Below are positions 1-64,000 of a DNA stretch of 64,000 nucleotides, piece after piece. A program made the position numbers and the translations under genes. The notes beneath the pieces are model-generated. The model had not been told where the DNA came from and searched no databases. It saw nothing but the letters and a program-made list of their open reading frames with translations. Position 1 is the stretch's first letter. The number at the start of each line of letters is the position of its first letter. Origin of the DNA: Proteromonas lacertae (lineage: Eukaryota). The stretch lies in contig NGBS01001187.1 in NCBI GenBank assembly GCA_002245135.1, positions 1 through 64,000 on the forward strand. The letters are read 5' to 3'.

Positions 1-1
1 T

Positions 2-928
2 GACAAATTAGTATTAAGAAGTGAATCTGTTTGGATTGTAGAATTTTTCGTCCGTATAATAACTAATTACACAAATTTACTGTATAGATGGTGTGGTCAT
101 TGTAAAGCATTTAAAGATGAATATGAAAAAGCTGCAAAAGCTTTAACAGGAGTAGTTCATGTCGCTGCTGTAGATGCAACAGTTGAGCAAGAATTAGCTC
201 AAAGATTCCAGATTCAAGGTTATCCAACAGTAAAAATCTTTGGATTAAATAAAAACAAGCCAACTGATTATCAAGGTGCAAGAGAAGGCAAAGCTGTAGC
301 AACTGCTGGTTTAAAAGCTGCTAAAGAAGCTGTATCAGCTCGTCTAAACGGTAAATCAAAACCAAAACACTGGGAACATGCCAAAGCAACAGCTGGTGGT
401 AAAGGCTCTTCAAGTAAAGGTGATGAATCATCAAATGCATCGTCAAACGAAGAAATGATGTAAAATTAAGCACAGTCCCATCTGTGTCTATGGAATTAAC
501 CAATCAAACAATATTCGATGAATGGTGTAATGGAAAGTTAATTTGCATAATTTCTTTCTTACCTGATCTATTAGATAGTCATAAAGCTGGTAGAGAAGCT
601 GAAATTGCCATATTAGATCAATTAGCTGAGGTACAAAACGTAAACCATTCGTTTTCTTCTGGGAAGAAGGTGGTAAATTCTATGATTTTGAACAAGCTTT
701 AAATCTCAATTTTGGATATCCAGCTACAGTAGCTATTAATAAAGAGAAAGGTAGATATGCTGTACATACTGGATCCTTCACTTTTGATAGTATAAAATTG
801 TTTTTGACTGGATTATCAAGCGGAAGTGTTAGAACAATCCCAACCCCCAAATTACCAGAATTACCAACAATTCATGGGATGGACAAGATAAGCAAGAAGA
901 ACCTGTAGAAGACTTAGAAGAAAATTAA
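2..928 (+). CDS. Protein disulfide isomerase, P5/PDIA6-like (5' part outside window; several apparent indels)
   Basis: DKLVLRSESVWIVEFF, a short intron, then WCGHCKAFKDEYEKAAKALTGVVHVAAVDA...QGYPTVKIFG (thioredoxin domain). A P5-type C-terminal domain follows (LICIISFLPDLLDS...NFGYPATVAINKEKGRYAVHTGSFT). TAA at 926-928. Confidence 0.88.
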
Positions 929-1177
929 ATTTGTTCTTATTTTATATTTTTTTTATAAATTTTAATTTGGTTAAATGGTGTGTATGTAATATCAAATGAT
1001 TTAACATTGTCTTATTAAACAGTATTTTTTTAAATTGAGACAAGCCTGCATCAAACCACTCTTTGTCATTTTTAAAAGAGGATTGAAAGTAAATAATATT
1101 CTAACAGATATATTATTCAAAGCATTCAATATTCCAAAAGAAATCTCGCTCCAACTCACAGTTCATTCATTTTAGAA

Positions 1178-4100
1178 ATGCAATTGTCATATAGTGCAAG
1201 TGACTTGACAGATTTTATCAGAAGAATTGTATTAAATATAAAATTAATTCATATAGCCCTGATCCTGAGACACAAACTACAGAATTCCTGGAGACAGTAA
1301 TTAAAAGATGTGCATCTAGTATTAAAAATCTATAATATTGTGACTAGCCCAATCTGTGGATATGAGATGCTTTTCATTATCACATTTTTATGGATTCTCT
1401 TCATCTACTGACTTTTAATGTAAAAGATATTGAAAATATATGGGAATGTACTAATGACTTATTGTATAGTGATAATCTATATGCAAAAGAAGTAAATTTT
1501 CAAATTTGCTGGAAAGATAATGGTTGTATATATAATTAGTATTTATTATTTAATTAGAGTCTGCCTGTACCGCCACTATTTCATCATGATATGTTTCTTT
1601 TCTTCTTAAAGACTAACGATGACTGGAAATTGAAGTTTGACTATTTATCTCAGTTAATTACTAATAATTTGCCTGCCCACCAATCTCTGAGTAAAGAATT
1701 ATGTATAATTGGAATTAATTGGCTAAAATGTGGCAGATGAAGAATATTTAACATCAATATATATTATAATGGAAAGAGCTATTAGGCGATATTCCAAGTT
1801 ATTTCGTAATTCATTTTTCTATACTTTTTATCACTACTCCTATCAATATCCTTTTCTTTTTTTTTTGTAATATAAATTTAAATTAGATTCACCTTAATAT
1901 TTTGTTTAATCTTTTTAATTTAAAATTAGATTCATGCCAAGTAATTTCATGTAAAGAGTTCTGTTCATTCATTGAAGCAGTTCACGATAATGATGTAATA
2001 TATGAATGTGCAAATCCAAAATATCTATCCGTTATAATCAAAATGTCATTTTTACGATTATTCCATTTTAAAAGTATTTGACCATTTAGGCTATACCAGA
2101 CAAATATCTTGTTACGATTCTCTGTAATTTATTAATTATGCTAAATGATGAAAATTACTCAATAGATGTAAAATACGGCATAATAGTCGTAATAGAGCAA
2201 TATTACTTATCAAATCCAGTGACTAAAACAAAGATTGACATTAGAGTGATTTTACAGCATTATTATGATTATATTAGAGGATTTGATAGTTATAATAATA
2301 ATAAAATAATACCACGATCTCACTTTTTATGTACAAACAATATACTATCATCTATTGTACATTTCTTCAATTCTAAGAAGATAGACTTTTGTTTTATTGA
2401 TTATGAATTGATGTTGGATATATTGATACTCTGTTTAAACAGATACGATGAGTTAATAGGTGAAGGTAAACCTGAGAATAGTTTAATAATGAAAATAAGA
2501 CCAAATGATTTTGATGTATCCATAGATGCATTTAAAGTGAATATAGTCAATTGTTATGAATATTTATCACTAGTAGAATTTGAACAATATTCTAATGGAA
2601 CTAAAAAGTATTTGAATTTAAAAGACTAGTAAGAAATAGGAATTGGTCTATTAATGCAAATGTTAAATCATTTATATTAAAAAGTGAAGTGCAAAATTTG
2701 AATTTGGAGAAAAGTAATTTTGTTGGATTCTTGAAGGAATTTGCATCATTTTATATTGATGAAGATAATAATGAGATTTCTAATAATAATAATAATAATA
2801 ATAATATAATAGAAAATGAATTACAATCTGAAGCTATTTTACTATTAAGAGATATATATTTAAAGGTACATCAAATATATGATGAAGAGTTTATTATAAA
2901 TGTTATTATACCACATATAAAGAAGTTGTTCTTATCACAACAAGGTATTCAAATCATAGCGACATTATGGAAGAAATGTAAAATAAGTGTTTTTCCACAA
3001 TTTATAAAAGAAACGGATAAAATTTTAGAAGTTCCAATTTTGAAGAACGTTGAGTGGTTAAATTATGTTATGGCATTATTCAATTATTTACTTTTAAGTC
3101 TATGTAAAAATCATAAAACTAAAAATGTATTGATATTATACAAGTATTTTATCCAATTGTTTCAAAGGCTGAACATCCAATTATTCATTATCATTTATTG
3201 AAATATTTTCAATTAATAGAATGTGATTATCACAATCATTTCGTATTGTCAGTTAAAGATACTAATGGAAGTGTATATAATTATATATTATACGATTCTA
3301 CATGTAATATTGACGAGTATAATAAGAATCCTAAATTAATCTATTTTGATATTCCACCACTACTTCAAACATTATGTAATTTTATAACAGGTCAAAAGAT
3401 ATATCAATTATTAATCAGCAGTATTATTACCTTAACAAAACTAGTTTCATTTCCTATATTCTTAAAGAATTATAGTTTGACAAACTTAGTTGATAGTTTA
3501 TCATATATAATTCACTCTCCTACTGGTTTATTCCGTTTACCTAAAGATGTATTAAGTGATGATTATGATGATGATAGTGAAGATCGTAATGATAGCAGTA
3601 ATAATAATGATGATGTGAGAGATGTTAATGATAATGGAGATATAGAAGGAAATGAATCTGATACAATTAAGACTAATTTAACTAGTAGAAATAGAAATGG
3701 TACAATTGATAGTACAAATAATAATGATAATGAAGATATTGTTGATTTAGATCCTAAATATTTTAAAGAGAATGATAGCTATAAGTTATTGAATGAATAT
3801 ATACCAACTACTAAGGAAGAAATCTCTAGAATTCAGAATAAATGTTATATTCTCTTAGCTGATTTATCTATTTATAATAATCAAATGAGTACAAAAGATG
3901 CTGATACAATATTTAAGAATCTAACAGATGCAATGAATAATATATTTCATCAAATCAGACACTATGATGTATTAAGCAATAACAGTGATAGTGATACAAT
4001 GTTAATAATATCAAGGAAAAGAGCAACTTCAACCTGTACAACTACATTAAGGACAAGATTCAATTCAATAGCAAGTGAAAGAGGAGGAAATGGAAATGGA

Positions 4101-7100
4101 AATAATTGTAATAGCAATTTTAGTAGTAATAATGGTCCAGTAATACATCAAGAATCTTTAAGTGATTATACACCTGAATCTAATAAGAATTTCAGTATTT
4201 ATAATAATAATAATAATGGTACTTCAAATTCTGATTATACATCCATATTATATGATTCACAGTTGGTGTTAAGACATCTTTTATACGCTTTAATCTCCTT
4301 TATTGTGAAATCACCTTTACACTTTAGTCTATCTGATTGTTTAGTTTATTTACCTGATTTTATACTACAAATGAATATGACACAGGATGAATATCCATTA
4401 CCATTACTGATAATGTCATTATCTCAATGTGCTGACTATATATATAATGAAATAAGAATAAAAGGATATGATATAAATACTTACTACTCATTAATTGAAG
4501 AATGGATAATGAGAATAACTGACATTACTGTCGCAGTGTTACAGTTGGAGAAAGATTGTACAACTGTTGATTTTTTAATACTTCAAACTATTAGAGTGTA
4601 TATAAAATGGTTAAATGAATGTCCTCATTCTATTGCAGCTAAATCTGCAGAAAAAGTATTTCCATATTTATTGAAAAGACAACATTCTAAGAATTGTTTA
4701 ACTTCTACAGTTGCTATAGAGTTATTATATGAAGTATTTTCACCTTATAAATTACAGAAATACCCTCCACCAGTGGATTCTTTAGTATTTAGTGATAAAA
4801 TCAAAGTTAATGATAAAGAATATTCAGCAGTTTCACATTATATATATAAGAATATGTTAATTACATTAAGATATGGTTTGATCAATGTAATATTAGTGAC
4901 AATTAGAAAAACATATGGAGTATCACAATATGTAGTTGAATTAGATAACATTACAACTTCCAATAATTCCATAAGATATTTACCTGAATTTAATGTAAAT
5001 TACCAACAACAATTATTCCAACAAAACCAACAAGCTCAAACTATACAAAAGAGAAAACATTCTTCTTCAGTTACAACACCTCAATCACCATCTCCATTTT
5101 ATACACAAATAGCTAATAGTATTAATAATCCAATATACCATTTAAATATACCACTTGATTATAACCAAGGTAGTGATAGTAATGCATCAGATACAAGTAA
5201 TAGTAACAGTGCAAGATCAACACCATCCTTTACACCCTTACCAAACACACAATTGAACTATATGAATCAACAAACACAGAAATATTCAGATCAACCACAG
5301 CAATTTATACATTCCAAACAATCTCAGACTTTACCACAACAATCTATACCATTACTTACTATTCCAACCACTTCTAAAGATCCATTATTAATGATATCAT
5401 CATCATTACAATCATCTTCACCAGGTATACCATCTTCCATTAAATTCCCACCATCTACTCTTTCAACAATTGCTGAAGCTAATAATAGTTGTAGAACAGA
5501 AGATGCTTTATCATGTGATTCAAGAAATGCAAGTGATTATATGAATAGCCCCAGTTGTGGAAGATGTAGTCCAACTGTCTTTAGTGATTTAAGTGTTTCT
5601 TCTTCAAAAGAAAGAGCATTATCTGATGATTCTATTAAATTAAGTAAAGGCTTGACTGACACATTGAATCATCATAGTTCTGCATATTCTACTGATTCTG
5701 ATAATACTCCTGTTGATTTGCCAAGTGGTTTGATTGATTTGAGTGAAAGAGATGATATGAATGGTTTGTTTAGAATGACAGGATCATTAGGTGATTTACA
5801 TTCAAATAATTCATCCTCTACTGATAATTCATTAACTACAATAACAAGTACTTCAGCATCAGCAAATACAACAACAACTACTACAGCTACAACTACAAAT
5901 ACAGTAGCAACAATACCAAACAGTATTAATGGATTACCTGTTAGTAAAAATAAGAGTTATTTCAAACAACACTCTAATCCAGAATCATTACGTACTTTAT
6001 CCTCAAAAATAGTAAGAGAAAGTGATATTCCAACAAAAAAGATAAGAAAAGTATATTCTGAAGTATTTCGACAATCATCCTATGATAGAATCAGATCATT
6101 ATCTCATGATTCAAGTTATTCACATTTTAAGAAAGATCATAGAAAAATGAAAGATTTACACTCAAGAAGAACTTCATCAATAGGTAATAGTGATGGTGAT
6201 CATCAATCCTCATCAGATAAGAATAAAAGTGATAAAACTACAAGATATTCAGCTATTTCTCAGTATATATATATTTATAATATTTATAATTATTTCTATT
6301 ATCTTATTTATTAAATAGGAGTGATTCAAATTTAGCAGGAATGTTACAACAAAAAATCGATCAACAAATAATGGAATCTCCAATGTCAGTATCTAGGAGA
6401 TCAATAGTTATATTACCCTCTGTCACTACATCAACAGGAGGAATAGATAATAATAACAGTAATAATGGTGTTGATGATATAAACAATAATGGTCAATTAC
6501 CAGTAGGAAGAAACAGTAAAAACAGTTTAGTTTCATCAGAATATTACTGCAATAGTAGTAACCACAGTAGTGCTAATAATCTAATATTGCCAAGTAGCGC
6601 TTTACCTGATACTAATGGTACTTATTATAATTCATGTTCCTTTGATGATACTAATAGTAGCAATAGTGAAAGTTCATTGGGTGATTCATCATCCAATAGA
6701 AATAGAAATGAGAATAATAATAAATTATTTTCCACTACATCTCCACCTGCTTTGAGAGGTAAGAATAATTGTGCATTTGATATTTTACTGGAAAATAATG
6801 AATCATCATCATCAGATTCTACACTATTCAATGAATCTTATAAACTCAAACCTATTCAAACTCCACCAGCATCATTTACATTATCTCCAAAACACATTAA
6901 TCAAATACCCAAAATATCATTAGAAGATGAAGAAATTAATAATAATAATAATAACAGTAGCAGCAATACTGAGGAAGATAATAATAACAATCAAGGAAGT
7001 GATTTAGCTGATAGTGAATTTAGAGTATCAGAATTCTCATCATCACTTCGTTCAGAAGCCATTTTAACACCACCAAATCCATATATTATACGTATAAACA

Positions 7101-8263
7101 TACACTTTTTGTTAATATTATTAAATAGAATCTGAATTTAGCGCATTAGATATGGAATTGTTACAGAAAAAGACTCATAAGCACCACAGACATCATAGAC
7201 ATCATAAGAATCGTAATAATAATAATAATAACATGGAAATGTCACCAAGAGATGATAATTTATCACTCAATCCAGCAACTACACAGACAATCTTATCAAG
7301 TCATTTTAAAAAACCATTTATTGATATACAAAGTTTAGGATTGATTGATCCATTAGGATCTTGTTTATCGTATATTTTATTGATATTTTATTAATATAAT
7401 AGACATTGGGGTATATTAAATGGAATATCCAATGAGAATTGTCCATTATTAGTGGAAAATGATAAATCATTAGAAGCATCCATAAAAGTATTAGATCATA
7501 CAAATCCAAAATGTTGTCACAAAATTGGTGTTTTATATGCAAAATCAAATCAATTCGATGAATGGGAAATATATAAAAATACAAGTGGTTGTGTAGAATA
7601 TGAAGAATTCTTACAGAAATTGGGTAAATATTATAAACTATCGAAAATTGATCCAAATAAAATGTATTTAGGAGGTTTAAGTCAATATGGTTCAGATGGT
7701 GAAATTGTTTTGATTAATTCTGTTTCTACTAGTGAAGTTGTATTTCATGTTACTACTTTATTTCCTACAAATAACTCTGTATATATATATTAATTATTAT
7801 TTATTTTATAAATATAGGATGAGAATCATTTAAAAGAATCTCTAATCAATAAGAAGAAACATCTTGGAAATGATTTTGTGAATATTATATATACATTCAA
7901 TCAACAATTATTCCAAAGATCAGTATATATATTATTTATTATTATTATGAATAGTGTCCATTCAAAACGAATTTCACAAGTGTTTTTATCACAGTAACTC
8001 CAATCAGTGAGAATTATGTTAAAGTGTTAGTTTATGGTAAAGAAGGAATTCCACCGTTTGGTCCATTGATGTTAGGAACTTATATATTATCTAATGATGT
8101 AGCTCCACAGTTGGTATTACAAACTGCAGTGAATGCTGATATTGTTTGTAGATTTATATATGAAGATATTATTGGTCCAGTTTTATCTGTACAAGAAAGA
8201 GCAGAACAATTGAGTAAATTATATAATAAAATAAAGCAAACATGTCCTCGTCCATTAAAATAG
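1178..8263 (+). CDS. Large Rap-GAP-domain protein, tuberin/TSC2-like (multi-exon; start approximate; frameshifts in 5' part)
   Basis: Spliced C-terminus HKIGVLYAK...YEEFLQKLG...KMYLGGLSQYGSDGE...VVFHVTTLFPT...KKKHLGNDFVNIIY matches the TSC2/RalGAP-alpha GAP domain with the GNDFV asparagine thumb. A long helical and S/N-rich region precedes it. Confidence 0.8.
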
Positions 8264-8421
8264 AATATGTACTTTTAAAAATAATGAAAATAATAAATGA
8301 TTTGCATGATTTTTTCTATATTTCATAATTTTATTTTTGTTGGGTTTTATTTAAAAAATAGAATAAAAATAAAGAAGTTATAGAATATAATTTTAAAACT
8401 ATTAATAATAAAAAGTCATTT

Positions 8422-9547
8422 TTAACATTTCTTTACTGATAATAAAGTAATTGAATCATTTTCAGATACTAACTCAACAAATGGGTATAATGGGTATTGA
8501 ATGGATGTGAATATAGAATTATATTGTTTTCCATTTATAATATAATTCATATATCTATTTTTCAAATCAAATATAACTTCTAATACATCACCAGTAACCA
8601 ATGATGTACTGTAATTATTATTAGCTCCTGAACCATATCTTGTAATTGTATTTGTTTTAAAACCAATTGTGTGAGTATTACTTTGGTTATAAAGATTGTT
8701 TTCTACATAATTTTCAATTGTTGTTCCTCCAATTCTTATTTCCCCATAAGAATTAAATCGATTGATCTTAAATGTAAAATGATATTCTTCTCCACTATTC
8801 ATTACAGTGTTTAAATAACAATGCGAAACTGTTTCACTATCTTCATTCTTTGTGATTGTATAACCATCATGCAATATTTTTATCATTTTACTATAATAGT
8901 CTGATTGGAAATTAACAATTCTCACTGATAATGAAATTTTGGTGGTTTGTTTTCCAAGAACATTTTCACAAGTTACTTCATATTCTGTCTTTTCACATAA
9001 TGTTTCTGGTTCACCAGATATTATGCCACTGCATTTGTCAATTGATAATCCTGATGGTAAATTTGGTTCTATACTGTATTTACATCCTCTTGGAGTTTGG
9101 TTTGATGGAATTTCTACTTTTACTCCTTCGACATGAATAATATCTAACAAATTATTGTTATATGAGAAACTTGGTGGAGATGATAGTATATTTTCTACAT
9201 TAGAATTATCACCTTTTATTTCTTTAATTAAAGCAAAGTCTTCATAAACAAATGGTAAAGAACTGATATAGTTTGTGATTCTACTTCTTACATTTGAACT
9301 ATTCAAATATTCTTCATAGAATGTATAGATTCTAGCAATCAATTCACAACTACTATTGTAGTATATTATATGGAAATATTCATCAATCTTGTAATTATCA
9401 GAACAGATGTTATTATTAAAGAATATTGTTAATGCTTTGGCAGTTATCTGTTTCATATTATTTCTTTTTGTTGTTTCATGACATTCTGATAATTTCTTTA
9501 TCAAACAGTATAGTTTCTTTGTATCTTTCTCTATAATATAAACATTA

Positions 9548-9590
<43 letters not shown>

Positions 9591-10633
9591 ATAATCGATG
9601 TTTAATCTTATCATCAATACAAATGTTATTGCGATAATTAATGGATTGTTATTCTCTAACAATGTAGGAATAAGTTCATCAAATTCATTCAAATACAGAA
9701 AGTGAGTTGTTTCTTCTATGATATATAAATATAAAAATATAATATATACGATCAAGTTGTTCAATATAAACATCATTGAATATGATATCAGCTAAATACT
9801 TGTTCAAATTTTGATTCTTTGTTGGAGTAAAATACATTCTACTTATTTCTGGACTTTTGTTATTATAATTCAATAACTTTGTATCATTAATGATATAACT
9901 CTTTCTTATCATATTTAAATCATTTACATCCAATTCTTTCCAGTTAATGTAATTAAAAACATTTCTAAAACTATCCTGTAAGTCACTCTTTGTTAATACT
10001 TTTTCTTTTGACTTGACAGTATAGTAATAATTAAGAAGATTCTTTAACAAATGATGTTCATCTGCAATTATTAAGTTGGGGATTTTCAATATGTAAATTA
10101 TAGCATCTATCGTATTAGAAAGTATTCTGTTATCTTCTAATAAAATCCATCCATTGTATAAGATAAAATCATTTGTTACATTCATTATATCATTCATCGA
10201 ATTTTCTTGTAATTCTGGTAACATGTTAAGGAAATGATTGACGATCTCTATCGTCATATGATTCAATATGTAATTCTTACATATCTCATATAAATGAAGA
10301 TCTTGGTAACAAAAACACAAAACCATCAAATCACATATCGTATGCTCTTCTAAATCTATTATACCACGACCATAATAAGTCAATAATGCTTTGAATGCAT
10401 CAGCACTAACAAGAGAAGAAATTGGAATTTCAGAATCAGCTTTTGAGTCTTCAATTATTTTTCTCAATGTTTTATTATTCATTGAAATAATGTTTTTAAC
10501 TCCTTTAATTGTTTGATCTTCAACCAGGAAGGAAACATCAGAAAAACCACTTTCAACTAACTGTCCAATCACTCTATAAAATAAATTAAATGCAATTATA
10601 CCCAATACTGTCAGCAACTTGATAGAATTTCAT
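8422..10633 (-). CDS. BTB/POZ-BACK + putative Ig (He_PIG-like) + SPRY/B30.2-like protein, 4 exons
   Basis: ATG at 10633, a 28-nt intron, then GFSDVSFLVEDQ (BTB) and a BACK-like LIIADEHHLLKNLLNYY. YSIEPNLPSGLSIDKCSGIISGEP is the Ig motif; GDVLEVIFDLKNRYMNYIINGK...LYPFVEL is SPRY-like. Confidence 0.8.
9551..9584. repeat. (AT)17 microsatellite inside an intron of the BTB gene
   Basis: Perfect AT run directly after the minus-strand GT donor. Confidence 0.9.
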
Positions 10634-10680
10634 CTCAATTATTACAAATATGTAAAATGCAAATCTTACAAAAAATAATG

Positions 10681-10702
10681 AAACGACTAAAATATTGAAA
10701 CA
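10681..10702. promoter_or_regulatory. 22-nt intergenic element AAACGACTAAAATATTGAAACA, shared with 38698-38719
   Basis: 21/22 identical to 38698-38719. Both copies lie in divergent promoters, 43-48 nt upstream of a minus-strand ATG. Confidence 0.5.
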
Positions 10703-10927
10703 GAGAAATTCAAATCTGAATAAAGATACAACACTTTTAATATCTTAATCTATTTATATAATATCAAATAATATATACTGCTTTATTATGACAAATAATT
10801 CAGATATTTGATTGAATAACCACTTTTTTAAATGTATAACCCCATATATGCCTTTAATTTCACTTGAATAAATACACTGATTCAAGGGATTAATAAATAC
10901 TTTATATTTTGTTGAAGCGTAATTTAC

Positions 10928-12445
10928 ATGTCACAAATTACTCAATTACAAATGTCTTTCCCATTCTTGACTGGATTGACAATTACTGATGAAATTAAAT
11001 CAGGATGTGGCCCAGCTGCACTGTTCCACAGTAATACCCATGAATTCGTCAGATTAATTCCCAGAATAGGAAATGATGATTTGATTCAATATCTTGAAGA
11101 TACTGTATTGAAAACAATATTTTCATTGAAATAGATTCCAAAAATGACAAGTTCATCCTATGCAATAAAACCGAAAATACATAAACCTTTAGTAATAAGT
11201 GGAGTTGAAATAGATTATTTTGTTTTACTCTCCAAACTCTATTCAAGTAATTTAGAAACAGAAATCTTATTAAGAAAGAAAGGCTTAGTTCCTTTCTCAG
11301 AAGATATAATACAAAAATATTTCTTCTGTATCTTAAATGGTTTAAAAGAATATCATCATCGAAATGTATGTCACGGAGGAATCTGTTTATCCTCAATCAT
11401 AATCGATGGCGATAATAATAAAGCTTTGTTAGATATGAATATAAGTAATGCAAAAGGTCGAGATTCAAATGGAGTATGTTATAAAGCGCCAGAACTGTAT
11501 GGTCGATGTGTAGAATATACTTTATCAAGTGATATTTGGAGTGTAGGAATCTTATTATATTATATGTGTTGTTTAAAACCACCATTCTATTCAATATTTG
11601 ATTTATTAAAATGGTATTATTCAAATGAAGAAGATGAAGTTGATTTATCAGAAATGGAAGGTAAATATTCATCTGAATTGTTGACAATAATAAGACAATG
11701 TTTAAGCAAGAAAGAAGAAGATCGTCCAACAATAAATGATTTATTATCTTCACAATATGTGATAGTTGTATTAGAAAGAGGTATTATTAAATAATTATAA
11801 TTGTTTTCATTATAATATTTATAGTATTAACAGGTATAAAATCATTAGATACAATCGTAATGTCTCATTCATATGAACAAGTAATACAAATACAGTTGTC
11901 TTGTATTTAATATTATTATTATTATTATTATGTTTTAATTAGTGGATGAGATAAGAGAAGGTGAAGGAAGTAGAGGTTTAGATAGAATAGCTACAAGATG
12001 TCCAAATCTATTGATATTAGTAATTGGAAGTATTATTTATAATTATTTAATTTTATATTTTTATTTATAATAGCTAAACAGAAAAAGAAAGATAAAGGCT
12101 TACAAAAAATAATTCGTAAATTGAGTATTATATTATTATTATAATTATAATTAGAAAGTGATTGTTTACCTTATGAAGATTCAAAGATAATTGCAGAATT
12201 ATTATTAAAATGTCCCAAATTAACTGAATTCTATGCAACGAGTATATTTAATATAAATAATTGATATTTTATATATAGATCTTGGTTTAGGTGAAAATGG
12301 AGTAAGTGTTTTGTGTGAAGCAGTTTTGAAATGTCCAAATATTACGACGTTTTTTATAGGATATAATGGAGCTGAAGATTCAACAAAAGCTCGATATGCT
12401 CGAATTTTATCAGAATCAAGAAAATGGAAAGAATTGTGGGTGTAA
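10928..12445 (+). CDS. Pseudokinase + C-terminal LRR protein
   Basis: Kinase fold (YKAPELYG, SDIWSVGILLYYMC, DRPTINDLL) with HRD replaced by HGG and DFG by DMN. Phase-1 exons then encode RI-like LRRs (RCPNLLILVI, KCPKLTEFYA, KCPNITTFFIG). TAA at 12443-12445. Confidence 0.8.
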
Positions 12446-12707
12446 ATATTGTAATATTTATTCATTTCTATGACATTTTTATTGTTGATTCTAAAAATAC
12501 ATTAAATACATTAATATGGTGTATTTGTCTATTTTGATTCTCCAAATACATAAAATACTATCACTAATATAGAAATACAATTATCTGATGAATATAAGCT
12601 GTAATCACTGATTATTTTTTATCACTTGAAATCAGTTGAAAAATTCAAAAAAATGTCGTTATTGATTTTATTGGTTGATTCAAAATATATCGTTACAAAA
12701 ATCAAAA

Positions 12708-14649
12708 ATGAAGTTTTATTTGTCATTGTTGAGTATAATAAATGTTATAATGTAATAGTAATATTCTTTTTATGTAGTGTGAGCTGTGGTCGAAGTAATT
12801 TGAGGTGTATGTAGTTCTATTTTTTATTTTTTAGATCTTGGAGAAGAGAGAGAAATGGCACAACCAGATGATGATTCCACAACTGCAGTTGAAAATACCA
12901 TAATTACATTTAAGGCAACAGCTGGTACATTTTACATAAAAGGAGAAGTAGCGGTTAGTTTTATATCTGAATCATCATTTAAGTTATATGAAGTCGGAAC
13001 AACAGGTACTAATACGGTTGAATATACTTTAATACCAAAAATTGTTTGTGATGGAACAAAGGATGGTGGTAAAACATGTGAAGGTACAACAACAGATGAT
13101 TGTGCTAAAATTAAATTTTCAATCAAAGAGAGTACTTTAACTGTTATTCAAAATTTATCTGGATATGAAGGTAATAGTCTTAAAGAATTAACTGCAGATA
13201 ATGAAATTAAAGAAGCAAATGATGCATTGAAAACTTATTCCAATGCAAGTAAATGTGTAAAAAAGCCTTCTGATGATAATTTTAATTTACCAGAAAATAC
13301 TCAAATCACATTTAAAATTGAAAATAAAGGTGTAGTTCATGTATTAAATACTGCAGCAGTAAGAATATCAGGAAGTGAATATACATATTATACTGTTACA
13401 AGAACAGAAGATAAATCTACAGGAACAAAATTAACATTTACACCTAAAAGCGAATGTTTAGGAAAATCTAATCCACAATCTTATTATACATGTCCATCAA
13501 CATCACCACAAACATGTGACAATATAAACGATGTAAAAGTGAAATATACATCAGATGAATCAATGACAATTGAATCACCTAGTGAAGGAATATACTGATT
13601 TAAAGAAAGATACATCACAAACAAATATTGAATTATATAAAAATAATGCTAATGCTAAATGTAATGTAAAACCTGTTCCAGATGCAGTTAATTTAAAGTA
13701 TGTGGAAGGTGAATATACAGTAATAATAACTAAAACTGCAGCATTGAAATACAAAACAAATGATAATATGGAATATACATATTATTCTACTGTTAAAAAA
13801 GTTGATGGTAGTTTAGGTGGTTCAAAATATACATTAACAGGTAATTATAAATGTGCAAATAAACAATCAACAACATGTACTTCAGCTGAAAAAGCAACAA
13901 CAGATTGTGATAAAATAGAATTAGAAGTTAATTATTATAAAGATAGTAAAGATGATAAAGAATATATAAAGATAGTAAAACTATCTGAAATATCTGCATC
14001 TCTTGCTGAAGAAGCTGATCTTACATTAGTAACACAAAGAGCAAATGACAAAGCAATTTGTAAAGGTGGAGATAGTGGAGGTGATAAAACTGATAATTCA
14101 TATCCAGAACCAATTGAAGATAATAAAGTGATAAAAAGAATTAAAGACGAGATAAATTATATACTAGCAAAAGATAAATATTATATTGTAAAAGAAAATA
14201 ATTATCAAATATCCTTTCCATTAACAAGAACTACTGAAGGTAATAATAATTTCACCACATTTCAAGGTTCTGATGATGAAACAAAACTAGTTAAATCTCA
14301 AAGTGGATATTATCTACAAGGATTTACAACTGAGATAAAGAATCTACATGAATGTATAGATACAGATAAGCCTTTTGTTTCAATTTCCTGGATGAATAAT
14401 AATTGTCATAATAAAACTGGAATAGTTGAGAAATTGATAGAAACAGTAGGTGATAATAGTAATGGAATTAATCTTAATTTGACTTTGAAGAATGGAACAA
14501 TTGAAGTTCATCACTACTTGCCAGATAATAAATTAGGAGTTTTTTTTGGTAATATAACAACTGAATTTACTCCTTCTGAGTTAGAAGATATTGGTTGGAG
14601 TGTAATACCTACCATATTATTCTCAGTAGTTATTTTATTATTATTATAG
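12708..14649 (+). CDS. Secreted, C-terminally anchored surface protein with three ~120-aa 4-Cys repeats (one frameshift near 13595)
   Basis: Spliced N-terminus MKFYLSLLIIFFLCSVSCGRSNLRYLGEEREMAQP is a signal peptide. Thr/Lys-rich repeats each carry 4 Cys. The protein ends EDIGWSVIPTILFSVVILLLL* (GPI- or TM-type tail). Confidence 0.75.
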
Positions 14650-14745
14650 ACAGTTGATTATTATAGTCATATAAAACAACATACTTATTATTTGTTTCTT
14701 TTTTGTTTTAATCTCATAATCAGATATATTTCTTTTGTATCTTAG

Positions 14746-15149
14746 ATGGTAATAATTTTACTACTTTTACAGTTGCTGAAGATGCTACACCTTATGAATC
14801 TGAAAGTGGTTATGTTAAGAAAGCATTTAATGAGCAAATACAAGAAGAATATCGATGTACTGCTCAAAATAAAGATTTCTTATCAATTTCTTGGTTTAAA
14901 AAGAATTGTGGTAATTATACAGGTGTTACTAATAAATTAATATCTGAATTAGATTTTGAAGGTATTTCGTGGAATTTGACATTAAAGAATGTGACTAATA
15001 TGGTTTGTTTTTATGAATCAGAAAATAAACCATTTGGAGAACATATTGGTAATATAACAGAAACTTCATTTGAAGCTAAATTTGAAGATGTTGGTTGGAT
15101 TATTATACCAACATTTTTATTTGCAATTATTCTAATTCTTTTATTTTAG
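14746..15149 (+). CDS. Second, paralogous terminal exon of the 12708 surface-protein gene (putative alternative last exon)
   Basis: Follows a T-rich tract and AG at 14744-45. Open frame (D)GNNFTTF...LSISWFKKNCGNYTG...WNLTLKN...GNITE...EDVGWIIIPTFLFAIILILLF* is collinear with 14240-14649 and has no start codon of its own. Confidence 0.75.
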
Positions 15150-15235
15150 ATAGTAGATTTATTTAAAATAAATGTTATTATTATATTTGTAAATGTGTAT
15201 TTATTTTATAGATAAAACAACAAATTATAAATGAT

Positions 15236-15659
15236 TTACTTATTAGGGAATTTAAACTATTCAATATATACATAAATACAACATAAATATACATTTTCAA
15301 ATTTATGATATACTTTATTCAAAGCAGGATTGAGAAACTAAAAATGTTTAAAAAATCAAATATACTTGATTTATATAATAATTACAACCTCCACATCCAT
15401 CTTGTTCACCATAACACCACACAGATAAATCAGCATATCCTAAAACTAACCAATGATGAGTTGTTTTGGCATGCTCTATCATATGACTTTTGCCAAAACG
15501 ACCACATCGACAACATCCACAGCTTAAACATATCCAAGGTTCATTTTCTTCACCACATACTTCGCATTTCAAAATTATATTCTTTGGGTTTAAATCTATA
15601 TTTAGTAAGTCACACAGATGTGGACAATTGAGTAAAGGGGTTACTTCAAACATTTGCAT
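15236..15659 (-). CDS. Stand-alone zf-UBP (BUZ) ubiquitin-binding zinc finger protein, 3 exons
   Basis: CPHL...CEVCGEENEPWICLSCGCCRCGRFGKSHMIEHAKTTHHWLVLGYADLSVWCY matches the HDAC6-type zf-UBP pattern. Confidence 0.85.
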
Positions 15660-15795
15660 CTCTGTTTAGTGAAATAAAATGAAAAATAAAATAAATAGGA
15701 ATTTCTATACTTGACTCAGATCTTGTTTCAGATTTATTTTTGAATTTTTACATGACAGTGTAAACAACAACAGAAAACAAGGTATTTAATACTTA

Positions 15796-17664
15796 TTACT
15801 TTTTAGAAAACCATATTATTTTCAATCTTTTACTATCATCTTTATTCTTCTTTTTATAATCTTTCTCTTCATCACTACTAATAGATTTATTATCACTATC
15901 ATCATTATAATCTCTATTTCTTTTCAATGAAATGTATGGAATCGCATTACTATACCATTTATCCTCAAATTCATCTAATTTCATTTTCAATTCATTCTGA
16001 CTCAAAAACTTGTTATCTTTTAACCATTTCAATATATTATTCAAATAATTACTCATATCTACTTTATTATTTTCTTCATTTATTTTATCAATTTCTCTTT
16101 GTCTCTCATATATAGTAGCTTCTATCAAATTTCTCATCTTTTTTATATCTGTTGTTAGTTTGTCTTGATCACTCAAGTCTTTTTCAATTAATTGTATTGT
16201 ATAAACATAATTAAAATTGAGATTACCATCTTCACTTTCTTCTTCTTCTTCAAATTGTAATAACGATTTTTCATCAAAGATATTATCATTATAAATTATA
16301 TTATATTGCCATTGTCCATGTAATGTTTCATTATAATATAATAATCCTTCACTTAAACTTGTCTTACAATCAATTTCATATTTTATATGTTCAAATTCTA
16401 TTGATTTATTAGTCAAATATTCTTTTATTACAGTGGTTATTACAGGAATTCTTGTTGTTTGTCCACAAAATATCAATTTCAATGGTTTAATTTTCATACT
16501 ATTTGTATTAATATACAATGTAACTGACTGTATTAATTGATTTAATAAATCCTTCATAAATTGAGATTCTTGAATTTTATGATTGATATAATTTATAGGT
16601 ATATTTAATTCAACTTCTTTACCAGGAATCAATCGAGGGATTTCTATATATATTTCATCAGGATTAAATGATGTTGAACTTTTCATATCATTTACAGCAT
16701 TAATTAATCGATTATATTGTTCATAATCATTGTAGAAATCTTTACCAAATTTATCTAAAATTATTTCACATAATATTTTGTAGAGGTATAAATCAAGATT
16801 TCTACTTCCTATTTCTTTATTATAATTTGAATATTTCACTTCCAATTCACCCTATTCAAATATATTATTCAAATATATAATTAAAATACATTTTTAAAAT
16901 GACAAACAGTAGTTTGAGTTGATATATAACCAATATCAATAAATAATGCATATTCATCATATTCTTCAGTTTTATGATAAAAATGATTATAAGCATATGT
17001 AATACATGGACATATATACTCAGGTAAATAGAATTCGATATTCATTTTATATATTTTACACAATAATTTAAATTTTGATATTGTCTTTGAGTTATAATAG
17101 GATGGAAAGGCAAAACAACAAGAGAGCAAGATATTTTGGTTGTTTTCTTCATCGGTTGTACGTTTTTTCTTTGTTTGAATATTGCTGTGATTGTAATGCT
17201 CTACAATACATTCTTTAATGTTCTTTAATTCCATTGCAATCAACTGATCTATTGAAAATTGTACATTTGGATTTTGAAACTAATAAAATTTGAATAAGCA
17301 AAACTAGAATTATACTTTCAACATGATCATATTATGATCTGTTGTGGATCTGACTATTTCGTGTGGAATGTGATATTTTTCTATTTTTTTACAATAGTCA
17401 TAGGATTGTCCAAATAGATCTTTGACATTTAGTGTAAAAGAGTATGGAAATGACAACGATAGCTTCTTTGAGTAATCATTGAATATTCTTTCTTTTTCTT
17501 TGAATAAAATACCAGAACTAAATCATTTAACCTTAATAAAAATACTGAATATAGTATTGAAACGAAGGATTCGAAACTAGCTGATGCTGACGAATATTGT
17601 AGTATGTCCCTGCATAGATGATAGAATCATAAGAACCGAAGTCAATTGCATATATTCGGTTCAT
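15796..17664 (-). CDS. Highly divergent Hsp70/Hsp110-family protein
   Basis: MNRIYAIDFGSY, FAFPSYY, LFIDIGYIST, IGSRNLDLYL and LIFCGQTTRIPVI are degenerate NBD motifs. An Hsp110-like helical tail follows (MRNLIEATIY...ILKWL). Confidence 0.72.
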
Positions 17665-18551
17665 AAAGCTACTCTATCAAATTTGGATTTTTGAAAAAAT
17701 ATTTAAATCAAGCTTTTATAGACTGGCTTGAACTATTTTTGTTTTGAACTATTAAAGTATACTTTCATATTATGGTTATTTACATCCATTACTATAATAT
17801 ATATGATGAAAATAACATAATAGAAGAATATTATAGAAATATTATCATTATTTCTATTATTTATTTGTTGATATTTAACACCTATGGCTCTATTACTTTA
17901 TTCATATTTTATATATAGCAGAATGATATGATAAATGTAATTCAAAGTATGTTCAACAAATGAATTTCATCTAAACAAAAAAGGCAGAGCAGAATGAAAT
18001 ATTTTATTAAAATAACTATCATTCTAACTTGTTTAATTGAATATATATAAGTTCCTACTGAATAGACAGTATGCCTATTCACATCTATACAGGAATTTAC
18101 AGCAATGAAATCATTGCAACAGACAGAACATATATTCACATTCACTTTGTTCCTTATCTTCATTGTGTTTCAGTACAACCTACAATTATTGAAATGAGTT
18201 CTAACTTATCGTATAAACAACATATCTGTATATATTATGCAATAATCATACCGTTACTCCAGTTTTTTCTTCACCAAAAGAGAATGATAACGAAAATGAC
18301 AAAAAAGAAATATAGAAATGCATAACTGAATTTGTAACTGATTTTAGAATTTATCATTTCAATTTTTATAATCAATAAGAGTATTTATTATTCCAAATCT
18401 AGCTGTATATATTCATTATTAATTCTGCTATATTATTAATAACTTTTCAGACTTTTATTCTTCAGCTCTTAAATCATTACCTCATTATACTCTTTAGTTT
18501 CAGATCTTGTTTAACCCATTTCCTTTTTATCACATTTTATAATGTTTTTAG

Positions 18552-19313
18552 ATGTACCCTTACCAAGTAAACCCACAAATACCTATGATGGACTTGAGAA
18601 GAGAAAACGAATATTATGATGCAGTTGCATTTCCATATATAGCAGACATGCAAGTGCCACAAGCTTACAACTGCATTCCTCAAGAAGAAGTATATTATGA
18701 CCAACCAGAAAACTATTCAAACGATTTAAACAACAATTATCAGTTGTTCCCACCTAACCAACCTCCTGTTACTCCACTGCAAGGTTTTACTCAGACCCCA
18801 CCTAGTTATTCACCATCATATTCCCCAACAGGTGTATATAGATCGTTTTCAAACCCAAACCCCATTGTAACTCATCTTCCCAATGGAGCTCCCATTCCTG
18901 TGATGGAACAAGATATTAGTTCACCTAACCGTAGTGCATCTAACAGTATTAGTAGTATAAATGGCAGTAACAACAATAATAGTAAGAACTATGAAGCTGC
19001 TGCCTTCCCTGGTCCTCCTATTTATTATTCCAACTTAAAAGAAGGTCCAGCTGGATGTAATTTATTTATATTTCATTTACCTAACTCAATGACAAATTTA
19101 GAATTAGAAAAGTTATTTCAACCTTATGGTGATTTGATAAGTATTACCATTGTTGCTGATAAAGTGACGGGTAGAAGTAAAGGCTATGGTTTCGTTAGCT
19201 ATCAAGATAGAGCTTCAGCGGATAAGGCAATTGCTTCGTTAAATGGTTATCAAATTGGAAAGAAACGTTTAAAGGTTCAAATCAAGAAAGGTGATTTTGA
19301 ATCAGAGATATGA
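18552..19313 (+). CDS. CELF/Bruno-like single-RRM RNA-binding protein
   Basis: EGPAGCNLFIFHLP...SKGYGFVSY...LNGYQIGKKRLKVQIK resembles CELF RRM3. The N-terminus is P/Q/S-rich. Confidence 0.85.
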   Translation: MYPYQVNPQIPMMDLRRENEYYDAVAFPYIADMQVPQAYNCIPQEEVYYDQPENYSNDLNNNYQLFPPNQPPVTPLQGFTQTPPSYSPSYSPTGVYRSFSNPNPIVTHLPNGAPIPVMEQDISSPNRSASNSISSINGSNNNNSKNYEAAAFPGPPIYYSNLKEGPAGCNLFIFHLPNSMTNLELEKLFQPYGDLISITIVADKVTGRSKGYGFVSYQDRASADKAIASLNGYQIGKKRLKVQIKKGDFESEI

Positions 19314-19611
19314 TGAGGTTGAATAACAGATAAATTATAAATATGTGTATTTACCTGTTTTAAAAAAGCCAATTATCATTTTTTTCTCCTTAATTGAAAT
19401 TAACTAGATTTTTAGTTATAAATATATATTATATATATGCATAGAAGTTGGTGTTTTTATAGGGTGTAATTGAATAATTATTGATATTTAATGAATGAAT
19501 AAAAGTGAAGAAAAATAAATTTCAACAAATCAAGCCAAACCTGTTTCAAGCAATAAAACGTTTTTATTCTGTCAGTTTCTATTTTTTTCAATAAATAATA
19601 AGTAAATCAAG

Positions 19612-21204
19612 ATGTCAACTATGTTCCTTCAGACAATTTCCAATGAAGAAGCGTTGGGAAGAATGGCTGTATTCTTATATAAAGATTTATTCTTATTTAG
19701 CATCTTAATATTGGAAATGTCACAAATAAAATAGATGATATAGAAGGTACACATCCAGAAATAAAAGAATATCGTTATACAAATAGACCAGATTTATATT
19801 ACACTGATGATATTGAAGGATCTCATCCAAGACAATTACATCATCCAATAAATGCAGAATCATATTTCTTAAGAACTGATGATATACCATACGCTCAATC
19901 AAAATGTCACAGTTTCACCACTAATAGACATATTAATCCAATAGATCCACATTATAAATTACCAAGTTGTAAAATCGCACCAGCTCCAGTTCCTAAATTC
20001 ATCAGAGACAATATACAAGTCGATGATATTGAAGGAACCAAACCAGGCAAACTCTATCCATATGAAAAGAGAGATATAATCAGTTGTGATGATATAGTAG
20101 GTACAAAACCCGGTTGGAAGCCAAGATACAAGCAATGGCTTGATCCTCCAAGAGATATATTGAATGTAAAAGATATAACAGGTTCAGAATGGAATACATC
20201 CCGACATGTCAATCCATTAGAGCCAAAATACAAAGTAGGAGATTTAGAAATAGCTGATGAACCTAGAGATGTCCATCCTCGTCCATTGCCTAAAGAAATC
20301 CAACCTGATTTAAGATATACAACTCACGACATTGATGGTTCAATAACTGACTGGAAACCAATGTATGATTTAGGAGGAATTACACTATCAAAACGTAAAG
20401 ATTTCAGAGAAACCAATTATGCACAAGATATCAAAGGAGCACAACATGATACGGTTCATTGGAAGTTGAGAACAAACCGTGTTGTTGATCCATTAGATCC
20501 TCAATATATTGGTTTAGATGGTGTTCCAATGGATGATGCTTTATATCGATGTCCAACTCCACCAAATCCTACATCAATACCTCCAGTGAGATCAACAGAA
20601 GCTGTGATTGCTGAAAAGGAATTTGAATTGAGGAATTTGTCACAAGAAATTAGAGAGATGAGACAAACTTTGAATAATACAATGAGTAACACTGGTTCTA
20701 ATGTAATTGGTAAACCACCAAGAGATCCAAGTATTCAACCTGTAACAATCAATAATAATAATGATAATAATAAAAATAATACCGTTTCATCTTTGAATAA
20801 TTCAATGAATAATAGTAACAGAAGTTCAAGAAATCAATCGAATAAAAGTTCAGGAAGAAGATCACAGACTGTTTCACCTAATATGAGTAGAAATTCTTCA
20901 CAAAATATAACACCTCAACAATTAACGCCTTTGAGATTATCAAATCCTGTAAGTCCTATTAATATTGAGAAAACTATGTCTTTGAGTCAAACTGTTTCGA
21001 ATATTGTGAGTGGTGATACTTCTAAACCTATTGTTATTTCACATAGATCGAATACTTCAAGTGTATGATTTATTATATTGTTTTATATTATTTAAATAGA
21101 AGAGACATACTCCTAAATGTGATATTGAATCTGTGAGAAGTTTACCAGAAACACCAATGTCACAAAAGAATTTGGGAAGTGGAACTAGAGATTTTCAAAT
21201 GTAA
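19612..21204 (+). CDS. Uncharacterised repeat protein with DDIEG-like and RxxNPLxPxY motifs, 3 exons
   Basis: Spliced ORF with IDDIEGTHP, TDDIEGSHP, VDDIEGTKP, CDDIVGTKP, HDIDGS and QDIKGA, plus RHINPIDPHY, RHVNPLEPKY and RVVDPLDPQY. A coiled coil and a terminal DIESVRSLP follow. Confidence 0.75.
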
Positions 21205-21320
21205 TTAATGTTTTAAAATAAAATTATTAAAATTAATGTTATTTTTAAAATGAGTGAGTGTATTAAAATAAAAATTAAGTGTGACGATTCATGTTTCTGA
21301 AACGATAAAATATTTTTAAA

Positions 21321-23929
21321 ATGGTTTTATTGAATTTAATTGATACAACGAACAATCTGAGAGGGTTGAGTGATGATTCAGGTATATATTATTTATTAGT
21401 TGTGATTTGTTGAATGATTTTATTTCTCTTCTTCTTAATTTTTTATTTTCTTTCTATTTATTTAAATCTATTATATTCATAGATGGATTTCCTCATGTGG
21501 TTTTGGAATATATTTTCTATTTCATTTTCATAAGCATCTCTTTTATTGGCTATTTTCTTTTCAAATGGCAATATAGAGCTGCTCTTAACCTCTGGTCCTC
21601 TTTAAACAATGAATTAAATGTAATGGCGCTATCATCAAAACCACTTTACGAATTAGCTTCAATTAAAGATGAAACACTAGAACAATTCTTCTCGTTTATA
21701 TCTCCTAATTCATCTCAATTAATAGATCTAACACCTACCGAGATGAACAGACCATTTCGGTATTGGATTAGCGATTGGCAAACTATACAGCTTGTTACAA
21801 AGGATATGTTAGGTCAAGGTATAGTGGTATGTTCGTGTAAAGGATTTTATATTAAAATTCAACAGATGGAAATCACAGAAAACCTATATCTTTGTAAATT
21901 TATGAAATGTTTTCATTCAACAGAGTTTAATCCAACAACATTGTCAGATTATCCATCCTTAAAATATGAAATACCATTTACAGATAATTACATCACAATC
22001 AACAAAGATAGTGGTCAAATCATTCAAATTAGTTCAGAAATAGTCAAGCAGCTTGAGTTACCAACAAACACCAGTACAGGTGTATCTTCTGTCATATCAA
22101 AACCGTTTGAAAACTACCTGTTAGGTGAATGTTTAAAAGATAATTTCATGAAAACTATCACTTATTTATATTCCTTAAACCATAATTATATTCGATCTTA
22201 TCTATTATTAACCAATAATTCAACCACTAATTTACGTAGAATACCATATATTGCTGATATTCGAATATATGATGAATCTTTAATGATTCATTTACATGAT
22301 TTAAGAATAGAATATGAAATGAATATAGAAAATCCATTAATCATTATCGATAATAATGACACTATATTATATGCAAATGATAAATGGAAAATATACAATA
22401 TAAACTCTAGTTTATTACTATCTCGTGAATTTAAGAGTTTTATTAAAGCTGAATTCCGTAATTTGTATAATCTATCAGGATTAATCGGAACATCAGGACA
22501 AATATTGAAATTACAATTTGATGAAGATGTTGTTTTTGATGCAAGTATTCATGCTCATTACTACGGATTTGAACAGAAAGATGAATGTGTTTTAACTAAT
22601 AGCAATAATAATAACAATAACAGTGAAATAAATGAAGTTAATAATATGAATGGAAATAATAATAATAATAATCATGCTGTAATAAATAATCGATTAAATA
22701 CTGAAATTAGGCAAAACTCTTTGGTTTTATTGGAAATATTACGTGTTGATACAATGAATACTGAATCTAGTTTTGAAGGAGCTTCTTTACTTCATGATAT
22801 TAGGAATAAAGTAAATAGTATTGCAATAGATGTTGATATAAGCAAACAAACATTAAAGCAACTAGAAAATGTAGAGAAAATGAGAGAAAATAATGTATTA
22901 GTTAGTTTAAAAGACACAATGCAAGAAATTGGTAGAAAGAATGCTGATTTAAGAGAGGATTTATCTCATCGATTAGATATAATTAAAAGTGCCAATAGTT
23001 CATCAGAATCTACATTTGTATCAGTCAATTTCTATAGAGAAATCTTTAAAATTGCTGCTAAGAATTGCCAAAGTGAAATGAATAATAAATGTGTAGAATT
23101 GAGTGAAAAATGTGATTCTATTTTAATGAATTCAAATACTTATGTTTTATGTGATAAATGTTATTTAAAAAGAGCATTTGAGAATTTATTGTTTAATGCT
23201 ATTAAATTTACACCTTATCACGGAACTATTACATTTTCAGCGTTATTAGATGAATCTAATGATAGTTATTATACCATAATTGTAAGAGTTAAAGATACTG
23301 GAACAGAACCAATTGATGAATCTCAATTTGAATCTGTTTTTGGTATTTTTACACAGACAAAGAATAGAAAGGGAGGTTATGGAATTGGATTATCGTTTGT
23401 GAGATTAGCTGCAGCAAGACATCATGGTAGTGTATGTGTTGAAAGTAGTAGTAAAAGTGGAACTTGTATAAAAATGACTTTAACTTTGAAAAAATCAAAT
23501 AAACCTGAAGATGTGAATTTGAATGAGAAATTTGTGGGTAAAAATGCATTAATTATTGATGATGCTCAAAGTAATATATTACTAATGAATAAAGTATTGG
23601 ATAAATTAAAGATAGTGAGTGAAGGAGCAAATGATTCAAAATCAGCATTAATGTTGATTAAACAGAAACATTATGATATTATATTTGTAGATAAAGTATA
23701 TATATACAATTATATAGTAATTATTATTTAGAATCTTGGAAATGAAGATGGTTGTGATGTAATTCGATCAATTGAAGATAAAAACCATTCAATTATCATA
23801 GGTAGAAGTGGAGATGAACAAGCAGCTATTTCATTCATGAATGCTGGCGCTGATTGTGTAATGTTGACAACTGAATCAAAAGATAGTTTAATTAGAAAAT
23901 TAAATCCATTAGTCAACAAAATTAATTAA
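21321..23929 (+). CDS. Membrane-anchored hybrid sensor histidine kinase with receiver domain
   Basis: H-box LLHDIRNKV, N-box ENLLFNAIKFT, G1 VKDTGT, F FGIFTQ, G2 GGYGIGLSFV. Receiver ALIIDDAQSN...YDIIFVDKNLGNEDG...AGADCVM. One N-terminal TM after splicing intron 21382-21482. Confidence 0.88.
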
Positions 23930-24252
23930 ATATAACAAAAATCCTAATTTAATTAATTTAAATTATATATATTTCAAGTTAACATAATGAATTAATTCAC
24001 TAACATGTGTAATATATAATAAAAAAGTAGCATTCTCTATCAACCTTACTCTATCTTATAGCCCTTCCCTAAAGATAACTGTAAATGTCAATAACAAATG
24101 AATCATTCTAAATTAATAGAACTTTGAATTAAGTCGAGCTATGTAACGACAACCATTCAATAAATAGTCAGTTTCAATCTCAATTAGTAGTAGCAAAGGT
24201 TGTACACAATAATAATAACAGATAAATGACAAATGTTCGTAAAAATAGTAAT

Positions 24253-24772
24253 TTATCTTCTTTCATGACTTCGACTTCTTTCTCTACGGTGACCTCCATG
24301 ACCACGATCATCTCTTCTTCCTCCGTGACCACCATAACCTCCACCATATCCACCTCTTCTGTCATTTCTATGTCCTCCAAAACCTCCACCTCGTCCTCCT
24401 CTGCCTATTTAATATAACTAATAAATATATCATACTTCCTCTTTCTTCTTTTGAATGTGCTTTCATTACTTGTAATGCTCTTCCGTCTAATTCTTGACCA
24501 TCCATTTCAGCTATAGCTTTATCACAAGCTTCAGCATCTTCGAATGATACAAATCCAAAACCTCTACTTCTTCCACTTTCACGATCTTTAGCAATGTAAC
24601 AGTCTGTTATGCTTCCAAATTTACTGAATGCTTCTTGCAATTCTTCGTTTGACATTTTGAAGGTTAAATTTCTTACAAAACTACATCAAGAATTAAAAAT
24701 ATTTCAATACATTCTATTTTCTGAACTTGGTGCTGGAGCACGTTCTTGTTGTTGTTCTTCGTTATCTGACAT
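24253..24772 (-). CDS. Glycine-rich RNA-binding protein (RRM + RGG tail), 3 exons
   Basis: IFVRNLTF...DRESGRSRGFGFVSF...MDGQELDGRAL, then RGGRGGGFGGHRNDRRGGYGGGYGG...RSRSHERR*. Confidence 0.9.
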
Positions 24773-24954
24773 TGTGTAAAGCTACATAAACATAACATAT
24801 TACAAGAAATACATTTTAAAAGAATGAAAGCCCAAAATGAGTATGTATAATGATTTGGAATCTTATATTAATCAATAAGTTCTCATCACTTTACGAACAT
24901 GTAAAACCTACATTATTTTTCGTTCATTTTTAAACCCAAAAAACAGAATTACAT

Positions 24955-27900
24955 TTAGAAGAGTAATTTGTAAATGACATAAATATGAATCAATACAATA
25001 TAGATGTAGAATGGTGTTATCTTAATATGAATCGGTTTTTTATGAATATGATCACTTGGCTATAGAATATATAATAAAATTAATATGCATATATATACAG
25101 AGTGATGACCTTCTTCTAAACTTTCTAATGTGATTGGTTCTTTGATTCGATTTCTAGCTGATTGCTGGTTGACTGATATCTTATGCATTTCTGCAGATAA
25201 TGCAGCATTTTCATTTCTCAATTGCTCTATTTGATTCAATAAACTAGTACATCTTTGAACTGTATTTGATAATTTTGTGTCTTTAGCATTCAATTCAGCT
25301 TGCATTTCCTGCAATTTTGGTCTTAAATCAGGTAACTGCTGTTGTGGCACTTTTACACTCTCTTTTATCTCTATTTTTGCTAATTTTTCTTGTAATTCTG
25401 TAATCTTTTTGGAAGATTGAGCATTTGCATCATTCAACAATTGTTGTAACATCGACTTTTCATCTTCCAATACTTTAACTTTATTATTCAATTCTGATTT
25501 TACGATATCTACCTGTGATTGTGTTTCCATCTTTTCAGCTTCTAGCTGTGTTATCCTATCTTCTAATTTCCTCATATTTTCATCACTAAGAGATTTATTA
25601 CCATTCCTATCTACAGATTGATTATCATTTTTATTCATCTTCTTCATTGTTTGGTTCTTTCTTAATTCTTCTAACTGAGATTGTAATATACTTATTTCTT
25701 TCTCATAACGTGCTTGAATTAACTCTAATTTTTTATTCTTTGAATCATCTTTGCTGGTTGAATTATTCAGTTTCATTTTTAAATTTTCAATTGTTTTTAT
25801 GTAACCATTTTCTTTATCATTTGAAGTTTGAACTAACTCAGTGTATTTCTTTTCGTATAATTCATACTGTTCTTTATATAAATTCAATTTATTTTGAATA
25901 TCAGCAGAGTTTGAATGTAATTCTTTCAACTGTAAATATTTCGTATTTATCTCATTATATTTCATATCTAAATTCTTAATTTCTTCATCTTTTTTTCTTT
26001 CATTATCTTTCAATTGTTGTTGTATATCTAAATTACTTCTCAACTTCTCTGTTAAAGTGTTTAATGATTGTTGAGTTGATTGATTTATTTCTACTTCCTT
26101 TGAATATTGTGATTTATATTCATCTAGTTGTTGGATTAATAATTTATTTTCATTACTTAATCTTAGAAAATCAGTTTCTTTAGAGGTTAATTCCATTGTT
26201 AATTTCTGTATTTCATTTTGAAACATTTGTTGTTGTTCTTCATTGAGATTGTTACTGCTATTATCATTCAATATTTCATTATATAACTTCTCATAGTTAT
26301 TACTTCTTTCTTTATATTCTTTTACTTTATTATTGGAAATATTCAACTCTTCTTCTATTTTGGTTAAATTGTTTTGATTGGTTGATAATTGTTGAGATAA
26401 TGCTGTGATTTGATTGGTTAATTGATCTTTTTCTTCTTCTAAATCAGCTATTTGGTCATTCTCAGTTTCTTCATATTCTGCTATTTTGGATTTTAATTCA
26501 TTGATTTCTTCATTCTTATTGTTTATCTGTTGTTTGTATGAATCTAATTCCATTCTGATATTATTTATAAGTGTTTCTTTCTCTTCTGTTGATTGATTGT
26601 TGTTTGATATTTCTTCTATTCTTTTTTGATTTTCTTCTTCTTTTAACTTTAATTCATTGATTTCTTCATCTTTGATATTCAGTTGTTGTTTATAAGATTC
26701 TAATTCCACTTGAATATTATCATATTTCGATTGGATTTCATTTAGAAGATTTTCTTTTTCTTCTAGTGATTTACTGTTGTTTTTGAATTCTTCGATTTTA
26801 TTATTATTTTCTTCATCTTTTGATTGTAATTCACTTATCTCATTCTCTTTTGATAATAACTGTTCTTTCAACTCATTTATTTCACTATTAATCTTTTCTT
26901 CATTATTTCTATATTCTTCTTCTTTTAACTTTAATTCATTGATTTCTTCATCTTTGATATTCAGTTGTTGTTTATAAGATTCTAATTCCACTTGAATACT
27001 ATCATATTTCGATTGGATTTCATTTATTAAAATATCTTTTTCTTCTGCTGATTTGTTACTATTCGATATCTCTTCTAATTTTCTTAGATTCTCTTCATCT
27101 TTCACTCTCAACTCATTAATCTCTTCATCTTTACTATTCAATTGTTCTTTCAACTCATTTATTGCACTATTAACCTTTTCTTCATTATTTCTATATTCTT
27201 CTTCTTTCAATGATAATTGTTGTTTCAATTCTTCAATTATGGTGTTGTTATTAGATTCTAAACCATCATATTTATCTCTCCATTCATTCTCTAAATTATC
27301 TTTCTCTATTTTCACTTCATTTAATTCATTCTCTATTCTCTCTTTTTCATTTCTAAGTATTTCAATTGCTTCAGATTCTGTTGATGATTTCGATTGTACT
27401 TCCATATTCAAGTTATCAATTACATTCTTAGAGTCTTTTATTTGTTTTATCAACCCTTCATTTTTACTATTTATCTCATCATATTTAACTTTCATTTCAT
27501 TCAATTCATTTTCCATTCTTATTTTATCTTCTTTGATTTCACTATTGTTCTTTTCCAATTCACATATTTGGTTATACTTTTCATCACATTCTTTATCTAA
27601 TTCTTCTTTTTCCACTTTTAATCGATTTAATTCATTTTCTATCTTTTCTTTTTCTTTCTTTATCATTTCTACTTCTTTTTCATTATTTATGCCATTATTT
27701 GTATTTGCAATACTACTTTCTAATTCACTGTATTTTTCTTTTATTTCATTCAATTCATTCTCTTTTTCTTCTAATTCATTTCTTATATTACTTTCTATTT
27801 CACTTAAATTGTTGAATTGGCTTACTATTCTTTCCATATCTTCATCCTTTGATTCAATCTCAGTTTGCTTCTCAAGTAATTGAGTTTTCAATAAACTAAT

Positions 27901-28783
27901 CTCACTTTCAAATGCTGAAATTCTATTGGATGATTCATTGCTTTGAGATGATTGGTTGTTCATTAATTCAGTTATTCTTTGTTCATATTCTTCACTTGAT
28001 TTTTGTAGTTTTTCTATTTCATTGTTTTTACTTGTTATTTCTTCATTCATATTATTCTCTATTACTGTTTTATCATTCTCTAACTTTTCATTTATTTCTT
28101 TTAATTGGATTATTTCATGTTCTAAATTGTCTTTTTCACACTTTAATACTACATAATCATTTTTTAACTTTTCCATTTCTTCATTATTAACACTATTACT
28201 ACTGCTTTCGTTCACTGTTGAAGTGGAGAATGAAGCTGATAGACTATCATACTCTGTCTTTAATGATTCATATTTGTTTCTCGCTTTATTGGCTCTATCT
28301 TTCCACTTAGCTACTTCTTCTAAAGATCTAATTATATAGAAATGAATAATAATATATTATACGATTTTAATGATGTTTCCAATTCATTTATTTTTTCTTG
28401 AGATTGTGACGAATCTAAATTAGGAGATGACAAAGATCTATTGATTATGTAAAATAATATGTTATATACTGCAACTTCTCAATCTGTTCTTTCAGTTCTG
28501 CATTCTCTGATGTTAATGGTGTCATTAGTAGAGTTAATCTTTCTACCTGCTCCTTATATTGATCTCTTTGTTCTTTAATTACATTTATATCATCGCTTTC
28601 TTCAACTAAAGGATTCATTATATTTCAATAATATACAAGAACCATCTGGAGATTTTACAAAAGCTATATTATATAAATAACACTACAGAAAATCATACAA
28701 CTAGCAATCTGTGATCCATGTTGATCAGCAGTATCTAAAATTTCTGATACATTGCTTACAACAGAGGACAGCTTATTCCACAT
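24955..28783 (-). CDS. Golgin-84-like long coiled-coil protein with C-terminal transmembrane anchor
   Basis: N-terminus MWNKLSSVVSNVSEILDTADQHG resembles the golgin-84 N-terminal motif. Over 1000 aa of coiled coil. Last exon FYIYIVLIHIYVIYKLLF* has the Y..H pattern of golgin-84/CASP TMDs. Confidence 0.7.
26630..27205 (-). repeat. Internal tandem duplication (282-nt period, 94 aa) in the golgin coiled coil
   Basis: EIQSKYD[S/N]IQVELESYKQQLNIKDEEINELKLKEEE occurs twice with nearly identical DNA at 26640 and 26922. LKEEEYRNNEEK is also duplicated. Confidence 0.85.
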
Positions 28784-28907
28784 CCCAAAAGAAGAAAATC
28801 AAAATTTGAATTAATCAAGCTTGTATCAAACTGAAAGTGGGGTTTTGAAAACTTTATTGTTTATTTTTGGTAAAGACAATTTCCCCATTTCATTTAAAAG
28901 ATTAATA

Positions 28908-29769
28908 ATGTCACTAGAATCTTCCGGTTTTCAACCTAATAAGGAAATATCAAAAATAGTGATTAATTTCATTGATATGGATTCAAAAATTGAGTATTAC
29001 TCTTCATTTTACAGTTAGATTTAATTTAAAAGTACACACAAAAACGTCAATAGGTGATTTAAAAGAATTAGTAAATAAAAGAGTGGGATATGGAAATAAC
29101 CATATGGAGTTGAAATATCATGGTGTTGTCTTGGCAGAAAATTCATACACATTATCACATTACAATGTACTGAACAGGTATATTTTAAAAACAATATTTT
29201 GTAGAGATACTATAAACATTGTGAGGAAAAGCTCCAGAGAAAACAGTATTAATATAATAATTAATGTATTTTGAATAGCTCCATTTTCTACCATCACATC
29301 CATCCAACAAGACATAAGAGCAACAGCTCCTAGTTTTTCTGAACAACCACCAGCTAATCCAATATGTCTATGGTCTCCTCGTCTAAGATTCATCTCAGTA
29401 TTTATATTGATCTACATATTAATATGTATGGCTGAGTCAATAGAGTATATTAGTATGCCTTCAGTAATTATTTATTCTATGATTGTTACACTGTGTGGAA
29501 TAAGTATTCATTTATCGAATAAACCACACAAGTCAATTAGTTTACTTACATTCAGATTATTCGCAATTTCAACATTGTTGTCAGTTTATTCTTCTATTGA
29601 TTCGTTTATAAGAAATGATCATAAATACAATGCTTCATTTTTCAGCTTATGGGTAATCTGTAGAATACTTGGACCTCCAATCTTTGTTGGTATTGGTTGT
29701 ATTATATGTTATATGTTTTCAGAAGCTGTAGAAGGTACTTATGAATATGGAACAATTCATTATCAATAA
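28908..29769 (+). CDS. Ubiquitin-like domain + multi-pass membrane protein, 4 exons
   Basis: FNLKVHTKTSIGDLKELVNKRVG...LKYHGVVLAENSYTLSHYNVLNRDTINIV is a Ubl fold, followed by about 4 hydrophobic segments. Confidence 0.7.
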
Positions 29770-29892
29770 ATGGAAAGATGAAATTTAATAATCGTTTTAA
29801 ATTATGTTTTTAATTTTTGATTAATTTATTAATTAAATAAAATTTTGTTTATTTGAAATAGAGTAAATTTAAAAATTAATAATATATGTTAA

Positions 29893-32094
29893 TTATAGCA
29901 ATTCTAAATTCTCGACATCAATATCATCAAAATTCAATACATCATCTGGTTCTTCATCTAAATCTATTACTTCATCTTCTTCCTCATCATTCTCTTCATT
30001 TTCTTCATTATTATTACCATCATTCACTTCAGTTTCATCATTATCAATAACACCAACATCTTCTAAAGCAATTTCAGTATTATCATTTTCATTCTCATTT
30101 TCTTCATTTATTAAAGGATTAGAATCAACAGAAAATCCACGATTATGTAATTCCATCTTAGCAACACCACTTGCAGTTGTTGTTGTTGTTTTCTTCTTAT
30201 TAACACTATTATTTGAAATAGTCCTGCCAATCGAACTAGCTTTCTTCACACTCAAATTCTTCTTCAAAGCAGCTTTGGGGGAATCTTCCACAGATTTTCT
30301 GGGTGTAGAATTTCCAACCTTCTTTTTGCTTGGTGGTAGTCTCTTTTTCGTATTTCCATTCTCACGAGGCGACATATTATTTGATCCACTCTTCTTTTTA
30401 GGAGTTAAACTTGGTGTATTGGTCATTGGACTTAATCTCATTGAACTATTTAATGATAGACGATTATTATTAGAAGCAGTCTTTTTAGCTTCTTTTAGAC
30501 TTTCTTTTGCAACTCGTAATTGTTCATTTAAATAACCAACTTTTGCTAATAAATCATCTTTATCTTTCTGAAGGTTATCACATTTAGTTTGCATGATTTT
30601 CATACTTCTTTCAGTACTTTGGATTTCTTTATTTCTTTTAGCTTGTTCCTCTTTATATTTCAATAAATTCACTTGTAATTCATTATTTCTTAATTTCAAA
30701 TCATCTGCTTCTTTTTTTACATTATCTACACTTTTCATTCTCATTGCTTTTTGACCATTTATTAACTCTTCACTTTGTCTTAATTGCTCTTCTAATTCAT
30801 TGATTTTTTTAGTTAAATTCTCTCTATCTTTCATTATACTGTCTATTTTATCTCTCAAGTCTTTATTCTCTTGATCAGCATTTCTAAATTGAACATTCTG
30901 TTTTGCTACACCCAAATTAATATTTTTAGCTCTTGTCGCAAATTGTAATGTAGAATACGATTCGTCGTATTGTGCTTCCGTTGGACATAGTGTACAAAAT
31001 AAAATAGTCTTTGCATTACCATTTAAACTATCTTTCAATATCATTGTTAATTTACTATCACGATATGGAACATGTGGATTTTTCTTATCTAAAGCTTGCA
31101 TAATATTACTTAAAGCACTTAATGATTTATTAATATTCTTAGCTTCTGTTAATCTATCTCCTTCTACACCAGTTTTTGCTATTCTTTCACTTCCAGCTAA
31201 ATCAACCATATATAATTTACTCTGAGTTGTTTGTTTAGTTACTTTATCGTATTGATCAATATAAAGTGTTAGAATACAATGGCTTCTACTACTTTCATCA
31301 TTGGCATTAGTGGCTGCTGTTGTTCTTATTTCCATTCCTTTATAAAACCATTCTCTTACACTGTTATTATCAGGGATTTCTATTTCATCACAATCTAACT
31401 TTATATCATCTCCACTCATGTTTATATGGACTTTTCTCTTGTCTTCTCCTTTTCCTAGTAAATCGTATACTTCTTCGTTATATATTTCAACCATAGATAA
31501 CCTTACATTTGTATCAAAACTACTGGTACTGATGAATTCAAATAATTTGGCGGTTAAACGGAAGATTAAACCTGGATGTTCTTTTGTACCAAACATTGTG
31601 TATGTTTTACCTGAACCTGTTTGACCATAGGCTATTATACTGACATTAAATCCTTGCATGACACTTGCAGTCAAATGACTTAGTTGATCAAATACAGCTT
31701 CTTGTCCTACTGTTGGACCAAAGCATTGATCAAATGCAAAAGGTTTGAAACTGGCAGTTTTGATATTATGAAGGGAAAGACTTCCATTATCATACACTTC
31801 TAGAGATTGGGCGCCTGTATCTTCATTGGATGTTCGTATTATTGGTCTTACTCTGACATATACCAGGATATTTCCTCGAAAAGATTGAAGATTTGATAGT
31901 AATTTACTGTTTTCTTGAACTACTAGTGCAAGACGATCACACTGTTGCTCCAGAAGTTTCTTGGCATCTCCCTTAAACCTATCATGTATTTCAGTTGTAT
32001 CAGCCCCATCTTCTCCATTGATAAGACTATTATAATTTTCTTCGAATATTTGATCAAACTCTTTTAATATCTCTTCTCTTGTCAATGCAGCCAT
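29893..32094 (-). CDS. Kinesin-14-type motor protein with N-proximal motor and C-terminal coiled coil
   Basis: Neck RGNILVYVRVRP, P-loop GQTGSGKT, switch I SSRSH, switch II DLAGSE, HVPYRDSKLT. Single intron-free ORF. Confidence 0.92.
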   Translation of the reverse strand: MAALTREEILKEFDQIFEENYNSLINGEDGADTTEIHDRFKGDAKKLLEQQCDRLALVVQENSKLLSNLQSFRGNILVYVRVRPIIRTSNEDTGAQSLEVYDNGSLSLHNIKTASFKPFAFDQCFGPTVGQEAVFDQLSHLTASVMQGFNVSIIAYGQTGSGKTYTMFGTKEHPGLIFRLTAKLFEFISTSSFDTNVRLSMVEIYNEEVYDLLGKGEDKRKVHINMSGDDIKLDCDEIEIPDNNSVREWFYKGMEIRTTAATNANDESSRSHCILTLYIDQYDKVTKQTTQSKLYMVDLAGSERIAKTGVEGDRLTEAKNINKSLSALSNIMQALDKKNPHVPYRDSKLTMILKDSLNGNAKTILFCTLCPTEAQYDESYSTLQFATRAKNINLGVAKQNVQFRNADQENKDLRDKIDSIMKDRENLTKKINELEEQLRQSEELINGQKAMRMKSVDNVKKEADDLKLRNNELQVNLLKYKEEQAKRNKEIQSTERSMKIMQTKCDNLQKDKDDLLAKVGYLNEQLRVAKESLKEAKKTASNNNRLSLNSSMRLSPMTNTPSLTPKKKSGSNNMSPRENGNTKKRLPPSKKKVGNSTPRKSVEDSPKAALKKNLSVKKASSIGRTISNNSVNKKKTTTTTASGVAKMELHNRGFSVDSNPLINEENENENDNTEIALEDVGVIDNDETEVNDGNNNEENEENDEEEDEVIDLDEEPDDVLNFDDIDVENLELL

Positions 32095-32276
32095 ATCAAA
32101 AAAATTAAATTTTTTTGATTGTTATTTTGTCAAATTTACATCTTTTGACATTTGCAGTGTAATTTGAAATTTTTATCTTCATCAAAAATTTAAATAGACT
32201 TTTATTTAGTGTTTATGAGTTGTATATATTTTCTAAAAGTGTCTAACAAAACAAAACAATTATTTGACACAGTTAT

Positions 32277-33231
32277 TTACATGTTATAGTCAATTCCAAT
32301 CTGAAAATTAGTCTTTGTTGGTTCTAATGGTGATAAAATGAGTGACATATCAACACCAACCGTTAATCTGGGGTTGACACACACTTTATTACTGAGAATC
32401 CATTTCTTTGATAATATATTGTAATATACTTCACACTTCCACTTCTCTGTGTTTAATGTAGATCCTATAATCAGTCCTGCATTACCAGTTATGTAATTAT
32501 AACTGTCAACTTCATTTAGAAGTGTTTTACTAGCTACATTGAAATACAATTGTTTTGTAATAGGGATACATGTCATTGTGGTTAGTAATTGGTCAAAATA
32601 ATTATAAATAAACTGAAAGTTGTAATTCTTTAAATATAATCCAAAATCTAATTTTGATAGTTTCAATGTACTATTTTCAAAAAAGTGTGAATTAACATTG
32701 ATATTTGCTCCTAATACCATTGAATTGTCGTATGTGAAAGAATTGTTTAAATAGAAATTACCTCTCAACATATCAACTATTGTTGTTATTTGATAATTTG
32801 GATATTGTTTTTTTATACATACTTTACATATATCTGATCGTTTATATGCTGAAAATCCTGTTTCTCCACTAATAAATAAATATTAATATCAATACTTCAC
32901 TATAAAGTAAAATGGACTGTATGATTTTAGTTTTAAATTGTAATTTAACCTTCCTTCACTATCAAATACTATTTTTTCTGAGGAATTTGATGATTTGTAT
33001 TTATATTCAACAGCAAACAATTCAGTTTTATGATCTTCATCAAAGTATATTCTAGTACAGAGTGTCTAAATATAAAGCTAGCATGATTTTTATACTTTTC
33101 TTGTATGTTTGCTTAAATGTGAAGGATAAATCCTCTCTACATATCTCTGCAGTTTCTCTGTATCTAAACCAATAATATAAATGGATTTTTATACCATTAT
33201 ATCTATTCAATTCATCAAAAAACAAATTCAT
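32277..33231 (-). CDS. Divergent mitochondrial porin (VDAC/Tom40 superfamily)
   Basis: Spliced ~290-aa protein of alternating amphipathic beta strands (LSKLDFGLY, LTVGVDMSL), ending in a beta-signal-like TNFQIGIDYNM. Confidence 0.55.
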
Positions 33232-33357
33232 TTAGTCAAACCAATCTCAAAAAGCTTGTTTCAAAATAAATTTTCATTTTCTTTATTTTTTTATACTAAA
33301 CACACACACAGACAATATAACATAAGTCATGATAATGGTTAAAACTTAATCAATAAT

Positions 33358-34361
33358 TTAATGACCTCCAGTTGTTCCTAAACCACAAGCAGTCTTGAAA
33401 GTATCATAGATCCACCATTGGAAGGCTGTAAGTGTACCAATCATGAAAATACGAGCTACTAAACCAGACCATAAACCTTTCCAACCTAATTGTTTACATA
33501 CAACACCAATTGAAGTTCCTGGGTTCTTATTAAGAACTGATACAATAACATCAGCTGGGTGACTAACAATAGCGCAGAAAATACCTGCAATATAACCAGA
33601 TAAGAAGGTAACACCTAATTGGAATGGTTTACTGTAATTGCTCTTACCCTTTGTAAATACGTATTTGTAGAATAATTCGACTGTACTTTCGAATACAGTG
33701 AACTTCATCATTGTGTATGGGATTTGTCTGAACCATAATGGAACTAAACCTTTGTATAAACCGTTCATGCCTTCAGCAGATTTGATCTTAGTCCATCCTT
33801 CACCTAATTTGGTTGGGAAGTTGGCCTCTGGTGGAGCAGTTTGCATACGTACTTTGATAGCTTCAAATGGACATAAGAATACATCAGCACAGAATTCAGC
33901 TGAGAATGAAGCACATAAGTATAACAATGTTCTGTGACGGTATGCTGTTTCTTCACCTACCATCTTTGAGTATAAATCCTTGAAAATTTCATAGAAACCA
34001 AATTTGAAACATCCTTGACAGGCATAACCACAAAATGTTGGGAAGAAACCTAAATATAAACCTCCTCTTGGTCCAAAACCTTTTGTTTTGCCAATAACTT
34101 TGAAACCATCGAAGATACCCTTGTATTTTCCTGGATTAGCTTGAATGTTACATTTAACTAAATCAAGGGGTGTAATAGCACTGTGAGTAGTACCACATGC
34201 GATAATACCACCAAGCATACATTTAAGGTAGTAGGAAATGTTATGTGGGATTGGCTTATCAGCATTAGCAGCGGCAAACATTTTTTGTTGCCTAGGAGAT
34301 AATACTAAATAGAATACTTTAATGGACTCAAACCTGCAGCAGAATAGAGATAGGCACACAT
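33358..34361 (-). CDS. Mitochondrial phosphate carrier (SLC25A3/Mir1 family)
   Basis: CGTTHSAITPLDLVKCNIQ, KFGFYEIFK, CPFEAIKVRMQT, PLWFRQIPYTMMKF, SHPADVIVS, QWWIYD. A short first exon probably starts at ATG 34361, with a 26-nt intron. Confidence 0.95.
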
Positions 34362-34816
34362 TATAGAAATGACAGTTTCTAAGGTCAAAAAATGCTTCAA
34401 TATGGTTGGACAGATTTTTTTTTGATTTTTGGGATTATGTAATCTCCAAATAAGGATATAAATCAACATAATGCAGCATTATGATGTTGATACACCTGGT
34501 TATGATATAAAATGGATGATAGTTTCGAATCATTGAAACGTCATTTATACCAAACAGCATAAAAAATTAAGACTCTACTTAAATCAATGATTATTATCAT
34601 TAAGATAGATTTAGATATTTATTTTCACTCGAACACTTCAAAATTGCAACATCAAGTCCTCTTCTATTTTTTCTCCCAATAATCGACTATTCAGACTAAT
34701 ATATATAAACACTCCCTTTCTATAACAAATATAGTCTTGCTATTAAAATTGAATAGATGAAACGGATATAATTGTTTTTTCTTTTTATTTCTTTTTTGAA
34801 ATACTCACTAAATAAA

Positions 34817-36388
34817 ATGGGAAACATCGTAGATATGAATATATGCGGTATAAATCAGTATTATGAGTCTGATGAAGACAAATTCAAATACTTTGTTAAA
34901 GGCAAAAGTATATTCGTTTATTTTATCTTTAGGATGTGATTCAAACTTGGATTTTATAATAAAATACTGGATCAAATGTGATCATAACCGATTATACTAT
35001 GCTGAAGATTTAATAGCACAAAATGAATGTAAGTCTTGCTTTTCTAATCTCATTAGATTTAATTGAGCAACTCGTGAAACTGTTCGTTTCTACAAGAAAC
35101 TGTAATATATTCAGACTTCTAGTAAGGTTAAGTGTAAAAAGTGATTCAATTAAACATATAATCACTCAGAACATAGGCTCACCTACTACACAGTTATATT
35201 TGAAGTTAATGAATGGAATAAAGGATTTATATACAATTGATCTCTCCAGTATACTAAATTAATATATTAATTTCTATGTTTTAATAGGTAAATGTCTTAA
35301 TTCAAAAGATCTTAATATTATTGGTGAAACAATGCAATGTACAGAGAATATAGAGACTTTAAAGATAGGAAGTAACAAATATGATACTGATGCTTTCAAA
35401 TTGTTTTGTAGAAGTCTATACTATTTACCACGTCTGCATATTTTATCAATAGAAGACAGTAATATCAATGATTCTGCATTTCAATATTTCTGTCGTTATT
35501 TGTTCTTTATTCCAGATTTGAGAGAATTATATATTGGTAAGAATAAAATAAGTGATAATGGATTATTGTGCTTTTCATATGTAATGAAAGGAATTCAGAA
35601 GTTGAAATTACTCAATATTGGATGTATACTATATTATTATTATTTATATTTTATTAGATAATAATCTAATAACTGAAAGAGGAATCAAATATATATCAAA
35701 CCAAATTGACAAAATTGATAAAATTGAATCACTGTCTTTTTCAGGTATAAAGATAAATATGTTTGGAGTTTATAATTTCTTTAATAAATTAAATCTTGTG
35801 AATAATAATATACAAGTATTATTTCTCAATAGTATATATATATATATTATTATTATATTTAATATATGTTTAGATTGTTATTTATGTGAAAATAAAAGTG
35901 TAAAATATCTGTCAAATCAACTATTTAAATTACCTCTCTTAACAGAATTAGAATTACAGTGTAATAAAATTGGTAAAGATGATATTAAAGATCTTGCAGA
36001 ATCACTAAAATGTTTTTCTAATTTGAAATTATTAGATTTATACTGCAACAAATTAAACTCTTATTGTGTTGAAGTATTATGTAATGTTGCATTTAAGAAT
36101 ATGCCTTTTTTAGAGTCTTTAAGTTTAGGAGAAAATAGGATATGTAAAAGTGGAGTTGTTATTTTAGGGGAGAGTTTGAAATATTTAACTAATTTAAAAG
36201 TATTAGATATACAATCAAATAATATACCTTTAAGTGGACTTGAATCGTTCTGTGATAAACTCTTTTATACTTCTAAATTAGAAGTTTTGGATTTAGGCAA
36301 TAATGATTTTAATGGAGATGGAATTGGTTGTATCAAACAGAGAATAGAAAATTCTTTAGGGAAAAAAAGAATTGAAGTGTATTTTTGA
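34817..36388 (+). CDS. RI-like leucine-rich-repeat protein with MGN N-terminus
   Basis: 28-aa LRRs (LRELYIGKNKISDNG, LESLSLGENRICKSG, LEVLDLGNNDFNGDG). All introns phase 1; exon 35288-35623 is 336 nt (4 x 84). Confidence 0.85.
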
Positions 36389-36482
36389 TTTTTATATAAC
36401 ATAAATTAATTTTTAATTTTTTGTTGTTGATGTGTGTTTTGTATTTATTTATCAAAAATATAAACAAATTTATATATTTTTT

Positions 36483-38655
36483 TTATCTCACATTCATTAA
36501 ATTATACAATAAATCTCTATCACGATGATTATAGGTTATTTTTAATGATGTTCTCTTTTTAAAGGATGTGTATTCTTCAGTTTCTTTAATACATTCTATA
36601 TATTAATAAAATATAGAAGTAATAAATACCTGAAATGATTAAATGTTGTAAAGATTTTATTCTATCGATTTTATTCAAAAGAAGATTGGTAGTCTTTTTA
36701 TCATATTTTATATTACTTAAGTCCAACTCATGCAGAGAAGAATATTCATCAAAATGTTCAGTATATTCTACCATACCATCATATGTTAGTTCATTACCTA
36801 TTATTATATTATTACAGCGTATTCCTATACCAGAAACGTCAATAAATTCAAGATTTGGCAATAGTTTAATATTTTTGATATATCCCCTGAATGAATCATC
36901 ATCTAATCCTGTAGCTATTTATGAATTAAAATGAATAAAAAGCTATACATCCCATTGATAGAGCTTTTAAACCATGCAATATACTCAATTTACGAAAAAA
37001 ATAAAGAATCGCTGATTTATGAATTGGATTAGCTATATATATTATTAATATATTCATGTAATAAAATACATCTTATATTCAATTCTTTCAAATCCTTCAA
37101 ATAATTAAATTTATCACTCAAATACATAATACCCTCATCACATGTATTACTACCTATAATTATTTTTAAATCTTTATTTCATACTTTCAATATCTAATAT
37201 CTGTAAATGTTGAATGACTTGAATATTATCGCAGATATACTTACATCCTGCATCAGATATTTTTTGACGACACAAATTCAACACATAATTCTTTCGAATA
37301 GATTGCAGCAAAATACTATCAATTCCATATTCTTTTAATGTACATTTTTCGAATTTTTCGTATAGATCAAACTCTTGAGACATTGTGTATTTATTATCAT
37401 ATGAATTATCTTCCCATAGCATATTTAAGCAGAAAAATAAAGCTCTACTATTTTTATATTTGATATAGTCACATATAACGGATTTCTTAAGAACTAATAA
37501 ATAATAACATATAATATAATATATACATTTATGATGTAAAATATCATTGATATTGTTTTTCTCAAATTTAAAATCATTACCTATAAATAAACACACATTA
37601 ACATCTTTCATAACTGATTGATTCATTTTTTGTTTAATTTTATTTATTTCACTTAAAGCTTCTTCAATATTAGGTCTACTGTATGGAAATTCTGATATTA
37701 ATTTCATCATTAATTTATAATAACTATGATTTTTATCCACTTCATTATTAATTCTTCCATTTAATACCATTAACTTTGCTTCATTCCTATTCTTACCAAT
37801 GAACAAATGTTTTCCAGTTATAATATAATGTAATAAACATCCCAAACTAAACATATCTGTTGAATGATTATATTCTTTACCACATAACATTTCTGGACTT
37901 TTATATTCATATAAAGTATCATTTTCATCATCATCATCTTCATAATTATTGATAATATATTTACAATAATCCGTCATTAAAAAACTTCCATTATTATTAT
38001 CAACAAGAATATTGGATGGTTTTATATTTCCATGATATATGTTGTATTTTGATAAATATTTTAAATTATTACAAATGTCAGTTATTATACTATAAACAAT
38101 ATCATTTTTATTAGATTCTGTGTCTTGTAGAAATGATGGAATTAATGTCTCAATTGAACCACATTCATAATATGGTATTATTAAATACATTCTATTTGAT
38201 TTGTCAAAATATTCACTCTTCATTGGTATAATTGACTGAATGTAGGTTGATACAATACTCACACACTCATTCTACAAATATATAAATATCATTATTATGC
38301 ATACATAAAATGATATGCTTTTATAGGATGATTTACATTCGATTGATTTTATAACTAATGGATTTTTATAATAAAACATATTAATCATCCAACTTCTTGA
38401 ATTTTTAGATTTTTTCAATTCTCTTAATATCTATATAAAGAATTTAACTAATTTATCTCATACTTTGAACTGTGAACTTCTAATTTCAATATTCTATAAT
38501 CAATTGTTAATATATTATTTTAATACATCTTTCATTTCATCCAATACTTCTAACACTCTCAAAATCCTTTTTTCTTCTTTTTTGTATTTATCACTTTCTA
38601 AATTTGTAAACAGGGAAGGTATAATTGAGGATTTCTTGATGTGACAATTTCCCAT
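36483..38655 (-). CDS. Pseudokinase-LRR protein with MGNC acylation motif
   Basis: Starts MGNCHIKK. Kinase has YHGNIKPSNILV (no catalytic Asp), TDYC in place of DFG, YKSPEML and TDMFSLGC. LRR exons of 84, 84, 84 and 168 nt follow. Confidence 0.85.
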
Positions 38656-38697
38656 TGATTATTTCTTCTTTTTTAATTTCAGTTACAACATTTTTTA

Positions 38698-38719
38698 AAA
38701 CGGCTAAAATATTGAAACA
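38698..38719. promoter_or_regulatory. 22-nt intergenic element AAACGGCTAAAATATTGAAACA, shared with 10681-10702
   Basis: Lies in the 81-nt spacer between two divergent kinase-family genes. Confidence 0.5.
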
Positions 38720-38736
38720 TCAAACAAGTTTGAGAA

Positions 38737-39222
38737 ATGTTTTGCTTAAAATCTTTCATAGATGATGTTATACCGTCAATATTACCATCTGATGCAATAG
38801 TATTTTAGTTGAATTATTTTTGTAGATAAAAGAGAGAGTAGAAAAGAGTGTTAGTGAAGTAGGTTTAGTTGTAGAACATAAAAATGATATAAAGATGATG
38901 AAAATTGTAGATGTATCAGTGATAAAAGAAGAGAAGATGTTATATTATTTAGAAATGGTCACGTTTGCTGCAAATAGTAGTTTGTCCTTTTTCCTTCCTT
39001 CCAAAGTATTTCAAATTAATAATTATGGTGGATGTATGACAATAACAAGATATTATTATTTGAATGATTTAGAAGAGATACTTCCGAATAAATGCTTTAC
39101 AAGTGATGATATTGGAAATATAATATGTTTATTATATGATATATTGATGATATTGAGTGAAAATGAAATAGTGGTAAATAATCTGAAGAGTAGTAACGTA
39201 ATATATGAAGAGAACCATGTAA
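38737..39222 (+). pseudogene. 5' fragment of a pseudokinase(-LRR) gene, cut in subdomain VIb/VII
   Basis: Same first-intron position and sequence style as the 44037 gene (YYLNDLEEI vs [22 protein letters not shown] vs GNLKSSNVVYVEN). It then switches abruptly to Hsp70 sequence. Confidence 0.8.
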
Positions 39223-40057
39223 AAGCATTAATCCAAATGAAGCTGTAGCTTATGGTGCAACAGTACAAGCTGCTATTTTAACTGGTGCTGATAAAGGTGG
39301 AAAATTAGATGAATTGTTATTATTGGATGTAACTCCATTAAGTTTAGGTTTAGAAACAGCTGGTGGTGTAATGACTGTATTGATTAAGAGAAATACCACA
39401 ATTCCAGTTAAGAAAACTCAAGTATTTAGTACTTACAGTGATAATCAACCAGGTGTATTGATTCAAGTATTTGAAGGTGAAAGATCAATGACAAGAGATA
39501 ATAACTTATTAGGTAAGTTCCAGTTAGATGGAATTCCACCAATGCCAAGAGGTGTTCCACAAATTGAAGTAACTTATGATATTGATGCAAATGGTATTTT
39601 GAATGTAAGTGCTGTAGAAAAGAGTACTGGTAAAGCTAATAAGATTACCATTACAAATGATAAAGGTCGTCTTACACCTGAAGAAATTGAAAGAATGGTT
39701 GCTGAAGCTGAGAAATTCAAAGCTGAAGATGATAGAAATAAAGAACGTGTAGAATCCAAGAATCAATTAGAAAACTATGCTTTCAGTGTAAAGAACAGTG
39801 TTCGTGAAGAAGCTGTAGCTAATAAATTAGGTGAAAATGATAAGAAAGCTGTAGAAGATGCTGCTGAAGCTGCAATTAGTTGGTTAGACAGTCATCCAAA
39901 TGCTGAGAAAGAAGAATATGAAGAACAGTTGAAGATATTAGAAAATAAAGTAATGCCAATAATGAGTAAGTTAGGTGGTGGTGCAGGAGGTATGCCAGCT
40001 GGTGCTGCTCCAAGTGGTGGAAGTGCTCAAGGTCCACATATTGAAGAAGTTGATTAA
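39212..40057 (+). pseudogene. HSP70: 3' half of cytosolic Hsp70 (most of the ATPase domain missing)
   Basis: [25 protein letters not shown]...[18 protein letters not shown]...GPHIEEVD*. In-frame TGA at 39206-39208 upstream, and no N-terminal half nearby. Confidence 0.88.
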
Positions 40058-40588
40058 ATTTAAAGATTTTGTTTAATGTTAAATATTTATGTTTTTGATT
40101 TGGGATATTTATCTTTCAATTATATTAAATAGAAGATATTTGCTCTAATTTTGCTTAAATAAGAATGAAAAAAGAGCTAAACAATTTGGATGATGATTTA
40201 GATGGTGATGAATCTCTATTAATGCAAATATCATCTTGTATTTCTCTTATTTTACTGATTTTTCATAGATTTCTTTTATTCTCTGGGAATTGTAGCTGGT
40301 GGTAAATGTATGGTTTTATTATTCAAATATTGTGGGTATAATCCAATAATTCCTAGGATTATACATTTTCTATCATTTAAGATGTTATAATTGTTTTAAT
40401 ATGTTATATATTATTATTAAAGTTAATATATTAGTTGTAAGAATTTTTATTGGTAAATGACTGTTAATTCAACAATTTATGAAAACACATATTTCATTGA
40501 GTGTACTAGTTGTAATTAGCTTATGTAAATATTTTTATTCACATGAGCATTCTAAAAATGGATAAGAATAGTAAATAGTAGAAATTAT

Positions 40589-42724
40589 TTATTTCTCATA
40601 ATTGACTGATAATAATTCAACTGAAGTGTTTTGACTATATATTGCAGCATATGTATATAATGGAGAAGGTAAATCTTTAACAAGTAAAACAGGAGATGAA
40701 TTATTATGACTAATCCAAAATTCTCTTTTATTCATATCAACTATCACTTCATAAATTGAACCATCTTCATAATTATAGAAATTTGGATTTGAATTCACAA
40801 CTCTTCCAATATGACATAATGATGTAATATCTCTACTTTCACTACAAATTGCATAATAATTACATGTTGTTGATTGATCATAAATATCATATCCAGAATA
40901 TGTATTATTAGTTGATAATCCTAAATACATTTCATCATCTACACTTTTATTTTGATTATATCTATATTTGATATGATAAACTCCATTTTCCATTTTCAAA
41001 TTCAAATAACAATGATTCCAACCATAAAATGTATTTGTATTTGTTATTAATTTTCCATTATTTGAGATTGATATTCCTTCACTTTTGTTAGAACAATTAA
41101 ATTGTATTTGTGTTACTTTCAATGAGATTTTGAATTTCTTTTCACTTAGAATATTTTTACAGGTAATTTCATAATTATCCCCTTTCATTGGCTGTTCTAC
41201 TCTTCCATGAATTATTCCACTTTCTTTATCAATCATTAAACCATCAGGTAAAGATGGATTTATTGAAAATTCACATATATCTCCATCAAATGTTGGAATT
41301 ATTGAGATTTCATCATTTACCATAAATGAATATTTTGATTGAGGATATGAAAATGTGATGATTTCTTTTGTTAATATGTTTAAAATTTCTTCATTTCTTT
41401 TTATTTCTGATATTTCATCATTATCATCATCTACAATTTGATTTATATAGTTTATTAATATTTTCTTAGATTCATTTGAATAGAAATTATCATTATTCAA
41501 TAAATCATATAATATCTTCTTGCCTAACAGATTCTCTATTGTTAATAAGTTCTTCTCTTCATTTATAAACAAACATAAACATTTTATTATTCGATTACTT
41601 TCTTTACTTTTATATTCATTTATCAATTCACAAAATATATTTCTTTTTGTTTTACTTGAGATTTTCATGTCTTTCAATCCAATTCCACTGTCTATCATTA
41701 TTAATAAACCAATTTCTTTCATTCTTATGTCTTTATTATTCAATAACATTGAAATTGTATTCTCATTAATCAATACAAGTAAATCTTCTTCTTTGATATT
41801 ATCATCTTCACTTTTGTAATATTTTACTATGATTTCTTCTATTCTTTCATCTTTCATTTCTTCATTATTCAAACATATTGGATTTATTCTGTTTTTCATT
41901 TCCATTAAATAATCATTCATATCTATTGTTTTCAATTCATTTAAAATGGAAGGTTCTAGCTCATCTAATTCCACATTTTCTAGAAGAATTGATTTTAATA
42001 ATAATCTTTTAAATTCTTCATCTAATTCTTTCTTTTCTTCTTTTTCAATCTTCTTCTCTTCATTTCTATACCATCTCATTAATACTTTCAATAATCAATT
42101 CTCATTTTTTATTATCAGTTTTTCACTTTCTAATATCATCTTCAAATTTTCTATTCTCAACTTAAACAATAATTCTTCTATACAATTAGATAATTACATA
42201 TATATACCATTATTTAAGTATTTATAACTATTTTCTTTCAAGTATTCTTCACTTATCTTGATTAATTCATTAATCTCTTCTTTCTTAAATAAATCATATA
42301 AATCCAATATCTTCAATATCATTTCATCATATAAATGACTTTTTATATACTTCACACAATATTTCATTATTTCTTTGTCATTGTAGTAAATACTCATCAA
42401 TAAAACATTTATTACATTTTCATCTAATAATTCCATATAACCACCACTGTAAAACTTCTCCATCTCTATAAATCATTCTACACTACTTCCTTCACATAAA
42501 ACTAACACTCCTTCAAATTGTTCATCTTCTAATAACTTTTGAAATGTCTCATTTCCATTAATCAATATACATCTCATACTCTCTATTGTTTCTTCACCAA
42601 TTAACACTTTCAAATAACTCAATCCTTTTGAAACCATCTCTCTACATAACCTATACTCATCAAAATAATAATAGAAAATAATTTAATACCCAATATCACA
42701 AATTGAACTCTTTATCACCTTCAT
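40589..42724 (-). pseudogene. Second BTB-BACK-Ig-SPRY gene with two in-frame TGA codons
   Basis: ATG at 42724 with the same first-intron position as the 10633 paralog. TGA at 42473-42475 (VE*FIE) and 42095-42097 (NEN*LLK). FSINPSLPDGLMIDKESGIIHG is the Ig motif; a SPRY tail follows. Confidence 0.75.
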
Positions 42725-43402
42725 ATGTTAAAATGAATTTGAAATGTCAAAATGTCAATTTACATGTCATTTTAAGTTTCTATGTAAAATCAATAAAATA
42801 CATCAAATCAACCATTTTTAAGTATTAACAATATATTTATCTAGTTGTTTATAAATTCATATATACATAACAACTAACACACTTCAGTAAATACAACTGT
42901 TTTATAATTGATATTTAAACATATGACTCAATATAAGCAATCATTCATCTAACATAATTATTCATATATCATACATTCAATGTTCATGAGATTGAAAGTA
43001 TTATGAAATATCTTCTATATTAACGAATTAGCTTTACTTTATCCAATAATATTAATTATTCATATAATAACACTAAGTACAATATATAATGATGAATATA
43101 TACGTCATTTACTCTTTTAACAAGATCAAAACCACTATTTACATATTTATTGATTGATAAAAGATAATAGGCATGTATTTCATATTTATATCAAATCCAC
43201 ATATCGTTTATGGCTAGTCTATTAACAATATTTCACAAGTCTATTTAAAAGTTAAATAAACAATTCTATAAACACAGTTGACTTTTATCTGTTTTTCATT
43301 CGATTTACATACAATACATCTCTACATCAAAATCAAATTTCAAAAAATGATTGAATCAAGCCAAAAGCTTGGGTTTGTTAGAATTAAATTTTAGGATATC
43401 TC

Positions 43403-43860
43403 ATGAATGATTATTTGTTGAACGATATTCCATATGAAACCGATGAAACTGATAAATTAGCTATTCATGCTAAACAATTGAAGGAAGTATTTGGAGTTAA
43501 ACATCGAAATATCGTAGAAGAGTATTTTGATGTATTATTATTATTAGACCAATAACAGTGCAGTATGATTCATTGGATTATGATATAATTGAAAATGAGT
43601 ATAAACATTTTGCGTAATATATAGATTGAATAAGAAATATCTCGAAAAACAAACCAAAACTGATAAACGAATAGCATTTATATGTGGTTGGTTAGTTTAT
43701 TCGTGTGTAGGTATATGTACTGGTTTAATAGCGTTTGATTTACATGAAAGTGTATTATTTGTTAGTAATTTACGTTTTAATCCAGCTCGTTTATTAATAT
43801 TGAAAAATCAGATGTTCTTAGGTTATTTATATTTTGTTTCAATCTCATTATTTTGTTTTA
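43403..43860 (+). pseudogene. 5' fragment of a CLC chloride channel/transporter gene
   Basis: Three spliced exons give QYDSLDYDIIENEL...GWLVYSCVGICTGLIAF, matching the CLC-6/7-type N-terminus (YESLDYD, IGILTGLVA). The sequence decays before the GSGIPE motif. Confidence 0.72.
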
Positions 43861-44036
43861 ACATAATTGAAGTAAAATTATTGAAAGTCTTAATTTATAT
43901 GTTATATATTATGATTTTTAGTTGGTATTTAATTTTGATCACATAAATATTATGTTTAAGGACAAAAATAAGATTTCAATTATTTGGGGATTTTTATATT
44001 AACCAAAATTTTGATAAAATCTTTAATCTTTCTAAA

Positions 44037-47000
44037 ATGAATTGCATTGATGAAATATTGTCACAATATGAAGTATTTAAGTTTATTTAATAATTTAGAT
44101 TAATAAAAGATCCGAAAAGAGTAGTTGTGAAGTAGATTTGGTTGTGAAAGATGAAGATACAATGAAAACAGTGAAAATCCTAAATATTACTGAAATAGAT
44201 GAACAGAGAGTATTAAAGTTTAGTGAAAATAACTCTTTACTCTTAGATTGTTGTTCAAATTTGGTATATCCAACCCAAATGCAGTTCTTCGGGTGTAATA
44301 CAATAGTAGTAGAGAGAAAATACTACGAGAATGATTTGGAAGAGATAATTCAAAGTCAAACCTTATCAAGTGATAGTATTAATAGTATAATATGTGGTTT
44401 GTGTAATATCCTGATAATAATGAATGAAAATGATGTAGTTGTTGGTAATCTGAAGAGCAGCAATGTAGTGTATGTGGAGAATCGTGATATAAAATTATGT
44501 GATATTGGTTTAAATACTTTGAGAAAAGAAGAAGAAATGACAATATATGATATATGCTTTAAAAGCCCTGAAGAATTGATTGGATTAGAATGTAACGAGA
44601 GAAGTGTAATTTGGTCAGTTGGATGTATATTATATGAAATAATCAACAAGAAATTACCATTTAATGAAGATAATAATATGAATAAAACAAAAGAGAATAT
44701 TGTGAGATGTAAAAACAGTTTAGATGAAAAATGTGATGATTTAATGAAAGAAATGATAAAAAGAATGTTGAAAGTGAAGAATGAAGATAGATTGAATTTA
44801 ATAGAGTTGAAGAAAGAGATGATAAAAATGAGTGAAATAAAGAGAGATGGAAATAATTATTTAATGATATATAAAGAAAGAAAAGAGATGTTAAATAATA
44901 ATGATTTTTTAATTATAGTTCTACCAATATTATTTCCATCAAAATATTATCTTGGAAGTCATAAATGGGAAGTTATTCGAGATGATTTAATAGAATTATA
45001 CACTTATGGAGGTAATGAAAGAATACTAGCAATATTATTGATGATAAAGTTATACAAAAAAGATGATAATGCTAAGGATATGCTTTTATTTAGAATTACT
45101 CATAAATGTAAAAAAGGAAAAAAAATTAATTTAGATAAACAGGTATTTAACATGTATCTTGATGATTATGATGAAGAAACAATTAGAATTAATTCAGATT
45201 GTTTTTGTATGTGTGAAAAAGGAATGAATTATTTGTTCAAAGTGTTAAAATACCTCGATGTAACAAAAATTGGTTTTGGTATAATTTTAAGTAATTGTTA
45301 TTCATTTAGATAATATTGAAATTCCACTGCAACTTCAATCGTTATTCGGATTGTGTTTTACACAATTAAGAAATCCAGAAGTATTAGATTTAATAGGATA
45401 TAATCTTACATATCGCTTTATTGAATCATTTGTTATTTCAATTCCATTTATGAAACTGAGATGTTTAGATATTGAATGTATTTGTTAAGTCTTTTTAATT
45501 AATTTACTCATAAATAGGTAATCCAATTGGTCCAAAAGGATTCAAATTATTACTTCCATATCTTCATTTGTTGTTAAATGGATATAATAAATTGAATCTT
45601 TGTATGATGAATTTAAATGATGAATCAATGATATTATTATCATCAGAATTACATAAATATCCAAATCTTGAGAAAATAGATATAACAGAAAACAAAAACA
45701 TTCATTCAAAAGGATTAAAAGCTTTATTCTCTAAATTACCTATTTCAAAGATAGAATTTGATTTTAATAGAAGTAAAGAATTGCTGCTAGACAAAGATAT
45801 TCCAGAATTAATCAAATATACCAAAGACTGTAGAAATGATTTTTATATGCCAAAATTAATTAGATTAATCACATATTATTATGTTTTAGATTTAAATGAT
45901 TCTGATATTGATGATGATATTTTCAAGTCCTTTATTAAATTAAGATCAAACGAATGTGGAGATATAAGAATATTAGATTTGAGTAGTATTATTCGATATT
46001 TTTCTATTATTTAGATAATAAATTAACATATAAAAGTATTGAAATACTAGTTAATAGTTTATCTTCATTTTCAAATCTTAAGGAACTTCAATTATATGGA
46101 AATGAGATAGGAGATGAAGGAATCAAAATACTATCTCCACATTTACATTTACTAAAAGATCATAATGAAAAAATGAATTGTTCAAGTATAATTCTTATTG
46201 TAATATGTAATAGATATGGGATTATCATCAATTGGATTAAAGTACTTATTAGATAGTTTAAAGAATATTCAAGGAAAGATAGAATTATTTGATATAAGTT
46301 ATAATTGTATTGATGCAGATGGAGTAGAATATTTGATGAATTATATGAAAGATAATAATATTGAGAAAATAATCATTCATGGTATCTATTTGCTTTTTAT
46401 TTTGTTTGTTTCAAATAGATAATCCAATTGGTAATAATGGATTTAAATTATTATTGAATAATTTGGATATTATAGAAGACAAAAATGATGAAATTAATAT
46501 GAATAATATCTTAATAGATGATAAAAGCGCAGTATTATTACCCAATAAGATATATAAAGTAAAAGGATATATTACTATCAACCTAAATGGAAATGATATT
46601 AGAATGAAAGGATTGAAAGCACTAGAAGAAAAATATTCTGTTTATGATAGAATTATAATTGAATCTATTCCAGCATATTATCTATTTGTTCAAATAAATA
46701 ATTCATTATGGACAAATGAAGAATTTGACTGCTATTTAAGTTATTGTTATAAACAGACGAAAAGGAGAGTATATAGAAATTATGATTTTTCAAGTATACA
46801 ATCCAATATATATAATATAATAGATTTAAATGTGACTGATTCTCATATTTTATTCATTAAACAGCTTAATTATAAAAAACTTGATTTATCAAACAACAGA
46901 ATTAGTAATAAAGGATTAAAAGAATTAATAGATTCTATACCAAAATATTCAGATAGATGTATATCTATATCAATTAATAATAATCCAATTGGAGATGAAG

Positions 47001-47432
47001 GGATAGAGATAATATGTAAAAATTTAGATAAATTTGTTAATAATTCGCCATTGAATGTTTCAAGTATTTTAATAACAATATATATTTAATATTTGAATAG
47101 ATATTGGAATGAGTGAAAAAGGATTGAAAATATTGATAGAAAGATTAAGAGATTATCAACCATTAAAAAAGATAGATATATCAGGATGGGATTTAAATGA
47201 TAGTGAGATGAGAATGATGAAAGAGAATAATAGATTATTTGAGAATTTAGACGAATTATCTATATCGTTGGAGAATAACATAAATAAATATGAATTAGAA
47301 GAATTCTTTGATGTATTTTGCTCTATTGGTAGAATAAAGATACTTGTGGCAAAAAAGAAAGTAAATATTGATTATAAAACACTGTCTTTTGTATTATTAT
47401 TACTTCTACTATTAATATATGTAATGTATTGA
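44037..47432 (+). CDS. Large pseudokinase-LRR protein (3' end approximate)
   Basis: Kinase with VVGNLKSSNV (no HRD), LCDIG, FKSPEEL and VIWSVGCILYE. Many RI-like LRRs (GNPIGPKG, GNEIGDEG, NNRISNKG, NNPIGDEG) in phase-1 exons, including 168, 171 and 168 nt. Confidence 0.85.
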
Positions 47433-47505
47433 TATTGATGTATTAACTGATTTTGTTTTGTGTTTAAAAACAAAAAAGAAATACTGAAACGAATATATTT
47501 TTGTA

Positions 47506-48764
47506 ATGTCTGAAAGTGAAGAAGAAGAGATTACCATTGATTCTAATGCTGTTGAAATTGGTCATGCTGTAACATTAAGATCTAATTTTCAAATATGGGA
47601 TGCTGGCAAAGTAGGTGGTAAGCCAATTTGGTTGAATCCTCGAGATTTACCTAAATGTGAAGAATTAATATGCCATTCTTGCAAAAATCCCTTAAAATTT
47701 TTGTTACAAGTATAGATTATGTTTTTAAGCTTAATTAGTTGTATTTACCTTTGGACGATGATGAAAATTGTTTTCACCGTAGTTTATATATATTTACATG
47801 TGACAAAACATCATGTGTATTATCAGGCGGTATAAAAATACTTCGTTGCCAATTAAGACAAGAAAATGACTTTTATCCTCCACAATTGATTGAAGAAGAT
47901 GAAGAGACTAAAGATGATGAAAAAAATCTATCACAATTAACCAAAAAGAGGAAAAATGAAAATGATATAGAGTTAAATTCTAAAGAATGCAAATATAATA
48001 CTCATCTTTGTGAAGTGTGCGGATTTCCAGCTCCATCTCGATGTTCGAGATGTAAAAGTGTTTATTACTGTAGTAAATCACATCAATTATTTCATTGGAA
48101 AGTCTGCCATCAGAATGAATGTGGAAAAGAAAATATAAAAAGAAATGAAGTAACTGAAAGAATATTAAAGGATAGTTTATTTAAAGAATATGAGGTATAT
48201 TTATATTTATTTATTGTTTATTTAGATTGAAATAACAATAGAACCATACGATGCTGAAAAAATCAAATTAGAAAATAAAAAATATGAAAAACTAATAAAA
48301 AAAGAAGATAAAATTAAACCAGAAGATAAAATCTCCGAAGAAGATATAAATGAAGCAATGAAAAGTGTTGGTAAAAATCCAATATCCATAAATCCTTATT
48401 TTTTGGAGTTTCAGAATAGAATTAGCATATCACCCAGTCAAATTGTTAGAATTTATTATGAAAATGATAAATCAATATTATGGTATAGTGATAAATGTAT
48501 TTTATCTTCATCTGATATACCTAAATGTCAGTATTGTGGAAATGACAGGTATATCAATTTATTATTATTATTTTTATCAATAGAGTATATGAATTTCAAG
48601 TAATGCCACAAATATTGTATTATTTGGGTTTAAATATTGGTAAAGATGCAAATACTCTTCAATTTGGTACTTTGTGTGTTTATACTTGCAGTAAGAATTG
48701 TATTTCATCTGAACATGCTTATTTAGAGGAGTTTATATATTGTCAACCAGCAGAAGATATATAA
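47506..48764 (+). CDS. PDCD2: PDCD2 (zf-MYND + PDCD2_C), uS5 chaperone family
   Basis: KVGGKPIWL, FLLQLYLP, FHRSLYIFTC, MYND CEVCG...CSRCKSVYYCSKSHQLFHWK, IPKCQYCG, EFQVMPQIL, FGTLCVYTC. Confidence 0.9.
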
Positions 48765-48853
48765 TATAAATAATTAAGTTTTGAATTTTTTTTGTTAAAA
48801 ATATGTGTGTATGTATGTATTTACGATTTAATTACAACAATTTTGTTAAATTA

Positions 48854-49897
48854 TCAAGATAGTTTATTAGAATCAGATTCAATTTCGAAATCTTTACTTA
48901 ATTCTATCACATCTTCTACATAATTAGGATTTTCAGTTGGTAAAAACCAGTTAATTCCAAATTCTTCTCCCATCAACTGATGCAAACCTTCAGATAATGA
49001 ATACTATAAAAATATATTCAATTAATTATACTCTTTCAACTCTTTCTTTTTTCAATGATTCTACATAAGTAATATCATAAGTGACTGATTGAATCTATTC
49101 ATTTTACAATATAAATATATAATAATAAAAGTATACTTGGTCTTTCAACAAAGACACTCCAAAACAAAAGAAGAATAAGTTGAGGAATAAATTTAAACAC
49201 ATCACAATGAAATATTTTAAATAATATTTGGCAAATAACTGAGTTAAATGATCCTTTTTATAATTATATATAAAAAACATCATATATTGATATAAGACGT
49301 GAAATTCGCCAATTATTAAAAAAAGTAGAAAAAGAATGAAGAATTTTTGATTATGATAACCAACACAGTTATTAGTCCATCTATACATATTATATTATAT
49401 GCATATATATATACGGACAATGATGATCCATTTTCATTACACAAATTCCACAAATATGACAATGATGTGCTCTAAGTGGTTTGAATGTTTTACATAACCT
49501 ACTCTTTATGAATATTATTATACCTACACAACCTGTATTTTCCTGTTGATTTAAGATAATCAAAAGTTCTTTCATCATACTTTCATTATAATAATATAGT
49601 TTATACTTGCTTGAATGGCGTCACTCCTGCTTCAGTAGTTACACAACGATAATAATTTATAATTATGAAAAAAACAACAAACCAGAAAAAAAGTGATTGA
49701 ATATATCTAATTATAACAAATTTGTATATTTCAGGAATTATCCAAAACGTAATTATGTATAGAGTGGAGTATATTTGTAGTTGTGCCTAAAATCAATAAT
49801 GAAACAACAATACTATTGTAGAACACATTAGTCCTGATACATCCCAATATATAAACCATATATTTTTGTGGTAAAAACTCTGTAGTGCTTGAAACAT
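48854..49897 (-). CDS. DHHC palmitoyl acyltransferase
   Basis: [27 protein letters not shown] spliced to [18 protein letters not shown], with flanking TM segments. Confidence 0.92.
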
Positions 49898-49955
49898 GAA
49901 AAAGAAGAATTATATCCGTTTCATAAATAATATTTTTATGAAAAAATGATTGAAT

Positions 49956-51448
49956 ATAAAACAAAGAACAAAAATAAAATAATGTTTAAGATTTTATGGC
50001 TTTGTATTTTGTAATACATTATTATTTAACCAATAATCTCCTTTCTATTTAATAGAACAATAAAAAATATACTTCAGTTATATCTAATGCAGGACTCTGT
50101 GTTGATCCAGTGTTCAATATCATATGGACTGGCAATTCATAAGTAATTGTATGAACTTTCCATCCATCTTCACTTTCTTTCAATTCTTCACCAGGCCAAG
50201 CAGTTGTAGTTTCATTATTCCATATATGTCTATTAAATACATAATATAATAATTATTATTATACATATGTGTATATTCTTTACAATAAACATGAATTTCA
50301 TTTGATTCTTCACTTTCAGGTTTAACACTTTCTTCTACTTCCTCTTCTTTCTTCTTCAGCTACTATTCTTTCTTCTACTGCTCTTTTCTCTTCTTCTTGT
50401 CTCTTGGCTTCTTCAGCCTTTCGGGCTTGTTCTTCAGCTAATCTTCTAGCTTCTTCTTCAGCTTGTTTTTGTCTTTCTTCTTCTTTACGTTTTTCTTCAG
50501 CTTTTCTCTTATCTTCTACTAATTGTTTATCTTTATCATCATCTGGCTTTTTCTTCTCTTCTTTTGTTTTAATACTACTTTCTGTTTTTTTAATTTCTGT
50601 TTTTTTAGTTTCTTTTACTACAACATGAATAAAATATAAAACATACCTTTATTTTCATTTTTGTTATTAATTTTCTCTTTAGAATCATGCATTTCATGAG
50701 TACGATTTGTATTTTCATCTTTACTATGTCTTTTCAAAAAAAATAGTAATGCAGCTGCTGTTGCTATTGTTGCTGCTCCAGCAAGAATAATAAAAGAACT
50801 TTTGGCTAAATATTAGATATAATATTGATATACATGGCATTTAGAGGTAAAATAGAAAATGAGAATTTTCAAAAAATTATATTCGTTTCATAATTTGAAT
50901 ATTTAAAATAAAATCAAATAAAACAAAGAACAAAAATAAAATAATGTTTAAGATTTTATGGCTTTGTATTTTGTAATACATTATTATTTAACCAATAATC
51001 TCCTTTCTATTTAATAGAACAATAAAAAATATACTTCAGTTATATCTAATGCAGGACTCTGTGTTGATCCAGTGTTCAATATCATATGGACTGGCAATTC
51101 ATAAGTAATTGTATGAACTTTCCATCCATCTTCACTTTCTTTCAATTCTTCACCAGGCCAAGCAGTTGTAGTTTCATTATTCCATATATGTCTATTAAAT
51201 ACATAATATAATAATTATTATTATACATATGTGTATATTCTTTACAATAAACATGAATTTCATTTGATTCTTCACTTTCAGGTTTAACACTTTCTTCTAC
51301 TTCCTCTTTCTTTTCTTCTTCAGCTGCTATTCTTTCTTCTTCTGCTCTTTTCTCTTCTTCTTGTCTCTTGGCTTCTTCAGCCTTTCGGGCTTGTTCTTCA
51401 GCTAATCTTCTAGCTTCTTCTTCAGCTTGTTTTTGTCTTTCTTCTTCT
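49956..51448. repeat. ~530-nt near-identical direct repeat (49956-50484 and 50918-51448)
   Basis: Offset 962 nt (964 after the indel). Covers the 3' UTR, two introns, the CBM exons and the end of the stalk. Confidence 0.92.
49994..50840 (-). CDS. Signal-anchored protein with short E/K stalk and C-terminal CBM26-like starch-binding module (copy 1; 2-nt indel near 50345)
   Basis: Spliced MPSKSSFIILAGAATIATAAALLFFLKRHSK, then an E/K/R helix, then EIHVYCKEYTHIHIWNNETTTAWPGEELKESEDGWKVHTITYELPVHMILNTGSTQSPALDITEKGDYWL. Confidence 0.75.
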
Positions 51449-52428
51449 TCAGCTGTTTTTCGTTTTTCTTCTTCTTCAGTAGCTTTTCTCTTTTCTTCTT
51501 CTTCAGCTTGTTTTCGTTTCTTTCTTCTTCTTCAGTCTTTTCTTTTTCTTCTTCTTCAGCTTGTTTTTGTCTTTCTTCTTCTTCAGCTAGCTTTTCGTTT
51601 TTCTTCTTCTTCAGTAGCTTTTCTTTTTCTTCTTCTTTTTTCTTTTCTTCTTCTTCAGCTTTTCGTTTTTCTTCTTCTTTCTCTTTTCTTCTTCTTCAGC
51701 TTTTTTGTCTTTTCTTCTTCAGTAGCTTTTCGTTTTTCTTCTTCTTCAGTAGCTTTTCTCTTTTCTTCTTCTTCAGCTTGTTTTCGTTTCTCTTCTTCCT
51801 CTGCAGCTTTTCGTTTTTCTTCTTCCTTTCTCTTTTCTTCTTCTTCAGTAGCTTTTCGTTTTTCTTCTTCTTCAGTAGCTTTTCTCTTTTCTTCTTCTTC
51901 AGCTTGTTTTCGTTTCTCTTCTTCCTCTGCAGCTTTTCGTTTTTCTTCTTCCTTTCTCTTTTCTTCTTCTTCAGCTTGTTTTTGTCTTTCTTCTTCTTCA
52001 GCTGCTTTTCGTTTTTCTTCTTTTTCTTCTTTATTTTCTTTTTCTTTTTCTTTCCTTTCTACATCATCAATTACTTCTTTCACATCTTGCTTTTTAGAGT
52101 CTTCTTTTTTTTGTTTTTCTTCTTTCTCAAATAACATTTTAGCTTCTTTTGCTTTTCTAGCTTCTTCCAGCTTTTTATTTTCTTCTGCTTTACGTTTTTC
52201 TTCTACTGCTTTCTTCGTCATTTCACTTATTTTTGCTTTAAATTGAGCTCTTCTTTTTTTTTCTTTTTAATAATAGACAAATAGATATATACTAGCATTA
52301 TTTTCATAATCATCCTGTTTTCTCAGAAAATATATGAAGGCAGCTGATGTCACTATTGCAGCTGCACCAGCAAGTAAAATTGTTACTTTATTTGCTATAA
52401 ATAAATAAATAAGAATTGTACAAGGCAT
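50956..52428 (-). CDS. Signal-anchored protein with long EEEEKRK stalk and C-terminal CBM26-like module (copy 2; indels in repeat tract)
   Basis: Spliced MPSNKVTILLAGAAAIVTSAAFIYFLRKQ, roughly 300 aa of charged helix, then the same CBM26-like domain. TAA at 50956-50958. Confidence 0.78.
51440..52030 (-). repeat. Coding minisatellite: 27-nt units (KRK[A/Q][A/T]EEEE) with a 126-nt higher-order repeat
   Basis: The distinctive CTGCAGC marker recurs at 51801 and 51927. Confidence 0.85.
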
Positions 52429-52649
52429 GTGAGACTAGATATTTAAAAACTAAAAATCTGTTTCAAAAATATGTCTGTTTCTTTATTCAAAAGTATAATG
52501 AAAAATGAATGTATGAAGATAAAACATATTGTATTAGAGGTATAATTGTTGTTAATTTCATTTAATGATCAATTATTAATAACTTCTGTAATTTTATTTT
52601 TAAAAATGTAACAGCTAGTTTATTTTGACAGTTTATTTTCTTCATAACA

Positions 52650-53684
52650 ATGCTAAGAAAGAATTTCAATGAGTATAACTCTTCTCAGGCAGTTCCAATG
52701 AGAGAAACAAAAATAAGGAGGACAATATTGGGTGATATTTCAAACGCATATAGAGTTGGAGTAACAAACATAAAAAAGGAGCCAGCCATGAATGTAGGGA
52801 TGTATAATGCAGGCATGATGGAAGGAGTGGATATTAAATACGCAAATAACACTTTTTATACACCAGAATATGCATCTTCGATTATGAAGCATTATTATGA
52901 TGTTGAAAAGAATTTTCAAGTTGATTCAAATTATATGAATATGCAACCTGAAATTAGTTCAAAAATGAGAGGTGTATTAATAGATTGGTTGGTTGATGTT
53001 CATTATAAATTCAAATTACAACCACAAACATTCTATTTGATGGTTAATTATATTGATCGGTACTTAGAACATAAAAGAATACCTAAATGCAAGTTACAGT
53101 TAGTAGGAGTTGTAGCTTTATTTATTGCATCAAAATATGAAGAAATATATTTCCCAACAATAAAAGATTTATGTTATATAACAGCAAATACATACACAAG
53201 AGAAGATATATTACGTATGGAAGTAGATATGATAGGTGCTTTTCACTTTAATTTAACTGTTCCAACTGTTTATAATTTTTTATGTAGATTTATTCAAGTA
53301 TTGGATAGAGGAGATGAATATAATTCAGTGTGTTACTTTTTAGCTGAAAGAACTCAACAAGAGTACAATTTATTACCATTTCTACCTTCACATATTGCTG
53401 CTTGTTGTATTTTATTAGCTAATAGGTATTTGAATTACAAAGAAGAGTGGGATAGTGTTTTACAACATTATACGCATTATACACAAAAAGAATTGGAAAA
53501 ATGTAGTGAACTAATAGAGTATGATATTATTCACACCTCTACAAACCTTCCTGTATATTTTATATTTCGATTTCTTTTATAGGCTGTCTGGAGGAAGTAT
53601 ACTAAATCGGTTAGGAATAAAGCATCACATATAGTATATAAATACTTGCGTTTAGCACCATTAATTCCTCCGACTGAGAGTTAA
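52650..53684 (+). CDS. Mitotic (B-type) cyclin
   Basis: Destruction box RTILGDISN; cyclin box MRGVLIDWLVDVHYKFKL...LQLVGVVALFIASKYEEIY; last exon AVWRKY. Confidence 0.92.
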
Positions 53685-53837
53685 TGCTCATAAAATCTAT
53701 TTTATTTCTTTTACATCCTATTTATAAAATTAATTTATGTTTTTGGGGTAGTTTTCAAAATCATTTGACAAGAAAATAAGGATTTTAAAATTTTCAAAGC
53801 TTGACAAAGTCAAACAATAATATTTTGTGTTTTTTTA

Positions 53838-55245
53838 ATGATGAATATAACATCAACTGAAAGTGATACGTATATCCAGATATTTATGTTCTGTTGTATA
53901 GAGTTTTTCAATTATCACATTCAGAAGATCCTAACTACACAAAGAATAGAAAATCATTGACTAAAGAAAAAGATGTATTAACTAATATGACTATTTTGTA
54001 TATAGAAATTACCCGATAATGAAGTTAAAAAAGTATATTAATATAGTGATTTTGATTTTTTCTATAGTTGAAATTTGAAGATGAAAAAAAATCAAGAGTG
54101 AGAACAACAAAAGTATGTCGAAAACATCTGAGGAAACCTCCTGTTGTAAAAGAAGAGACAGAAAATCAGCCATTTCAATTTGGTAAACACCGTATATCAG
54201 ACAATTCATCTCATTCATTCACATCAGGTTGGAACGACAATTCACGAAAATCATTCACAGATCCATCCACCATTCGTCAGTCCATCTCTCAATCCCCCAA
54301 AGAAAATCCTATATGTAATTACTTCTGCAGAGTTAAAAAGTGTAAAGAAGCTGAAGATTGTATATAATATATATCTATTTATATAATTTTTAGTATTATC
54401 GTTAGAAATCTCACCAGTTGTATCTTGTACAAGAACATCTCATGCTAGTTATGATATACAAACTGCCAAATACATTGGACTACCGAATACAAGCGAAGAA
54501 ATCACAAAAGGAATAAATCAACAGTACAACGTGCCTTACTCCAAGTTACCTAAGGTAAATGTGAAAGGATATGAATGTCCAATAGCTGGAGTGATCGTTA
54601 TGCTAAAAACATCATTAATAAATTTAGATGCGTTTAAAACTGAAGGAATCTTTAGAAAAGAAGGAAATTATCAGATATTAGAAGAGATGAAGAAACAGAT
54701 AAATGATGGGAATTATACAGGATGTGAACAACCTCATATATTGGCTGGATTATTTAAAGTATGCTATTATCATTATATATATATATATATATATATAGCA
54801 ATTTATTCGAGGATTACCAGGAGGATTATTTAATATAATTCCAATACCAGTTATAGAAAAACATAGTAAAGAAACTGTATATATTATTATTATTATTATT
54901 ATTATTATCTTTATAGTGGGAAACTGTTCCAGCATTGATGAGTTATTTCAATAAAGAATATTATTCGTTGTTACTCTATCTTTTAGATACCTTTATTGAA
55001 ATAATAAGTCATCAGGATATTAATTTTATGAATGATGAGAGTATAGCAACTGTAATGGCTCCAAATTTCTATGTTGAATCTGCTAATGTTAATGATATGG
55101 ATTATTTTCATGTTATACAGATGCTTATTCCAGTTATATATCTTTTTTTTAAATTCTTTTAAATGTTAGAGTTTTTTTAATAGTATATAATAAGAATATG
55201 ATTAAATGGAGAGAAAATACTAAGAATAATGATGTAAATATGTAA
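53838..55245 (+). CDS. RhoGAP-domain protein (multi-exon; ends approximate)
   Basis: FKTEGIFRKEG (arginine finger), HILAGLFK spliced to QFIRGLP, and NFMNDESIATVMAPNF. Confidence 0.85.
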
Positions 55246-55332
55246 ATTATTATGTATATAATATATAATATTACTTGTTTCTAAAAAAAACTGTTTTTAA
55301 AACATTATATATAAAACATAATCATTTAATTC

Positions 55333-56420
55333 TTAAGATTTCTGATGTTCTTCACCACAATTGAAACAAACTGTTCTGTTACCAAAATTAGGTTTATCAC
55401 ACTATATATAAATACAAAATAATATATATACTTTTTCACATCTCCAATCTAAATTTTCTGTTTTTATTTTCTTTCCTTTATCTTCAGCAACAGCATCATT
55501 ATCCTCCTCTTCACATTTTCTTTTTCTACTTTTATTATCATTCTCTATTTCCATCATTGATTTTGGATGATTACATCTTAGGTTATATTCTTTATACTCC
55601 ATCCACTTTGGTAATATACTCACACCTGCTATACTTTTAAATATTTCTACTAATATCACTGTATTCGGATTTTTAACATTTACAACATGTTTTGATGGAA
55701 TTAATTCTACTATTAAATTCGTTAATTTTATTCGATTAATATTGTTGTTATTTCTCTTTTCCATTTCTACTCGATACTATTAATATATATATAGAGATTA
55801 TATTATTATATATATACTTCTATTGATTCTTTTTCTGATGAAAAATAACTGGATAATAATGGTTTTATTATTTCGATTATATTCTCTTCTTTTGCAACAC
55901 AGGTCATATTCAATGGTCGAATTTTACAACAATATCGACTTATCTCTTCTTTATTTTCGATTATATCTTTCATTATTTCTTCACATAAGTTACTTACATC
56001 TATTGCTTTGTCTTTAATTCCTACCATTATCACGCCTTTACATCCTGTGTCTATTCTGGATAATATATTCTTATTGTTGTTTTTATTTTTTAATTCATTC
56101 AACTCTGCTTTTATAGCATCAAATGGATTGATTGTTTTACTGTCATCTTCAGAAATATCATCTGTTTCACTATTCTTTTCACTATACTATCATTATTAGA
56201 ACTACATAATTATTTTTGATTATACCCTTTCGATCATTTGATATGCTTCTTTCATTCCCATATTCTCTTTTCCTTGATCACAAGTTAATAATATTCCTTT
56301 TATTCCACTTTTCAACTCACTCTTCGAATTAGCTTTCTATTGTTATATATATTACTAACATTGTGATTATACTTTGTCATTTTTATAGAATCTCTTCCTA
56401 TCTTGTCGTTTAGAAGACAT
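55333..56420 (-). CDS. THUMP-domain protein (THUMPD1/Tan1-like) with C-terminal RanBP2-type zinc finger
   Basis: GIKGILLTCDQGKE, IDTGCKGVIMV, SRYCCKIRPL, HVVNVKNPNTVILVEIFKSIAGVSIL...YKEYNL. Spliced tail DWRCEKCDKPNFGNRTVCFNCG. Confidence 0.87.
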
Positions 56421-56572
56421 TTTTTGAAAAATGATACAAACAATCGATAATATAAATTATTGTTTCGATTGTTTATCTTAACAATCGACTATTAATTTCT
56501 TACTTATTTTACCTTAATTTATCAAAAATATTGTTTGTTATATATCCACAAAAACATAAACACAATCAATTA

Positions 56573-59243
<2,671 letters not shown>

Positions 59244-59355
59244 TAATGACAATTATGATTTGAGAGGAATCAAGCTTAGATTATTTTTAATTAGTGAATT
59301 AAAAGATGATACAGATTGTAATATATGAATATTATTACATTTAATTGTTATATAC

Positions 59356-60490
59356 TTATTCATCAAATCCATGAGGATTTTTAATTTGCCAATTCCAAGC
59401 ATCTTTACACATATCGTCTAAATTTCTTTTAGCAGTCCAATGCAATACTTCATGTGCTTTTTTAGGAATACAATAACAAGAAGGTAAATCGCCTGGTCTT
59501 CTATCAGCCAAAACATGTTTAATAGAATGACCACAAGCTTTTTCAATTCCATGAATAACATCCAACACAGACAAACCAATTCCAGTACCTAGATTAAAAG
59601 CTTCACAAACATGTTTATCACCCTCAAATAACCAATTCAAAGCAGCTACATGTCCTTCAGCTATATCCATTACATGAATATAATCTCTAACACACGTATG
59701 ATCAGGTGTATCATAGTCATGACCAAATACATTCACTAATTCTCTCTGACCACTTGCTACTTGTAAAACAAATGGCATTAAATTAGTAGGAATACCATTA
59801 GGACTTTCTCCAATCAATCCTGATGGATGAGCACCCACTGGATTGAAGTATCTTAATAATACAACCGACATTGCTGGATTAGCTGTGTGCATGTCTGTTA
59901 AGATTTGTTCCATCATAAATTTAGTCCATCCATACGGACAATTCACACCTACACCTGTACCTGATTCTTCTGAAAGTGGCGGCTTTGAATTGCCATAAAC
60001 AGTACAAGAAGATGAAAATATAATACTCATACATTTGTTTTCCTGCATTACTTTTAATAGATTTAAAGTTCCTCCTATGTTGTTGTCGTAATATTTCATT
60101 GGTTCAGCTACACTTTCTGGTACACACTTGTAAGCAGCGAAATGAATTACTGAATCAAACGGACCATGTTCTTTGAATAGTTTGGTCATTGCATCATAAT
60201 CACGAATATCAGCCTATACGAATTTAAGATGTTTATATTATAATACAACAACTAAATCAATCATATCTGGCTTTTTGGATATTTCCTTTATTCTCTCAAA
60301 ACATTTTTTACTATTTTTTGAATGATATTAACAATATACTTTGAATTATTCAAATTATCAACTAATGTAACCTTGTACCCACTTTCTAACAATGAGACTG
60401 CAGTGTGTGAGCCAATAAAGCCATTTCCACCTTTATAAAACATAGAAAATTAAATAAAATACCTGTCAATAGAATATGTTTAGCTGGCAT
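59356..60490 (-). CDS. GALE: UDP-glucose 4-epimerase
   Basis: Spliced ILLTGGNGFIGSHT; VIHFAAYKCVPESV, FSSSCTVYG, PYGWTK, LRYFNPVGAHPSG, VRDYIHVMD. Confidence 0.96.
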
Positions 60491-60565
60491 TGAAATAATT
60501 GAATTTTTATTTTCTATTAAAACTTTCAAATCTATTTTGATCAAGCAATTGGTTTGGTATTTTAG

Positions 60566-61513
60566 ATGTTTTTTTGTTTTATTTGTGCAATCTTATTTTC
60601 AATCGTGATTCTTATATCTGCAACATATTTGTTATCAGGTGTTAAAACGTCTAATCTTAGAAAAAATAATGAAGATAAGCTATACAGTAAAGATAGTGAA
60701 TCAAGTGATAGAGATATCATGAGTAAATATAAATATGGTTATGGATCTGTACATTCAGTATTATGGACATGTCCAATAAACAGACCAGAAATAGATTTGT
60801 TTCATAAAGCTCAGTATAAAGAAGATGAATGGATATTATCATACTATAGAAACAATAGTCTACCGTTATATAATGGCATATTTATAGAGATAGGTGCTTA
60901 TAACGGAGTTCAATATTCAACTACCTATCTATTAGAACAGACATATGGTTGGAGGGGTTTATTAATTGAAGGTTCTTCTATGTATTACCAAGGTCTAATA
61001 AACTCTGGAAGAAATCGCTCTTACAAAATTAACAAAGTAATATGTAATTCATCTCAAGAAGTTATATATAACGAATTAGCTCTAGGATTGAGTGGATTGA
61101 AAAGACATTCATCAAATGCAAGGAATAAATATATAAAGTCACTCAATTCGATAGAAATTAGTGTTAATTGTTCTACAATGAAGAGAATCATCTCAGACTA
61201 TCATTTAACACATATTGATGTATTTTCTTTAGATGTAGAGGGAGCTGAAGCTGAGTTACTTGAAACTTTTGATTGGAAAGTAATTGTAAGATTGTGGTTA
61301 ATAGAAACAAATTATGAGTTAGGAATAGATGAAGCAATAAAAGATGAGAATGTTAGGAAAATAATGAGAAGTCACGGTTATAAATTGATTTATAAGCCTA
61401 TACCACCTGGTGTGAATGAAATATGGGTAAATCCTAATTATGATGAATTGGTTAAGCCTTTACTAGAAAAAGAAAAGAAATATTATAACAATGATGGAAA
61501 AAATTGTGAATAA
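60566..61513 (+). CDS. Type II membrane FkbM-family (Methyltransf_21) SAM methyltransferase
   Basis: N-terminal TM; GIFIEIGAYNG, YGWRGLLIEG, HIDVFSLDVEGAEAELL, WLIE. Intron-free. Confidence 0.88.
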   Translation: MFFCFICAILFSIVILISATYLLSGVKTSNLRKNNEDKLYSKDSESSDRDIMSKYKYGYGSVHSVLWTCPINRPEIDLFHKAQYKEDEWILSYYRNNSLPLYNGIFIEIGAYNGVQYSTTYLLEQTYGWRGLLIEGSSMYYQGLINSGRNRSYKINKVICNSSQEVIYNELALGLSGLKRHSSNARNKYIKSLNSIEISVNCSTMKRIISDYHLTHIDVFSLDVEGAEAELLETFDWKVIVRLWLIETNYELGIDEAIKDENVRKIMRSHGYKLIYKPIPPGVNEIWVNPNYDELVKPLLEKEKKYYNNDGKNCE

Positions 61514-61724
61514 TAGTGTAGATAAATGTATTTATAGATGATAATTCTCTCTAGATATAGTTGTAATTAATTTAATCTTTATAAATATACTAATTTCTAT
61601 TGATTATCATTAATTCACATACAAAAATATATCACACCAACATAAAATAAAATAAATATCAATACGAGAAACATCAAATAGAAGATAATGCAATTAAATA
61701 AATAAAAAATAACTTATTAATAAT

Positions 61725-63805
61725 CTAAACTCTATCTTTTTTATCTATTTCTATTCCACAATGTTTATTCAAATACATAGGCAATTCTCTATGCAAATAA
61801 CTAACAGTCAAAACTCCAGAAACAGCAATTGTAGATGTTCTAGTATGCAAAATTAAACAAGTACTATTTCAACAACATATAAATATAATATATATATACT
61901 TTTCTGATAATTTATTAACATCTACTTGAATCTCTTCATTTTGACCAATTGATATATAAATTTGTTTCAATTGAAAATTGTAAGGATTTGAAGTAATTAT
62001 AACTAGATGTGGTTTTAATGATAAGATAGTATTCATTCTTACATTCTCAGTTGGTTCTGGAGGTGTGTAAATTACATGTACATGACCGTATAATACATTA
62101 TTCTCAATAATTGGAATTAAAAAATTTCCTTCCTTATCCCACACATATACAAATTTTGACATGAAATTTAAATCATATCGTAAAGGCAATATAAGGAATA
62201 TATTATGTGGACGAGGAAATAAAACTACTAAATATTGTAATAATTTTAATATATTTTCATCATATTCATTATTATAATTTCCACTTTCCTGTTTCTTAAA
62301 TACCAATCCAGATATATCAACTACTATTGAATAGTAAGGAGGTAATGGTATATTATAATAAGGAACATCTAATTTATAGAGACGAGGTAATGATTGGTCA
62401 TATTCTTGTCTTGGATATGGATTAATTGGAACATTTTTACCAAAATAATCATTTTCAGGAATATCAATAAAAGTACCATTCTCTAACCATGAGAAATACT
62501 GTGATACTTCAAATGGATAAGGTCCTTTATATTTACTCACAAATTTCCATTTCTCTACTAAACCTGGTCTACCATAAAATTGCTCTTTGAATTTCATTAC
62601 TGATTCTTCAGTGTAAGAATAATGTGTAAAAACTAAACCATTTAATTCAGTCTCAAAGTGTCTAAAACATTTATATCCAAATATATCCATCCATTTATCT
62701 GTACCACTGATTAAATGGTTAATATGCGGAGGTGCATGTAAAGACCAAATATCGCCTTTATCATATCTCCAAGCTCTAATCCATTCATATATATTTTGAT
62801 GAGTTGGTAAATCAGGTGTAATTGTAACATGATAGGGTGTAATGAAATAGTGACAGTGGAAATACATACATCTCTTATTATTATTAGGTTTGTTGAACAG
62901 TTCGTAGATTGTTTCCAGCTGTTCTGTTGTCCAGATTTCATCAACATCTATTTCTATCATTACACATGGAAATTCGATTTGGTGTAACACTTTCAACATT
63001 GTTATCTTATCTTTCCACATCTGTCCATAAAGTGTTCTATGTACAAATACTTCTAATGGATTTTCTTCTTTTAATTTGTTTATATAAATACTTGTACCAT
63101 CATTTGAAATACCTTGATACATTATTGAATCATCAAATTTGTCGGTGGAATATGGTTTCTTACTGTTTGCTCTACCTGCTGCTATTCCTTCAATAATATG
63201 CCATTGGAAATAAAAGTAAGCTTCTTTGAAGATTTTTAAATGATAGGAAATAAACGGCCAACCATTTGCTACTATTGTGTATATTACTACTGGCATGTAT
63301 TGAGATTCAGGATCACTATTTAATATTGGATAAGAATTAATATATACGCATCTGGAGTGTATGTTAGTGAAATACCTAAAGTTGTCATACCCTTTTCTGC
63401 AGTAACTGATCCTTTCTTATAAGGAAATGAATAGGAAAATTGATGTACATCATTGAGTGGAACTGACAATTGTGCAATTGTAGAATGGTTTAGCTGGTCT
63501 TTTACTCTGCATAAAAATGTGTATTTTGTCAACATAGAACCTACAACCAAGTACAAACCCTATTATATGTAATAATTAGAAAGAAAAATAAATACTTTAC
63601 TAATAAGACTATCGAAGTAACTACCGACATCTTGACATGCTAGATCCATTACACCTTGAGTGATAATATTTATTGGGCTTTGTGTAATTTCAGTCTTAAC
63701 ATTTGCAATAAACATTGATCCAAATCCAGTGATGTTGGTTTGAATATTGAAAAAAATAAAATATATTCCACAAAGTATTAGGAATATCACCTGCCCACTA
63801 ATCAT
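61725..63805 (-). CDS. Type II membrane GT-A-fold glycosyltransferase-like protein
   Basis: N-terminal TM (VIFLILCGIYFIFF); YTIVANGWPFISYH, WHIIEG, SNDGT, DxD motif IEIDVDEIW, and VFTHYSY...FKEQFYG. Confidence 0.75.
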
Positions 63806-64000
63806 TTTAAACTCAAAAACCCGAAAACCCAACTTTTCTTTTTCATTCTTCAACTTACATTTGCATTATAAGCATTTTTGTTATTGATATTCTAATTGTA
63901 CTACTAATGCACAACATGAATGACCAAAAATATTAACACTCTCGTTTGGTGAATATTTTTCTGAATTTGTTTCCTTTTTATCCTAATATTGTTTAACTTT

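Follow-up and report, generated by a model that had tools for sequence, protein, structure and literature searches.

Do the LRR exons in this stretch of DNA act as cassettes that are exchanged to diversify receptors, or are they the relic of an ancient repeat duplication? A sequence-only reading of the window (i.e., the whole 64-kb stretch analyzed here) had described LRR exons of 84, 168, 336, 171, and 87 nt with phase 1 flanking introns at one shared position after the β-strand, had likened them to the LRR exons of vertebrate NOD/NLR genes, and had proposed that any cassette could be skipped, duplicated, or swapped in frame, which would suit receptor diversification; an ancient relic was its fallback. 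We consider it likely that genes A to D, the four LRR genes of the window, descend from an old duplication of a repeat together with its intron, probably thinned by intron loss, within a lineage-specific pseudokinase-LRR family, and that no active mix-and-match of exons takes place.

LRR genes of the window

The window has a GC content of 26.8%, and its genes are densely packed. A self-trained Viterbi gene finder without any term for phase or LRRs predicted 35 genes, four of them with LRRs (genes A, B, C, and D; Table 1); this finder was not wholly blind, as LRR regions supplied 8 of its 11 seed introns. The predicted introns were short (median of 33 nt), with GTAT at the start of 103 and TAG at the end of 102 of the 113. 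The 31 predicted non-LRR genes contained 85 introns, which were distributed over phases 0, 1, and 2 as 40, 21, and 24.

The best named close match to the phosphate carrier encoded in the window came from Blastocystis sp. Blastoise (64%), and a one-gene tree of 54 rows placed the window as a long branch beside the clade of the Blastoise protein with support values (92/90) that lie below firm support. In its low GC, its introns of varying length, and its stop codons, which are encoded, the window also resembles the tortoise isolates of Lind 2025. The Blastocystis 3′ motif occurred eight times in the window, and no occurrence was close to any predicted gene end. We tentatively regard the host as Blastocystis-like.

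Table 1. Members of the pseudokinase-LRR family in the window and their LRR exons
Feature	Position	Strand	Description
Gene A	36483..38655	-	Predicted pseudokinase, linker, and six RI-type LRRs; 624 codons, 10 exons
Gene A LRR exon	37070..37153	-	84 nt, phase 1-1, one LRR
Gene A LRR exon	36949..37032	-	84 nt, phase 1-1, one LRR
Gene A LRR exon	36831..36914	-	84 nt, phase 1-1, one LRR
Gene A LRR exon	36630..36797	-	168 nt, phase 1-1, two LRRs, intron-free between them
Gene B	34817..36388	+	12 RI-type LRRs, no kinase, Met-Gly start; intron at 3 of 12 strands
Gene B LRR exons	35288-35623 (336 nt), 35658-35831 (174 nt), 35874-36388	+	
Gene C	44037..47432	+	Predicted pseudokinase, linker, and ~20 LRRs
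Gene C LRR exons		+	168, 468, 171, 168, 375, and 240 nt
Gene D	10928..12445	+	Predicted NEK-like pseudokinase, ~5 degenerate 29-aa LRRs
Gene D LRR exons	11943-12029, 12155-12241	+	87 nt each; half-repeat exon 12074-12124 between them
Truncated fifth family member	38737..39211	+	Kinase N-lobe, 41% identical to gene C

The repeats belong to the RI-like class of LRRs, with a spacing of 28-29 residues, an LxxLxLxxN strand followed by a helix, assignment to Pfam LRR_6, and matches to ribonuclease inhibitor and NOD2-like proteins (E values down to 2.5e-13). The last exon of gene B resembled NOD2-like, ribonuclease inhibitor, and LRRC34 chains, and a sequence search with this exon returned generic LRR proteins; a single-sequence AlphaFold model of the same exon had a mean pLDDT of 39 and was set aside. 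The Met-Gly-Asn-Cys N-terminus of gene A is a predicted lipid anchor, as is the Met-Gly start of gene B.

Phase and register of the LRR introns

The ten LRR exons named in the sequence-only reading all had the lengths given there, were preceded by AG and followed by GT, and contained one open frame whose first two bases complete a split codon, which makes them phase 1-1; the gene finder recovered the same ten. The claim that the flanking introns are phase 1 extended to every one of the 19 LRR-region introns in genes A to D, compared to 21 of 85 introns elsewhere (Fisher p ~4e-10, although introns with common ancestry are not independent), and the internal LRR exons were phase 1-1 and frame-preserving in 15 of 15 cases. 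According to a register profile built solely from 75 outside repeats, codon 8 of LxxLxLxxN, the one preceding Asn, holds 14 of the 19 introns; when introns were placed at random in 2000 trials, the biggest pile-up at one codon was 4. Hand curation, in which degenerate repeats were re-registered, brought 18 of the 19 into register; the exception comes after the half-repeat exon of gene D. This exon (51 nt, phase 1-1) codes for just the helix half of a repeat and may be a decayed cassette or may be skipped within a 125-nt intron.

The cassette pattern recurs in all four genes as proposed, but it is less regular than the 84-nt unit suggests: of the 15 internal LRR exons, just 5 hold a single repeat, and several LRR exons (51, 240, 375, and 468 nt) are no multiple of 84. 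Compared to a strict one-repeat-per-exon gene, the single phase and single position are present, whereas an intron at every repeat is not, because hand curation assigned introns to 18 of 43 strands (gene A, 5 of 6; gene B, 3 of 12; gene C, 7 of 20; gene D, 3 of 5). At two intron-free junctions of gene B, 35745 and 35961 (+), a donor-like GT is located exactly at the register site, and the GT at 35745 used with the acceptor at 35874 would remove one repeat in frame.

The LRR introns are 28 to 44 nt long. One rival reading is that short AT-rich stretches had been miscalled as introns. Three of the 19 (36798-36830, 35832-35873, and 46794-46823) are in frame and stop-free and so are not demanded by the frame, and the LRR regions had contributed most of the seed introns, both of which would favor an artefact. 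Intron 36798-36830 (33 nt), which follows exon 36831..36914, lacks an in-frame stop, and its call therefore rests on splice signals and register. On the other side, the remaining 16 introns are required by the frame, as retention leads to an early stop, and the repeats regain their 28-residue spacing once the introns are removed. In addition, four of the seven LRR introns of gene C (46186-46213, 46382-46418, 46794-46823, and 47064-47100) are missing from contigs of relatives, which comprise two sets from one study, are RNA by guess, and are mostly <90% identical (share of 0.06); these sets do not cover the LRR exons of gene A and are uninformative there. We give miscalling only the faintest chance, and the phase and register pattern is real and far above chance.

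Age of the repeats

Compared in fixed register, the 34 repeat units of the 64 kb examined (561 pairs) shared a mean of 17% aa identity, with maxima of 52% aa and 63% nt; repeat pairs showed 41% nt identity versus 32% with shuffled codons. The three 84-nt exons of gene A were mutually 26, 11, and 7% identical, and no near-identical LRR exons were detected within or between genes A to D among the 561 pairs. Spare or antisense LRR exons were sought by a six-frame scan, which is blind to intron-split motifs and not exhaustive; it yielded nine motif matches, eight in LRR coding exons and the ninth antisense inside the kinase exon of gene C. Introns of 28-44 nt leave no room for a spare 84-nt exon.

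Gene C contains an old internal duplication (aa 460-694 versus 729-955, about 235-270 residues, 30% identical) with an alignment score of 222, compared to a shuffle maximum of 80, and its exons 45518 and 46419 are duplicates. The aligned part of the duplication includes four in-register introns, two common to both copies and two present in one copy only, which is the pattern expected from intron loss. The simplest reading is an intron-richer ancestor followed by one loss per copy, with separate gains as the rival; two copies alone cannot polarize loss versus gain.

Relatives of gene C

A search with the kinase exon of gene C against 1.84 billion representatives identified relatives at 30-57% identity. 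When full-length members of greater size (743-2120 aa) were sought with a profile, just four kinases came up, which looked unrelated, and an ESM Atlas search with the gene C linker gave no usable match. P0150 (41%) and P0138 (33%) were colinear with gene C through its first two-repeat exon, in a check that reached as far as repeat two in C-type genes. Judging from the tails of their open reading frames, these two relatives appear to run into introns at both of the corresponding gene C sites, and P0135 (50%) appears to do so at the first. Six other relatives stop near one point in the linker at which gene C, P0135, and P0138 continue, which suggests a linker intron in some members only. In a comparison of 14 of the 15 members of the P0138 cluster, which are near-identical, variable positions numbered 2 of 55 in the LRR exon and 16 of 325 in the kinase plus linker. 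The repeats themselves have diverged too far for dN/dS; by this protein-level proxy for one exon, the first LRR exon is not more variable than the kinase.

The two sets of relatives' contigs placed 67 and 23 contigs over the gene C region, again mostly at <90% identity. Such a pile-up means that a relative has many members of the family, and younger subfamilies may differ in behavior. One low-depth contig of a relative joins a 45310-type exon directly to a 46419-type exon, which has the shape of a three-exon skip, and another contig turns back to 45607 after 46455; since 45518 and 46419 are duplicate exons, both odd joints fit paralogs equally well.

Relic or diversification

A reading in which transcripts leave out exons, or genes exchange them, and a binding surface is varied in this way gains from the uniform 1-1 phase of the internal LRR exons, from which in-frame skipping, duplication, or swapping does follow as had been stated. 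The two odd joints and the many paralog-like contigs in a relative also point this way, and there are published precedents, proposed for the brown-algal ROCO and Tetrahymena LRR genes. We nevertheless judge it decidedly unlikely for genes A to D. Near-identical exons were not detected in or between these genes, nor did the six-frame scan reveal the spare or antisense exons that are a hallmark in Ectocarpus, and 25 of the 43 strands are intron-free. Furthermore, the first LRR exon holds its place in distant relatives, and among close relatives it is not hypervariable, and the LRR-kinases of Ectocarpus own repeat exons, yet no shuffling is described for them. Across eukaryotes exon skipping accompanies long flanking introns, with Bigelowiella, Klebsormidium, and Ectocarpus as exceptions in which skipping occurs with short introns (Grau-Bove 2018). 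The receptor diversification of the sequence-only reading thus found no support, given the old repeats, the mostly intron-free junctions, introns too short for spare exons, and an exon order that is kept in distant relatives, and the fallback of that reading, a relic of ancient repeat duplication, provided the best fit.

According to the relic reading, one 28-residue repeat and its intron would have been copied in tandem to generate an ancestral array, which would then have been passed on as genes and blocks duplicated, with intron loss likely thinning it. Splicing would be constitutive, with recognition across the short introns, and each exon would code for the Asn loop, the helix, and the following β-strand. 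The products would be cytoplasmic pseudokinase-LRR scaffolds or sensors, with those of genes A and B lipid-anchored at the N-terminus, and the diversity of the family would stem from gene birth and death together with point changes rather than from exon choice.

Some observations run counter to the relic reading, namely the introns that gene A still bears at nearly all of its strands, the two odd contig joints, and the large family in a relative. The truncated fifth copy counts in favor of the relic reading. Its kinase N-lobe ends at ~39211, where it abuts, out of frame, an Hsp70 (to 40057, +) without the first ~350 residues, and the Hsp70 contigs of relatives carry on with different sequence upstream of 39211. 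This junction is a sign either of gene birth and death through rearrangement or of an assembly join.

A predicted pseudokinase family

Pfam detected kinase folds in genes A, C, and D; for gene A the Pkinase match had an E value of 2e-24 and Asn replaces the catalytic Asp, and the closest solved relatives of gene D were NEK2 and NEK7. The catalytic Asp was replaced by Asn, Ser, or Gly in all 13 sequences that cover the loop (three of the 16 aligned rows do not), and the DFG motif was degenerate. From these losses, A, C, and D are predicted to be pseudokinases, and by analogy the pseudokinase-LRR proteins may serve as scaffolds or sensors.

Lineage-specific kinase folds without catalytic residues are found in the Giardia NEK pseudokinase-ankyrin expansion and in plant ZED1/ZRK. 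Like genes A, C, and D, these link dead kinase folds to repeat domains; their repeat type and partners are unlike those of genes A to D. We found no publication on pseudokinase-LRR genes in Blastocystis or on the codon-8, phase 1 register in a search that covered subscription papers thinly. The main text of Gentekaki 2017 contains neither "leucine" nor "LRR" and the text of Lind 2025 neither "leucine" nor "kinase"; the figures or supplements of both may list such families. The repeat-per-exon layout is of a known kind; less has been described of the pseudokinase-LRR family, which is apparently lineage-specific.

The same register in metagenome loci

A DNA pattern combining an intron with a repeat start matched 35 metagenome loci. 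The pattern itself fixes one acceptor per locus, so independent evidence comes from the remaining junctions only. In-register LRR exons were present at three loci (L008, L031, and L035), and 31 loci had no LRR exon. L012 is an intron-free LRR cluster that matched the pattern by chance, and L027 contained one chance regex match. The kinase exon of gene C had no relative among 54 pattern matches.

Locus L008, 4039-7548 (+), is an AT-rich eukaryote LRR-ROCO gene (Roc E value of 8e-10) with 28-residue LRRs and 84-nt phase 1 exons, eight of which are in the register of the window; the scan found three in-register exons in each of L031 and L035. Locus L035, 1-680 (-), comprises tandem 84-nt LRR exons and introns with 85-97% nt identity over overlapping units, and its array of three exons shows 85% aa and 92% nt identity. 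These identities mark L035 as an array in which exons were duplicated together with their introns very recently, in the register of the window. The donors and GC of the three loci are unlike those of the window, so they probably represent other lineages.

The recurrence of the register at these loci, with other intron styles and GC, is what would be expected if introns had been gained singly in several lineages at a favored proto-splice site before Asn. The discordant introns in the duplicate copies of gene C fit such gains as well, and at the intron-free junctions AG precedes the site in 5 of 24 and GT follows it in 3 of 24. At the intron-bearing junctions, however, AG precedes in only 1 of 18 and GT follows in 4 of 18, and L035 copies exon and intron as a unit, a direct route to the pattern. 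We regard independent gain as quite unlikely. A broader reading, still unlikely in our estimate, would make the 84-nt exon with its phase 1 border before Asn an ancient LRR block of distant protists (the window, L008, L031, and L035), separate from the NLR block and joined here to expanded, undescribed intracellular dead-kinase sensors whose younger members, at other places in the genome, would still be swapping exons.

Comparison with known LRR exon systems

The LRR exons of vertebrate NOD/NLRC genes are 84 nt and those of NLRP/RNH1 genes are 171 nt (Hoss et al. 2019, PMC6642158), so the exon lengths in the NOD/NLR analogy were correct. Vertebrate NLR/RNH1 genes and genes A to D have in common RI-type repeats of 28/29 residues, frame-preserving exons of 84/168/171 nt, and a fixed exon border, and genes A to D match NOD2-like and ribonuclease inhibitor chains in sequence. 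According to PMC6642158, the NLR border lies inside the β-sheet, whereas the border in genes A to D comes after the strand, in the codon preceding Asn; this unlike position would argue for a separate origin. Unlike vertebrate NLRs, genes A to D have no NACHT, an N-terminal pseudokinase, introns of 28-44 nt, and mostly intron-free junctions. NLRs carry NACHT or NB-ARC ahead of their LRRs; Pfam instead identified a kinase in genes A, C, and D and, in the scanned parts of gene B, LRRs alone, with ~110 aa preceding them. An origin by exon duplication was proposed for RNH1 (Haigis 2002 as cited in PMC8922048).

The nearest match in behavior is provided by the LRR-kinases of the stramenopile Ectocarpus, which carry one LRR per exon and for whose repeat exons the text of Zambounis et al. 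2012 (PMC3341825) describes no sign of shuffling; the Ectocarpus exons are 72 nt in other registers, compared to 84 nt and phase 1 in genes A to D. In the ROCO loci of Ectocarpus, long introns harbor spare and antisense exons, and skipping occurs (PMC3341825), and brown-algal ROCO exons are 72 bp (24 residues) and phase 2 (Teng et al. 2024, PMC11378527). In Tetrahymena, LRR genes possess tens of thousands of 90-bp phase 2 exons, near-identical exon copies occur in different genes, and some LRR arrays are fused to protein kinases (Xiong et al. 2019, PMC6564038). Tetrahymena and genes A to D both have protist LRR arrays of uniform phase, the Tetrahymena arrays with one exon length; the near-identical exons of Tetrahymena contrast with the low maximum aa identity and the incomplete array in genes A to D. 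Neither near-identical dispersed exons nor spare, broken, or antisense exons, which mark the shuffling arrays of Ectocarpus ROCO and Tetrahymena group III, were found in the 64 kb examined.

For the repeat-per-exon LRR layout, which is already known, the window supplies another lineage and another intron register. It captures that layout in decay and so contrasts usefully with brown algae and ciliates, whose arrays are actively shuffling. Shuffling among younger members of the family, if it takes place, would give a unicellular protist of the gut type a receptor repertoire.

Other genes of the window

Two genes on the minus strand, 8422-10633 and 40589-42463, encode proteins that combine an Ig-like He_PIG domain with an end that is SPRY or SPRY-like; the former also has a BTB domain in front. 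Such genes adjoin both LRR clusters, and they possibly represent a second expanded family retained in the same regions. A hybrid histidine kinase with a receiver domain is encoded at 21321-23929 (+). The genes at 49994-50840 and 51655-52428 (-) are a tandem paralog pair with near-identical, anchor-like N-terminal starts and charged, repetitive tails. The gene at 12653-15149 (+) encodes a repetitive Cys-containing protein without a Pfam match, perhaps a surface protein; toward its end, the long exon of this gene codes for a hydrophobic stretch. The product of 19621-21204 (+), likewise without a Pfam match, contains repeated short acidic Gly motifs.

Follow-up and report, generated by a model that had tools for sequence, protein, structure and literature searches.

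We identified two tandem genes on the minus strand of a 64,000-nt stretch of Proteromonas lacertae DNA (positions 1 to 64,000 of contig NGBS01001187.1; hereafter, the window). Both predicted spliced products comprise a hydrophobic anchor, a charged stalk and a C-terminal CBM26 domain, the shared layout described in the original prediction. The long gene (50956..52428) runs from an ATG at 52428 to a stop at 50958-50956 over five predicted exons (52428-52422, 52394-52293, 52262-51227, 51191-51035 and 51006-50956) and has 1350 coding nt, equivalent to about 450 aa provided that the frame is unbroken. The short gene (49994..50840) runs from an ATG at 50840 to a stop at 49996-49994, likewise over five predicted exons (50840-50834, 50805-50647, 50617-50265, 50229-50073 and 50044-49994), with 724 coding nt, or about 241 aa, and is out of frame as assembled. 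The four predicted introns of the long gene (52421-52395, 52292-52263, 51226-51192 and 51034-51007) and the four of the short gene (50833-50806, 50646-50618, 50264-50230 and 50072-50045) all have the form GTA...AG, with lengths of 27-35 nt and a GC content of 9-21%, and in long and short gene alike the first one follows base 7. Both genes, with four tiny GT-AG introns predicted in each, lie where they had been placed originally. Furthermore, on a profile built solely from 30 bacterial-type rows (so called for their dockerins, secretion tails and termini resembling signal peptides; of the 20 clusters looked up, two were named, Ruminococcus and Cytophagales), the fully spliced domain reached 53.9 bits, compared with 47.8 for the unspliced frame and 45.9 for the core exon of the domain, and this higher score of the spliced form lends indirect support to the predicted splicing of both genes.

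The window is gene-dense, uses the standard code, carries eukaryotic genes and has a GC content of 26.8%, next to 27.0% reported for P. lacertae (Table 1, PMC12129017). A cyclin gene with relatives at 89% and 83% lies directly upstream of the pair on the other strand, a DHHC palmitoyltransferase gene lies downstream, and further eukaryotic genes in the window encode a mitochondrial carrier, a kinesin, a histidine kinase with a receiver domain and an FkbM methyltransferase. The supplementary file 10 of PMC12129017 counts 70 FkbM domains for P. lacertae and 0 in all eight Blastocystis strains that it tabulates. Bacterial contamination was ruled out because introns are present and the neighbours (cyclin, DHHC) are eukaryotic. 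The motif TGTTTGTT occurs only 8 times in the window, which, together with the zero counts of FkbM and CBM26 in those eight strains, speaks against Blastocystis proper as the source; GC content and domain counts fit a Proteromonas-like gut stramenopile.

In the long gene, the CBM26 domain (50959..51261, minus strand) is split over three exons, with a core exon at 51190-51035; the domain of the short gene (49997..50299, minus strand) is identical to it in sequence, and these are the only two CBM26 copies within the window. The core exon alone (52 aa) scored 31.2 bits on the Pfam CBM26 family (PF16738), above the cut-off of 28.1 (E 2.5e-7), which bears out the originally proposed CBM26 identity; the Pfam scan of this exon returned CBM26 only and no CBM20. 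Neither predicted product contains a catalytic domain, in agreement with the proposed non-catalytic architecture. The Atlas search placed CBM26 clusters at 0.96-0.97, and the recognition value stayed under that reached by most known families. A PDB search with a profile (the exon, two relatives and 30 stretches) recovered chains of R. bromii Amy and Sas6, E. rectale Amy13K and B. halodurans CBM26, and the search with the single sequence gave one weak match (E 0.55). The structural model of the core exon, folded on its own, reached a pLDDT of 84.4 (58 when folded from the single sequence), and its top fold matches are the CBM26 chains 7uwu and 6b15, with a modest Z of 5.0, an rmsd of 1.9 and 52 aligned residues. 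This Z is tied with those of CBM48, CBM20 and CBM25 alpha-glucan modules, which counts against reading the fold specifically as a CBM26 tether; Bacteroides SusE and SusF also appear in the fold-match list, and Foldseek returned no match to the core-exon model under E 0.001.

An HMMER search against 1.84 billion representatives yielded 49 matches, and CBM26 was present in 31 of the 32 that were scanned. The best single-domain match (P0149) and its cluster member (P0195) are frames of 54 and 56 residues, 53% and 57% identical to the core exon, and P0149 scores 28.9 bits on Pfam CBM26, above the same 28.1 cut-off. Past the last residue of the exon, both frames continue with Val-Tyr, just what the core exon gives if translation runs on into its GTA-TAT intron; the intron position thus seems to be shared. 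Since a relative with 53-57% identity stops at the same intron position, the CBM26 module appears to belong to a eukaryotic gene that is well established. The remaining CBM26 relatives that we found all look bacterial. A quick tree was built with 93 rows (45 hit proteins, each with no more than two domains), leaving out P0165, P0168 and P0177 because they matched poorly. In this tree, the three protist-like rows group together (SH-aLRT 97), set apart by a long stem (0.94 changes per column) from the bacterial-type rows around them, and the nearest rows, from the amylase P0191, join at 92, unstarred. The phylogeny against bacterial matches that had been suggested as a check thus sets the protist-like rows among bacterial-type ones and places no donor: the 93-row tree singles out no donor lineage. 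The HMMER relatives and this tree bear out a bacterial-type domain inside an intron-bearing gene, and the module was likely transferred from bacteria; gut protists commonly acquire carbohydrate genes in this way.

Longer relatives were sought and none was found among three word-index candidates, and a profile search near exon length returned only P0149 among 19; no full-length spliced relative with anchor and rod emerged from the word-index and profile searches. DNA scans gave two weak metagenome loci, one weak genome locus and one weak plasmid match, and an Atlas search with the anchor exon of the short gene gave scores all under 0.8. In the literature covered, with subscription journals (CBM25/26 reviews and perhaps the Proteromonas genome paper) mostly outside its scope, we found no eukaryotic CBM26 protein described and, within the same scope, no report of CBM26 in Blastocystis; the table of a rumen eukaryote metatranscriptome lists 0 CBM26 contigs. 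Supplementary file 10 of PMC12129017 gives 8 counts of the CBM26 entry IPR031965 for P. lacertae and none for Cafeteria or the eight Blastocystis strains, and the main text of that paper does not comment on these counts and lacks the words CBM and starch. Thus, CBM26 in P. lacertae has already been counted by automated annotation, and in these sources the anchored, rod-mounted layout was not found described.

We compared the domain with the CBM26 of Sas6, in which Trp63 and Tyr55 are described as stacking residues and Tyr53 and Gln103 as being among those that form hydrogen bonds (10.1101/2022.11.20.514607). Via the A3 profile, the stacking pair Tyr55 and Trp63 corresponds to Trp3 and Trp11 of the core exon, and Gln44 falls in a column occupied by Gln in 29 of the 30 bacterial-type rows, a column that would correspond to Sas6 Gln103. 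Two features weigh against the tether reading: the first platform position is His (Tyr in 25 and His in 1 of the 30 bacterial-type rows) in place of the hydrogen-bonding Tyr, and P0149 and P0195 carry Lys at the Gln44 column. Together with the long stem leading to the protist-like rows, they would fit a module that retains the CBM26 fold but now recognises a different ligand or a protein (a phosphorylase, a debranching enzyme or a cytoskeletal element, for example), with the rod as a structural spacer. However, the WPG motif and both stacking tryptophans are kept in all three protist-like rows, P0149 and P0195 included, His and Lys at those positions are each found in a bacterial-type row, and the hydrogen-bond network is described as variable among characterised CBM26 (10.1101/2022.11.20.514607). 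We regard a changed ligand as quite improbable, and the domain would probably bind alpha-glucans.

The two genes share an identical tract of 391 nt (49956..50346 = 50918-51308) that covers the domain, two introns and the 3' flank, and a second identical block of 108 nt (50378-50485 = 51342-51449); the original prediction had not flagged these identical 3' halves. The first 87 coding nt match at 60 of 87 positions between the long and the short gene, and the 3' flanks beyond the identical tract are alike but diverged. Because N-termini and flanks have diverged, yet 391 nt and 108 nt are identical, an old tandem duplication followed by recent gene conversion explains the identical 3' halves best, and homogenisation during assembly may be another source.

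The frameshifts of both copies had been underplayed in the original prediction. As assembled, translation from the ATG ends after 238 aa in the long gene (stop at codon 239) and after 153 aa in the short one (stop at codon 154), in both cases before the CBM26 domain. The frameshift zone of the long gene (51505..51720, minus strand) contains nine repeat units, five of which are not a multiple of three, with a net shift of zero and stops in between; these are the five units listed as out of frame among 23, all within 51,720-51,505, and the other 14 units, outside the zone, are in frame. In the short gene, the frameshift (50345..50348, minus strand) consists of two bases fewer than in the long copy, in A runs, with two substitutions within 35 nt. 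The frame-breaking indels are scattered, single-base and confined to repeat or duplicated sequence, and frames of 1063 and 1098 codons are unbroken elsewhere in the window, so the frameshifts in both genes probably represent consensus or sequencing errors. A 208-nt contig from one sequencing run equals 51012-51219 with zero differences; it reaches no frameshift site and may not be independent of the window.

These breaks would also be expected if one or both genes were decaying pseudogenes, or if the identical 3' halves were an artefact of assembly or polishing, such that there is one real gene and the two lengths are unreal. Both copies being out of frame as assembled, the identity of 391 nt with introns included, and another odd junction in the window, near 39,230, where a kinase fragment runs into the second half of Hsp70, speak for this explanation. 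It is unlikely, however, given that the N-termini and 3' flanks are homologous yet diverged, as expected from old duplication plus gene conversion, that the indels are of the kind just described while frames of more than 1000 codons remain intact, and that the core exon is conserved in a relative together with its tryptophans and intron position, which suggests a functional family even if one copy is dead.

Between anchor and domain, the long stalk (51262..52262, minus strand) is an E/K/R-rich rod (E+K+R 0.69-0.71 in the scored parts) made up of units of 21-27 nt, which combine into a higher-order repeat of 126 nt, and it has a single-alpha-helix-like charge pattern; in the distal part of the short stalk (50300..50617, minus strand), the last ~57 in-frame residues are of the same kind. 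The stalks measure about 344 and about 135 residues, in line with the contrast originally drawn between a short stalk and one of roughly 300 aa. In three of the four stalk segments, the E+K+R fraction is 0.68-0.71 and the LIVMF fraction 0.04-0.07, without Pro or Gly in the scored parts, and the score for opposite charges at i+3/i+4 was reached by none of 1000 shuffles. The exception lies in the short stalk, where residues 90-146 belong to these segments (0/1000 shuffles) and residues 28-89 show a weaker pattern (35/1000). The proposed E4/K-R single alpha-helix spacer is thereby borne out in its charge patterning for three of four segments. ER/K single helices are mostly known from cytoplasmic proteins, and a K/R-rich rod, if exposed, would be readily cut by gut trypsin, a point in favour of a cytosolic tether.

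At the N-terminus, both products begin with four or five residues, followed by 21-22 uncharged Ala-rich residues that end at residue 26 and then by basic residues. The predicted signal-anchor of the long gene (52324..52386, minus strand; uncharged run at residues 6-26) has a KD mean of 2.23 and a Wimley-White interface mean of 0.20-0.34 depending on window size, and that of the short gene (50735..50800, minus strand; residues 5-26) has means of 2.37 and 0.20-0.31. There is one such uncharged run per product, the quoted junction motifs (FFLKRH / YFLRKQ) are present as described, and no second hydrophobic window was found in the scanned parts of either product. Of the five residues directly behind the anchor, three are K/R in the short copy; the long copy has two basic residues, then acidic ones and then a basic cluster (2 basic in 5 residues with 2 acidic; 7 basic in 15). 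A lysine precedes the anchor in both N-termini, which counts against a cytosolic tether, and the charge difference across the anchor (C minus N, over 15 residues) amounts to +2 in the long copy, as against 0 in the short one. The earlier argument that the positive-inside rule favours a cytosolic module is therefore borne out only in part: the value of +2 in the long copy gives a mild lean towards a cytosolic C-terminus, and that of the short copy gives none.

For mitochondrial and chloroplast signal-anchored proteins, a Wimley-White value below 0.4 is reported in over 89% of cases, with three or more basic residues needed behind the anchor, and acidic residues close behind the anchor block mitochondrial targeting in yeast (PMC4010795). 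Both anchors give 0.20-0.34 on the interface scale at all four windows, the window proper to the 0.4 rule possibly being a different one; on the octanol scale the range is 0.24-0.58 over windows, and the 11-residue window gives 0.55-0.58, above 0.4 and against a mitochondrial reading. As to the basic residues in the rule of PMC4010795, the short copy carries the required number, and the long copy has 2 acidic residues within five positions.

The opposite orientation would make each product a type II surface protein, with the N-terminus inside and the rod presenting CBM26 outside the cell to capture dietary starch or maltodextrins, or, in a variant, inside a food or endocytic vacuole, comparable to the non-catalytic Sas/Sus binders of gut bacteria. 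Most sequence relatives begin with signal-peptide-like termini and look secreted or surface-bound, and the CBM26 structures matched come from bacterial proteins of starch degradation or starch adherence, both of which argue against a cytosolic tether. The lysine before each anchor and the charge difference of 0 in the short copy point the same way, and the long rod could extend past a surface coat. The supplementary table of PMC12129017 counts 7 GH13 domains in P. lacertae, compared with 1-3 in the Blastocystis strains, as well as 3 GH13 N-terminal Ig-like domains that are absent from the others, which would also suit surface capture. N-glycosylation sequons, one in the domain and one in the short stalk, could be added to this list, although they say little on topology, since the domain sequon is present in one of two relatives and missing in the other and loops resembling the domain sequon loop occur in bacterial-type rows.

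Against surface capture, basic residues stand directly behind both anchors, no alpha-glucan enzyme was found among the 28 window reading frames scanned, and the same supplementary table counts no fungal-type alpha-amylase domain for P. lacertae. Furthermore, the lone RbCBM26 of Sas6 is reported to bind short maltooligosaccharides, amylopectin weakly and granular starch undetectably (10.1101/2022.11.20.514607), so a single module per chain, as here, is probably a weak binder, and bacterial binders mostly use tandem repeats. On balance, we consider surface capture possible but rather doubtful.

For the cytosol-facing alternative, a substrate would be at hand. Domains of starch/glycogen synthase, phosphorylase and debranching enzyme are counted in both P. 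lacertae and Blastocystis (supplementary table of PMC12129017), and glycogen metabolism in Blastocystis and Opalozoa is described in PMC5608401 and PMC7965971; glycogen storage in the host cell can thus be presumed. We give roughly even credence to the reading that both genes encode a cytosol-facing, non-catalytic CBM26 tether for the cell's own glycogen. The surface of mitochondria would be the likeliest site of such a tether, an assignment that we make tentatively, and stramenopiles conduct part of glycolysis inside mitochondria, which would be a reason to park glycogen there.

Under this cytosolic-tether reading, the introns would be spliced, the frameshifts would be assembly errors, and the module would have been acquired from a bacterium, with introns gained afterwards. 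The short N-terminus would cross the membrane, most likely the mitochondrial outer membrane, otherwise that of the ER or a vacuole, and the rod and CBM26 module would remain cytosolic. Although each chain would carry one weak CBM26, many anchors on one branched glycogen particle could bind it through avidity. At the textbook value of 0.15 nm per helical residue, the rods would reach up to about 50 nm in the long copy and about 9 nm for the patterned part of the short copy, and the role would be the positioning of the glycogen store and fuel supply, not delivery to autophagy. An independent STBD1-like glycogen-to-mitochondrion tether, built from a bacterial amylase starch-binding module, with two rod lengths that set the distance between glycogen and organelle, would be a speculative possibility.

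Four groups of known systems are comparable. Bacterial CBM26 are known from Ruminococcus bromii Sas6 (RbCBM26, 7uwu/7uww), Eubacterium rectale Amy13K (6b15/6b3p) and the Bacillus halodurans G6-amylase (2c3g/2c3h), and the modules described here share with them a score above the curated cut-off, the stacking aromatics, the WPG motif and the Gln, and the top matches of their beta-sandwich model, tied with other alpha-glucan modules, are chains of this group. They differ in belonging to a eukaryotic gene, in having two predicted introns inside the module and a His at the first platform position, and in the arrangement of a lone module with an N-terminal anchor and a charged rod, without catalytic domain, dockerin or secretion tail. 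CBM26 has been characterised in bacterial starch-degrading proteins, and a eukaryotic anchored, non-catalytic form would show a transferred module rebuilt with host parts.

Mammalian STBD1 is described as having a hydrophobic N-terminus, an Atg8-interacting motif and a C-terminal CBM20 (PMC12913940). The original analogy to STBD1 stands as regards the layout of an N-terminal membrane anchor, a spacer and a single C-terminal non-catalytic alpha-glucan module (binding being predicted here), and the likeness would be convergent because the module is CBM26, not CBM20. Further differences are the patterned charged rod as spacer and the two lengths. The analogy probably does not extend to glycophagy: the in-frame stalk sequence of both genes contains no [WFY]xx[LIV] Atg8-interacting motif, and the two matches found lie elsewhere, one in the short anchor and the other in the domain. 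The supplementary table of PMC12129017 gives counts of 0 for Atg8, Atg3, Atg5 and Atg9 in P. lacertae. If the module faces the cytosol, the pair would be a convergent STBD1 counterpart and a testable handle on glycogen positioning at membranes in protists.

The starch binders of gut bacteria (R. bromii Sas6 and Sas20, Bacteroides SusE/SusF) are likewise tethered, non-catalytic alpha-glucan modules. They have several modules and dockerin anchors, or, for SusE/SusF, a lipid anchor, whereas one module on a eukaryotic signal-anchor is predicted here; if it faces outward, this would be a protist equivalent of the proteins with which gut bacteria adhere to starch, and the lineage would compete for dietary starch. 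Finally, horizontally acquired CAZymes, GH154 and others, are reported from tortoise Blastocystis (PMC12129017), and the P. lacertae genes would share with these gut-stramenopile CAZymes the domestication of a bacterial carbohydrate gene in a gut protist. Those are plant polysaccharide enzymes, whereas here a bare binding module appears to have been fused to a host-type anchor and rod.

The long minus-strand gene, predicted to encode the protein with a membrane anchor, a charged rod and a CBM26 domain, and a plus-strand cyclin gene identified by Pfam (52629-53582) have divergent starts separated by approximately 220 nt (interval 52429-52650), and the two genes may share a promoter. In a protein search, two relatives of the cyclin (P0002 and P0003) from other assemblies showed 89% and 83% identity, respectively, so near relatives of this protist that are nevertheless distinct from it have already been sequenced by accident.

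A plus-strand frame at 38829-40054 joins a kinase-like fragment, which shares 41% of its residues with the window's kinase at 44102-45310 across an alignment of 131 aa, directly to the second half of an Hsp70 (Pfam positions 353-596), with the junction near 39,210-39,245. This fusion is either a rearranged pseudogene or a mis-join.

Among the other plus-strand frames, a large one (21380-23728), in which Pfam detected the ATPase domain of a histidine kinase together with the beginning of a receiver domain, is predicted to encode a hybrid two-component sensor. A 454-aa frame (19704-21065) with repeated DIEG-type motifs had no match in a Pfam scan; its product may be similar to repeat proteins found in flagellated protists. 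Likewise, the Pfam scan gave no match for two long frames rich in Thr, Lys and Tyr (12807-14646, plus strand, and 61875-63416, minus strand), which possibly encode lineage-specific surface proteins.

Finally, Pfam identified an FkbM-family methyltransferase with a hydrophobic N-terminus (60566-61510, plus strand), a family for which the excerpted domain counts of supplementary file 10 of PMC12129017 give 70 in P. lacertae versus 0 in eight Blastocystis strains.
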